A stretch of 32,000 nt of DNA. Source: an uncultured bacterium (GTDB taxonomy: Bacteria; Auribacterota; Erginobacteria; Erginobacterales; CAZKCI01). The notes under the pieces are model-generated. The model worked only from the letters and a program-made list of their open reading frames with translations. It made no database searches and was not told the origin of the DNA. Both the position numbers and the translations under genes were made by a program. This document shows positions 1 through 32,000 of the stretch, one piece after another (positions within the stretch are counted from its first letter, which is position 1; the number at the start of each line of letters is the position of its first letter). The stretch lies in contig CAZKCI010000027.1 in NCBI GenBank assembly GCA_964551475.1, positions 45,050 through 77,049 on the forward strand, written 5' to 3'.

Positions 1-7498: not shown

Positions 7499-8335
7499 TC
7501 ATTCGGTGAATTTAAACAGCGTGATTTCGGGAGGGCAGAGGAAACGGACCGGATAAGGCTTGGACCCGATCCCCCGGTTGACGTAGAGCCAGCCGCCCGG
7601 GAGGGGGAAGAGGCCGCGGAGGAACGGAGAGCGGCCGTAGGATTCGAGGAAACGACCCCAGGCCGGCAGGCCGACCTGTCCGCCATGGGTGTCCCCGGAG
7701 AGCACCAGGTCGGCCCCCTGCTCGATCAGAGCCGGGGCGAGATCGGGGCTGGCGGAGAGGACGACGAGCGGCTCATTCCGAGGAATCCCCTCCAGGGCGG
7801 CGGAGATCCCTCCTTCCCCCCCGTAGTCGACGCCGGCCAGCCAGAAAAAATCCTCCCCGTTCCCGAAGCGCATCTTCAGGCTCTTTCCCCCGATCAGCGA
7901 GAGGCCGGAGCGCTTCCAGAGCAAGACAAAATCGTCTCCCTGGAGGTAAGCCCGGTCGGCGTTCCCCAGGATCCCGTAGCACCACATCCCGGGTCTCAGT
8001 CTCGAAACCAGCCGGGCGACCAGGGGGGCGGCGCGGGAAGATTCGACATAGTCCCCGGTGAAAAGGACGCAGTCCGGATGGAGACGGTTGATCCTTTCGA
8101 TCAGGCTTTTCTCCCGGAACCCCAGCTCCCCGGCGATGTGAAGGTCGGAGACCTGGACGATCCGTCGGCCCTGGAGAACGCGGGCGAGAGCGGGATGGCG
8201 GATGCGGACGGTCGTCACCGTCACCCAGTTCGGCTCGATCACCAGGGCGTCAAAGAGGATAAAGCCGGCCGTGGCGACGGCCGCCAGGCCGAGCAGCGCG
8301 GCCAGAAGAAGGAATTTCGTCGGGGCGGGCCTCAT
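7499..8335 (-). CDS. Membrane-anchored metallophosphoesterase (calcineurin-like, YkuE/YaeI type)
   Basis: 278 aa with an N-terminal TM (FLLLAALLGLAAVATAGFILF). Motifs: VQVSDLHI, FTGDYV, GILGNAD, LSGDTHGGQV. Confidence 0.8.
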   Translation of the reverse strand: MRPAPTKFLLLAALLGLAAVATAGFILFDALVIEPNWVTVTTVRIRHPALARVLQGRRIVQVSDLHIAGELGFREKSLIERINRLHPDCVLFTGDYVESSRAAPLVARLVSRLRPGMWCYGILGNADRAYLQGDDFVLLWKRSGLSLIGGKSLKMRFGNGEDFFWLAGVDYGGEGGISAALEGIPRNEPLVVLSASPDLAPALIEQGADLVLSGDTHGGQVGLPAWGRFLESYGRSPFLRGLFPLPGGWLYVNRGIGSKPYPVRFLCPPEITLFKFTE

Positions 8336-8458
8336 AGAATGCCGCGAGCAGGGTCGAAGCAGTCATCCCCGACGCGGGACGAGGGAACGAATATGAATAT
8401 TCCAGCAACAATCCGGCGCGGGCGGCCGGAGACACCGGCTGACACTTCTGATCAAACC

Positions 8459-8501
8459 GAATAGCCGTCCGCCCCGTTCCAGACGGGCCGGACGGCTATT
8501 C
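8459..8501 (-). terminator. GC-rich hairpin overlapping the stop codon of gene 8496..9953; candidate intrinsic terminator
   Basis: Perfect 13-bp inverted repeat GAATAGCCGTCCG (8459-8471) / CGGACGGCTATTC (8489-8501). An inner CCCGT/ACGGG pairing extends it. On the minus strand it is followed by GGTTTGAT, a weak U tract. Confidence 0.5.
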
Positions 8502-9953
8502 GACGGTGAGCTTCCCTACTTCCCAGTCCTGGATTTCGGGGTTGGTGTAGGGTTCCTTGATGAAGTCCTGCGGGTAGTTCGGCTGAATGATGTTGGTGAC
8601 TTTCTTATTTTCCACGTCCCAGTCCGCCATCTTGACGTAGTTCAGACCGCCGCCTCCGGTGTCGGCGATGATGTAGAGGCCGGCCCTGACCACGTAGTTC
8701 CCCGGAGGGGAGTCGGGGCTCAGCATCAGCGGGCCGGACTCGACCGCGATCTCCTGGTTCAGCGCCCAATTCCGGATCGGGGGATAGAGGGGGACGTCGA
8801 CGTCGATCCTCCCCGCCCGGTCGAACTCGCGGTAGACGTGGACGAACATCTTGTGGGTCGGGAAGAGGGGGGCGGTGAGCTTGTAGACCACCGAGAGCTT
8901 GAAGACATCGCCCCGTTTCACTCTGGTCGGGCCGTCCAGGCGGACAAAGGTGAGCGAGGGCTCTCCGCTGGGCCCGCCCCGGGAGCGCAGACGGAGCATG
9001 GAGAGATAGAAGCTGAAATCCTTTCCGGGCCGCGGAAGGAAAAGCTTGACCGAGCTGATGGCGGAGATGTTGATCGCCCCGCCCGTGTCCATCATGGGGA
9101 CGACCTCACGGACGGTCTCTCCGGGATTGAACCGGATTTCCTTCTTAAAAAGTCTTCCGCTCTTGTCGTTGATCTGGAGGATGACCCGCCCCCCCTCCCC
9201 CCCGGGAATGCCCTGGAGAGCGATCTCCAGGTTGTCATACAGGGACCAGTCGGCGGTACGGGGGCGGAGGGAGAAATAATTCTCGAGGGCGATCGCCGGG
9301 TATTCCCCTTCCGGTTTGATCGTGACCAGCGCCATGGGCGTGTCCCCTTCCTTGAAGAGCGAGATGGTGGCGCCTCGGGGCTCCCAAAAGATCAGGTCCT
9401 GTTCGCTGGCGAAGGTGACCAGGTCGAACTCGGTCGGCGCGGCGGCCGCTCCTTCCTTCTTCTCCGCCGCCTTGACCGAGATCTTCCCCAGGGCGAAGTT
9501 CTTGATCTCGGTGTTGGTGAGGGGTTCCCGGACAAAACGGACCCCTTTCTCGTCCGCGCTGATTTCCATCAGCCCCATCCGCACCTCGTAGTCTCCCGGC
9601 TCCAGATCGTAGGGGATGGACATCCCGAACGGGCCGACCTCGACCACCTGGCCGACCTCCCAGCGGTTGGTCGGGAAGCGGGGGAAGAAATCGGCGTTGA
9701 CACGGACCTCGTTCTGTCCGGCGGGGACGAAGTGCAGGAAAATCTTCTCGCTCTTGTCCACCGGCGCGGTGAGCTGGAAAAAAGCGGATCCGGTGAAAAA
9801 ATCCCCCTGGGAGGCCTCTGTCTGCATCTGGAAGCTGACGAAGGAAACCCGGGGGGAACCCTGGCGAAGAATGGTTTCAGCGGGGGCGGGCGAGGCGAGG
9901 AGGAGCGCCGCGAGAGACAGAAGCGCAGTCAACCATCCGGATGCAGTCTTCAT
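8496..9953 (-). CDS. Secreted protein of unknown family, built from repeated beta-rich modules (paralog of 10113..11150)
   Basis: ORF 8496..9971(-) trimmed to the ATG at 9953 (MKTASGWLTALLSLAALLLASPAPAE signal peptide). Two copies of a module of about 110 aa carry P(R/P)(F/I)(P/R)(T/N)xxW...GP...P.DxxPGxY and end in (Y/L)TN(P/T)EI(Q/K)(D/N)(W/F)..GK(L/I)(T/S)V. A central module is shared with the neighbouring gene. Confidence 0.7.
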   Translation of the reverse strand: MKTASGWLTALLSLAALLLASPAPAETILRQGSPRVSFVSFQMQTEASQGDFFTGSAFFQLTAPVDKSEKIFLHFVPAGQNEVRVNADFFPRFPTNRWEVGQVVEVGPFGMSIPYDLEPGDYEVRMGLMEISADEKGVRFVREPLTNTEIKNFALGKISVKAAEKKEGAAAAPTEFDLVTFASEQDLIFWEPRGATISLFKEGDTPMALVTIKPEGEYPAIALENYFSLRPRTADWSLYDNLEIALQGIPGGEGGRVILQINDKSGRLFKKEIRFNPGETVREVVPMMDTGGAINISAISSVKLFLPRPGKDFSFYLSMLRLRSRGGPSGEPSLTFVRLDGPTRVKRGDVFKLSVVYKLTAPLFPTHKMFVHVYREFDRAGRIDVDVPLYPPIRNWALNQEIAVESGPLMLSPDSPPGNYVVRAGLYIIADTGGGGLNYVKMADWDVENKKVTNIIQPNYPQDFIKEPYTNPEIQDWEVGKLTVE

Positions 9954-9981
9954 GATGTCAGCCCCCAGCATGAGGAATCGC

Positions 9982-10107
9982 GTCGATGGGCAAGGGCCAG
10001 GTTATTGGTCTGGTTCATGGGCAAAGTCATGGGGCGCGCAACGTAACAGCCCTGCCATCACTACCGACATTGCCCAGGCCCGAACCTTTGACCTTACCCT
10101 TACCCAT
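9982..10107. repeat. Palindromic intergenic element, family copy 1 (GTCGATGGGCAAGGG...)
   Basis: The left arm is GTCGATGGGCAAGGGCCAGGTTATTGGTCTGGTTCATGGGCAAAGTCATGGGG. The right arm is ...GCCCAGGCCCGAACCTTTGACCTTACCCTTACCCAT. The arms are imperfectly complementary. It spans from the stop at 10113 to 29 nt before the start at 9953. Confidence 0.75.
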
Positions 10108-10112
10108 TTTAC

Positions 10113-11150
10113 CTATTTTTTAGGGCCCGTCACCTGGATTTTGCTCACCCGGAACTCCTTGAGCTCCGGGTTCTCATACGGCTGAAAATAGTACTGGAAA
10201 CGGCCGGCGACCTCCAGGGGATGGGCGAGGATCGCTTCCAGGTCGTAGGTACCCGGGGGAAGGTCGGCCGGGAGGGCGACCTCCACCGGGCCGACCTTGA
10301 CCAGCTTGCCCTCCGGCCACTGGCTGGTCGGGAAGGGGGGCGAGACCTCGGCCAGCGTGCGGACATTGCCCTCCCGGCTCAAACGGAGAAGCAGGGTGTG
10401 ATCGGATCCCAGGGGACGGCGGGCGATGAAGTAGAACGATCCCGCAAATTTCTCGCCGGGCGAGGCGGAGGCGGGGAATTCCAGACCCATGAAACGGACC
10501 AGCGCCGTCGACGGCGCTTCCTGGGCGGAAGAGGGAAAACCGATATCGGTGTAATAAAGGACCGTCTCCGAGGAGGGGTCCCAGAGGAAGAAGTTCAGGT
10601 AGCCGATCTTGCTGGCGTCGATCCTCTCCGCGATCTGGCGGACGGGGATCTCGATCCGGCGGGACTGGCCGGGGGCGATCTTCTCCGCCCTCTGGAAGCT
10701 CTGGCCGCCGACGTCCTTGACCTTGACCTTGAGATCGACGTCGAAGGACTGGGGGTTGAAAACCGTGAAGAACAGGGAGGCGGCATCCCTCCAGTCCATC
10801 GTCGGCATGGTGTCGTCGGTCCAGAGGAATCCGGGCGACTGGGAAGGGTAGTAGGTCACCCGGGCCCACTTCTCCGGCGAGTCGAAGGGGCTGTTGACGA
10901 TCTCGAAGCGGGTGCCGGCGGTCACCCAGATCTCGGCGTCTTCGGGTCGGGAGAAATCGCAGCGGAAACCGGCCATGTTCTTCGCCTTGACTCCGGAGAC
11001 GATCGCCACCGGCTCGCGCTTGATCTTTTTCAGCCAGGAGGGCAGCTGGGCGATCCGGTCCTTGAGGAAGAGGCCCAGGACCAGGAGCACCAGGACGACC
11101 CAGGCCGCGGTCATGACCCGGTTGACCCATGTTTTTCTTATGGTTTTCAC
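10113..11150 (-). CDS. Membrane-anchored protein of unknown family (paralog of 8496..9953)
   Basis: 345 aa with a GTG start at 11150; an in-frame ATG alternative is at 11114. It has an N-terminal signal anchor (VMTAAWVVLVLLVLGLFL) and a central module similar to the neighbour. The C-terminal module reads SPPFPTSQWPEGKLVKVGPVEVALPADLPPGTYDLEA ... YENPELKEFRVSKIQV. Confidence 0.7.
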   Translation of the reverse strand: MKTIRKTWVNRVMTAAWVVLVLLVLGLFLKDRIAQLPSWLKKIKREPVAIVSGVKAKNMAGFRCDFSRPEDAEIWVTAGTRFEIVNSPFDSPEKWARVTYYPSQSPGFLWTDDTMPTMDWRDAASLFFTVFNPQSFDVDLKVKVKDVGGQSFQRAEKIAPGQSRRIEIPVRQIAERIDASKIGYLNFFLWDPSSETVLYYTDIGFPSSAQEAPSTALVRFMGLEFPASASPGEKFAGSFYFIARRPLGSDHTLLLRLSREGNVRTLAEVSPPFPTSQWPEGKLVKVGPVEVALPADLPPGTYDLEAILAHPLEVAGRFQYYFQPYENPELKEFRVSKIQVTGPKK

Positions 11151-11162
11151 TTGTAAACTAAT

Positions 11163-11191
11163 ATAATACTTCCCCGGTCCTGTTTCCGCAA
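11163..11191 (-). promoter_or_regulatory. Candidate divergent sigma70-type promoter for the paralog pair 10113..11150 / 8496..9953
   Basis: The minus strand reads TTGCGG (11191-11186), a 17-nt spacer, then TATTAT (11168-11163). The implied start site is only a few nt before the GTG at 11150, so the true start codon may be the ATG at 11114. Confidence 0.3.
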
Positions 11192-11221
11192 CCTGGAAGC
11201 GCTGGCGGCCCGGCTAAAATC

Positions 11222-11249
11222 TTGACACGCTTACCTCCGATACTATACA
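11222..11249 (+). promoter_or_regulatory. Candidate sigma70-type promoter for the LysM / rotor-stator operon
   Basis: A perfect -35 TTGACA (11222-11227), a 16-nt spacer, then TATACA (11244-11249), about 48 nt upstream of the ATG at 11298. AAGGAG follows at 11283-11288. Confidence 0.45.
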
Positions 11250-11297
11250 TTGGCGTGAAGAATCCGGCGCCGGAGGCGCAGGAAGGAGACGTTCACG

Positions 11298-12215
11298 ATG
11301 CGCTTGGCTTTCCTGACCATACTCATCCTCGCGACACTTCCGGGCCAAACCCGGGCGCAACAGCCTGACTCCCCGGAGATGGCCGATCGCACCGACCTGG
11401 AGTCCGTCTGGAAGCGCTCCGGACGGACGACCCGGGTCATCGACTACCCCTTCAGCCCCCGCCCCTGGATCTCCAGCGGTCCCGACCTTCGGGACTGGGG
11501 AAACCAGGGCTACATCTTCATCAACCCGCGGATCGAAGACCGGGCGCGGACCCTTCCCGCCCCCACCCCGGAAGAGGGGCTGACCGCCGTGGAAACGGTC
11601 GAAGCGGAGGAGATCGCCCGCATGCTGGAGGAGGAAAAAGGACGGCGGGGGGCCCTGGAGGCGGAGATCAAAGCGGCGCAGGAGGAGCTCCAGGCGGCCC
11701 GGGAGAAAACCGAAGATCAGTCGGCCAAGATCTTGATTCTCGAAAACCAGATCGAGGAGATGGAAAAGCAGAAGGGCGCCGTGACGGCTGAATGGACAGG
11801 GGAGACCGGCGGAACCGGCGGACCGCCAGCCGCCGGACTTATCGTGGAGAAGACGGACACCTACCCGGTCGGTCAGGACCAGAGCCTGTGGTCGATTGCC
11901 GGGCGGGCCGAGGTCTACGGGAACCCCTTCAAATGGCTCCTTCTCTACCACGCCAACCGCGACCAGATCTTCGACCCCGACCTGATCTATCCCGGCATGA
12001 TCCTGATGGTTCCCCGCTATAAGGACCTGGAGGTTTTCCCGCCCCCGCCGGCGGAAGAGAAAGCGGCGGCGACGGAGCCGGCAGAGGAAGGAGCGGCGGC
12101 GGCGACGCCCGCTTTGACGGAGGAAACCCCTGTTGCCAAGCCCCCGGCGACTTCTCCGGCGAACGCCACCCAGGCTCCAGAAATGCCGGCGCCAAATCCG
12201 TCACCTCTGTCCTGA
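11298..12215 (+). CDS. Secreted coiled-coil protein with a LysM peptidoglycan-binding domain and a Pro/Ala-rich tail
   Basis: 305 aa. AAGGAG at 11283-11288 lies 9 nt before the ATG. Features: signal peptide MRLAFLTILILATLPGQTRAQQ, a coiled-coil segment (EAEIKAAQEELQAAREKTEDQSAKILILENQIEEMEKQK), and a LysM-like segment (YPVGQDQSLWSIAGRAEVYGNPFKWLLLYHANRDQIFDPDLIYPGMILMVP). Confidence 0.8.
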   Translation: MRLAFLTILILATLPGQTRAQQPDSPEMADRTDLESVWKRSGRTTRVIDYPFSPRPWISSGPDLRDWGNQGYIFINPRIEDRARTLPAPTPEEGLTAVETVEAEEIARMLEEEKGRRGALEAEIKAAQEELQAAREKTEDQSAKILILENQIEEMEKQKGAVTAEWTGETGGTGGPPAAGLIVEKTDTYPVGQDQSLWSIAGRAEVYGNPFKWLLLYHANRDQIFDPDLIYPGMILMVPRYKDLEVFPPPPAEEKAAATEPAEEGAAAATPALTEETPVAKPPATSPANATQAPEMPAPNPSPLS

Positions 12216-12247
12216 TCACCGATCACTGATTACTTTTTACTGTTTCT
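12213..12247. repeat. Degenerate heptamer tandem array (YGATYAC-type) between the LysM gene and the FliF/FliG-like gene
   Basis: TGATCAC CGATCAC TGATTAC TTTTTAC TGTTTCT, starting at the LysM stop codon (TGA 12213-12215). Confidence 0.7.
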
Positions 12248-12258
12248 TCCCGGGAGAC

Positions 12259-14358
12259 ATGAGCGCAGTGATCCGATCCCGCATAACCTTTCTGATCCTG
12301 GCCGCCGCCGGCTTCCTCTACGCTCCCCTTCTCCCCTCCCAGCAGAGAGCGGACGAATCCCAGGTGGAGACGGCGCTCCAGCAAAAGCTCCAGTCGATGC
12401 TGGACGTCCTGGTCGGCCCCCAGCGCACAATCGTCGACGTCGACGTCACCCTCCGGGACACCGCCACGGCGAACGAGGTGAGTAACCGCGTCCGCGCAAT
12501 GACATCTCTCTCCGGCGTCCGCACCAGCGTGAAAAAGGAGGAGGCGGGGGCCGCCGACGGAGACCTCCTGGAACCCCTGATCTCGAGCCGCCATATCTCG
12601 GTCCAGGCCGACGAAAAGCTCGCCGCCGAGCTGATCGAGAAGATCAAAACCGAGGTCCCCAAGTGGGCCCGGATCAATCCCGGCCGCGGCGACACCTTCA
12701 AGCTGGAGCTCATTCCCTGGCGGGAGATCGTCTCCCCCCCCTCCGCCACCCAGCAGAACTACCTCCTCTACTCCATTTTGGCCATGGTCGTCCTGCTCAT
12801 CCTGATCGCCGCCATCTACTTCCCCCTGAGAAAGCTCAAGATGCCGGAGACAACCCCCCCGGGAGCAATCCCCGGAACACCGGCCGCACCCCGAGGACCG
12901 GGCGAAGAGGCCGCCGGAGGCCCCGGTGAAGAAGAAAAGCGCAAACAGCGCACCGAAGAACTCGATGAATTGAAGCAGGTCTTCGCCGGGGCGGCGAACA
13001 TCGACCAGAGCGGCGTCCTGGAGGAGATCAGGAACATGATCGAGAAGGGCCTCTCCCGCACGCCGGCCCAGATCGACTCAATCCTGGAGGAGATCAAGGA
13101 CATCCTCTCCAAGACCCCCCAGGAGTCGGACACACTCCTGACCGAGATCCGCGACACGCTGGCCGACATGCTGGATGCCCAGAAGAAGCTCACGGCGATG
13201 GGCGGGCTGGGCGCGGGAACCGGGACCGGCGCGGCGGCCCCGGGCGCCGCGCCCGCCGCCGCGCCGGCCGCCCGGGCGGAAGCCGCGGGGCGGGCCGCCG
13301 GGGACGGCGGCTTCGGCCCCGAGGTGGTCGAGGTCCTGGGCAACATCGAGGACCTGATGGCCCAGCAGTTGGAGAAGACACCGGAGAGCGGCATCCTGGA
13401 CGAGCCCTTCAAGTACCTGAAGACCCTTCCGCCCGAAGACGTCGTCATGCTGGTCGAGGACGAGGAGCCGAAGCTCGCGGCCGCCGTCCTCTCCCAGATC
13501 GACTCCAAATCCGCCGCCGACGTGATGGCGGGGATCGAGGAGGAAAAGCAGTTCGAGATCGCCCGGGCGATGACGGGCCTGGTCGAGACGGAGGACCTGG
13601 CCGAGGAGATCAAGGACTTCCTGGAACGCAAGCTCAAGATCGTCCGCCTGCACAAGGACTACATCCCGGTCCTCGGTTACCGGGTCCTGGCCGACATTCT
13701 GTCCTCCAGCCGCTACGCGGTGGCCCGGGTCCTCCTGGACAAGATGGAGTCCAAGAACCCGGCCATGGCCGCCGAGGTGCGCAAACGGATGTTCCTCTTC
13801 GAGGACGTGGTCACCCTGACCGACAAGGACCTCGAGGCCCTGATCCACAACCTCCCCCGGGAGATGGTCTCCTGCGCCCTGGCCGACTCCCCGGAGGAGA
13901 TCCGGAACAAGTTCCTCCAGAACATGACCGAGCGCGCCCGCCAGATGATCCAGGAGGACATGGAGACGCTGAAGAAGGTCCAGCTCGAGAAGGACGGCAA
14001 GGAGATGAACTTCAACGAGGCCATGCTCGCCCTCGATCAGAACGTGATCGAGGAGATCTTCCGGACGGTGGACCGCAACGTGGTCAAGATGGCCCTGCGC
14101 GGGGGCTCCGACGAGGTGCGGGAGAAGTTCTTCGCGGGTCTGACCGAGCGGGCGGTGGTGATGCTCAAGGAGGACCTGGAGGTGATGGGCCAGATCACGC
14201 GCAAGCGCGCCGACGAGGCTCAGGAAGAGGTGATGAACGTCCTCCGCAAGCTCTCCAGCAAGACGCTGGAGGCCCAGCACGAGATCATCGCCACCATCCG
14301 CAAGCTCGAGAAGGAAGGGCAGATCAGCGTCGAGCGCTTTCAGGAAGAGATGGTTTAG
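12259..14358 (+). CDS. FliF-like / FliG-like fusion protein: bitopic membrane protein with a short periplasmic ring-building domain and a cytoplasmic FliG_M plus 2x FliG_C-like region
   Basis: ORF 12133..14358(+) trimmed to the ATG at 12259, with GGGAGA just upstream; the discarded part overlaps the LysM gene. It begins with an anchor helix (ITFLILAAAGFLYAPLL). The periplasmic part (about 140 aa) has FliF/YscJ-type signatures: LQSMLDVLVGPQRTIVDVDVTL, HISVQAD, INPGRGDTFKLELIPW. TM2 is YLLYSILAMVVLLILIAAIYFPL. The FliG_M-like part has EDEEPKLAAAVLSQIDSKSAADVM and the MFLFEDV hinge. Two FliG_C-like units follow: NMTERARQMIQEDMETL, and GLTERAVVMLKEDLEVMGQITRKRADEAQEEVMNVLRKL ... EAQHEIIATIRKLEKEGQISV. 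Confidence 0.8.
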   Translation: MSAVIRSRITFLILAAAGFLYAPLLPSQQRADESQVETALQQKLQSMLDVLVGPQRTIVDVDVTLRDTATANEVSNRVRAMTSLSGVRTSVKKEEAGAADGDLLEPLISSRHISVQADEKLAAELIEKIKTEVPKWARINPGRGDTFKLELIPWREIVSPPSATQQNYLLYSILAMVVLLILIAAIYFPLRKLKMPETTPPGAIPGTPAAPRGPGEEAAGGPGEEEKRKQRTEELDELKQVFAGAANIDQSGVLEEIRNMIEKGLSRTPAQIDSILEEIKDILSKTPQESDTLLTEIRDTLADMLDAQKKLTAMGGLGAGTGTGAAAPGAAPAAAPAARAEAAGRAAGDGGFGPEVVEVLGNIEDLMAQQLEKTPESGILDEPFKYLKTLPPEDVVMLVEDEEPKLAAAVLSQIDSKSAADVMAGIEEEKQFEIARAMTGLVETEDLAEEIKDFLERKLKIVRLHKDYIPVLGYRVLADILSSSRYAVARVLLDKMESKNPAMAAEVRKRMFLFEDVVTLTDKDLEALIHNLPREMVSCALADSPEEIRNKFLQNMTERARQMIQEDMETLKKVQLEKDGKEMNFNEAMLALDQNVIEEIFRTVDRNVVKMALRGGSDEVREKFFAGLTERAVVMLKEDLEVMGQITRKRADEAQEEVMNVLRKLSSKTLEAQHEIIATIRKLEKEGQISVERFQEEMV

Positions 14359-14359
14359 T

Positions 14360-14560
14360 ATGATCAAACTCACCAGACTGAACGGGCAGGAGATGATCAT
14401 CAACGCCGATCTGATCGAGCTGATCGAGGCGAGGCCTGACACCATCGTCACCATGAACACGGGGGAGAAATACATCGTCCGGGAAGCGGTGGACGACATC
14501 ATCGCCCGGATCTCCCGTTACAAGCAGAGCCTCAGTCAACCCCCACCAACCAACGAATAG
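14360..14560 (+). CDS. flbD: FlbD/SwrD family flagellar motor accessory protein
   Basis: 66 aa: MIKLTRLNGQEMIINADLIELIEARPDTIVTMNTGEKYIVREAVDDIIARISRYK. This matches the characteristic FlbD pattern (MI.LTRLNG....lN.dlIe.iE.tPDT.i.l.nG.kyvV.Es.dev). The start is 1 nt after the upstream stop codon. Confidence 0.8.
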   Translation: MIKLTRLNGQEMIINADLIELIEARPDTIVTMNTGEKYIVREAVDDIIARISRYKQSLSQPPPTNE

Positions 14561-14569
14561 GGCTGCTCC

Positions 14570-15325
14570 ATGCGCGCATCCACGATCATCGGCCTCATCG
14601 CAGCTTTTATCATCGTTTTCCTGTCCATTTTTCTCCGGGGGGGGATGCCGATGGTCATGCTTTTCGTCGACATCCCTTCCATGATCCTGACCGGCGGCTG
14701 CACCGTCGCCTGCATGTTCATCAACTTCACGCCCCGCCAGCTCTGGGATGGACTGCTCTCCTTCCGCTATTGCCTGGTGAGCAAGATGGCCACCCCAGCG
14801 GACGTGATCGAGGTCCTGGTAGAAATGGCGGTCAAGGCCCGCAAGGAGGGCTTCATGGCCCTGCGCGAGCTCTCCACCAAGGGGCGCTACCCCCTCCTCG
14901 ACATCGGCGTGGACCTGGTCGCCGACGGGACCGACCCCGAGGTGACCCGGGGCATCCTGGAGACGGTCTCCGACTACATCAACGTCAAGATCTCGGGCGA
15001 AGAGCGTTTCTGGCGAGACATGTCGATCTACGCCCCCTTCTTCGGGATGCTGGGGACGCTGGTGGGACTGATCATGCTTCTGAAGACACTGAAGGACCCG
15101 GAGACGATCGCCCCCAACATGTCGCTCGCCCTGGTCACCACGTTCTATGGCTGCGTCATCGCCGGCATCATTTGCATGCCGGTCGCGGGCAAGATCCACG
15201 TCTACAACACCAACCTGGCCTTGAGCCGCGAGATCATCATCGAAGGGATCGCGTCCATCCAGGCCGGCGACAACTCCCAGATCGTCCGCGAGAAGCTCCA
15301 GGCCTATCTCGCGGGGCTACAGTAA
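14570..15325 (+). CDS. motA: Flagellar-type stator A subunit (MotA/PomA family)
   Basis: 251 aa with 4 TM helices and a long TM2-TM3 cytoplasmic loop containing ARKEGFMALRE (the charged-residue region that contacts FliG in model systems). Also APFFGMLGTLVGLIMLL and ALVTTFYGCVIAGIICMPVAGKI, which carry the conserved prolines of the MotA channel helices. Confidence 0.9.
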   Translation: MRASTIIGLIAAFIIVFLSIFLRGGMPMVMLFVDIPSMILTGGCTVACMFINFTPRQLWDGLLSFRYCLVSKMATPADVIEVLVEMAVKARKEGFMALRELSTKGRYPLLDIGVDLVADGTDPEVTRGILETVSDYINVKISGEERFWRDMSIYAPFFGMLGTLVGLIMLLKTLKDPETIAPNMSLALVTTFYGCVIAGIICMPVAGKIHVYNTNLALSREIIIEGIASIQAGDNSQIVREKLQAYLAGLQ

Positions 15326-15423
15326 AAGTAAGGAAGACCGGGGAAACCGGGGGTGGGGCGGAAGCGCCCCCTCTCGTTTCCGCCGTGGTATATTTCCAGG
15401 AGCAGGTGGAGCGTCGATATCCT

Positions 15424-16245
15424 ATGCCCGTAGAGGACAAGCCGGTTCCGCGCGAACGCAAGCGGGTCAACCCCGACCAGGAGGGCGGCGGGCTCTCCTC
15501 CTCCTGGCCGCCCGTCTGGATGACCACCTACTCCGACATGATCACCAACCTGATGACCTTCTTCGTGCTCCTCTACGCCCTGACCATGGTGAGGATCCCC
15601 TTCGATCTGGTCAAGTTCGCTGAACCGGGAGACAAGCGCATTGTGCCCACCGGCAGCGAGGATTTTTTCTACACCGATGAAACCCAGTCAGCAGATGATA
15701 TCCAGGTTCTGGAGCAGATCGAACGGATGACGGCGGAAGACCGGCTGGCCTTGAGCGAGATGGCGACGTTCCAGGAGCAGGTGGAAGAACTGAAGCGGAC
15801 ACTGGAAAAGGGGAGGCTCGCCGACGGCGTAAAGGTGTTGATCACCGCCGAAGACGTGGTCATTGTCCCTTCCGCGCCCCTGATTTTCGCGGAAGGCTCG
15901 GACCGGATCAAAGAGTCCTTTTTCCCCATCCTCGACCGTCTGGCGGGGCTGATCAAGGATACCAAAGCCTCCGTCCGTATCGAGGGGCACACCGACGACA
16001 CGCCGATCGACCCCCTCCACCGGAACCGTTTCCCCAGCAACTACGAGCTCTCCGCCGCCCGGGCGATCGCCGTCGGCCGCTATTTTATCGAAAAGCACGC
16101 CGTGCCTCCCGAGCGGATCGCCGTGGCCGGCTACGGCCCCCTCCTCCCCCGCTTCCTGGCCAGCGAGCCCGAGAAGCGGGCGCTCAACCGCCGGGTCGAG
16201 TTCCATATTTTCATATCTTCGGCGACCCTCTCGAAAGAGGGCTGA
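15424..16245 (+). CDS. motB: Flagellar-type stator B subunit (MotB family, OmpA-like C-terminal domain), copy 1
   Basis: ORF 14770..16245(+) trimmed to the ATG at 15424, because the upstream part overlaps motA out of frame. In-frame GTG alternatives exist at 15385 and 15406. The plug/TM region WPPVWMTTYSDMITNLMTFFVLLYAL contains the conserved Asp. OmpA-like domain: VRIEGHTDDTPI, SNYELSAARAIAVGRYF, NRRVEFHIF. Confidence 0.85.
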   Translation: MPVEDKPVPRERKRVNPDQEGGGLSSSWPPVWMTTYSDMITNLMTFFVLLYALTMVRIPFDLVKFAEPGDKRIVPTGSEDFFYTDETQSADDIQVLEQIERMTAEDRLALSEMATFQEQVEELKRTLEKGRLADGVKVLITAEDVVIVPSAPLIFAEGSDRIKESFFPILDRLAGLIKDTKASVRIEGHTDDTPIDPLHRNRFPSNYELSAARAIAVGRYFIEKHAVPPERIAVAGYGPLLPRFLASEPEKRALNRRVEFHIFISSATLSKEG

Positions 16246-16250
16246 ACGCG

Positions 16251-17078
16251 ATGGGATCAAAAAGAAAAAGGATGGCCCAGGTGGAGGACAAGGGGCTGTC
16301 CGGCATGTGGCCCCCGGTCTGGATGACCACCTACTCCGACATGGTCACCAACGTGATGGTCTTTTTCGTCATCCTCTCCGCCATGCTCGTCCTCAAGATC
16401 GACGTGACCTTGATCGCCGGGCCAAAGATGCGCGGCGACAAAGAAAGGCCGACCAAGGTGAAAAAGCTAACCGCGGAACAGAAGACCATGGTCGACAATT
16501 TCCGCGCTCTGGAAGAACAGCAGATGCGGGAGGCTGCCTCGGTCACCAAGATGCAGCAGATCGGCGAGGAGATCGCCCAGTATATCCTGAAAGCCAATCT
16601 TCAGAAATTCGTCGTGGTGGAGACGACCAAGTGGAAGGTCAAGGTGGTCCCGCTCACCCCCTTCCTTTTCTCCCCCGGTCGGGCGGTCATCCGCCCGGAG
16701 TCCCGTGACTTCCTCGACCGCCTGGCCAAGTTCTTCAGCATCAACCCCGGCCAGATCCGGATCGCCGGCCATACCGATAACCTGCCCATCTACTCCGCCG
16801 AGTATCGCTCGAACTGGGAGCTCTCCGCCGCCCGGGCGGCCGCCATCATGAGGTATCTGGTGGAAGTCCACGGGCTCGATCCGAAGAGGTTCGTCGCGGT
16901 CGGCTGTGGGCCCTACCAACCGTTGGCGGACAACTCCACGCCGGAAGGGCGCAAGGAGAACCGCCGGGTGGAGATCGAGATCACTCAGGAACCCGAACCG
17001 GCGGGAAAGGCCGCAAAAGGCGGCATGGATGCGGCGGGGACCGCGGACGGCGGGGGGGCGGTCTCTCCGGCGAATTGA
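16251..17078 (+). CDS. motB: Flagellar-type stator B subunit (MotB family, OmpA-like C-terminal domain), copy 2
   Basis: 275 aa. WPPVWMTTYSDMVTNVMVFFVILSAM has the conserved Asp. OmpA-like domain: IRIAGHTDNLPI, SNWELSAARAAAIMRYL, NRRVEIEI. The start is 5 nt after copy 1's stop codon. Confidence 0.85.
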   Translation: MGSKRKRMAQVEDKGLSGMWPPVWMTTYSDMVTNVMVFFVILSAMLVLKIDVTLIAGPKMRGDKERPTKVKKLTAEQKTMVDNFRALEEQQMREAASVTKMQQIGEEIAQYILKANLQKFVVVETTKWKVKVVPLTPFLFSPGRAVIRPESRDFLDRLAKFFSINPGQIRIAGHTDNLPIYSAEYRSNWELSAARAAAIMRYLVEVHGLDPKRFVAVGCGPYQPLADNSTPEGRKENRRVEIEITQEPEPAGKAAKGGMDAAGTADGGGAVSPAN

Positions 17079-17239
17079 ACGACGGCCGGGGGGCGCGTCC
17101 AGGACGCTTCGGCCGCCGCGTGGCTTTTGCTGATCTCCAGCGCGCGCCGGATCGACTTCCCGATCTGCCAACCCGCCAGCGCCCCGAGTAGAACGCTCCC
17201 GGCGATCACTCCCATCCAGATCTTAGCCCCGATCCGCAT
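16985..17239 (-). CDS. Possible small single-pass membrane protein (speculative)
   Basis: Internal ATG at 17239 of ORF 16985..17446(-) gives MRIGAKIWMGVIAGSVLLGALAGWQIGKSIRRALEISKSH... This has one clear TM helix and G/C-rich third codon positions. However, the 3' 94 nt overlap the end of motB2 antisense, and no family is recognisable. Confidence 0.25.
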   Translation of the reverse strand: MRIGAKIWMGVIAGSVLLGALAGWQIGKSIRRALEISKSHAAAEASWTRPPAVVQFAGETAPPPSAVPAASMPPFAAFPAGSGS

Positions 17240-17319
17240 CCTTTCTCGGGGAAAGTGGGAGCGGGTGGAGATCCGTACGCGAACCTTCTGACGCCGGGGC
17301 GGCGCCGAGTCGCTTCCCG

Positions 17320-18438
17320 TCATAACCCCAGAGCCTTCCTGGCCTTGGCCAGCTTGATCCGGGCGTACTCGAAGAGGATGAGCGGATACATCCGCGGGTT
17401 GAACAGGATGTTCAGCGTGAGGAAGCACTCGTAGGTGCAGAAGCATTTGCTCTCCCGGATCGTCCGCCGGGCGGCGCGGGCCTTCTCCCCGAACCAGATC
17501 TTCTTGAAGTCATAGCCTTCCTTCCGTACGTTCCCGAGCTTCAGATCGGCGTGGAGCTCGCAAGGCAGCACGTCCCCGTTGGCGAAGAGGGCCGCCCCCA
17601 GCGTCCCCCCCTGGCAGGGCAGGATCATCCGGTTCTCCCGGATCAGGCGGGCGATGATCCGGTGCCGGATGATCCTCTTGGCGTTGATCAGGTCGGCCAG
17701 GGGGAAACGGGTGTAGCCGGTCAGCTCGCGCTGGCGCAACCCCTTCTCCATCGCCCGGGCATAACGCTCGTAGTTGTCGATGTTGAAGAACTTCGCCGAC
17801 GGCTCCATCGGCTTGCCCCGGGTGAGGAGGGTGAAGAGGGTGTCGGCCCCGAGAACCCGGGTGAAGTGGTCGTACATCTCGAGAAGTTTCGCGTCGTTGT
17901 AGGACGAGACGGTGGTCTCGATGGTGGAGGTGAAACGGGGGTATTCCTGCTCGAGCTTCTTCAGCTCGCGGAAGGTGGCGGTCGCCTTTTCGAAGAGGCC
18001 GGGGAAACCCCTGATCTCGTCGTGGTCGGCGCCGATCCCGTCCAGGGACACGTCCACCATCAGGTCGAGGCCGGGGCAGGACTTCAGGATAGACCGGGTC
18101 GTCTCCACCACCCGCTCGGTCAGCGACCCGTTGGTGGGAATGCCCACGTTCTGGACGCGGTTGTTGCGGTGGAAGATCTTGACGATCTCGGCGAGATCTT
18201 TGCGGAGAAACGGCTCGCCCCCGGTGGGAAGGAGGAAAAGGAAATCGTCCATGGAGCGGGAGACCTTCTCGATTTCTTCGATCGTGAGCTGGTCCTGGCC
18301 GGGGTCGATCCCGGCCAGCAGGCAGTGCCGGCAGCGGGCGTTGCAGGCGGAGGTGACGAAAAAGACCAGGTAGAGGGGCGAGGCGTTACCCTGGAAAAGA
18401 ACGCGGGGCGCGTATTTGAGATAGTGGAGAGATTTCAT
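17320..18438 (-). CDS. Radical SAM enzyme with a C-terminal SPASM-type auxiliary cluster domain
   Basis: 372 aa. It has the CNARCRHC (CxxxCxxC) motif near the N-terminus and GGEPFL. The C-terminal Cys-rich region is PCQGG...PCE...GN...CFCTYEC. Confidence 0.85.
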   Translation of the reverse strand: MKSLHYLKYAPRVLFQGNASPLYLVFFVTSACNARCRHCLLAGIDPGQDQLTIEEIEKVSRSMDDFLFLLPTGGEPFLRKDLAEIVKIFHRNNRVQNVGIPTNGSLTERVVETTRSILKSCPGLDLMVDVSLDGIGADHDEIRGFPGLFEKATATFRELKKLEQEYPRFTSTIETTVSSYNDAKLLEMYDHFTRVLGADTLFTLLTRGKPMEPSAKFFNIDNYERYARAMEKGLRQRELTGYTRFPLADLINAKRIIRHRIIARLIRENRMILPCQGGTLGAALFANGDVLPCELHADLKLGNVRKEGYDFKKIWFGEKARAARRTIRESKCFCTYECFLTLNILFNPRMYPLILFEYARIKLAKARKALGL

Positions 18439-18450
18439 CGCCGAACCACA

Positions 18451-18485
18451 GATTATAGATTATAGGCAACTAATTATACGCTATT
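18451..18485. repeat. Degenerate heptamer tandem array (GATTATA-type)
   Basis: GATTATA GATTATA GGCAACT AATTATA CGCTATT, between the stop at 18515 and the start at 18438 (minus strand). Confidence 0.65.
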
Positions 18486-18514
18486 CCGGGCCAGAGGCCA
18501 GCGCGCGGGGAGCG

Positions 18515-19660
18515 TTATAGGTTACGCATCTTTTTCCCCCTTCCTCCCAGCTGCCGGTACAGCTCCTCGTAGTCTCTGATCATCCTCCCCGCATCGAAGC
18601 GCTTGCGCACCGCCGCCGCGGCCCGTTCGCCCGTCTCCCGCCGCAGATCGGGATCGGCCAGGAGACGATCGATCGCCTCCGCCAGGGCGGGAGAATCCCG
18701 GGGCGGGACCAGTATCCCCGTCCGCCCGCTCTCGATGACTCCTGCCGCCCCCCCGACTGAAGTGACCACCGCCGGACGGGCGAGAGCCATCGCCTCCAGC
18801 AAGGCCAGGGAAAGCCCCTCGCGGATCGAGCTCAGGACAAAAACGTCGACGGCCGCGATGATCTCGATGGCGTCGGGGCGGGAACCGAGGAAATGGACGT
18901 TTCCGCCGATCCCCTTCTCCTCCGCCAGGCGTTCGAGATCGCCCCGGATCTCCCCCTCCCCCAGGACGAGAAAACGAACATCCCGGCGACGGGAAAGGAT
19001 CCTCGCGGCCGCCTCCAGAAAATAGACATGCCCCTTCTTCGGCGTGAGCGCGGCGACGATACCGACGAGAAGCGACTCCGGGGGGAGTTTGAGCCGGCGC
19101 ATCAGCTCCGGTCGGGAGACCGCAGCCGGCATCCTCTCAAAGTTGAGGCCGTTCTCGATCACCGTTATCCGGCCGGCGGCAATCCGACAGCACGAGACCA
19201 GGGAATCTCGGACGGGAGCGGAGACGGCGACCATCCGATCGGTGAGCAGGCTCAAAACGCGGTCGGCGGCCGCGCGCCGGGAACCCTTCCATTCGGATGT
19301 GTTGTGCTCGGTGTGGACGATCGCGGCGGGGACGCCCGAAAGGCGGACGGCGAGCGTCCCCCAGAGCCGGCTGGAAAAGAGGTGGGTGTGGACAATCGAA
19401 GGGCGGTACTCGCGGACGAGGCGGCGAAGACGGAGAAAGGCGGGAAGATCCCAGCGCGACCGGCGGCCGAGCAGGCGGACGGGGATGCCGGCGGCGGAGA
19501 TCATCTCGGCCGCTCCCCCGCCCCGGGTCAGGGCGGCCACGGCGAAGGAGAAGGAGACGGGGTCGCAGCGGGAAACGATGTCGAAGAGGAGTATCTCCGC
19601 CCCCTCCCGGGGGAGCGAGTCGATGATCTGGAGAATTTTGATTTTGGCTGGAGACGGCAT
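18515..19660 (-). CDS. Family 4 glycosyltransferase (GT-B fold)
   Basis: 381 aa. The N-terminus is KILQIIDSLPREGAE. The C-terminal domain has VFVLSSIREGLSLALLEAMALARPAVVTSVGG (the EX7E-type region). Confidence 0.85.
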   Translation of the reverse strand: MPSPAKIKILQIIDSLPREGAEILLFDIVSRCDPVSFSFAVAALTRGGGAAEMISAAGIPVRLLGRRSRWDLPAFLRLRRLVREYRPSIVHTHLFSSRLWGTLAVRLSGVPAAIVHTEHNTSEWKGSRRAAADRVLSLLTDRMVAVSAPVRDSLVSCCRIAAGRITVIENGLNFERMPAAVSRPELMRRLKLPPESLLVGIVAALTPKKGHVYFLEAAARILSRRRDVRFLVLGEGEIRGDLERLAEEKGIGGNVHFLGSRPDAIEIIAAVDVFVLSSIREGLSLALLEAMALARPAVVTSVGGAAGVIESGRTGILVPPRDSPALAEAIDRLLADPDLRRETGERAAAAVRKRFDAGRMIRDYEELYRQLGGRGKKMRNL

Positions 19661-19696
19661 TCTATTGATCCGAGCTTAATGTTCCTGACGGATCAT

Positions 19697-19838
19697 GTCG
19701 ATAGGTAAGGGCAAGGTTATCGGTCTGGTCTATGGGAAAGGTCTATGGTCTGGCTCGTCTGGCGGGTTGACAGGCCATACCTAACCCTAGCCCACTGACC
19801 AAACCGTTGACCTAACCCTTTCCCGCCCACCAACCCGT
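19697..19838. repeat. Palindromic intergenic element, family copy 2 (GTCGATAGGTAAGGG...)
   Basis: The left arm is GTCGATAGGTAAGGGCAAGGTTATCGGTCTGGTCTATGGGAAAGGTCTATGGTCTGG. The right arm is CCATACCTAACCCTAGCCCACTGACCAAACCGTTGACCTAACCCTTTCCCGCCCACCAACCC. By hand alignment the arms are about 70 percent complementary. Confidence 0.75.
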
Positions 19839-19853
19839 AGCCTGATCTCTCTG

Positions 19854-20672
19854 CTAGAACCAGGGGGTTCTTTGCCACAGCCAGTGCCAACAATCAAAAG
19901 CCCCCATGAGCTTCAACCGGAAGGCGGCGGGATCGTCGTCGGCCGAGATCTCCGTCCGGGGGAGGGCGAAAGGATCGCCAGACGGACGGCAGGCGCCCGG
20001 GGCCACCGTGACCGCTCCCCGGTATCCGGCGCTCTCGGCCAGACGGCGATGGAGCGGGTGGTTCCGCCCCCGGGGATAGGCGAACCACGCGGGGCGTGTC
20101 CCCAGCTTCTCCCCGATGATCCGCGCGCTCTCCTCGATCTCCTCCTTTGCCTCCTTCTCCGTAAGAGCGGTCAGCTCCCGGTGAGTGAGACCGTGGGAGC
20201 CGACGGTGACGCCGGCGCGCATAAGTTCCCCGAGCGACGCCCAGTCCAGGGGAACGTGCTCACCCGGCCGGCCGCGGTAACGCTCCAGTGAGATCTTCCC
20301 TTCGATCAGGCCCGGGACGACGAAGACGGCCGCGGGGAATCCCCGCTCGCGCAGGATCGGCCAGGCCGCGGAGTAAAAATCCCGGAAGCCGTCGTCGAAG
20401 GTCAGGGCGACGCGGGGACGGCAGCCGGCTCCCTCCGCCGCCAGCGCCGAGGAGAGCGGAACCACCTGCCAGCCGCCGGAACGGAGAAAGTCCATCTGAC
20501 GGGCGAAAGACTCCGGGTGAACGGAGAGGCGGTCCCCGGGGATGTCGGCGACGCGGTGATACATCAGCATCCGCGTTCCCCTCCCCCGGAAGGCCCGCTC
20601 GGCGGCCGCCAGCGGCCAAGCCAGGCGAGGAAGCAGGAAGCGGAGAGATTTTCGTATCCAGAACTGGTTCAT
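19854..20672 (-). CDS. Polysaccharide deacetylase (NodB homology domain), second copy in the locus
   Basis: ORF 19854..20780(-) trimmed to the ATG at 20672 (MNQFWIRKSLRFLLPRL). Motifs: MLMYHRV, ALTFDDGFRDF, VGSHGLTHREL, FAYPRGR. Confidence 0.8.
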   Translation of the reverse strand: MNQFWIRKSLRFLLPRLAWPLAAAERAFRGRGTRMLMYHRVADIPGDRLSVHPESFARQMDFLRSGGWQVVPLSSALAAEGAGCRPRVALTFDDGFRDFYSAAWPILRERGFPAAVFVVPGLIEGKISLERYRGRPGEHVPLDWASLGELMRAGVTVGSHGLTHRELTALTEKEAKEEIEESARIIGEKLGTRPAWFAYPRGRNHPLHRRLAESAGYRGAVTVAPGACRPSGDPFALPRTEISADDDPAAFRLKLMGAFDCWHWLWQRTPWF

Positions 20673-20728
20673 CGAAGACGAGCGGTTTCGCTGGCCCGAA
20701 TATATAAACGAGAATCCCGGATTTGAGA

Positions 20729-21841
20729 TTATCTGCGCTTCTCTACCACTTCCCGGTACATCTCCCCCAGCCTCCGGCACATCCGGGAGGCGCTGAACTC
20801 CCGGCAGACCCGTTCCCGTCCCGCCCGACCCAGGGCGACGGACCGTTCCGGCTCGGCGATCAGGGTGCGGATCCTTTCCGCCAGCATGGTCGGATCGGCG
20901 GGAGGGACCAGGAAGCCGTCGACGCCGTCCCGGATGACCTCGGCATTCGCCCCCACCTCCGTCGCGATCACCGGGAGACCCAGAGCCATCGCCTCGAGGA
21001 GGGCGTTGGGAAAACCCTCGGAGAGGGAGGGCAGGACAAAGATATCGAGTGAACGGAGAAAATCGGGAACGTCGACGACCTCACCCGGAAAATCCACGCG
21101 CCCGTCCAGGCCGAGAGAAGAGACGAGATCGCGCAGTCTCCCTTCGTAAGCCGGATCGATCGACCGGCCGCCGATCCGGACTGCGCAGTCCACTCCCCTT
21201 TGTGCCGTATCCGCCAGCGCCCGGAGGAGGTGCTCGTATCCCTTGATCGGGCGCAGGTTGCCCAGAGCCCCGAGAACGATCGGCCGGCCGGGAGTGATCC
21301 TCCGGGCGGAGGGCGCCCCCACCGAATCCGGATCGATCCCGTTATGGATCAGGACGACGCGGTTAACGGGGGCCTTTTCGCGGCTCAGAACGTAATCGCG
21401 GACGCCCAGCGAATTGACCGTGATCCGGGAGGAGAGAAGGTTGCCGATCCGGTTCGCCCAGAGGTGCCTGGGCTGCTGCCAGAAGCCCATGTCCCGGCGG
21501 CTGGTGATCACCGGTATCCCGGCGAGGAGGCCGGCAAGCGGGGCGACCACGTTGGCCGCGAAGAGATAGGCGTGGATGAGATCGGCCCGATCCCGCCGGG
21601 CGAGGCGGGCGAGGGCGAAGGCGGCGGCGAAATAGCGGGGACCGACCACGTTCCGGAAACCCAGCGTCTCGACGGCGAGGCCGGCCGACTTCAGCTCCTC
21701 GCCCAGGGCGCCGGTCTCGAGGAGGCAACAGAGGGAAGGGGCGAACTCGGGCCGGGAAAGCCCCCGGACAGCCTGGCAGAGATGGCGCTGGGCCCCCGCC
21801 CGGACCATCTTGTCAATGACATAGAGGACGTGGATGGACAT
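20729..21841 (-). CDS. Family 4 glycosyltransferase (GT-B fold)
   Basis: ORF 20729..21901(-) trimmed to the ATG at 21841 (MSIHVLYVIDKMVRAGAQRHL). The C-terminal domain has IFVLPSLSEGFPNALLEAMALGLPVIATEVGANAEV. Confidence 0.85.
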   Translation of the reverse strand: MSIHVLYVIDKMVRAGAQRHLCQAVRGLSRPEFAPSLCCLLETGALGEELKSAGLAVETLGFRNVVGPRYFAAAFALARLARRDRADLIHAYLFAANVVAPLAGLLAGIPVITSRRDMGFWQQPRHLWANRIGNLLSSRITVNSLGVRDYVLSREKAPVNRVVLIHNGIDPDSVGAPSARRITPGRPIVLGALGNLRPIKGYEHLLRALADTAQRGVDCAVRIGGRSIDPAYEGRLRDLVSSLGLDGRVDFPGEVVDVPDFLRSLDIFVLPSLSEGFPNALLEAMALGLPVIATEVGANAEVIRDGVDGFLVPPADPTMLAERIRTLIAEPERSVALGRAGRERVCREFSASRMCRRLGEMYREVVEKRR

Positions 21842-21852
21842 AGGAAAAGCAG

Positions 21853-21975
21853 TCGATGGGTCAAGGTTAGGAAATGGGTCTGGTAGATGGGCAAGGTCCA
21901 AGGTGCGTCGGGCCGGCCGGCTCGAACCTAACCCTTACCTCTAGACCAAACCCACTTCTTAACCCTCACCCATCA
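21853..21975. repeat. Palindromic intergenic element, family copy 3 (GTCGATGGGTCAAGG...); the best-formed hairpin
   Basis: The left arm is GTCGATGGGTCAAGGTTAGGAAATGGGTCTGGTAGATGGGCAAGGTCCAAGGTGCG. The reverse complement of the right arm is GGTTGATGGGTGAGGGTTAAGAAGTGGGTTTGGTCTAGAGGTAAGGGTTAGGTTCG. They match closely along about 55 nt. The central loop contains the palindrome GGCCGGCC. The right end overlaps the stop codon at 21973 and the left end is 11 nt from the ATG at 21841. Confidence 0.85.
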
Positions 21976-23034
21976 ACCAGCTTTTTCCCTGACTACATCC
22001 TTCTCTTTAACATATCCGGCCGCGCAGGCGGAGCAAACGGCCTTCTTCCCCGAGAAGGCCAGCTTGACGCCGCAGCGGCAGATCCAGCCCTGAATCCGGG
22101 CCGGGTTGCCGTAGACCAGGGCGAAGTCGGGGAGATCGCGGGTGACCACCGATCCGGCGCCCACGAAGGCGTAGCGGCCGATGGTGTGGCCGCAGACCAC
22201 GGTGGCGTTGGCGCCGATCGAGGCTCCGCGCTTGACCAGCGTCCGGCGATACTCGTTCTTGCGGGAGACCTCGCAGCGGGGGTTGATCACGTTGGTGAAA
22301 ACCATGGAGGGACCGCAGAAGACGAAGTCCTCCAGCTCCACGTCGTCGTAGACCGAGACGTTGTTCTGGATCTTCACGCCGTTCCCGATCTTCACCCGGC
22401 TTCCCACGTTCACGTTCTGTCCCAGGCTGCAGTTCTCGCCGATCCGCGCCCCGCCCAGGACATGGCTGAAATGCCAGATCTTCGTCCCCTTGCCGATCAC
22501 CGCGCCGGCGTCGACGTAGCTCGATTCATGGACAAAATAATCAGGACCGGCAGGAGAAGAAGAAACAGGACCGGCGGGAGAGGCAGGATGGGCAGGAGCG
22601 GCAGGAGAAACACGAGAAGGTCTTTTCACTATAATTTCAGGTCCTTTCTTGGGCTCGGGTTGAATCAAGGTCTGGCGATAGCGCTTGAGGAGATAAATGG
22701 TTCTTCCACAGAGAGAATCGAGATCCTGGTAAATCTCCGAGGAGAAAAGCTTGTCCTCAATACAATCTTCCAGATCACCGAGAAGTTCTTCCGCTGATCC
22801 CTCGGAAATCTCCAGGAATCTCGCCAATTCCAGCCGGGATTGTCTCCGATAGCCTTCTTGGATATTTTGTTTGATTGAACGGGCGGCGCTGTTCATCTGT
22901 GAAATGCGCCTCATCTCGGAGTGCGGAAATGTTTTTGTAATCCCGAATATCTTTCTCCGTAGTTCCGACGCCGCCTGCCAGAAATGCCATGTACGGTAGC
23001 TCTGGGTCTTGTAATCTTTCTTGGGGCTCTCCAT
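21973..23034 (-). CDS. In-frame fusion: N-terminal four-helix-bundle module (23S rRNA intervening-sequence protein family) plus a C-terminal hexapeptide-repeat sugar N-acetyltransferase (WbpD/WlbB-like)
   Basis: 353 aa. Residues 1-128 ([76 protein letters not shown]) match the four-helix-bundle family pattern. A Pro/Ala/Ser linker covers aa 129-164. From aa 165, [28 protein letters not shown]...VFTNVINPR...[15 protein letters not shown] is typical of left-handed beta-helix acetyltransferases. There is no stop codon and no in-frame ATG between the two parts. Confidence 0.75.
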
Positions 23035-23050
23035 GATCTTCCCCGTCTTT

Positions 23051-23140
23051 CTTTTGTTTCCTGCGCTTTCCTGCGCTTTCCTGCGCTTCCCTGCGCTTTC
23101 CTGCGCTTTCCTGCGCTTTCCTGCCTATCCTGCCTTTCCT
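23051..23140. repeat. 10-bp tandem repeat CTGCGCTTTC (6 good copies plus degenerate flanking copies)
   Basis: Copies lie at 23061-23120, five exact and one variant (CTGCGCTTCC). Degenerate units are CTTTTGTTTC (23051-60), CTGCCTATC and CTGCCTTTC (23121-38). It lies between the oxidoreductase stop (23125) and the fusion gene start (23034), and the degenerate copies encode the last residues (LTGKAG) of the oxidoreductase. Confidence 0.9.
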
Positions 23141-24144
23141 GTCAATGTGATCGCCTTCCCATTCTCCTTCATCGACTGCTGGGCTGCTTCCAGCACCCGG
23201 ACCACGTCCAGGCCGTTCTGCCCGTCGGTCAGCGGTGTCTTTCCCTCCCGAACGCAGTCGAGAAAGTGGGCGCATTCGGCCTTCAAGGGCTCGCCGATCT
23301 TGATCGCGGGGATGTGCACGTCGCCGTAGCGGAGGTTCAGGTATTCGCCGAAGGAGTCGTATTCCAGGTTCTCCCCCACCCCTTTGTCGTAGATCCGGAC
23401 CGGCTCGGCGCTGTCCATGTCGTCGAAGACCAGCATCTTCCGGGAGCCGACCAGCGTGGTCCGGCGGATCTTGTGGGGGTCGAGCCAGGAGACATGGACA
23501 TGGGCGAGCACGTTGCCGGGGAAGGAGAGCCAGGCGAAGGCGATGTCCGCCACCCCTTTCTGCACGTAGGACTCGCCCCGGGCGGAGACCGAGACCGGAC
23601 GGTCGCCGACCAGATAGAGGGCGACCGAAACGTCATGGGGAGCGAAGGTCCAGAGGGCATCCTCGGACCGGCGGATCTTGCCCAGGTTGAGACGCTGGGT
23701 ATACAAATAGTAGAGATCGCCCACCGCCCCCTCATCCAGAAGCTCTTTGAGTTTACGCACCGCCCCGTGGTAGAGGAGCAGGTGGCCGACCATCAGGATG
23801 AGCCCCTTCTTCTTCGCGGCGGCGATCATCCTTTCGCAGTCGCAGGCGGTCAGGGCCATCGGTTTCTCCACGAAAACGTGCTTGCCCGCCTCCAGGCACT
23901 TGAGCGCGATCTGGGCGTGGGTGGCGCCCGGCGTGGCGACCACCACCGCCTGGATCTCGGGAGAGGCGACCATCTCGTCCATGTCGGCGGTCACCTTGAG
24001 GTCCGGATAGCGGAGAGCGGCTTCCCCCCTCCTCTTCTCGACCAGGTCGCAGGCGACGGCGACCCGCGCCCCCTTGATCTCCTGAAAGTTCCGGAGCAGG
24101 TTCTTGCCCCATCCCCCGATCCCGATGACGCCCAGCTTGATCAT
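23125..24144 (-). CDS. Gfo/Idh/MocA family NAD-dependent sugar oxidoreductase (WbpB/WlbA-like)
   Basis: ORF 23125..24240(-) trimmed to the ATG at 24144 (MIKLGVIGIGGWGKNLLRNF, Rossmann GxGxxG). It has the HVFVEKPMA motif. The ATG overlaps the upstream gene's stop (ATGA at 24141-24144). Confidence 0.85.
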   Translation of the reverse strand: MIKLGVIGIGGWGKNLLRNFQEIKGARVAVACDLVEKRRGEAALRYPDLKVTADMDEMVASPEIQAVVVATPGATHAQIALKCLEAGKHVFVEKPMALTACDCERMIAAAKKKGLILMVGHLLLYHGAVRKLKELLDEGAVGDLYYLYTQRLNLGKIRRSEDALWTFAPHDVSVALYLVGDRPVSVSARGESYVQKGVADIAFAWLSFPGNVLAHVHVSWLDPHKIRRTTLVGSRKMLVFDDMDSAEPVRIYDKGVGENLEYDSFGEYLNLRYGDVHIPAIKIGEPLKAECAHFLDCVREGKTPLTDGQNGLDVVRVLEAAQQSMKENGKAITLTGKAG

Positions 24145-25523
24145 AAGACTGTTCCCATGGTTTTTGATTGGTCGCTTGGGTCCCTGCTGTCCCTGACCAT
24201 CATTTCCGCTATCACCCGCGCGTTCTCTCCCACGTCCCACTTCGCCTCGACCTTTTTCCTCCCCTCTTTTCCATAGTGTATCAGGAGCGCACGATCCCCG
24301 GCGATTTTTTCGATGAGCTCCGCCAGGGCGGCGGGATCATTCTCCGGGATGACGAATCCGCAGGGGGGATCTTCGATCAGCTCGGGGAGAGAGGGGAGCG
24401 GCGTGCAGGCGACCGGCGTCCCCGCCGCCAGCGACTCGATCAGGACATTGGGGATGCCCCAATGGATCGCCAGGACCGCGGGGAGGACGCAGAGGTCGGC
24501 CCAGGCGTAATCGGCCGGCATCCCTTCCTGTGATTGATAACCCGTGAATTCGATCCGGTCGGCCACCCCCCGCTCGGCGGCCAGGCCCTCCAGCTCGCTT
24601 CGGAGGGGCCCTCCCCCCACGATCCGACAGCGAAAGTCACGGGACCGAATTTTGAGCAGAGCGCAGGATTCGATCAGCCGATCGAATCCCTTGCACTCGA
24701 AAAGGCTCCCCACCGACACGATCCGGAATGGCCTCTCCTCGGGCGCGGGCCCATTTAATTTCTCCCTCGCCCGAGGCGATGAACACACGTCATGTTTTTG
24801 CCCCGAATAATCCGCGTAATCCGCGGCTTTCTTCGCCAGTTCCCGGACGGCCTCCTTCGGACGATAGGAATCGAGATCCACGCCGTGATAGACGACCCGG
24901 ATCTTCTCCGGCGGAAGATCCGGGGCGAGACCGAGGAGATGGACCTGGTTGTGGGCCGTGCAGGTGAGGACGAAGTCCGCCCGCCGCATCTTCTCGGCGA
25001 GCCCCGCGGTCTTGACATGGATGTCGTGGGCGTGGCCGGTGAAGGAGAAGGGGATGCCGTTCAGAATCGAGATGACAAGCGCCGTCCCGGCGGGATAGGT
25101 GGCCCACTGGCCGTGCACCCTTTCGATCCCCCGTTCCCGGCAGATCCGGGCGAAATGGACCGCCTGGGGAAACAGCGCCAGCGACTTGAAAAGAAACTCG
25201 CCGTCAACCCGGTTGATGCGGACCGTGGCCGCCAGCGCCCGGAAGAACCGCCCGGGGCGGCGGACCAGGAAGCCCAGGCACGACCGGAGGACCCGAGGAT
25301 GGAAGAGCCCGGCGTAGAGGGTCCGGGCGAGCAGAGGCGTGCTGCTGTCGTGACGGACCGGCTCCCGGCGGGCGGGCTTCAGGGAAAGTATGGTCAGATC
25401 GAGCAGCGCGTCGAGGCGGACCATCTCGCGCAGGATGAAGACCTCGTCGTAGCGGGGAAACTGGGAGAAGACAAAGGCGACCTTTGTCCTGGATCCGGTT
25501 TCCGCTGTCCCGGGCCGGGCCAT
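24141..25523 (-). CDS. Family 4-type glycosyltransferase (GT-B; WcaL-like N-terminal region)
   Basis: ORF 24141..25676(-) trimmed to the ATG at 25523 (MARPGTAETGSRTKVAFVFSQFPRYDEVFILREM). The C-terminal domain has FRIVSVGSLFECKGFDRLI and GIPNVLIESLAAGTPVACT. The start overlaps the upstream stop by 1 nt (TAATG). Confidence 0.8.
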   Translation of the reverse strand: MARPGTAETGSRTKVAFVFSQFPRYDEVFILREMVRLDALLDLTILSLKPARREPVRHDSSTPLLARTLYAGLFHPRVLRSCLGFLVRRPGRFFRALAATVRINRVDGEFLFKSLALFPQAVHFARICRERGIERVHGQWATYPAGTALVISILNGIPFSFTGHAHDIHVKTAGLAEKMRRADFVLTCTAHNQVHLLGLAPDLPPEKIRVVYHGVDLDSYRPKEAVRELAKKAADYADYSGQKHDVCSSPRAREKLNGPAPEERPFRIVSVGSLFECKGFDRLIESCALLKIRSRDFRCRIVGGGPLRSELEGLAAERGVADRIEFTGYQSQEGMPADYAWADLCVLPAVLAIHWGIPNVLIESLAAGTPVACTPLPSLPELIEDPPCGFVIPENDPAALAELIEKIAGDRALLIHYGKEGRKKVEAKWDVGENARVIAEMMVRDSRDPSDQSKTMGTVL

Positions 25524-26947
25524 TATTCTCTCCCGTCCCCCGGGGAGAATATCCCCCGCACCAGGATCCAATCCCTGCGGTTCAGGGCGCCGGAGACGAT
25601 CAGCCCTCCGCCGTAAAGAACGAAAGCGGAGAGGACGATCAGAAGCAGGGGCCATCCGGAAAAGGAAAGCCCCCACAACGCCGCCGCCATGGCCGCCGCG
25701 ACCGGCCAGGGACGGAGCAGAGGCGCCAGGGAGCGGGCGGAGAGATCGTCCCGCAGAAGACGAAGAAAAACCAGGAAAAGGAAAAGCTGGGCGAGCCCGC
25801 CGCCCGCCGCCGCGCCCGCCGGGCCGAAAGGAGCGACCAGAAGAAATGCCGAGGCGGCGTTGATCAGCGCTCCCGCCCCCATCACGCCCGCGAAGAGACG
25901 CTCTTTCCCCGCCGCCACCATCAGATCAAAGAGGAGATAGTTCTGCACCATGAGCAGGGAGACGATCCCGAGCACCCTGACCACTCCGGCCGCGGCGGCG
26001 AAGGAGGGGCCGAAAAAATACACGCAGAGGCGGGGCGACAGGACCAGGGAGATCACGGCGAACGGCAGGGCCGCCATCTGGAGGTAGGCGGCGGAGCGGC
26101 GATAGACGCCGGAGAAGGCGTTCCGGTCGGTCGCGCGCAGGCGGCAGACGGCGGGAAAGAGAGCCCCGACCAGCGAGAGCGGGACCAGCCCTTCCAGGGC
26201 CTGGAAAAAGGAGGAGCCGACGCTGTAATAACCGGCGGCGGCCGCGCCCGACCGCCAGTAAACGATCAGGCGCACAACGTCTTGGAAGGAGTTGAAGAAT
26301 ATCGCCAGCGCAATCAAGGCCCCTCCCCGGACCAGGCGGCGGGCGGCCGCCCCTTCCCGGAAAATGGCGGGCGGAAAAAACAGGCGGCGCACCAGAAGCC
26401 AGGAGAAGACAAACTGGAAAAGCGCGGAGACAAAATAGATCCAGGCCGCCGAAGCCACCGAGCGCGCCAGTAAATATACCAGGGCGAGCAGGAACAGGCT
26501 TTTCGCCGTTTTGACCAGGGCCTCCAGACCCATCACCTCCCGGGAGCGGAAGACCACGGTCAGAGTGTTGGCCAGGCCGGAGACGGCATAGATACCCAGA
26601 CCGAGAAAAACAACCGGGGCCAGAGGACGATAGCGGCCGGAAGGAGCGATCACGATCAGAGCGGTCAGGCCTACCGCCAGGGCCAGGATGATCTTGATCA
26701 GGAGAGTCGTCCCCACCCAGATGCGCTCGCGGGACCGATCGACCGAGCACTCCCGGATCGCGATCTTGTCCAGGCCCAGCTCGATCGCCACACCGAGGAG
26801 GGCGCAGAGCGAGAGCACGGCCCGGAAAGCCCCGTAGCCGCCGGGGCCGAGGCGGCGGGCGAGGATGGCGGCCAGCGCCAGCGAAACCAGGAGCATCGCG
26901 GCCTTGGCGGAGAAGAGAGCGAGGGTGTTGGAAATAATCTTGTTCAT
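25523..26947 (-). CDS. Oligosaccharide/polysaccharide flippase (Wzx-like, MOP superfamily)
   Basis: ORF 25523..26974(-). The likely start is the ATG at 26947 (MNKIISNTLALFSAKAAMLLVSLALAAILARRLGPGGYG), with 26974 as the alternative. About 12-14 hydrophobic helices run throughout. Confidence 0.8.
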   Translation of the reverse strand: MNKIISNTLALFSAKAAMLLVSLALAAILARRLGPGGYGAFRAVLSLCALLGVAIELGLDKIAIRECSVDRSRERIWVGTTLLIKIILALAVGLTALIVIAPSGRYRPLAPVVFLGLGIYAVSGLANTLTVVFRSREVMGLEALVKTAKSLFLLALVYLLARSVASAAWIYFVSALFQFVFSWLLVRRLFFPPAIFREGAAARRLVRGGALIALAIFFNSFQDVVRLIVYWRSGAAAAGYYSVGSSFFQALEGLVPLSLVGALFPAVCRLRATDRNAFSGVYRRSAAYLQMAALPFAVISLVLSPRLCVYFFGPSFAAAAGVVRVLGIVSLLMVQNYLLFDLMVAAGKERLFAGVMGAGALINAASAFLLVAPFGPAGAAAGGGLAQLFLFLVFLRLLRDDLSARSLAPLLRPWPVAAAMAAALWGLSFSGWPLLLIVLSAFVLYGGGLIVSGALNRRDWILVRGIFSPGDGRE

Positions 26948-26980
26948 GTCGACGATCCCGACGGCCGGGGCCATAATATA

Positions 26981-27056
26981 ATCTTAGGAAGCCAGGAAAC
27001 CAGGAGGATCCAGGCCGGTCTCATCATCATTCCTGGGTTCCTGGTTTCCTAAGATG
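26981..27056. repeat. Imperfect inverted repeat built from AGGAARCC octamers; one arm lies inside the 3' end of a CDS
   Basis: ATCTTAGGAAGCCAGGAAACCAGGAG (26981-27006) is compared with the reverse complement of TTCCTGGGTTCCTGGTTTCCTAAGATG (27030-27056), which is CATCTTAGGAAACCAGGAACCCAGGAA. Most positions match. The right arm encodes ...HLRKPGTQE-stop of the ArnT-like gene. Confidence 0.75.
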
Positions 27057-28274
27057 ATCCTCTTGGCCGGGCCGGACGAGACCGGACAGGGCAACCGCGG
27101 CGAAGGCGTAGACGAACGGCATCACCGGCAACCGGTAGCGCCCCTCGGGAAGAAACACCGAGTGGATGAGCGTGAAGGAGAGAATGCCGAGAAGAAAGAG
27201 CGAGGCTTTGCCCTCCCAGCCTCGGGACAGAATCGCCCCGGTGACGCCGAGGAGAAGCGCGACCCAAAGCGAGGCGGCGAGAGGAAGCGAGGGGTTGTGC
27301 GCGTCCAGATGATACAGCCAGGCCAGGCGGCGGAAGCTGAGACGGAGAAACCGGGCGGGATCGCTCCGGATGAAATCCATCGCCTTCTTCCCGTATCCCC
27401 GGCTGTAGGCGATCTCGTCCTCCGTCTCCCCGAGGTGGAACGCGCCGAGGGCGATCAGATCGTTGACCCGCACCGTTCCGCCCGAGGAGTGCGGATTGTT
27501 CGCCAGATAGAAGTTGTTTCCCCCCTGCGTGTTGAGCGGGACAAATTCCCCCAGGACCAGGAAATTCCGCGCCGTCCAGGGGAGAAGAACCAGGAGGAGG
27601 GGAAAAAGAAAGCGCAGGGCGCGGCGGACATACCCTCTCCCCCGCAAGGGCGGCCAGAGGAGACAGGCGGCGGCCAGGATGACGAGTGTCGGGCGACAGA
27701 GGATCCCCATTCCCAGGAGCGCCCCGGCGGCGGGGAGCCGGCGGCCGGTGAAACCGGCTTCCGCGGCCCCCAGAAGGAGAGCCGCCGCCGCGAGCAGGAG
27801 AAAGATAAAGAGCGTCTCCGTCATCAACCGCCCGCTGTAGTAGATGAGCAGCGGGTCGCCGGCCGCGAGGAAGGCCGCCACGCTTCCCTCCCGCGTCCCC
27901 GCGCCGGACCGTCCGGCGAAGGCCGACCGGGCGGCCAGGCCGAGCAGGCCGCAGGAGAACGCCCCCAGAAAGACCTGCGCGACCCGCGCCACGCGAAAAG
28001 AGAAGATCCCTCCCCGGACAAAAACCGCGAGAAATATCGGATAGAGGGGGGGAAAGGAGGCCCGGCGCCAGGGGCTGTAGATCAGCCCTTTCCCCCCGGC
28101 CAGGTTCCGGGCGACGGCGAGGTACATCTTCTCGTCGGGATCGTAGGAGCGCTCCGAGAGACCGAGGACGTAGCCCAGGCGCAGGGCGAAGCCGAGCGCG
28201 CAGGCGGAGAGAAGCAATATCGCGAACGAAGGAGTGCGGTGGCGCGGCCCGTTTGGTCTCACGGCATTCGTCAC
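27027..28274 (-). CDS. ArnT/PMT-like membrane glycosyltransferase (GT39/GT83-type, GT-C fold)
   Basis: 415 aa polytopic protein. The first-loop motif YDPDEKMYLAVARNLAGGKGL (acidic DE pair) is typical of the GT-C family. Multiple TM helices. The last 9 codons lie in one arm of an inverted repeat. Confidence 0.75.
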   Translation of the reverse strand: MTNAVRPNGPRHRTPSFAILLLSACALGFALRLGYVLGLSERSYDPDEKMYLAVARNLAGGKGLIYSPWRRASFPPLYPIFLAVFVRGGIFSFRVARVAQVFLGAFSCGLLGLAARSAFAGRSGAGTREGSVAAFLAAGDPLLIYYSGRLMTETLFIFLLLAAAALLLGAAEAGFTGRRLPAAGALLGMGILCRPTLVILAAACLLWPPLRGRGYVRRALRFLFPLLLVLLPWTARNFLVLGEFVPLNTQGGNNFYLANNPHSSGGTVRVNDLIALGAFHLGETEDEIAYSRGYGKKAMDFIRSDPARFLRLSFRRLAWLYHLDAHNPSLPLAASLWVALLLGVTGAILSRGWEGKASLFLLGILSFTLIHSVFLPEGRYRLPVMPFVYAFAAVALSGLVRPGQEDHLRKPGTQE

Positions 28275-28299
28275 CCGGCCGCCTGGAGCCGCTCCGTGA

Positions 28300-29373
28300 T
28301 CATTCGCGGGGTGGGAGGCGCGCGAGCTCGGAGAGGAGCGCGCTGACGATCCGGCGCGCCGGCACGGTCCGGATCGCCTGGCCGCGACGAAAGAGCAGAG
28401 CCGAATTCCGCCCCGCCGCGATCCCGAGGTCCGCCTCCCTCGCCTCCCCGGGGCCGTTCACCGCGCATCCCATCACGGCGACGGTGACGCCGGAGAGGGA
28501 GCGGAAACGGGTGGAGGAGAGAGCCGCCTCCACCTGCTTGACCAGGGGGAGGAGATCGACCCGGCAGCGGCCGCAGGTCGGGCAGGAGACCAGAACCGGG
28601 CCGAAAGACCTGAGCCCGAGGGACTGGAGGATGAGTTTCCCCACCCGCGCCTCCTCCTCCTCGGGCGCGCTCAGGGAGACGCGGACGGTATCGCCCATCC
28701 CCTCCAGGAGAAGAGCCCCGATCCCGATCGCCGAGCGGACCGTCCCGGGAAGAAAGGGCCCGGCCTCGGTGATCCCGATGTGAAAGGGATAATCGACCCG
28801 GGCGGAGAGCTCGCGGTAGGCGGCGATCGTGGTGGGGATGTCGAAGGCCTTGACCGAGATCTTGATCTCCCGGTAGCCCTCCTTCTCGATCAGCCGGACC
28901 TCCTGGAGCGCGCTCTCGGCCAGGGCCCGGGCGGTGGGACCGCCGCGGCGGGCCAGGAGGGCCTTCTCCAGCGACCCGGCGTTCACGCCCACCCGGACGG
29001 GGATTCTTTCCCCGCGGCAGGCCGCGATCACCTCGCGGACTTTGAGAGAGGAACCGATGTTGCCGGGGTTGATCCGGAGCCCGGCCACGCCCGCCGCCAC
29101 CGACCGGAGCGCCAGGCGATGATCGAAATGGATGTCGGCGATGACCGGAAGAGGCGAGCGGCGGCAGATCGCGGTCAGGGCCTCCGCCGCCTCCAGGTCG
29201 GGGACGGCGAGGCGGACGATCTCGCAGCCCGCCCGGGAGAGAGAGGAAATCCTCCGGAGCGTGGCGCGGACGTCCCGGGTGTCGGTCTTGGTCATCGACT
29301 GGACCGAGACCGGGGCCCCCCCGCCCACGGGGACCGATCCCACGAGAATCCGGCGCGTTTTCCGTCTCTTCAT
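28300..29373 (-). CDS. ispG: 4-hydroxy-3-methylbut-2-en-1-yl diphosphate synthase (MEP pathway)
   Basis: 357 aa. Motifs: VSVQSMTKTDTRDV, AGCEIVRLAVPD, IADIHFD, VRVGVNAGSL, and a CPTCGRC cluster motif. The start overlaps the rseP stop by 1 nt (TGATG). Confidence 0.95.
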   Translation of the reverse strand: MKRRKTRRILVGSVPVGGGAPVSVQSMTKTDTRDVRATLRRISSLSRAGCEIVRLAVPDLEAAEALTAICRRSPLPVIADIHFDHRLALRSVAAGVAGLRINPGNIGSSLKVREVIAACRGERIPVRVGVNAGSLEKALLARRGGPTARALAESALQEVRLIEKEGYREIKISVKAFDIPTTIAAYRELSARVDYPFHIGITEAGPFLPGTVRSAIGIGALLLEGMGDTVRVSLSAPEEEEARVGKLILQSLGLRSFGPVLVSCPTCGRCRVDLLPLVKQVEAALSSTRFRSLSGVTVAVMGCAVNGPGEAREADLGIAAGRNSALLFRRGQAIRTVPARRIVSALLSELARLPPRE

Positions 29374-31001
29374 CAGCGTCGGAAGAACACCTGGATGATG
29401 TCGTTGTAGGTCACCAGCAGGAAAAGAAGCAGGAGCAGGCCCAGGCCGATCTGGTGGGCGACGACGATCGCCCGCTCCGAGAGGGGGCGGCGGCGCACGG
29501 CCTCGATCAGGATGAAGAGGATGTGCCCTCCGTCCAGGACCGGGAGGGGGAAGAGGTTGACCACAGCCAGGTTGACGCTGATCATGGCGAGAAAATGGAC
29601 GATCGCGATGGAGATGAGCTTGAACTGGCGGGTCAGGTCGAAGATCCGGACCGGGCCGGCCAGATCCGTCGGGCTGGCCCGGCCGACCAGGAGATAATAG
29701 AGAAAGGAGAAGATGGTCTTGACCATCTTGACCGTCTCGGCGAATCCGTAACGGACCGCCGCCCAGCCCCGGTAGCGGGCGGTGACCGTGTCCGGATAGT
29801 AATCGAAGGCGATGCCGGGGATGTAGCCTTCCGCCGCCACGGTCACCGTGGCGGTCACCGCCTGGGAAGGCAGGAAGAAGAGCCGGGCGGAGCGCTCGAT
29901 GATCAGGCGGAGTTCGCTCCCGGGGGCCGTGGAGGAGATGATCTCCTGGAGCCGATCCGGAGAGGTCTCTTCACCGTTGACACGTGCGATCCGGTCGCCC
30001 GGACGGAGGGCGGCGGCATCGAAGCGGGCGCGGTAATCGACCGCCCGGACCGTTCCCTCTTCCAGGTGAAGGCCGGGGACGACCGTCCGCGTCTCCGCCT
30101 TCGCCTCGACCTCGAAGGTCTTCCCGCTTTCCGGGTCCTCCACTCCCAGGCGGAGGGAACGGGACGGACGGGAGGCGATCTCCTCTTCCAGGGCGGGATA
30201 CGGGAGAGAGCGGCCGTCAATCGAGTTGACGATCATCCCCGCGCGGAGCCCCGACCGGGCGGCCGGGCTGTCGGTGTCCTCCACCCAGACCGCCGCCCGA
30301 CCGGCGGGGGCGACGCCGATCCGCGGACGGGTGGTCCCGGGAAGGATGCGGGGGGCCACTTCCACCCGTCTTTCCTCTCCGTCGCGGAGGTAAACGATGG
30401 CCACGGGAGAATCGGCCCGCCAGGTCGAGATGGAGAGAAGAAAGTCGCTCCACTCTCCCATCGTCTCCCCGTCCACGGAGACGATCTTGTCGCCGGGGAG
30501 GATGCCGGCGGCGGCGGCGGGCGAGCCGGGCTCCACGTTCCCGATATTCGTCCCCTGATAGGGCTTGAAGACCGTCACCCCGTGGCAGGCGATCAGGATG
30601 AAGAGGACGAGGCCGAGCAGAACGTTCATCACCGGACCGGCGGCGATGATCAGGGCGCGCTGCCAGAGCGGCTTGCGGTCGAACTTTTCCCCGTCCGGGA
30701 TGGCGCGGTCCTCCTCTAGGATTTTCTTCTTCGCTTCCTCGTCGTCGCTCGGGAGGTCCTCCTGGCCGGCCATCTTGACGTAGCCGCCCAGGGGCAGGAT
30801 GCCGATCCCGTATTCGGTCGGCCCGGCCCGGAAACGGAGAAGCTTCAGCCCCATGATGTCGAAACCCAGGTAGAACTTCTTGACCCTCACCCGGCAGAGG
30901 CGGGCCATCAGAAAGTGGCCGAGCTCATGGACGAAGATCAGGATCCCCAGGACGACGAGGAACTTGAGAACGCCCTTGATGGGGTCGGGAATGTAAGACA
31001 T
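29373..31001 (-). CDS. rseP: RIP site-2 zinc metalloprotease (RseP family) with PDZ domains
   Basis: ORF 29373..31055(-). The likely start is the ATG at 31001 (MSYIPDPIKGVLKFLVVLGILIFVHELGHF), with 31055 as the alternative. It has the HELGH zinc motif, PDZ-like segments (GSPAAAAGILPGDKIVSVDG; AARSGLRAGMIVNSIDG; LRPGDRIARVNG), and NLFPLPVLDGGH. Confidence 0.9.
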   Translation of the reverse strand: MSYIPDPIKGVLKFLVVLGILIFVHELGHFLMARLCRVRVKKFYLGFDIMGLKLLRFRAGPTEYGIGILPLGGYVKMAGQEDLPSDDEEAKKKILEEDRAIPDGEKFDRKPLWQRALIIAAGPVMNVLLGLVLFILIACHGVTVFKPYQGTNIGNVEPGSPAAAAGILPGDKIVSVDGETMGEWSDFLLSISTWRADSPVAIVYLRDGEERRVEVAPRILPGTTRPRIGVAPAGRAAVWVEDTDSPAARSGLRAGMIVNSIDGRSLPYPALEEEIASRPSRSLRLGVEDPESGKTFEVEAKAETRTVVPGLHLEEGTVRAVDYRARFDAAALRPGDRIARVNGEETSPDRLQEIISSTAPGSELRLIIERSARLFFLPSQAVTATVTVAAEGYIPGIAFDYYPDTVTARYRGWAAVRYGFAETVKMVKTIFSFLYYLLVGRASPTDLAGPVRIFDLTRQFKLISIAIVHFLAMISVNLAVVNLFPLPVLDGGHILFILIEAVRRRPLSERAIVVAHQIGLGLLLLLFLLVTYNDIIQVFFRR

Positions 31002-31056
31002 GGTTCCCGTGAGGAACCCGGCGATGCTAGCGAGATGGACGGAGAGAGAGGTCATG

Positions 31057-31127
31057 GATTTTCGATCGGGGATCGCGGATTTTAGTCTGTTTATCTGAGA
31101 TCTGAAATTTGAAATCTGAGATTATTC
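31057..31127. repeat. Degenerate heptamer tandem arrays (GGATYNN then ATCTGAR) between dxr and rseP
   Basis: GGATTTT CGATCGG GGATCGC GGATTTT ... ATCTGAG ATCTGAA ATTTGAA ATCTGAG ATTATTC. The ATCTGAR block lies at 31093-31127. Confidence 0.7.
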
Positions 31128-32000
31128 TCGGCGGCTCTGAGAGGCGATCATCTTTCTCGCTTCCTCCCTCGCCCAACGGTCGGCGGCGAGGATCTCTCCC
31201 AGGCGGGGATGCGGCACCGGCCGGTGCTTTTCCATCACCTCTTCCACCAGCGAGCTGATCCGGGGGAAAAGAAGACGGCGTTCCAGGAAAGCCGCCCCGG
31301 CCTCCTCGTTGGCGGCGTTCAGGACCGCCGGCATCGTCCCCCCGGCCTTTCCGGCCGCATAGGCCAGGCCCAGGGCGGGGAAGCGGGACCAGTCGGGCTC
31401 CCGGAAGGTCAGGGGGGGCAGGCGGTAGAAATCCAGCTCGGCCAGCGGCGAGGGAGAGCGGTCCGGATAGGAGAGCGCGTAACGGATGGGAAGCCTCATG
31501 TCGGGGCGGCTCAGCTGGGCGAGGACGGCCCCGTCGTCCATCTCGACCAGGGCGTGCACGACGGACTCCGGATGGATCACCACCTTGATCCGATCGAACG
31601 GGATGGAGAAGAGGTGATGGGCCTCGATCACCTCCAGCCCCTTGTTCATCAGCGTGGCGGAGTCGAGCGTCACCTTCCGCCCCATCTTCCAGCGGGGATG
31701 CCGGAGCGCCTCTTCCGGCGTGATCCGGCGGAAGGCGCTTTTCGGGCGATTCAGAAACGGCCCTCCGGAAGCGGTCAGGATGATCCTCCGGACATGGGCC
31801 GGATCCTCTCCCCGCAGACACTGGAAGACGGCGGAGTGCTCGCTGTCCACCGGGAGGAGGCGGATTCCCCGGGCGCGCGCTTCCTCCATCACGATCGATC
31901 CCGCCGCCACCAGCACCTCCTTGGCGGCCAGAGCCACCGTCTTGCCCGCCCGGATCGCGGAGAGGGTGGGGAGGAGCCCGGCGATGCCGGGTATGGCCGA
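31122..32000 (-). CDS. dxr: 1-deoxy-D-xylulose 5-phosphate reductoisomerase, C-terminal about 290 codons; the 5' end lies beyond the right edge
   Basis: ORF 31122..31937(-) stays open to the window edge (upstream codons read ...IPGIAGLLPTLSAIRAGKTVALAAKEVLV). Motifs: LLPVDSEHSAVFQCL, ILTASGGPF, HPRWKMGRKVTLDSATLMNKGLEVIEAHHLF. Confidence 0.95.
   Translation of the reverse strand, partial: SAIPGIAGLLPTLSAIRAGKTVALAAKEVLVAAGSIVMEEARARGIRLLPVDSEHSAVFQCLRGEDPAHVRRIILTASGGPFLNRPKSAFRRITPEEALRHPRWKMGRKVTLDSATLMNKGLEVIEAHHLFSIPFDRIKVVIHPESVVHALVEMDDGAVLAQLSRPDMRLPIRYALSYPDRSPSPLAELDFYRLPPLTFREPDWSRFPALGLAYAAGKAGGTMPAVLNAANEEAGAAFLERRLLFPRISSLVEEVMEKHRPVPHPRLGEILAADRWAREEARKMIASQSRRE

What the first reader, a model, noticed from the sequence alone, without database searches (positions are those of the whole stretch)
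11298..17078. Orphan minimal rotor-stator cassette inside an exosortase/EPS locus: LysM protein, FliF-FliG-like fusion, FlbD, MotA, MotB x2
Six co-directional genes are separated by 1-98 nt and sit behind a good TTGACA/TATACA promoter. They encode every part needed for a stator (MotA, two MotB with the conserved TM Asp and OmpA-like PG anchors, plus FlbD/SwrD). They also encode the only rotor parts that touch a stator, namely a FliG-like torque domain. That domain is covalently tied to a membrane protein with a small FliF-like ring-building periplasmic domain. No FliM/FliN, export apparatus, rod, hook or flagellin genes are in the window. The neighbours are polysaccharide synthesis and export genes and an exosortase. 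In established systems MotA5B2-type motors have been recruited to non-flagellar work (GldLM, AglRQS, ExbBD/TolQR, ZorAB). None of those uses a FliG-type partner, and I know of no described natural machine with this gene set, though I cannot search. By inference, this could be a PMF-driven rotary or ratchet device coupled to cell-envelope or EPS processes. It could also be a highly reduced motor of a divergent lineage.
Basis: partly seen in the sequence, partly recalled or inferred. Interest (0 to 1): 0.92.

Follow-up and report, generated by a model that had tools for sequence, protein, structure and literature searches.

The report
Flagellum-free rotor-stator motor in polysaccharide locus
A rare group of uncultured PVC-type bacteria keeps only the torque-making core of the flagellar motor (a fused FliF/FliG rotor protein plus MotA/MotB stators), always next to sugar-binding proteins and polysaccharide genes, which suggests a rotary engine reused for something other than a flagellum.

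Summary
Six co-directional genes (11298-17078) encode a LysM/coiled-coil periplasmic protein, a 699-aa fusion, FlbD, a PomA-like MotA and two MotB paralogs.

The fusion reads: signal/TM, FliF RBM3-like ring domain, TM, linker, FliG_M, then two FliG_C copies. Both MotB paralogs keep the TM Asp, the plug and the OmpA domain.

The fusion lacks FliF RBM1/RBM2 and has no clear FliG_N. Its FliM-binding EHPQ motif is not conserved, but the torque-helix charges are.

The same gene order recurs in about 20 loci down to about 30% identity, from at least 13 of 185,579 species representatives (Ca. Erginobacter/Auribacterota-like, "PVC group", Omnitrophota- and Planctomycetia-labelled MAGs). It always sits in polysaccharide loci. 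Wherever enough flank is held, two CBM11-like beta-sandwich paralogs are adjacent (8496-9971 and 10113-11150 here); a small TM protein recurs in some loci. The exosortase link is specific to the Auribacterota-like loci.

The cassette is colinear with Terrabacteria/spirochaete-type fla operons, minus the 7-9 kb between fliG and flbD. A published MAG study reports no flagella for Ca. Erginobacter, which carries the cassette. I found no prior description.

Best reading: an autonomous, PMF-driven, flagellum-derived rotor-stator machine acting on envelope polysaccharide. Its function is inferred, and whole-genome absence of flagellar genes was not tested here.

The parts
11222..11251 (+). Sigma-70-like promoter candidate (TTGACA, 18 nt, TACATT), followed by a GGAAGGAG ribosome-binding site before the ATG at 11298
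   Evidence: It matches 10 of 12 consensus positions. The count of such sites in the region is no higher than in shuffles.
11298..12215 (+). Gene 1: secreted coiled-coil protein with a C-terminal LysM-like peptidoglycan-binding domain (305 aa)
   Evidence: NCBIfam LysM 4.4e-8 over residues 185-240, below cutoff. Orthologs are the first gene of the cassette in all loci, at 32-52% identity. Pfam LysM is a weak hit in L007.
12259..14358 (+). Gene 2: 699-aa rotor fusion. Order: signal/TM1, FliF RBM3-like domain, TM2, linker, FliG_M, FliG_C, FliG_C
12343..12723 (+). Periplasmic FliF RBM3-like ring-building domain (residues about 29-155). Topology is alpha-beta-[insert]-beta-alpha-beta, with an RGD..PW motif at its end
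   Evidence: AF2 pLDDT is 70-85 in this part. Foldseek hits FliF RBM3/S-ring entries 6sd3, 6sd1, 7d84 and 8ftf with prob 1.00 and TMt about 0.5. The family profile finds only FliF in the PDB, E 0.03. PF08345 YscJ_FliF_C is matched by 11 of 15 members, best 3.9e-6.
12760..12825 (+). Transmembrane helix (residues 168-189; the LILIAAIYFP core is nearly invariant)
   Evidence: alignment A1; helix 163-194.
12826..13431 (+). Cytoplasmic linker. Gly/Ala/Pro-rich stretches flank conserved helices (residues about 224-314). It may be a vestigial FliG_N
   Evidence: One search shows conserved columns L276-L305. hhalign against canonical FliG_N gives probability 52% over 64 columns, which is inconclusive.
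13432..13638 (+). FliG middle domain (residues 392-460). The EHPQ motif reads EEPK here
   Evidence: Pfam FliG_M 1.5e-10. Alignment to T. maritima FliG. The motif varies across the family.
13741..13989 (+). FliG C-terminal domain, copy 1 (residues 495-577), preceded by the MFLFED motif. Torque-helix pattern is TERARQMIQED
14026..14328 (+). FliG C-terminal domain, copy 2 (residues about 590-690). All classic torque-helix charges are kept (ALRG..TERA..KEDLE..R)
   Evidence: domain 2 aligned to 1lkv residues 139-215. (T629 E630 R631 A632 E638 D639 R650 invariant).
14360..14560 (+). Gene 3: FlbD/SwrD family protein (66 aa)
   Evidence: Pfam FlbD 4.8e-27. Conserved in every locus. On the family, see PMC13232269.
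14570..15325 (+). Gene 4: MotA/PomA-type stator A subunit (251 aa) with a full cytoplasmic torque-generating region
   Evidence: Pfam MotA_ExbB 1.2e-23. NCBIfam PomA 6e-52 and MotP 1.5e-50, both below the equivalog cutoffs. PDB PomA 8brd 5e-39 over residues 3-247, with PomA R88/K89/E97 matched by R/K/E. No ZorA hit.
15424..16245 (+). Gene 5: MotB paralog 1 (273 aa). It has TM Asp D38, a plug and an OmpA-like domain
16251..17078 (+). Gene 6: MotB paralog 2 (275 aa). It has TM Asp D30, a plug and an OmpA-like domain
   Evidence: B1 and B2 form separate orthologous groups in all loci.
16985..17323 (-). Tentative small membrane protein (about 112 aa) with a basic (K/R)(V/I)(K/R)(V/I)(K/R) motif followed by one TM. 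It converges on motB2 and overlaps its 3' end
   Evidence: An ORF is present. Genes of 84-117 aa are called at the equivalent place in L002, L003, L005 and L006-L009. Similarity was found only within each clade.
10113..11150 (-). U345: membrane-anchored periplasmic beta-sandwich protein, a paralog of U491. It is part of the conserved module
   Evidence: BLASTP to U491 gives 7e-16. Orthologs lie next to the cassette in L003, L008, L009, L011, L019 and others. No Pfam or NCBIfam match.
8496..9971 (-). U491: secreted protein of three beta-sandwich domains, with a central CBM11-like domain. Predicted non-catalytic glycan binder. It is part of the conserved module
   Evidence: AF2 pLDDT 77.5. Foldseek: xanthanase modules 3.5e-9, GH50 agarase CBM-like domain, CBM11 with TMt 0.58-0.60, SGBP-B. 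Orthologs lie next to the cassette at 28-60% identity. Its homologs sit on the same contigs as fusion homologs.

Best explanation
This is a self-contained rotor-stator machine that works without a flagellum. It was derived from a flagellar gene cluster by reduction and fusion.

**Shown here**
- Gene 2 joins the S-ring-forming RBM3 domain of FliF, through one TM helix and a long linker, to FliG middle and (duplicated) C-terminal domains that keep the torque-helix charges.
- MotA is of the flagellar PomA-like type.
- Two anciently diverged MotB paralogs keep the channel Asp, the plug and the peptidoglycan anchor.
- FlbD is kept.

**Inferred mechanism**
1. The fusion oligomerises through RBM3 into a ring in the inner membrane, with a FliG ring beneath it.
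2. MotA5 with a MotB1/MotB2 dimer, fixed to peptidoglycan, uses ion flow to push on the FliG_C torque helices and turn the ring. FlbD assists the stators.
3. The LysM/coiled-coil protein acts as a wall-anchored scaffold or bearing.

**Inferred from conserved neighbourhood only**
The mechanical output is passed in the periplasm to the membrane-anchored and soluble CBM-like glycan binders (U345, U491). These act on the polysaccharide made by the surrounding locus, by extruding, spooling or organising it, or by pulling on it for surface movement.
For: - **Domain assignments:**
- **Functional residues kept over deep divergence:** torque helix R..ED, MotA R/K/E, MotB Asp.
- **Features needed only in a flagellum are lost.** There is no RBM1/RBM2. 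There is no PF01514 or FliG_N hit. EHPQ is replaced by EEPK, EEPR, EDDR, EAAK, ETDE or EDNQ, whereas canonical FliGs in the same search keep EHPQ.
- **Conserved order.** LysM-fusion-FlbD-MotA-MotB1-MotB2 recurs in about 20 loci at 30-100% identity. U491 and U345 are adjacent wherever the flank is long enough, always among polysaccharide genes.
- **U491 is CBM11-like**.
- **No flagellar neighbours** in any of these loci.
- **Published annotation:** Ca. Erginobacter carries the cassette and is reported without flagella (PMC9324843).
- **Colinearity with canonical operons.** In 67 canonical fliG loci, flbD (27 loci) and motA (32), usually with motB, lie 6-10 kb downstream of fliG (mostly 7-9 kb) on the same strand. 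None of those loci has LysM, U491 or U345 homologs.
- **Not Zorya**.
Against: - No experiment or structure exists. Ring formation, rotation and the MotB heterodimer are all inference.
- The fusion model is poor overall (pLDDT 57.7).
- The window's own N-domain gives no Pfam hit on its own.
- Genome-wide absence of flagellar genes rests on one paper about related MAGs that are 88-100% complete. I could not scan whole genomes.
- Another member of the phylum (Ca. Auribacter fodinae) is reported to have flagella.
- The link to polysaccharide rests on gene neighbourhood only.
- One MotA charge (PomA E96) is R here.
Confidence: 0.6

Rival explanations
1. It is the motor part of a real but highly divergent flagellum. 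The export apparatus, rod, hook and filament genes would be encoded elsewhere in the genome.
For: - All four core families are flagellar: FliF, FliG, FlbD and MotAB.
- The gene order mirrors fla operons.
- At least one Auribacterota MAG is reported to encode flagella.
- I did not scan whole genomes.
Against: - The fusion lacks FliF RBM1/RBM2, which hold the export gate and rod. It has no clear FliG_N, and the FliM-binding EHPQ motif is not conserved.
- The cassette is embedded in polysaccharide loci, with CBM-like partners, across deep divergence.
- Ca. Erginobacter is reported without flagellar genes.
- No second FliG locus from any cassette-bearing assembly appears among the 80 best genome hits. 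This is weak evidence.
Confidence: 0.1
2. It is a non-rotating or stalled PMF- or load-sensing device that regulates polysaccharide synthesis. Stator engagement with a FliG platform would control glycosyltransferases or export, much as flagellar motors feed into EPS or holdfast control and as B. subtilis EpsE binds FliG (own knowledge).
For: - The cassette is constantly embedded in EPS loci that include GT2/GT4 genes.
- No obvious axle or output shaft is encoded.
- FliG_C is duplicated, which could serve as a docking platform.
Against: - There is no signalling domain in the module (no PilZ, GGDEF, kinase or receiver).
- Conservation of the torque-helix charges, the plug, the Asp and the peptidoglycan anchors fits active torque generation.
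- The conserved partners are periplasmic glycan binders, not cytoplasmic enzymes.
Confidence: 0.15
3. It is a decaying remnant of a lost flagellar operon with no present function.
For: The cassette is colinear with canonical fla operons, with the middle deleted.
Against: - ORFs are intact and order is conserved in about 20 loci down to about 30% identity.
- Functional residues are invariant.
- Both MotB paralogs have been retained since before the family diverged.
- New conserved partner genes have been acquired.
- Codon-position GC is typical of expressed genes.
Confidence: 0.02
4. It is a Zorya-like or other MotAB-derived membrane defence or transport system (ZorAB, ExbBD/TolQR, AglRQS or GldLM type).
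For: The MotB proteins give weak ZorB hits (1e-11 to 4e-17), reflecting shared MotB/OmpA homology.
Against: - MotA has no ZorA hit, and there are no ZorC/D-like genes.
- MotA matches flagellar PomA/MotP/MotA models at 1e-27 to 6e-52, against TolQ at 1e-3.
- FliG and FlbD partners are unknown in those systems (own knowledge; PMC9389320 and PMC12505986 give the framing).
Confidence: 0.02

Closest known systems
Bacterial flagellar motor core (MS-ring FliF, C-ring FliG, MotA5B2/PomAB stator, FlbD/SwrD)
   Same: - It has homologous RBM3, FliG_M, FliG_C, MotA, MotB and FlbD domains.
- Torque-helix and stator charges are conserved, as are the MotB Asp, plug and OmpA anchor.
- The order fliF-fliG ... 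flbD-motA-motB matches Terrabacteria/spirochaete-type operons.
   Different: - It has no FliF RBM1/RBM2 and no clear FliG_N. The EHPQ motif is lost and FliG_C is duplicated.
- FliF and FliG are covalently fused.
- Two obligate MotB paralogs are present.
- No FliM/N, export apparatus, rod, hook or filament genes lie nearby.
- The conserved partners are LysM and CBM-like proteins, within polysaccharide loci.
Engineered and natural full-length FliF-FliG fusions (Salmonella/Vibrio FliFG, PDB 8z4d; P0050 in the representative library)
   Same: FliF is joined covalently to FliG. Such fusions still form S-rings (PMC11481574 abstract; PDB hit). P0050 shows that natural fusions exist.
   Different: Those fusions keep the whole of FliF (RBM1-3) and work inside complete flagella. 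This family keeps only RBM3 and replaces the FliF_C/FliG_N joint with a long linker.
Non-flagellar 5:2 ion-driven motors (ExbBD, TolQR, AglRQS, GldLM, ZorAB)
   Same: The idea is the same: a MotAB-type motor used for envelope work other than swimming (PMC9389320).
   Different: Those systems use stator homologs without the flagellar torque-generating interface, and none uses FliG or FliF. Here the stator is of the flagellar type and drives, by inference, a FliG ring.
Exosortase (XrtA/EpsH-EpsI) polysaccharide loci
   Same: The window holds an EpsH-family exosortase, EpsI, a Bac_transf priming transferase, deacetylases, GT4s and a flippase.
   Different: - The exosortase scores below the XrtA cutoff (119 vs 208 bits).
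- No PEP-CTERM substrate is in the window.
- Motor genes are not among the PEP-CTERM/exosortase locus components I know of (own knowledge).
- No exosortase was seen within 10 kb of the cassette in the divergent loci L007-L009, which carry Wzy/Wzz and in L007 also Poly_export.

Membership tests
Canonical flagellar motor / flagellum | Full-length FliF with RBM1, RBM2 and RBM3 (Pfam YscJ_FliF plus YscJ_FliF_C) | tested here: not met
   Only an RBM3-like domain is present. There is no PF01514 hit. The periplasmic part is about 130 aa.
Canonical flagellar motor / flagellum | FliG with N, M and C domains and an EHPQR FliM-binding motif | tested here: not met
   FliG_M and FliG_C are present. There is no FliG_N Pfam hit, and hhalign of the linker against FliG_N gives only 52% probability. 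EHPQ is replaced by EEPK and varies across the family. The NCBIfam fliG equivalog scores 158 bits against a cutoff of 226.7.
Canonical flagellar motor / flagellum | Switch proteins FliM/FliN, the type III export apparatus, and rod, hook and filament genes in the genome | tested here: inconclusive
   None is in the 32-kb window or within 10 kb of the cassette in about 20 loci. A paper reports no flagella in the Ace Lake Auribacterota MAGs, including Ca. Erginobacter. Whole genomes could not be scanned with these tools.
Flagellar-type MotAB/PomAB stator | MotA with the MotA_ExbB channel domain plus a full cytoplasmic torque-generating region bearing conserved charges | tested here: met
   It aligns with PomA over residues 3-247 at 5e-39. 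R88, K89 and E97 are kept; E96 is R. The best NCBIfam models are PomA and MotP, though below their equivalog cutoffs.
Flagellar-type MotAB/PomAB stator | MotB with a conserved TM Asp, a plug and an OmpA-like peptidoglycan-binding domain | tested here: met
   Both paralogs have MotB_plug and OmpA above Pfam thresholds. D38 and D30 are kept in all orthologs.
Flagellar-type MotAB/PomAB stator | A5B2 stoichiometry and ion-driven rotation | not testable with these tools
   This needs multimer prediction or cryo-EM. The MotB1/MotB2 heterodimer is inference from the retention of both paralogs.
FliF RBM3 / S-ring domain (PF08345) | alpha-beta-beta-alpha-beta ring-building fold with an insert between beta1 and beta2, and sequence similarity to FliF RBM3 | tested here: met
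   The predicted topology fits. Foldseek hits RBM3/S-ring entries at prob 1.00. The family profile hits only FliF in the PDB. PF08345 is matched by 11 of 15 members. The match is at family level and sub-threshold for the window protein alone.
FliF RBM3 / S-ring domain (PF08345) | Assembly into a ring of about 33-34 subunits | not testable with these tools
   No oligomer prediction or experiment was available.
FlbD/SwrD | PF06289 domain in a protein of about 60-70 aa, encoded directly upstream of motA | tested here: met
   Pfam 4.8e-27, covering positions 1-57 of 59. The same position upstream of motA is seen in canonical operons.
Zorya (ZorAB) defence system | ZorA with a long cytoplasmic tail, plus ZorC/D or ZorE/F/G partners | tested here: not met
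   There is no ZorA or other PADLOC hit apart from generic ZorB/MotB similarity.
Exosortase/PEP-CTERM system | EpsH-family exosortase with EpsI and PEP-CTERM substrates | tested here: inconclusive
   Exosortase_EpsH scores 2.8e-43, and the 8TM_EpsH subfamily model scores 116.9 bits, above its cutoff of 105.55. EpsI is present. No PEP-CTERM tail was found in window ORFs. The exosortase is not part of the motor module in the divergent loci.

The most novel reading that the evidence does not exclude
This is a previously unrecognised class of bacterial rotary machine. A ring of FliF(RBM3)-FliG fusion subunits would be turned by flagellar-type MotA5(MotB1/MotB2) stators without any flagellum. Its torque would be used in the periplasm, through CBM-like glycan binders, to export, spool or pull on extracellular polysaccharide, for secretion or for gliding-type movement. 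It would be the first known use of FliG as a rotor outside the flagellum. It would also be a natural minimal system for studying torque generation and the modular evolution of the flagellar motor.
Probability: 0.45. Interest if true: 0.95.

Novelty: categorically new. Interest (0 to 1): 0.86.

Why it matters
In everything I found, FliG and TGI-bearing MotAB stators are treated as exclusive to flagella; recent surveys classify such stators as "flagellar" (PMC12505986). A conserved module that keeps only the torque-generating interface would matter in three ways.

1. It would show that the flagellar rotor-stator pair can be detached and reused, as ExbBD, GldLM and ZorAB show for the stator alone.
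2. It would offer a natural minimal motor of about six proteins, with rotor stoichiometry fixed by the covalent fusion. That would suit structural and single-molecule work on torque generation.
3. It would make a modular step in flagellar evolution (loss and exaptation) directly testable.

It would also point to an unknown, energy-coupled step in polysaccharide handling in poorly known PVC-group phyla.

Tried and rejected
- **Zorya or other defence system.** PADLOC gives no ZorA and no other hit apart from generic ZorB/MotB similarity. Rejected.
- **PEP-CTERM cargo.** A regex scan of all ORF tails in the window found none. The module proteins are therefore not obvious exosortase substrates.
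- **Pfam on the window's own N-terminal 234 aa.** No FliF hit. The assignment needed family-level searches and fold comparison.
- **FliG_N hidden in the linker.** hhalign probability is 52% over 64 columns. Left as inconclusive.
- **Extending the contig beyond the window.** One flanking protein was not on record, and the other returned only a short contig inside the window's range. No gain.
- **Supplementary tables of PMC9324843.** Not held.
- **Literature.** Nine searches on FliG-like, FliF-FliG fusion, non-flagellar MotA, FlbD/LysM, Omnitrophota, Auribacterota and 5:2 motors found no description of this gene set.
- **Horizontal-transfer island.** GC is uniform at 0.58-0.70 across the window, and housekeeping genes (ispG, rseP, dxr) flank the locus. 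There is no sign of an island.
- **Promoter as evidence.** One consensus match is what chance gives, so it is not used as support.

Full report
**1. What is in the sequence**

The interval 11298-17078 holds six + strand ORFs. Their third-position GC is 0.80-0.89, typical of real genes in this 63% GC window. The gaps between them are 43, 1, 9, 98 and 5 nt. motB1 starts at 15424, as in the JGI gene call for the identical contig.

Pfam places four families above gathering score:
- FliG_M (1.5e-10) and FliG_C (3e-39, two copies) in the 699-aa protein.
- FlbD (4.8e-27).
- MotA_ExbB (1.2e-23).
- MotB_plug plus OmpA in both of the last two proteins.

The first protein has a signal peptide, a coiled coil and a C-terminal LysM-like domain. 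That domain matches NCBIfam LysM at 4.4e-8, below cutoff, and Pfam LysM weakly in an ortholog.

A TTGACA-type promoter match sits 47-76 nt upstream of the first ATG. One match per 6.4 kb is what shuffled sequence gives, so it carries no weight.

The neighbours are polysaccharide genes:
- GT2, a Bac_transf priming transferase, EpsI and an EpsH-family exosortase.
- Two polysaccharide deacetylases and several GT4s.
- A radical SAM/SPASM enzyme, a Wzx-type flippase and a PMT_2 protein.

Housekeeping genes (ispG, rseP, dxr) follow on the right.

**2. Anatomy of the rotor protein**

Alignment to solved FliG structures shows, in order:
- A FliG middle domain.
- The MFxFED hinge motif (MFLFED).
- A first ARM_C/torque-helix unit (TERARQMIQED).
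- A second, better conserved FliG_C. It carries every classic charged position: ALRG for E. coli K264, TERA for R281, KEDLE for D288/D289, and R650 for R297.

These residues are invariant in 27 family members. They persist in distant relatives that have only one FliG_C.

By contrast, the FliM-binding EHPQ motif reads EEPK here. In relatives it reads EEPR, EDDR, EAAK, ETDE or EDNQ. Canonical FliGs found in the same search keep EHPQ.

There is no FliG_N Pfam hit. A conserved helical stretch of the linker aligns to the second half of FliG_N with only 52% hhalign probability, which I call inconclusive.

The N-terminal about 190 residues are a signal/TM segment, a periplasmic domain of about 130 aa and a nearly invariant TM helix. 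Three independent lines assign the periplasmic domain to FliF RBM3, the S-ring builder:
- The AF2 model has pLDDT 70-85 in this part. Its topology is alpha-beta-[insert]-beta-alpha-beta.
- In Foldseek against the PDB, about 15 FliF S-ring/RBM3 entries at prob 1.00 and TMt about 0.5 follow the FliG entries and one modelled FliF-YlxF complex.
- A profile of 15 family N-domains finds exactly two sequences among 177,635 PDB sequences. Both are FliF, matched over the RBM3 start and the RGD-containing end. PF08345 is matched by 11 of 15 members, best 3.9e-6.

RBM1 and RBM2, which in flagella hold the export gate and rod, are absent.

**3. Stator**

MotA aligns end to end with PomA (8brd, 5e-39). PomA R88, K89 and E97 are matched; E96 is R. 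Its best NCBIfam models are PomA, MotP and MotA, while TolQ scores 1e-3. There is no ZorA hit.

MotB1 and MotB2 are about 34% identical to each other. Each is closer to its positional ortholog in every other locus, so the duplication predates the family and both copies have been kept. All 14 sequences compared keep the channel Asp. A MotB1/MotB2 heterodimer inside MotA5 is a reasonable inference, but it is untested.

**4. Conservation and distribution**

The fusion has 27 close relatives at 50-100% identity. In an exhaustive search of 1.84 billion cluster representatives, there are only a handful of more distant full-length relatives (P0028-P0037) before canonical 335-aa FliGs begin.

A scan of one genome per species (185,579 species) found 13 family loci. 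Their record titles are:
- Ca. Erginobacter occultus.
- "PVC group bacterium".
- Ca. Omnitrophota.
- "Uncultured Planctomycetia/Planctomycetales".
- Unclassified MAGs.

In about 20 loci the order LysM-fusion-FlbD-MotA-MotB1-MotB2 is the same; in one locus the motB pair is inverted.

Two further proteins without any Pfam or NCBIfam family travel with the cassette. In the window these are U491 (8496-9971) and U345 (10113-11150). They lie upstream and divergent in the Auribacterota-like loci, and downstream and convergent in the AT-rich relatives. They are paralogs of each other.

U491 was modelled at pLDDT 77.5. It is three beta-sandwich domains whose centre matches CBM11, the CBM-like domain of GH50 agarases, xanthanase modules and SGBP-B glycan binders. 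U491 has a signal peptide and U345 has an N-terminal membrane anchor.

A small basic-motif TM protein recurs just downstream of motB2. Similarity was found only within each clade, so I treat it as tentative. A Metallophos gene is also frequent.

Every locus is polysaccharide-related. Exosortase/EpsI appear only in the Auribacterota-like loci. L007-L009 carry Wzy, Wzz, Bac_transf and GT4 genes; GH123 is in L008 and L009, and Poly_export in L007. The general association is therefore with polysaccharide, not with exosortase.

**5. Is it orphan?**

No other flagellar gene is in the window or within 10 kb of the cassette in any related locus. PMC9324843 states that none of the Ace Lake Auribacterota MAGs encodes flagella, whereas Ca. 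Auribacter fodinae does. Those MAGs are 88-100% complete and include Ca. Erginobacter occultus. The Erginobacter MAG carries the full module.

I could not scan whole genomes, so this point rests on that paper plus the internal evidence: loss of RBM1/RBM2, of a clear FliG_N and of the FliM-binding motif.

**6. Origin**

In 67 canonical fliG loci fetched by the same scan, flbD (27 loci) and motA (32 loci), usually with motB, lie 6-10 kb downstream of fliG (mostly 7-9 kb) on the same strand. These loci come from Bacillota, Thermoleophilia, spirochaetes and others. None has LysM, U491 or U345 homologs.

The cassette is thus colinear with such an operon after three changes (the fliH-to-flgE gene content is from own knowledge of such operons):
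- Deletion of the fliH-to-flgE block.
- Deletion of the 5' half of fliF.
- Fusion of fliF to fliG.

This favours reduction and exaptation over a primitive state. That is inference; no tree was built.

**7. Mechanism proposed**

*Shown:* the domain composition and the conserved residues.

*Inferred:*
- RBM3 drives ring assembly in the inner membrane. The covalently attached FliG_MC units form a ring below it.
- Peptidoglycan-anchored MotA5B2 units use ion flow to push on the torque helices. FlbD assists the stators; SwrD is a hexameric ring predicted, but not shown, to bind MotA (PMC13232269).
- The LysM/coiled-coil protein is a wall-anchored scaffold or bearing.

*Inferred from neighbourhood only:* the output goes to U345 and U491, and through them to the polysaccharide made by the locus.

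*Rivals:*
- A divergent true flagellum (0.10).
- A non-rotating sensor or regulator of EPS synthesis (0.15).
- A decaying remnant (0.02).
- A Zorya/Tol-like system (0.02).

**8. Novelty**

Nine literature searches found engineered and structural FliF-FliG fusions, stator evolution surveys and 5:2 motor reviews. None described this gene set or any non-flagellar use of FliG.

Because defining features of a flagellum were tested and not met, I do not file this as a flagellar motor. It is built from flagellar families, but as a system it matches no described kind.

Confidence that it is an autonomous non-flagellar rotor-stator machine is about 0.6. Confidence in the specific polysaccharide-handling output is lower.

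Noticed in passing
window 15355-15380 (+), in the 98-nt gap between motA and motB1: A perfect 6-bp GC hairpin (GGGGCG GAAG CGCCCC) is followed by a T-rich tail. It could be an intra-operon attenuator or processing site that sets the MotA:MotB ratio. The number of terminator-like sites in the region is no higher than in shuffles.
   Followed up: no
window 16985-17446 (-), overlapping the 3' end of motB2: A convergent small ORF encodes a basic KVRVR-type motif followed by one TM helix. Genes of 84-117 aa with the same architecture are called at the equivalent position in relatives. In the AT-rich relatives it is in an operon with U345 and U491. Sequence similarity was detected only within each clade.
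   Followed up: partly
window 21973-23034 (-): The hexapeptide acyltransferase carries an N-terminal 23S rRNA-intervening-sequence protein domain (PF05635, four-helix bundle). Orthologs in L003, L005 and L006 are only 202-209 aa and lack it, so this fusion or insertion is specific to the window's lineage.
   Followed up: no
window 17320-18438 (-): A radical SAM/SPASM gene lies between the motor module and the first GT4. tblastn found it in the window's own contigs (L001/L002), L013 and L014, but not in the other loci scanned. L008 and L009 instead have a B12-binding radical SAM gene in the neighbourhood. A radical SAM enzyme next to the module may be a recurrent theme.
   Followed up: no
window 5745-6629 (-) and 5134-5814 (-): The exosortase passes the general 8TM_EpsH model but falls well below the cutoffs of all named subtypes (XrtA 119 vs 208 bits). 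No PEP-CTERM-tailed ORF is in the window. It may be an unclassified exosortase subtype whose substrates lie elsewhere.
   Followed up: partly
P0050 (787 aa) and P0114 (345 aa) from the representative search: P0050 is a natural fusion of full-length FliF (RBM1-3) to FliG_MC, with EHPQ intact. P0114 matches only the N-terminal part of the family profile (positions 16-368) and may be a split or truncated version. Neither context could be looked up.
   Followed up: no
window 8496-9971 (-) and 10113-11150 (-): U491 and U345 share repeated modules. The N- and C-terminal beta-sandwiches of U491 resemble each other and the C-terminal part of U345. This points to internal duplication in a protein family that has no Pfam or NCBIfam model.
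   Followed up: partly
window 2706-3680 (+): This 324-aa coiled-coil membrane protein has no confident family (weak T2SSM or DUF4407-like hints). It is conserved directly upstream of the Bac_transf gene in the Auribacterota-like loci and may be a chain-length or co-polymerase-type component.
   Followed up: no

What the first reader, a model, noticed from the sequence alone, without database searches (positions are those of the whole stretch)
13789..14358. Tandem duplication of the FliG C-terminal torque-generating unit
After the MFLFEDV hinge there are two successive units with the same pattern. Unit 1 is FLFEDVVTLTDKDLEALIHNLPREMVSCALADSPEEIRNKFLQNMTERARQMIQEDMETL. Unit 2 is FNEAMLALDQNVIEEIFRTVDRNVVKMALRGGSDEVREKFFAGLTERAVVMLKEDLEVMGQI. 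Unit 2 is followed by a doubled terminal helix motif (ADEAQEEVMNVLRKL and LEAQHEIIATIRKLEKEGQISV). Both units keep an acidic pair (QED / KED) where canonical FliG carries the charged torque-helix residues that contact MotA. Canonical FliG has one such unit. Two per chain would change the stoichiometry or geometry of stator contacts.
Basis: partly seen in the sequence, partly recalled or inferred. Interest (0 to 1): 0.7.

Follow-up and report, generated by a model that had tools for sequence, protein, structure and literature searches.

The report
Doubled torque domain in FliF–FliG hybrid
The doubled FliG tail is real and ancient, but it sits in a membrane-anchored FliF/FliG hybrid protein that travels with its own stator genes inside polysaccharide-export loci of apparently non-flagellated bacteria, so it looks like a flagellar motor core reused for something else.

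Summary
After the MFLF hinge (aa 511-514 of a 699-aa protein, window 12259-14358) come two copies of the FliG C-terminal helical bundle. They are 30-32% identical, and hhalign between them gives E 4.5e-21. Each copy alone matches solved FliG C-domains at E 1e-20 to 1e-25. An 18-residue repeat of the last helix follows.

Unit 1 is not the ARM_C repeat, which lies upstream. The doubling is present in all 27 close homologues and in relatives from Ca. Omnitrophota.

The protein is not a canonical FliG. It has no FliG_N, an altered EHPQR motif, and scores below the NCBIfam fliG cutoff. Its N-terminus is a FliF RBM3-like periplasmic domain plus a transmembrane helix.

The gene sits in a conserved operon (LysM protein, hybrid, FlbD, MotA, MotB, MotB). 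In the loci whose flanks were annotated, that operon is embedded among exopolysaccharide genes, with no other flagellar genes nearby. One carrier, Ca. Erginobacter occultus, is reported to lack flagella.

Unit 2 keeps the torque-helix charges in every member. Unit 1 keeps them only in the Auribacterota clade and evolves faster. A sister protein in the same kind of module has a single unit.

Whether both units touch MotA is untested. I rate this a new variant of a known kind, in an apparently undescribed non-flagellar rotor-stator module.

The parts
12259..14358 (+). Gene for the 699-aa FliF/FliG hybrid protein (family P0001-P0027)
   Evidence: Pfam FliG_M E 1.6e-10 and FliG_C E 4e-39 (3 stretches); 27 full-length homologues at 50-100% identity
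12259..12339 (+). N-terminal hydrophobic helix (signal peptide or TM1)
   Evidence: AF2 helix 2-20; inspection of the sequence
12337..12714 (+). Periplasmic FliF RBM3-like ring-building domain (aa 27-152)
   Evidence: AF2 pLDDT 77 with alpha-beta-(insert)-beta-alpha-beta topology. The top 17 Foldseek PDB hits are all FliF MS-ring RBM3/S-ring, E 1e-4 to 4e-3. The only profile hit in PDB is Salmonella FliF 375-478, E 0.017.
12745..12831 (+). Transmembrane helix (aa 163-191), equivalent to FliF TM2 and preceded by an RGDT motif
   Evidence: highly conserved in A1
12832..13431 (+). Cytoplasmic linker: charged stretch, three ~18-aa LLEEI(K/R)D.L repeats (13009-13188), Ala/Gly/Pro-rich low-complexity stretch, one helix
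   Evidence: low pLDDT in the AF2 model
13432..13638 (+). FliG middle domain (ARM_M); the EHPQ...R motif is replaced by EEPK...E (13456-13497)
   Evidence: Pfam PF14841; alignment to T. maritima FliG
13669..13788 (+). ARM_C segment; the Gly-Gly linker is reduced to a single Gly (LGY)
   Evidence: alignment to T. maritima FliG ARM_C
13789..13800 (+). MFXF hinge motif (MFLF)
   Evidence: M511, F512 and F514 invariant
13792..13971 (+). Unit 1: first FliG C-bundle copy (helices 1-5, torque-helix equivalent at 13930-13968)
13972..14007 (+). U1-U2 connector KKVQLEKDGKEM, aligned to the start of the canonical last helix (vestige)
   Evidence: alignment to 1qc7; mean column identity 84% in the family
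14008..14196 (+). Unit 2: second, more canonical FliG C-bundle copy (torque helix at 14146-14184)
   Evidence: Canonical FliGs match this unit best. Its equivalents of R281 and D288/D289 are invariant and its K264 equivalent stays basic.
14197..14259 (+). Last-helix copy a (TRKRADEAQEEVMNVLRKLSS)
14260..14331 (+). Last-helix copy b with the canonical C-terminal end (KTLEAQHEIIATIRKLEKEGQISV)
   Evidence: AF2 predicts one continuous helix over both copies. The motif spacing is 18 residues.
11298..12215 (+). Upstream operon gene: signal peptide, coiled coil and LysM peptidoglycan-binding domain (305 aa)
   Evidence: NCBIfam LysM E 4e-8; syntenic in all loci
14360..14560 (+). FlbD (66 aa); starts 1 nt after the hybrid's stop codon
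   Evidence: Pfam PF06289 E 4.8e-27
14570..15325 (+). MotA/PomA-type stator A subunit; the R90 equivalent is kept and the E98 equivalent is Arg
15424..16245 (+). MotB paralogue 1 (plug, channel Asp, OmpA-like domain)
16251..17078 (+). MotB paralogue 2 (plug, channel Asp, OmpA-like domain)
10113..11114 (-). Conserved divergent neighbour, 333 aa, N-terminal TM, no family match
8496..9971 (-). Conserved divergent neighbour, 491 aa, weak paralogue of the 333-aa protein, no family match
7499..8335 (-). Conserved metallophosphoesterase neighbour

Best explanation
SHOWN. The segment is an ancient, fixed internal duplication inside a FliF/FliG hybrid protein. The chain reads: hydrophobic N-terminus, FliF-RBM3-like periplasmic domain, transmembrane helix, a ~200-aa linker, FliG_M, ARM_C, MFXF hinge, C-bundle unit 1 (truncated just into its last helix), C-bundle unit 2 (complete), and then a second copy of the last helix carrying the canonical C-terminal end. 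The gene belongs to a conserved module (LysM protein, hybrid, FlbD, MotA, MotB1, MotB2). In the annotated loci from at least two candidate phyla, that module lies among polysaccharide biosynthesis and export genes, with no other flagellar genes nearby.

INFERRED. The RBM3-like domains, together with ARM_M/ARM_C stacking, assemble a small membrane ring. PomA-type MotA5B2 units are anchored to peptidoglycan by the OmpA-like domains of MotB. They engage the torque helix of unit 2, which is the conserved 'tooth', and either turn the ring or are held by it.

Unit 1 is a diverged copy. It most likely acts as a rigid pedestal or spacer that completes its fold with last-helix copy b. The two helix motifs lie 18 residues (5 turns) apart, so both face the same side of one long helix. 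In the Auribacterota clade, where unit 1's R/K...ED triad is under purifying selection, it may also offer a second contact surface.

The output is probably mechanical or regulatory coupling to envelope polysaccharide production, not swimming.
For: - Duplication statistics.
- Each unit is independently a FliG C-domain.
- AF2 gives two five-helix bundles (pLDDT 80-91) and one continuous helix across residues 648-685. Foldseek matches FliG_C 1qc7_B at rmsd 1.5 A and stator-bound FliG_C 8ucs_H at rmsd 1.7 A.
- The doubling is conserved in 27 homologues and in Omnitrophota-type relatives P0028-P0034.
- In the unit tree the U2 copies are monophyletic across clades, and no U1 pairs with its own U2. 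Mean distance among U1 copies is 0.53, against 0.39 among U2 copies. Column identity is 72% for U1 and 86% for U2.
- Charge conservation differs between the units.
- A single-unit sister protein, P0061, sits in the same module.
- The N-terminal domain resembles FliF RBM3.
- The operon is syntenic in 11 GTDB species plus L104, L105 and L107.
- ORFs from canonical flagellar loci hit only FliG, MotA and MotB in 14 module loci.
- The window itself holds only polysaccharide and housekeeping genes besides the module.
- Ca. Erginobacter occultus, a carrier (L008/L106), is reported to encode no flagella (PMC9324843).
Against: - No coordinates or PAE were available, so the packing of unit 1 against helix copy b is inference. 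The relative orientation of the units is also uncertain (pTM 0.46).
- Ring formation, rotation and any link to polysaccharide export are untested. The link rests on gene neighbourhood only.
- The MotA residue that pairs with FliG R281 in canonical motors (E98) is Arg/Lys here, so the canonical electrostatic scheme cannot apply unchanged.
- Absence of flagella was verified only from a published statement about one carrier genome. I could not scan whole genomes.
- In Omnitrophota-type members a Pro lies between the two helix copies, so the 'one straight helix' picture may not be general.
Confidence: 0.6

Rival explanations
1. Two active teeth. Both C-bundles contact MotA, so each protomer offers two torque sites. 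This doubles the number of rotor teeth per ring subunit, or lets one chain bridge two MotA subunits.
For: Within the 27-member Auribacterota family, unit 1 keeps a basic residue at the R281 position and the acidic pair (E566 invariant, D567 kept in at least 90%) despite only 72% mean column identity. AF2 folds unit 1 confidently as the same bundle.
Against: Unit 1 lacks the K264 equivalent. In the Omnitrophota-type relatives P0029, P0031, P0032 and P0034 its basic and/or acidic positions are lost, while unit 2's are invariant. Unit 1 evolves faster. A single-unit protein serves the same module. No docking was possible.
Confidence: 0.3
2. The module is not a rotary machine. A stator-like ion channel is docked on a static FliG-like platform and acts as a sensor or regulator of polysaccharide production. 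This would resemble stator-dependent surface sensing, or the EpsE-FliG clutch logic (both recalled from memory, not tested here). The extra unit would provide an additional docking surface for a partner such as FlbD or a glycosyltransferase.
For: The module is always embedded among polysaccharide genes. In L104 a histidine kinase and a response-regulator-GGDEF protein lie next to it. No axial or export parts are present for a rotor to drive. The altered MotA charge points to a non-canonical interface.
Against: A ring-building RBM3-like domain, the MFXF hinge, the torque-helix charges, the MotB plug, the channel Asp and the peptidoglycan-binding domain are all retained. That is what a working rotor-stator pair needs.
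Confidence: 0.25
3. It is simply the flagellar FliG, or an accessory FliG paralogue such as spirochaete FliG1, of a flagellated organism whose other flagellar genes lie elsewhere.
For: JGI names it 'flagellar motor switch protein FliG'. FlbD-MotA-MotB is a flagellar-type stator operon. Natural FliF-FliG fusions do occur in real flagellar operons (P0098 in L108). One Auribacterota MAG, Ca. Auribacter fodinae, is reported to have flagella.
Against: The TIGR00207 score is 158, below the 226.7 cutoff. There is no FliG_N and the EHPQR motif is lost. The periplasmic part is a lone RBM3 without RBM1/2, and Pfam YscJ_FliF does not hit. The operon is syntenic in every locus and sits among polysaccharide genes wherever flanks were annotated, never with fliE/H/I/M/N. 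The carrier Ca. Erginobacter occultus is reported non-flagellated.
Confidence: 0.07
4. Unit 1 is only the known ARM_M/ARM_C repeat, or the doubling is an assembly or frameshift artefact.
For: FliG domains are internally repetitive, and weak matches of unit 1's profile to the FliG_M region do occur (domain 2, i-E 0.28).
Against: ARM_M and ARM_C are both present upstream of the hinge. Unit 1 aligns to the post-MFXF bundle at E 1e-20. The same architecture is found on independent contigs from 11 species and a second phylum.
Confidence: 0.02

Closest known systems
Canonical flagellar rotor protein FliG (Pfam PF14842/PF14841/PF01706; TIGR00207; structures 3hjl, 1lkv, 1qc7, 8ucs)
   Same: FliG_M, ARM_C, the MFXF hinge and a C-terminal helical bundle with the torque helix. 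Unit 2 superposes on FliG_C at 1.5-1.7 A. It keeps the equivalents of R281 and D288/D289 and a basic residue at K264.
   Different: No FliG_N. EHPQR becomes EEPK...E. The Gly-Gly linker is reduced to one Gly. There are two C-bundles and a doubled last helix. The protein is fused to a membrane-anchored FliF-like domain, scores below the equivalog cutoff, and is not in a flagellar operon.
FliF MS-ring protein, RBM3/S-ring region plus TM2 (6scn, 6sd1, 7bk0, 8t8p)
   Same: The predicted fold of aa 27-152 matches RBM3. An RGDT-like motif and a TM helix follow in the same order as in Salmonella FliF 375-478.
   Different: Only one RBM, with no RBM1/RBM2. A ~40-aa insert takes the place of the ~110-aa beta-collar. 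Pfam YscJ_FliF is not detected. The sequence similarity is marginal (E 0.017).
FliF-FliG fusions: engineered ones (Vibrio, 8z4d/8z4g; PMC10941966) and a natural one in a flagellar operon (P0098, 787 aa, L108)
   Same: The rotor membrane protein and FliG are joined in one chain. P0098 also lacks a detectable FliG_N (Pfam list).
   Different: P0098 has full YscJ_FliF domains, an EHPQ motif, a GG linker, one C-bundle and one last helix. It sits between fliE and fliH/fliI.
Single-unit sister of the same module (P0061, 645 aa, L107)
   Same: Same overall architecture (signal/TM, RBM-like domain, TM, linker with ILEEIKDIL, FliG_M, ARM_C, MFXF) and the same operon and neighbours. Its MotA also carries the Arg at the E98 position.
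   Different: One C-bundle and one last helix. It is equally similar to unit 1 and unit 2 (24/62 each).
Non-flagellar 5:2 ion-driven motors (ExbBD, TolQR, AglRQS, GldLM, ZorAB)
   Same: A concept from established knowledge and PMC12505986: MotAB-family motors that drive envelope processes other than swimming. Agl-Nfs in Myxococcus handles a spore-coat polysaccharide (from memory).
   Different: The stator here is of the flagellar PomA/MotA type. It aligns over its full length with PomA including the cytoplasmic torque-generating interface, and MotB has the plug and OmpA domain. PMC12505986 treats these features as specific to flagellar stators. MotA gives no ZorA match. The partner is a FliG homologue, not a TonB/TolA/GldM-type partner.

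Membership tests
Canonical FliG (flagellar switch protein) | N-terminal domain that binds the FliF C-terminal tail (PF14842) | tested here: not met
   Pfam finds FliG_N only at E 0.33, over a stretch that is really FliG_M. The region before FliG_M is TM plus a low-complexity linker.
Canonical FliG (flagellar switch protein) | Middle domain with the EHPQR FliM-binding motif | tested here: not met
   The domain is present (PF14841, E 1.6e-10), but the motif reads EEPK...E when aligned to T. maritima EHPQ...R. E402 and K405 are invariant and P404 is kept in at least 90% of the family.
Canonical FliG (flagellar switch protein) | ARM_C followed by the MFXF hinge | tested here: met
   Alignment to 4fhr/1lkv; M511, F512 and F514 are invariant.
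Canonical FliG (flagellar switch protein) | One C-terminal six-helix bundle with charged torque-helix residues (E. coli K264, R281, D288, D289, R297) | tested here: not met
   There are two bundles. Unit 2 keeps 4 of 5 (no fixed R297 equivalent) and unit 1 keeps 3 of 5.
Canonical FliG (flagellar switch protein) | Score above the curated equivalog cutoff (TIGR00207) | tested here: not met
   158.4 bits against a cutoff of 226.7.
Canonical FliG (flagellar switch protein) | Encoded with fliF, fliH/I and fliM/N, in a flagellated organism | tested here: not met
   No such genes lie within +/-8-10 kb in 14 loci. A carrier MAG is reported to have no flagella. Whole genomes were not scanned.
FliF / SctJ ring-building proteins | RBM (alpha-beta-beta-alpha-beta) periplasmic fold followed by a TM helix | tested here: met
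   AF2 topology. The top 17 Foldseek hits are FliF RBM3, followed by PrgK/EscJ. The FliF profile hit has E 0.017.
FliF / SctJ ring-building proteins | RBM1, RBM2 and the beta-collar; Pfam YscJ_FliF and YscJ_FliF_C | tested here: not met
   The periplasmic part is only ~135 aa, and Pfam gives no hit at E<=0.1 (protein 8).
FliF / SctJ ring-building proteins | Assembly into a ~33-34-mer ring | not testable with these tools
   No multimer prediction or experiment was available.
Flagellar-type stator MotA5B2 (the 'FIT' group of PMC12505986) | A subunit with an expanded cytoplasmic torque-generating interface; B subunit with plug, channel Asp and OmpA-like domain | tested here: met
   Full-length alignment to PomA and Aquifex MotA, E ~5e-39. 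MotB_plug and OmpA are found in both MotBs. YSD is conserved.
Flagellar-type stator MotA5B2 (the 'FIT' group of PMC12505986) | Conserved charged pair MotA R90 / E98 facing FliG | tested here: not met
   The R90 equivalent is kept. The E98 equivalent is Arg or Lys in all 14 module MotAs and Glu in 5/5 canonical ones. All NCBIfam MotA/PomA equivalog cutoffs are missed.
Zorya (ZorAB) defence | ZorA with a long cytoplasmic tail, plus ZorC/D/E or similar | tested here: not met
   PADLOC gives no ZorA hit and only generic ZorB/MotB similarity.

The most novel reading that the evidence does not exclude
A self-contained, non-flagellar, ion-driven rotary module. It would be a ring of FliF-RBM3/FliG hybrid subunits, each carrying two torque domains. 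The ring would be driven by a flagellar-type stator (one MotA with a reversed E98 charge, two MotB paralogues, FlbD) and tethered near peptidoglycan by a LysM protein. It would be dedicated to making, exporting or organising an exopolysaccharide in non-flagellated Auribacterota and Omnitrophota. This would be either an exaptation of the flagellar motor core or a glimpse of what a rotor-stator pair can do without a type III export apparatus and axial structure.
Probability: 0.3. Interest if true: 0.9.

Novelty: new variant of a known kind. Interest (0 to 1): 0.7.

Why it matters
FliG's C-terminal bundle is the only rotor surface known to receive torque from the stator, and it is treated as one per subunit. 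This family fixes two per chain.

A natural one-unit sister sits in the same module. That pair gives a ready-made comparison for asking what tooth number and spacing do.

More broadly, the host module shows FliG and a flagellar-type stator kept together without the rest of the flagellum, across two candidate phyla and always next to polysaccharide genes. Current classification treats these stator features as specific to flagellar motility (PMC12505986). If the module rotates, it is a minimal rotor-stator pair suited to structural work and relevant to how the flagellar motor core arose or was reused. If it does not rotate, it is a new way of coupling ion flow to envelope polysaccharide production.

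Tried and rejected
- The ARM_C explanation for unit 1 is rejected.
- An assembly artefact is rejected by conservation.
- Specific compensation for the MotA E98R change by Glu at FliG position 280 (the 'TER' motif) is rejected. Glu or Asp occupies that position in 38 of 138 FliG_C torque helices from unrelated proteins.
- The metagenome-contig scan with the Omnitrophota-type alignment was swamped by canonical FliG. It gave only one short family member, L024.
- The conserved 333-aa and 491-aa neighbours gave nothing in Pfam, NCBIfam, PADLOC or PDB sequence searches.
- Six literature searches (combined) found no description of a doubled FliG C-domain or of this module. The library is incomplete, so this is not proof of absence.
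- Which unit is the 'original' could not be decided. The single-unit relative P0061 is equally similar to both.
- A single simple tandem duplication cannot produce the order U1-U2-helix-helix. Either there were two events (domain duplication with loss of most of U1's last helix, then an 18-aa helix duplication), or a nested insertion. This remains unresolved.
Full report
**What is at the coordinates.** It is the C-terminus of one long gene. The mechanical ORF list starts that gene at a TTG at 12133 (741 aa). A 100%-identical database protein and all homologues start at ATG 12259 (MSAVIRS...), giving 699 aa. Pfam finds FliG_M (E 1.6e-10) and FliG_C (E 4e-39, three stretches).

**Is the repeat real?** Yes.
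- Unit 1 (U1, aa 512-571) and unit 2 (U2, aa 584-646) align without gaps over 60 residues, 19 of them identical. The score is 98, against 30 +/- 5 for shuffles (z 12.7).
- Profiles of the two units built from 16 family members match each other at E 4.5e-21.
- Each profile on its own finds the solved FliG C-terminal domains. U1 gives E 1e-20 to 5e-22 and starts exactly at MFVFED of 1qc7. U2 gives E 3.7e-25.
Zero of 5000 shuffles reach its score. It leaves a 39-nt repeat of 72% identity, 54 nt apart. BLASTP against a relative with a single helix opens an 18-residue gap precisely there.

**Unit 1 is not ARM_C.** The alignment to T. maritima FliG places ARM_M, the (reduced) Gly linker and ARM_C upstream of the hinge, at aa ~392-510.

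**Structure prediction.** AF2 was run on aa 350-699 with the 27-sequence family alignment.
- It gives two five-helix bundles with pLDDT 80-91, separated by a short connector.
- A single continuous helix spans aa 648-685 and covers both last-helix copies.
- Overall pTM is only 0.46, so the relative orientation of the domains is not reliable.
- Foldseek finds FliG MC structures (E ~1e-6), the isolated FliG_C domain 1qc7_B (rmsd 1.5 A over 85 columns) and the stator-bound FliG_C 8ucs_H (rmsd 1.7 A).
The idea that helix copy b completes unit 1 is therefore an inference. It rests on three points. U1's own last helix is cut to a 12-residue vestige. Copy b carries the canonical ...RKLEKEGQISV end. 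The two AQ.E(I/V) motifs are 18 residues, or five turns, apart, so they face the same side of the helix.

**Conservation and age.**
- All 27 full-length homologues (50-100% identity; named PVC group, Ca. Auribacterota, Ca. Erginobacter occultus) have both units and both helix copies.
- An exhaustive HMMER search of 1.84 billion representatives with aa 511-699 found 1781 FliG_C-like proteins. Among the 150 best that are listed, only about seven clusters align across both units. Ordinary FliGs match query positions ~66-157, which is unit 2.
- The distant double-unit members (P0028-P0034, 33-42% identical to the query) share the whole architecture. P0028 is from Ca. Omnitrophota. Their unit 2 begins with a clearer second hinge-like motif (xFFED, LFED).
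- In a distance tree all U2 copies form one clade across both lineages, and no U1 groups with its own U2. The duplication therefore predates the split. U1 copies are more divergent (mean distance 0.53 vs 0.39; column identity 72% vs 86%).

**Charged residues (E. coli numbering).**

| Position | Unit 2 | Unit 1 |
|---|---|---|
| K264 | R or K | no equivalent |
| R281 | invariant R | R/K in the 27-member family |
| D288/D289 | invariant ED | E566 invariant, D567 in >=90% of the 27-member family |
| R297 | no fixed equivalent | no equivalent |

In P0029, P0031, P0032 and P0034 the basic and/or acidic positions of unit 1 are lost. Unit 2 is therefore the universally conserved candidate stator contact. 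Unit 1 is at most a clade-specific second one.

**What the protein is.** It is not a canonical FliG.
- FliG_N is absent.
- EHPQ...R reads EEPK...E.
- It scores 158 bits against the TIGR00207 cutoff of 226.7.
- Its first 192 residues are a hydrophobic N-terminus, a ~125-aa periplasmic domain and a TM helix.
- A profile of this region has a single PDB hit, Salmonella FliF 375-478 (end of RBM3, RGDTL, TM2; E 0.017).
- The AF2 model (pLDDT 77) has FliF MS-ring RBM3/S-ring chains as its top 17 Foldseek hits (E 1e-4 to 4e-3). PrgK/EscJ follow.

The chain is thus FliF(RBM3+TM2), linker, FliG(M, ARM_C, C, C). Direct fusion would replace the FliF-tail/FliG_N interaction.

Natural FliF-FliG fusions exist in real flagellar operons. 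P0098 (787 aa) lies between fliE and fliH/fliI. It keeps full FliF domains, EHPQ, the GG linker and a single C-bundle.

**Context.** The gene is followed at 1 nt by FlbD, then MotA and two MotB paralogues. It is preceded by a secreted coiled-coil/LysM protein.
- This six-gene operon, plus divergent neighbours (333-aa and 491-aa unknowns, a metallophosphoesterase), is syntenic in 11 GTDB species. It is also syntenic in the Omnitrophota-type loci L104 and L105 and in L107.
- In the loci whose flanks were annotated, the surroundings are polysaccharide genes: the priming transferase Bac_transf, deacetylases, glycosyltransferases, Wzx, Wzy, Wza, Wzc and exosortase EpsH/EpsI. In L104 a histidine kinase and a GGDEF response regulator also lie alongside.
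- ORFs from eight canonical flagellar loci hit only FliG, MotA and MotB in the 14 module loci.
- A published analysis states that the Ace Lake Auribacterota MAGs, which include Ca. Erginobacter occultus (a carrier, L008/L106), encode no flagella (PMC9324843).
- I could not scan whole genomes. 'Non-flagellar' is therefore well supported but not proven for the window's own organism.

**The stator.** MotA aligns over its full length with PomA and Aquifex MotA (E ~5e-39). It therefore has the cytoplasmic interface that PMC12505986 regards as specific to flagellar stators. Both MotBs keep the plug, the channel Asp and the OmpA-like domain. The residue equivalent to MotA E98 / PomA E96 is Arg or Lys in all 14 module MotAs, and Glu in the five canonical ones I had. 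This holds in the single-unit module too, so it is a signature of the module, not of the duplication. I tested one possible compensation, Glu at FliG position 280. It is common in ordinary FliG_C domains (38/138 Glu or Asp), so it explains nothing specific.

**A natural control.** P0061 (645 aa) has the same architecture and the same operon and neighbours, but one C-bundle and one last helix. It is equally similar to U1 and U2. The doubling is therefore a derived state within an existing family of FliF/FliG hybrids, and the module can apparently work with one unit.

**Mechanism (inferred).** The RBM3-like domain and ARM_M/ARM_C stacking would build a membrane ring. Peptidoglycan-anchored MotA5B2 units would engage the unit-2 torque helix.

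Unit 1 is most simply read as a duplicated bundle retained as a rigid spacer. It would share one long helix with unit 2, with a possible second contact surface in Auribacterota.

The rivals are:
- two equally active teeth;
- a non-rotating docking or sensing platform tied to polysaccharide production;
- an ordinary flagellar role.

The last is the least likely, given the failed membership tests and the context.

**Novelty.** Proteins with several FliG_C domains exist in metagenomes in other arrangements (P0033, P0037, P0035, P0040), so multiplication of this domain is not unique. The U1-U2-helix-helix arrangement inside a FliF/FliG hybrid, and the module around it, were not found in any paper I could search. 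I class the finding as a new variant of a known kind, sitting in what may be an undescribed non-flagellar rotor-stator system.

Noticed in passing
window 14570-15325 (MotA), codons for ...MALRELS (aa ~96-98): The residue aligned to E. coli MotA E98 / PomA E96, which is the partner of FliG R281, is Arg or Lys in all 14 module-linked MotAs and Glu in 5/5 canonical flagellar MotAs. The R90 equivalent is kept. This charge reversal is unexplained.
   Followed up: partly
window 15424-16245 and 16251-17078: Two MotB paralogues (~39% identical) follow a single MotA. Both have the plug, the channel Asp and an OmpA-like domain. Orthologous pairs are kept in the Auribacterota and Omnitrophota-type loci. 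This may indicate a heterodimeric B2 or two stator types.
   Followed up: partly
window 13009-13188 (aa 251-310 of the hybrid): Three ~18-aa repeats of the form LLEEI(K/R)D.L lie in the cytoplasmic linker. They are also recognisable in P0028, P0030 and P0061. Their function is unknown, and they sit where FliF-tail/FliG_N would be in a two-protein system.
   Followed up: no
window 10113-11114 (-) and 8496-9971 (-): Two conserved membrane-anchored or secreted proteins (333 and 491 aa) are weak paralogues of each other. They are found next to most copies of the module in both phyla and in the single-unit locus L107. They match nothing in Pfam, NCBIfam, PADLOC or PDB sequences.
   Followed up: partly
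window 11298-12215: The first gene of the operon encodes a signal peptide, a ~60-aa coiled coil, a LysM peptidoglycan-binding domain and a Pro/Ala-rich tail. It is conserved upstream of the hybrid in all lineages.
   Followed up: partly
L108 10001-12364 (P0098): A natural FliF-FliG fusion (YscJ_FliF, YscJ_FliF_C, FliG_M and FliG_C in one 787-aa protein, no FliG_N detected) lies inside a bona fide flagellar operon, between fliE and fliH. It comes from a JGI sample numbered close to the window's own.
   Followed up: partly
proteins P0033, P0035, P0037, P0038, P0040: These are other uncharacterised proteins with 2-4 FliG_C domains in different arrangements. Examples are three bare C-domains (P0033), and a 996-aa protein with a CheY-binding-like N-terminus (LTQDEIDELL) and two FliG_MC repeats (P0035).
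   Followed up: no
window ~5100-6600 (L001 2876-4029) and 17320-18438 (-): An exosortase EpsH / EpsI pair (PEP-CTERM sorting system) and a radical-SAM/SPASM enzyme flank the module in the Auribacterota loci. L107 has a GH123 glycoside hydrolase in the neighbourhood instead.
   Followed up: no
L104 6494-9160: In the Omnitrophota locus a histidine kinase and a response-regulator-GGDEF diguanylate cyclase lie directly upstream of the LysM gene. This hints at c-di-GMP control of the module.
   Followed up: no

What the first reader, a model, noticed from the sequence alone, without database searches (positions are those of the whole stretch)
21853..21975. Family of three ~125-140 bp palindromic intercistronic elements (copy 3, the best hairpin)
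Three spacers on the minus-strand gene train carry related elements: 9982-10107, 19697-19838 and 21853-21975. Each opens with GTCGAT(G/A)GG(C/T)(A/C)A(G/A)GG, continues GGTTA..GGTCTGGT..ATGGG.AAGGTC, and is followed by an imperfect reverse-complement arm. In copy 3 the two arms of about 55 nt align almost base for base around a GGCCGGCC-containing loop. Each element starts at or within a few nt of the upstream gene's stop codon and ends 11-37 nt before the next start codon. No convincing Shine-Dalgarno sequence lies in between. They look like REP/BIME-like or MITE-like structured RNA/DNA elements. They could act as mRNA stabilisers, processing sites, attenuators or translational couplers within the EPS operon.
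Basis: seen in the sequence. Interest (0 to 1): 0.7.

Follow-up and report, generated by a model that had tools for sequence, protein, structure and literature searches.

The report
Palindromic interspersed repeat family between genes
The three spacers hold copies of a real, previously undescribed family of about 130-base imperfect-palindrome repeats that are scattered between genes in a few uncultured PVC-group bacteria; they behave like ERIC- or MITE-type elements, a known kind, and have no special link to the polysaccharide genes.

Summary
Window 9977-10118, 19692-19838 and 21845-21985 are related imperfect palindromes, and copy 3 folds at -81.5 kcal/mol (z = -9.7).

There are more than three. 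I found 5 copies in about 50 kb of the source contig and 23 distinct copies in at least five related uncultured genomes. They lie between many kinds of genes (accC/asp23, rmlA/epimerase, radical-SAM pairs, lptB, rpsN-like).

Orthologous sites differ between relatives:
- Element present against a spacer of 30 nt or less (accC|asp23).
- Different subfamilies at the same site (the c1 and c2 sites).
- A remnant with about 75 nt deleted from its centre (c3 site).

Both orientations occur. I found no target-site duplication, no Rfam match, no terminator or promoter signal, and only weak covariation. The missing Shine-Dalgarno sequence is genome-wide: 13-15 of 49 genes have one.

Two results hint at function at the RNA level:
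- Folds and G.U mismatches favour the mRNA strand (p about 0.01-0.02).
- Copy 2 plus its leader is 92% identical to an orthologue whose flanking third codon positions are 61% identical.

Verdict: a new ERIC/MITE-like repeat family, co-transcribed as a long interrupted hairpin. Any effect on mRNA is unproven. Interest is modest.

The parts
21845..21985 (-). Copy 3: a full element of subfamily B (5' AAGAAGTGGGTTTGG / 3' CCAGACCCATTTCC). The whole length folds as one interrupted hairpin in the mRNA-sense strand.
   Evidence: Fold -81.5 kcal/mol, z = -9.7. nhmmer gives 109 bits on the minus strand against 77 on the plus strand. The covariance model gives 103.8 bits.
21919..21985 (-). Copy 3, 5' (G/T-rich) arm on the mRNA strand. 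It includes the last codons and the TGA stop (21973-21975) of the upstream gene (PF05635 domain fused to a hexapeptide acetyltransferase).
   Evidence: Dot-bracket structure; ORF 21973..23034; gene call.
21915..21918 (-). Copy 3, apical loop (GGCC) inside the palindromic centre GCCGGCCGGC.
   Evidence: The same GGCCGGCC-type centre occurs in L014, L023, L031, L045a and L041b.
21845..21914 (-). Copy 3, 3' (C/A-rich) arm, ending ...CCCATCGAC at 21853. After 11 nt (TGCTTTTCCTA) comes the ATG of the next glycosyltransferase, at 21841.
19692..19838 (-). Copy 2: an element of subfamily A with a long locus-specific apex, lying between the polysaccharide deacetylase (stop 19854-19856) and a GT4 glycosyltransferase (ATG 19660).
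   Evidence: Orthologues are in L038 (91% identical over the element) and L047 (subfamily B).
19661..19696 (-). The 36-nt leader between copy 2 and the next start codon. It is 35/36 identical in L038 and contains the mini-ORF ATGATCCGTCAGGAACATTAA, which overlaps the end of the element.
9977..10118 (-). Copy 1: the most degenerate element, subfamily A. It lies between two hypothetical secreted-protein genes (stop 10113-10115; conserved start ATG 9953).
   Evidence: At the orthologous site L058 carries a subfamily-B element and L055 has an empty 53-nt spacer.

Best explanation
These are copies of a lineage-specific family of non-coding interspersed repeats, each an imperfect palindrome of about 120-145 bp. 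The consensus is GGTCGATGGGTAAGGGTTAGGTTAATGGTTTGGTCAATGGGTTAGGGTTAGGTG - GC-rich palindromic centre - CACCATTAACCTTACCCATTGACCAGACCAATAACCTTACCCTTACCCATCGACC. They are of the same kind as ERIC, Correia or MITE elements.

Shown:
- The family is multicopy and spread over several related genomes.
- It sits in short spacers, mostly between co-directional genes, in either orientation.
- Copies are inserted, replaced by other subfamily members, and eroded by central deletions at orthologous sites.

Inferred:
- Because the spacers lie inside gene trains, the elements are transcribed as part of polycistronic mRNA. There they fold into a long hairpin made of short G-C clamps separated by small internal loops.
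- The most likely consequence is a modest cis effect on the mRNA: a barrier to 3' exonucleases, or a site for a double-strand-specific or single-strand-specific RNase. This would uncouple the stability of neighbouring cistrons, as described for REP, Correia and ERIC elements.

Unknown: how the family spreads. Candidates are an unidentified trans-acting enzyme or recombination and gene conversion between copies.
For: Copy number and spread:
- 5 copies in 50.7 kb of the source contig.
- 23 distinct copies in all: the 21 aligned in A4 (window, L045, L004, L014, L016, L023, L024, L031-L035, L038, L039, L041, L047), the half copy at L039 7474-7618 and the copy in L058.
- The covariance model finds all full copies. 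It finds nothing in 35 control loci: 15 (L051, L053, seven chance-hit metagenome loci and six loci that already hold copies but gained no extra match) and 20 viral.

Gain and loss at orthologous sites:
- accC|asp23: a 209-nt spacer with the element in this genome, a 30-nt spacer in genome B (accC 95% identical), and overlapping genes in genome C (73% identical).
- Nucleotidyltransferase|epimerase: the element is present only in this genome.
- c1 site: subfamily A here, subfamily B in L058, an empty 53-nt spacer in L055.
- c2 site: subfamily A here and in L038, subfamily B in genome B.
- c3 site: genome B keeps only the outer parts, with about 75 nt deleted from the centre.

Orientation: among 19 copies with co-directional flanking genes, pattern orientation is gene-sense in 14, antisense in 3 (L016, L033, L035) and ambiguous in 2 (L045b, L041a).

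No link to gene function: the neighbouring genes are of many kinds.

Likely action at the RNA level:
- The fold is more stable on the gene-sense strand in 14 of 19 copies, by 5.5 kcal/mol on average (Wilcoxon p = 0.011).
- G.U mismatches outnumber A.C mismatches on the sense strand, 94 against 64 (p = 0.02).

Known precedents for the effects of such elements on mRNA: PMC10969869 and PMC3184786.
Against: - No target-site duplication at any of 169 boundary offsets.
- The outermost 4-5 nt are less conserved than the interior, unlike a classical transposase-bound terminal inverted repeat.
- No transposase or RAYT (REP-associated tyrosine transposase) gene among the Pfam-annotated genes of about 50 kb. 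No autonomous partner could be searched for.
- Copy 2 and its leader are 159/172 identical to the L038 orthologue. The flanking genes are 77% identical, and 61% at third codon positions (p = 7e-8 and 7e-21). A purely selfish, neutral insert would not be expected to stay that similar.
- The effect on mRNA is inference only. No transcript data were available.
Confidence: 0.65

Rival explanations
1. A selected cis-acting RNA structure. On this reading the hairpin is kept because it does a job in the polycistronic mRNA: an RNase III or RNase E processing site, protection of the upstream cistron, or bringing the stop codon and the next start codon together for termination-reinitiation in a genome poor in Shine-Dalgarno sequences. 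Mobility would be secondary.
For: - Copy 2 plus its leader is 92% identical between genomes whose flanking third codon positions are 61% identical.
- The sense strand folds better in 14 of 19 copies (p = 0.011), and G.U mismatches exceed A.C mismatches, 94 against 64.
- The base of the hairpin places the upstream stop codon and the downstream ATG within about 0-30 nt of each other in most copies.
- Elements are kept at the c2 site in three genomes.
Against: - Covariation barely exceeds the shuffles: 77.1% against 75.7% of cells paired, score 0.146 against 0.128, and 12-13 of 500 shuffles reach the observed value. That range also arises from relatedness alone.
- Many positions between the GG/CC clamps are mismatched in most copies.
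- Sister genomes manage with a 30-nt or overlapping junction at the same gene pairs.
- The c3 orthologue has lost its centre.
- The G.U excess could also come from transcription-associated C-to-T bias on the non-template strand.
- The conservation of copy 2 could reflect a short recombination tract between lineages.
Confidence: 0.2
2. A DNA-level element. On this reading the repeated GGGTTAGG/CCTTACCC blocks, invariant GG/CC about every 6 nt, form an array of binding sites for a nucleoid, gyrase or IHF-type protein. Alternatively they are a cruciform or G-quadruplex-prone site that acts on chromosome structure or replication, as proposed for BIMEs (bacterial interspersed mosaic elements).
For: - Specific nucleotides are conserved rather than pairing: 33 invariant columns, mostly GG/CC, in 21 copies.
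- The palindrome runs through its centre (GGCCGGCC), so a cruciform is possible.
- The G-rich arm carries several GGG tracts.
- The element is indifferent to orientation.
Against: - No protein partner is known.
- The strand asymmetry of the mismatches follows the direction of transcription, which a purely double-stranded DNA site does not predict.
- Part of the conservation in the 3' arm was imposed by the search pattern used to find copies.
Confidence: 0.1
3. Integron attC-type recombination sites (like the 123-bp Vibrio cholerae repeats) that separate gene cassettes.
For: The size (120-140 bp), the imperfect palindrome, and the position between co-directional genes just after a stop codon resemble chromosomal attC sites. 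This comparison rests on my own knowledge of attC sites.
Against: - The flanking genes are housekeeping genes in conserved synteny across three genomes, with or without the element.
- Both orientations occur.
- The termini are GGTCGATGGG / CCCATCGACC, not RYYYAAC / GTTRRRY.
- No integrase is among the annotated genes of about 50 kb.
Confidence: 0.02
4. Intrinsic terminators or attenuators that punctuate the gene train.
For: Very stable hairpins right after stop codons.
Against: - No U-tract follows the stems. The terminator scan finds none in the elements, and its two hits elsewhere equal the shuffle expectation.
- In several copies the next start codon is only 5-12 nt away.
Confidence: 0.03

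Closest known systems
ERIC (enterobacterial repetitive intergenic consensus; about 127-bp imperfect palindromes)
   Same: - Similar size, and an imperfect palindrome along the whole length.
- Located in transcribed spacers inside or next to operons, in either orientation.
- Variable presence at orthologous sites, and variants with internal deletions.
- Folds as a long RNA hairpin, with reported effects on mRNA decay (PMC3184786, PMC10969869).
   Different: - No sequence similarity: blastn of the consensus against 5,426 E. coli genomes gives no match.
- No TA-flanked termini or duplications were found.
- The host is an uncultured PVC-group lineage.
- The arms are built of GG/CC clamps in a degenerate repeat of about 6-7 nt resembling TTAGGG.
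Correia/NEMIS elements of Neisseria and classical bacterial MITEs (for example Chunjie of Geobacter uraniireducens and Nezha of cyanobacteria)
   Same: - Short, non-coding and multicopy, with inverted ends.
- Inserted between genes of an operon without breaking it.
- Stable RNA hairpins. Correia transcripts are cut by RNase III.
- Empty and filled orthologous sites occur.
   Different: - Classical MITEs have well-conserved terminal inverted repeats and direct target duplications (9 bp for Chunjie, TA for Correia). Here the extreme ends are the least conserved part and I found no duplication.
- No promoter-like sequence lies in the elements.
REP / BIME / REPIN elements mobilised by RAYT transposases
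   Same: - Extragenic palindromes, abundant, and without target duplications.
- Known to stabilise upstream mRNA and to bind DNA proteins.
- REPINs are inverted doublets that form one long hairpin.
   Different: - A REP unit is 20-40 nt and GC-rich. Here a single palindrome of 120-145 bp has arms less GC-rich than the genome.
- No GTAG-type conserved head.
- No RAYT gene was seen in the sequence available.
STRR (short tandemly repeated repetitive) heptamer arrays of filamentous cyanobacteria
   Same: - Intergenic hairpins made of 7-nt repeats between co-transcribed genes.
- The function is still unknown. Suggestions include transcript stability or translational coupling (PMC2670836).
- The same contigs here carry several such heptamer hairpins.
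   Different: - The family studied here is a fixed-length element with a defined consensus, not a variable tandem array.
- The phylum is different.

Membership tests
MITE (miniature inverted-repeat transposable element) | Short (under about 500 bp), non-coding, many dispersed copies | tested here: met
   The elements are 115-150 bp. I found 23 distinct copies, 5 of them in 50.7 kb of one contig.
MITE (miniature inverted-repeat transposable element) | Terminal inverted repeats | tested here: met
   GGTCGATGGGTAAGGG... / ...CCCTTACCCATCGACC. The whole element is in palindromic register (alignment columns i + j = 154). However, the outermost 4-5 nt vary.
MITE (miniature inverted-repeat transposable element) | Direct target-site duplications flanking each copy | tested here: not met
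   No 2-4 nt direct repeat rises clearly above chance at any of 169 boundary offsets in 21 copies. The best was 5 of 21 for k = 2, with both boundaries placed inside the element.
MITE (miniature inverted-repeat transposable element) | Filled and empty orthologous sites (evidence of insertion) | tested here: met
   accC|asp23, nucleotidyltransferase|epimerase, and the c1 site compared with L055.
MITE (miniature inverted-repeat transposable element) | An autonomous insertion sequence with the same termini in the genome | not testable with these tools
No transposase Pfam family appears among the called genes.
ERIC | Sequence homology to the ERIC consensus | tested here: not met
   The element consensus has no blastn match in 20,395 E. 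coli records.
ERIC | Imperfect palindrome of about 127 bp in transcribed intergenic regions, in either orientation | tested here: met
   Transcription is inferred from the position inside co-directional gene trains, not measured.
REP/REPIN-RAYT | GC-rich palindromic unit of 20-40 nt, single or as an inverted doublet, with a conserved GTAG-type head | tested here: not met
   This is a single long palindrome. The arms have 47-60% G+C against about 64% for the window. No conserved GTAG is present.
REP/REPIN-RAYT | A RAYT (Y1 transposase, PF01797) gene flanked by the repeats | not testable with these tools
   It is not among the Pfam hits of the genes in L001, L044 and L045. The rest of the genome was not available.
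Integron attC site | R''/R' core sites (RYYYAAC...GTTRRRY), an intI integrase, and variable cassettes | tested here: not met
   The termini differ. The flanking genes are syntenic housekeeping genes in three genomes. No integrase is annotated.
Intrinsic terminator | GC-rich stem followed by a U-tract | tested here: not met
   The terminator scan finds none within the elements.
Any Rfam family | Covariance-model match at the gathering score | tested here: not met
   No hit in the window at the gathering threshold. In 19600-22100 the only hit with E below 1 is RNase_MRP at 13.9 bits, against a gathering score of 50.
Structured functional RNA (generic) | Compensatory base changes beyond what relatedness explains | tested here: inconclusive
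   20 of 54 pairs show changes on both sides. The totals are only marginally above the shuffles: 54 against 45.4 cells (37 of 500 shuffles as high) and score 0.146 against 0.128 (13 of 500).

The most novel reading that the evidence does not exclude
In this lineage, which is poor in Shine-Dalgarno sequences, the many families of intergenic hairpins built from short-period repeats may form a general system of intercistronic punctuation. This family and the AAATCCG, AGATCTC, GGTTCAnC and GGAAAyAT types would all belong to it. A dedicated RNA-binding protein or nuclease would read them to process operon transcripts, or to hand ribosomes from a stop codon across the base of the hairpin to the next start codon. 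The repeat families would then be domesticated elements rather than merely tolerated ones.
Probability: 0.08. Interest if true: 0.7.

Novelty: new member of a known kind. Interest (0 to 1): 0.3.

Why it matters
The family adds an ERIC/MITE-like element to a bacterial lineage (uncultured, PVC-group-like) in which no such elements have been described.

It explains three practical things:
- Why spacers in these genomes are long.
- Why assemblies break at them (contigs L058-L060 end inside a copy).
- Why some gene calls run into them (ORF 20729..21901; the stop codon of the gene upstream of copy 3 lies inside the element).

It also offers a natural test set for how a long interrupted hairpin inside a polycistronic mRNA affects neighbouring genes: the same gene pair with the element, without it, and with a remnant.

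It does not reveal a new regulatory principle.

Tried and rejected
- Rfam at the gathering threshold and at a permissive threshold: nothing.
- blastn of copy 3 against plasmids and phages, and of the consensus against E. coli genomes: no match, so no homology to ERIC, REP or BIME.
- Full-text search for the element's sequence strings and for the sample accessions: nothing relevant.
- Viral-contig scan with a looser pattern: 20 hits, all chance, with no covariance-model match.
- The metagenome scan returned 37 loci. Of these, 24 were chance hits, mostly in one conserved AT-rich gene, and were discarded.
- Target-site duplication search: negative.
- Promoter and terminator scans: negative.
- Orientation bias relative to genes: among the independent copies found by the pattern itself the split is 10 sense to 4 antisense, which is not significant, so I dropped it as evidence.
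- Preference for co-directional spacers: about 85% of the spacers in this contig are co-directional anyway, so 19 of 20 is not informative.
- The apparently greater conservation of the 3' arm was set aside, because the search pattern lies in that arm.
- The mini-ORF after copy 2 (MIRQEH) is kept in L038 but absent in genome B, so I treat it as a coincidence.
- Integron attC and terminator readings were rejected (see rival explanations).

Full report
**Observation**

The three stretches are as described. On the minus strand, which is the sense strand of the flanking genes, each reads as three parts: a G/T-rich arm, a GC-rich centre, and a C/A-rich arm ending CCCATCGAC. The C/A-rich arm is the imperfect reverse complement of the G/T-rich arm.

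An HMM built from the three copies finds exactly these three places in the 32-kb window, at E = 1e-40 to 1e-45, and nothing else below E = 2.

Folded as RNA on the sense strand:

| Copy | Energy (kcal/mol) | z against 200 shuffles |
|---|---|---|
| 3 | -81.5 | -9.7 |
| 2 | -70.2 | -5.2 |
| 1 | -59.0 | -3.2 |

The antisense strands fold 5-16 kcal/mol less well. My bounds are 9977-10118, 19692-19838 and 21845-21985.

**Source of the window**

The window is part of a JGI metagenome contig (3300037485, Ga0393267_0000053, 82 kb). Look-ups at the window edges let me read 50.7 kb of that contig.

The nearest named homologues of its proteins come from the PVC group:
- Candidatus Omnitrophota, with accC about 63% identical.
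- Candidatus Erginobacter (Auribacterota), with a glycosyltransferase 53% identical.

The organism is therefore an uncultured, PVC-group-like bacterium. I could not place it more precisely.

**More copies**

nhmmer finds two more copies just left of the window in the same contig. One lies between a nucleotidyltransferase and an epimerase gene, the other between accC and an asp23-like gene (L045 12604-12735 and 18509-18648). That gives 5 copies in about 50 kb.

A pattern from the conserved arm gave these results in the public collections:
- One hit in 185,579 representative genomes: an uncultured MAG, with the element between two radical-SAM genes.
- 37 loci in the metagenome collection. Thirteen of them hold real family members (L022 repeats the L004 copy) and 24 are chance matches, mostly in one AT-rich gene.

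Scanning the retrieved loci found extra copies near the first ones: three in 10 kb of L041 and two in L039. Homologue look-ups added L047 and L058. In all I found 23 distinct copies.

A covariance model built from 21 copies recovers all full copies. It finds nothing in 35 control loci, including 20 viral contigs that match a looser pattern by chance.

**Anatomy**

The whole element is one palindrome in strict register (alignment columns i + j = 154). The centre is often GGCCGGCC.

Conservation is concentrated in GG/GGG blocks in one arm and CC/CCC blocks in the other, spaced about 5-7 nt apart: 33 columns are invariant in 21 copies. The positions between these clamps vary and are often mismatched.

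There are two subfamilies:
- Subfamily A: 5' GGTTAAyGGTTTGG paired with 3' CCAGACCrATAACC.
- Subfamily B: 5' GGAAGTGGGTyTGG paired with 3' CCAAACCCACTTCC.
- Hybrids also occur.

The outermost 4-5 nt are less conserved than the interior. No direct target duplication appears at any of 169 boundary offsets.

**Gene context**

I assigned flanking genes by third-position G+C. The results were:
- 19 copies lie between co-directional genes.
- One lies between convergent genes.
- About 85% of the spacers in this contig are co-directional anyway, so this is not a demonstrated preference.

The neighbouring genes are unrelated in function: EPS glycosyltransferases, accC, sugar-nucleotide enzymes, radical-SAM enzymes, and lptB-like, rpsN-like and mcsA-like genes.

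The element usually fills the spacer. The upstream stop codon lies from about 40 nt inside the element to 10 nt before it, apart from two farther cases (copy 2 at about 15-19 nt and L045b at 66 nt). In copy 3, L034 and others the upstream reading frame ends within the element. The next start codon follows 8-36 nt after it.

Only 13-15 of 49 called genes have such a motif.

Relative to the genes, the pattern orientation is sense in about 14 copies, antisense in 3 and ambiguous in 2. Among the independent copies found by the pattern itself the split is 10 to 4, which is not significant.

**Comparisons with relatives**

Three syntenic genomes could be compared:
- Genome A: this window's genome.
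- Genome B: ENA ERZ15185029 NODE_16 (accC 95% identical, glycosyltransferase 78% identical).
- Genome C: GCA_003551625.1 (accC 73% identical).
- In addition, the short contigs L038, L055 and L058.

| Site | Genome A | Relatives |
|---|---|---|
| accC/asp23 | 209-nt spacer with the element | B: 30-nt spacer; C: genes overlap |
| Nucleotidyltransferase/epimerase | Element present | B: a terminator-like hairpin instead; C: an unrelated 59-nt spacer |
| c1 | Subfamily A | L058 (87% protein identity): a quite different subfamily-B copy; L055 (79%): empty 53-nt spacer |
| c2 | Subfamily A | L038: the same element; B: a subfamily-B element |
| c3 | Full element | B: only the outer parts of both arms, about 75 nt missing from the centre |

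No copy was found in another 35 kb of genomes B and C.

Gain, replacement, central deletion and lineage-specific abundance are the behaviour of an interspersed repeat, not of a fixed regulatory site.

**Evidence for a role**

Three observations keep a functional reading alive.

1. Sense-strand stability. The gene-sense strand folds more stably than the antisense strand in 14 of 19 copies, by 5.5 kcal/mol on average (Wilcoxon p = 0.011). This holds whichever way round the element is inserted.
2. Mismatch asymmetry. When each arm is aligned to the reverse complement of its partner, G.U mismatches on the sense strand outnumber A.C mismatches, 94 against 64 (p = 0.02). In pattern orientation there is no bias, 73 against 70. 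This fits selection for pairing in the mRNA. It could also arise from C-to-T bias on the non-template strand.
3. Conservation of copy 2. Copy 2 and the 36-nt leader after it are 159/172 identical between genome A and L038. The flanking genes are 77% identical overall: 82-85% at first codon positions, 85-89% at second and 61% at third. This points either to purifying selection at that locus or to a short recombination tract between the lineages.

Against a selected structure, covariation across the family is weak: 77.1% of cells are paired against 75.7% in shuffles, and the score is 0.146 against 0.128. The 12-13 of 500 shuffles that reach the observed values are within the range the tool attributes to relatedness alone.

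**What it is not**

- No Rfam family matches.
- There are no promoter-like or terminator-like signals and no U-tract.
- There is no similarity to anything in the plasmid, phage or E. coli collections, so no homology to ERIC, REP or BIME.
- These are not integron attC sites. The flanking genes are syntenic housekeeping genes, the termini differ from the attC core sites, and no integrase is nearby.

**Conclusion**

The finding is a real, previously undescribed family of ERIC/MITE-like palindromic interspersed repeats in a small group of uncultured PVC-group bacteria.

Shown:
- The family is multicopy and occurs in several genomes.
- Copies turn over at orthologous sites.
- The sense strand has strong hairpin potential.

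Inferred:
- The elements are co-transcribed with the flanking genes.
- They have a modest cis effect on mRNA stability or processing, by analogy with REP, Correia and ERIC elements (PMC10969869, PMC3184786).

Unknown:
- The mobilising mechanism. The family fails the target-duplication criterion of classical MITEs and the unit-size criterion of REPs. I therefore describe it as working like these families rather than file it under either.

The link to the EPS operon and the significance given to the missing Shine-Dalgarno sequence were not.

**Wider context**

The same contigs carry several other families of intergenic hairpins whose arms are short-period repeats. They also carry tandem arrays, some at orthologous spacers in genomes A and B. 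This resembles the STRR heptamer hairpins of filamentous cyanobacteria, whose function is also unknown (PMC2670836). That genome-wide habit is the more unusual aspect, and it is the basis of the low-probability novel reading given separately.

Noticed in passing
window 2644-2737, 7359-7492, 26962-27074, 206-330: There are four other intergenic hairpins, unrelated in sequence to the family studied. Their arms are short-period repeats: GGAAAyAT-type (33-nt arms, 97% complementary), AAATCCG heptamers (58-nt arms), AGGAAnCC-type (which overlaps a stop codon and the next start codon), and an AAAAAGC-type.
   Followed up: partly
L045 14919-15017, L051 7762-7836, L024 3636-3726; L045 11641-11898 and 19237-19325; L047 about 11200-11370: There are more families of repeat-built hairpins and arrays (GGTTCAnC; AGATCTC/AAATCTC heptamers). 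The GGTTCA-type hairpin sits in the same Trm112|dehydroquinase spacer in genomes A and B. The two versions keep the motif and the hairpin but cannot be aligned base by base.
   Followed up: partly
window 23047-23136 (minus strand = sense): A tandem array (GCGCAGGAAA) x about 9 lies between the GFO/IDH oxidoreductase gene and the next gene. Genome B has a different purine-rich array, GGCAGGAG-like, at the same place (L047 about 6750-6830). Both consist of repeated Shine-Dalgarno-like or GGA motifs.
   Followed up: no
window 21973-23034 (minus strand): The gene upstream of copy 3 is a fusion of a PF05635 four-helix-bundle domain (23S rRNA intervening-sequence protein) to a hexapeptide acetyltransferase. 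In genome B the acetyltransferase is 232 aa, and the four-helix-bundle part survives only as a decayed remnant in the spacer (L047 about 6830-6990).
   Followed up: partly
L044, L001, L045 (49 called genes of the source contig): Only 13-15 of 49 genes have a Shine-Dalgarno-like motif 4-18 nt upstream of the start codon. The organism seems to initiate translation mostly without one.
   Followed up: partly
L045 20521-20575, L024 1010-1103, L034 2772-2920, L004 4927-4971, L051 14992-15021, L039 next to 7474-7618: A second dispersed repeat is present in several of these genomes: a small GC-rich REP-like hairpin, TGTGGGAGGGGC..GCCCCGATCC. In L039 it abuts a half copy of the family studied.
   Followed up: no
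window 19679-19699 (minus strand): The mini-ORF ATG ATC CGT CAG GAA CAT TAA starts in the last bases of copy 2. L038 keeps it with one synonymous change (ATC to ATA). Genome B lacks it.
   Followed up: partly
window about 8455-8497 (minus strand); L055 3660-3705; L058 1600-1640: A hairpin lies right after the stop codon of the 491-aa gene (TAGCCGTCCGG...CCGGACGGCTATTCGG). It is kept in three genomes with different stem sequences. It looks like a genuine terminator-type structure with compensatory changes.
   Followed up: no
L058, L059, L060 (position 1): Three independent short-read contigs begin inside the element at the c1-orthologous site. The repeat breaks assemblies.
   Followed up: no
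window 15480-15597 and 16283-16400: A 118-nt direct repeat (76% identical) reflects two adjacent MotB-like paralogues.
   Followed up: no
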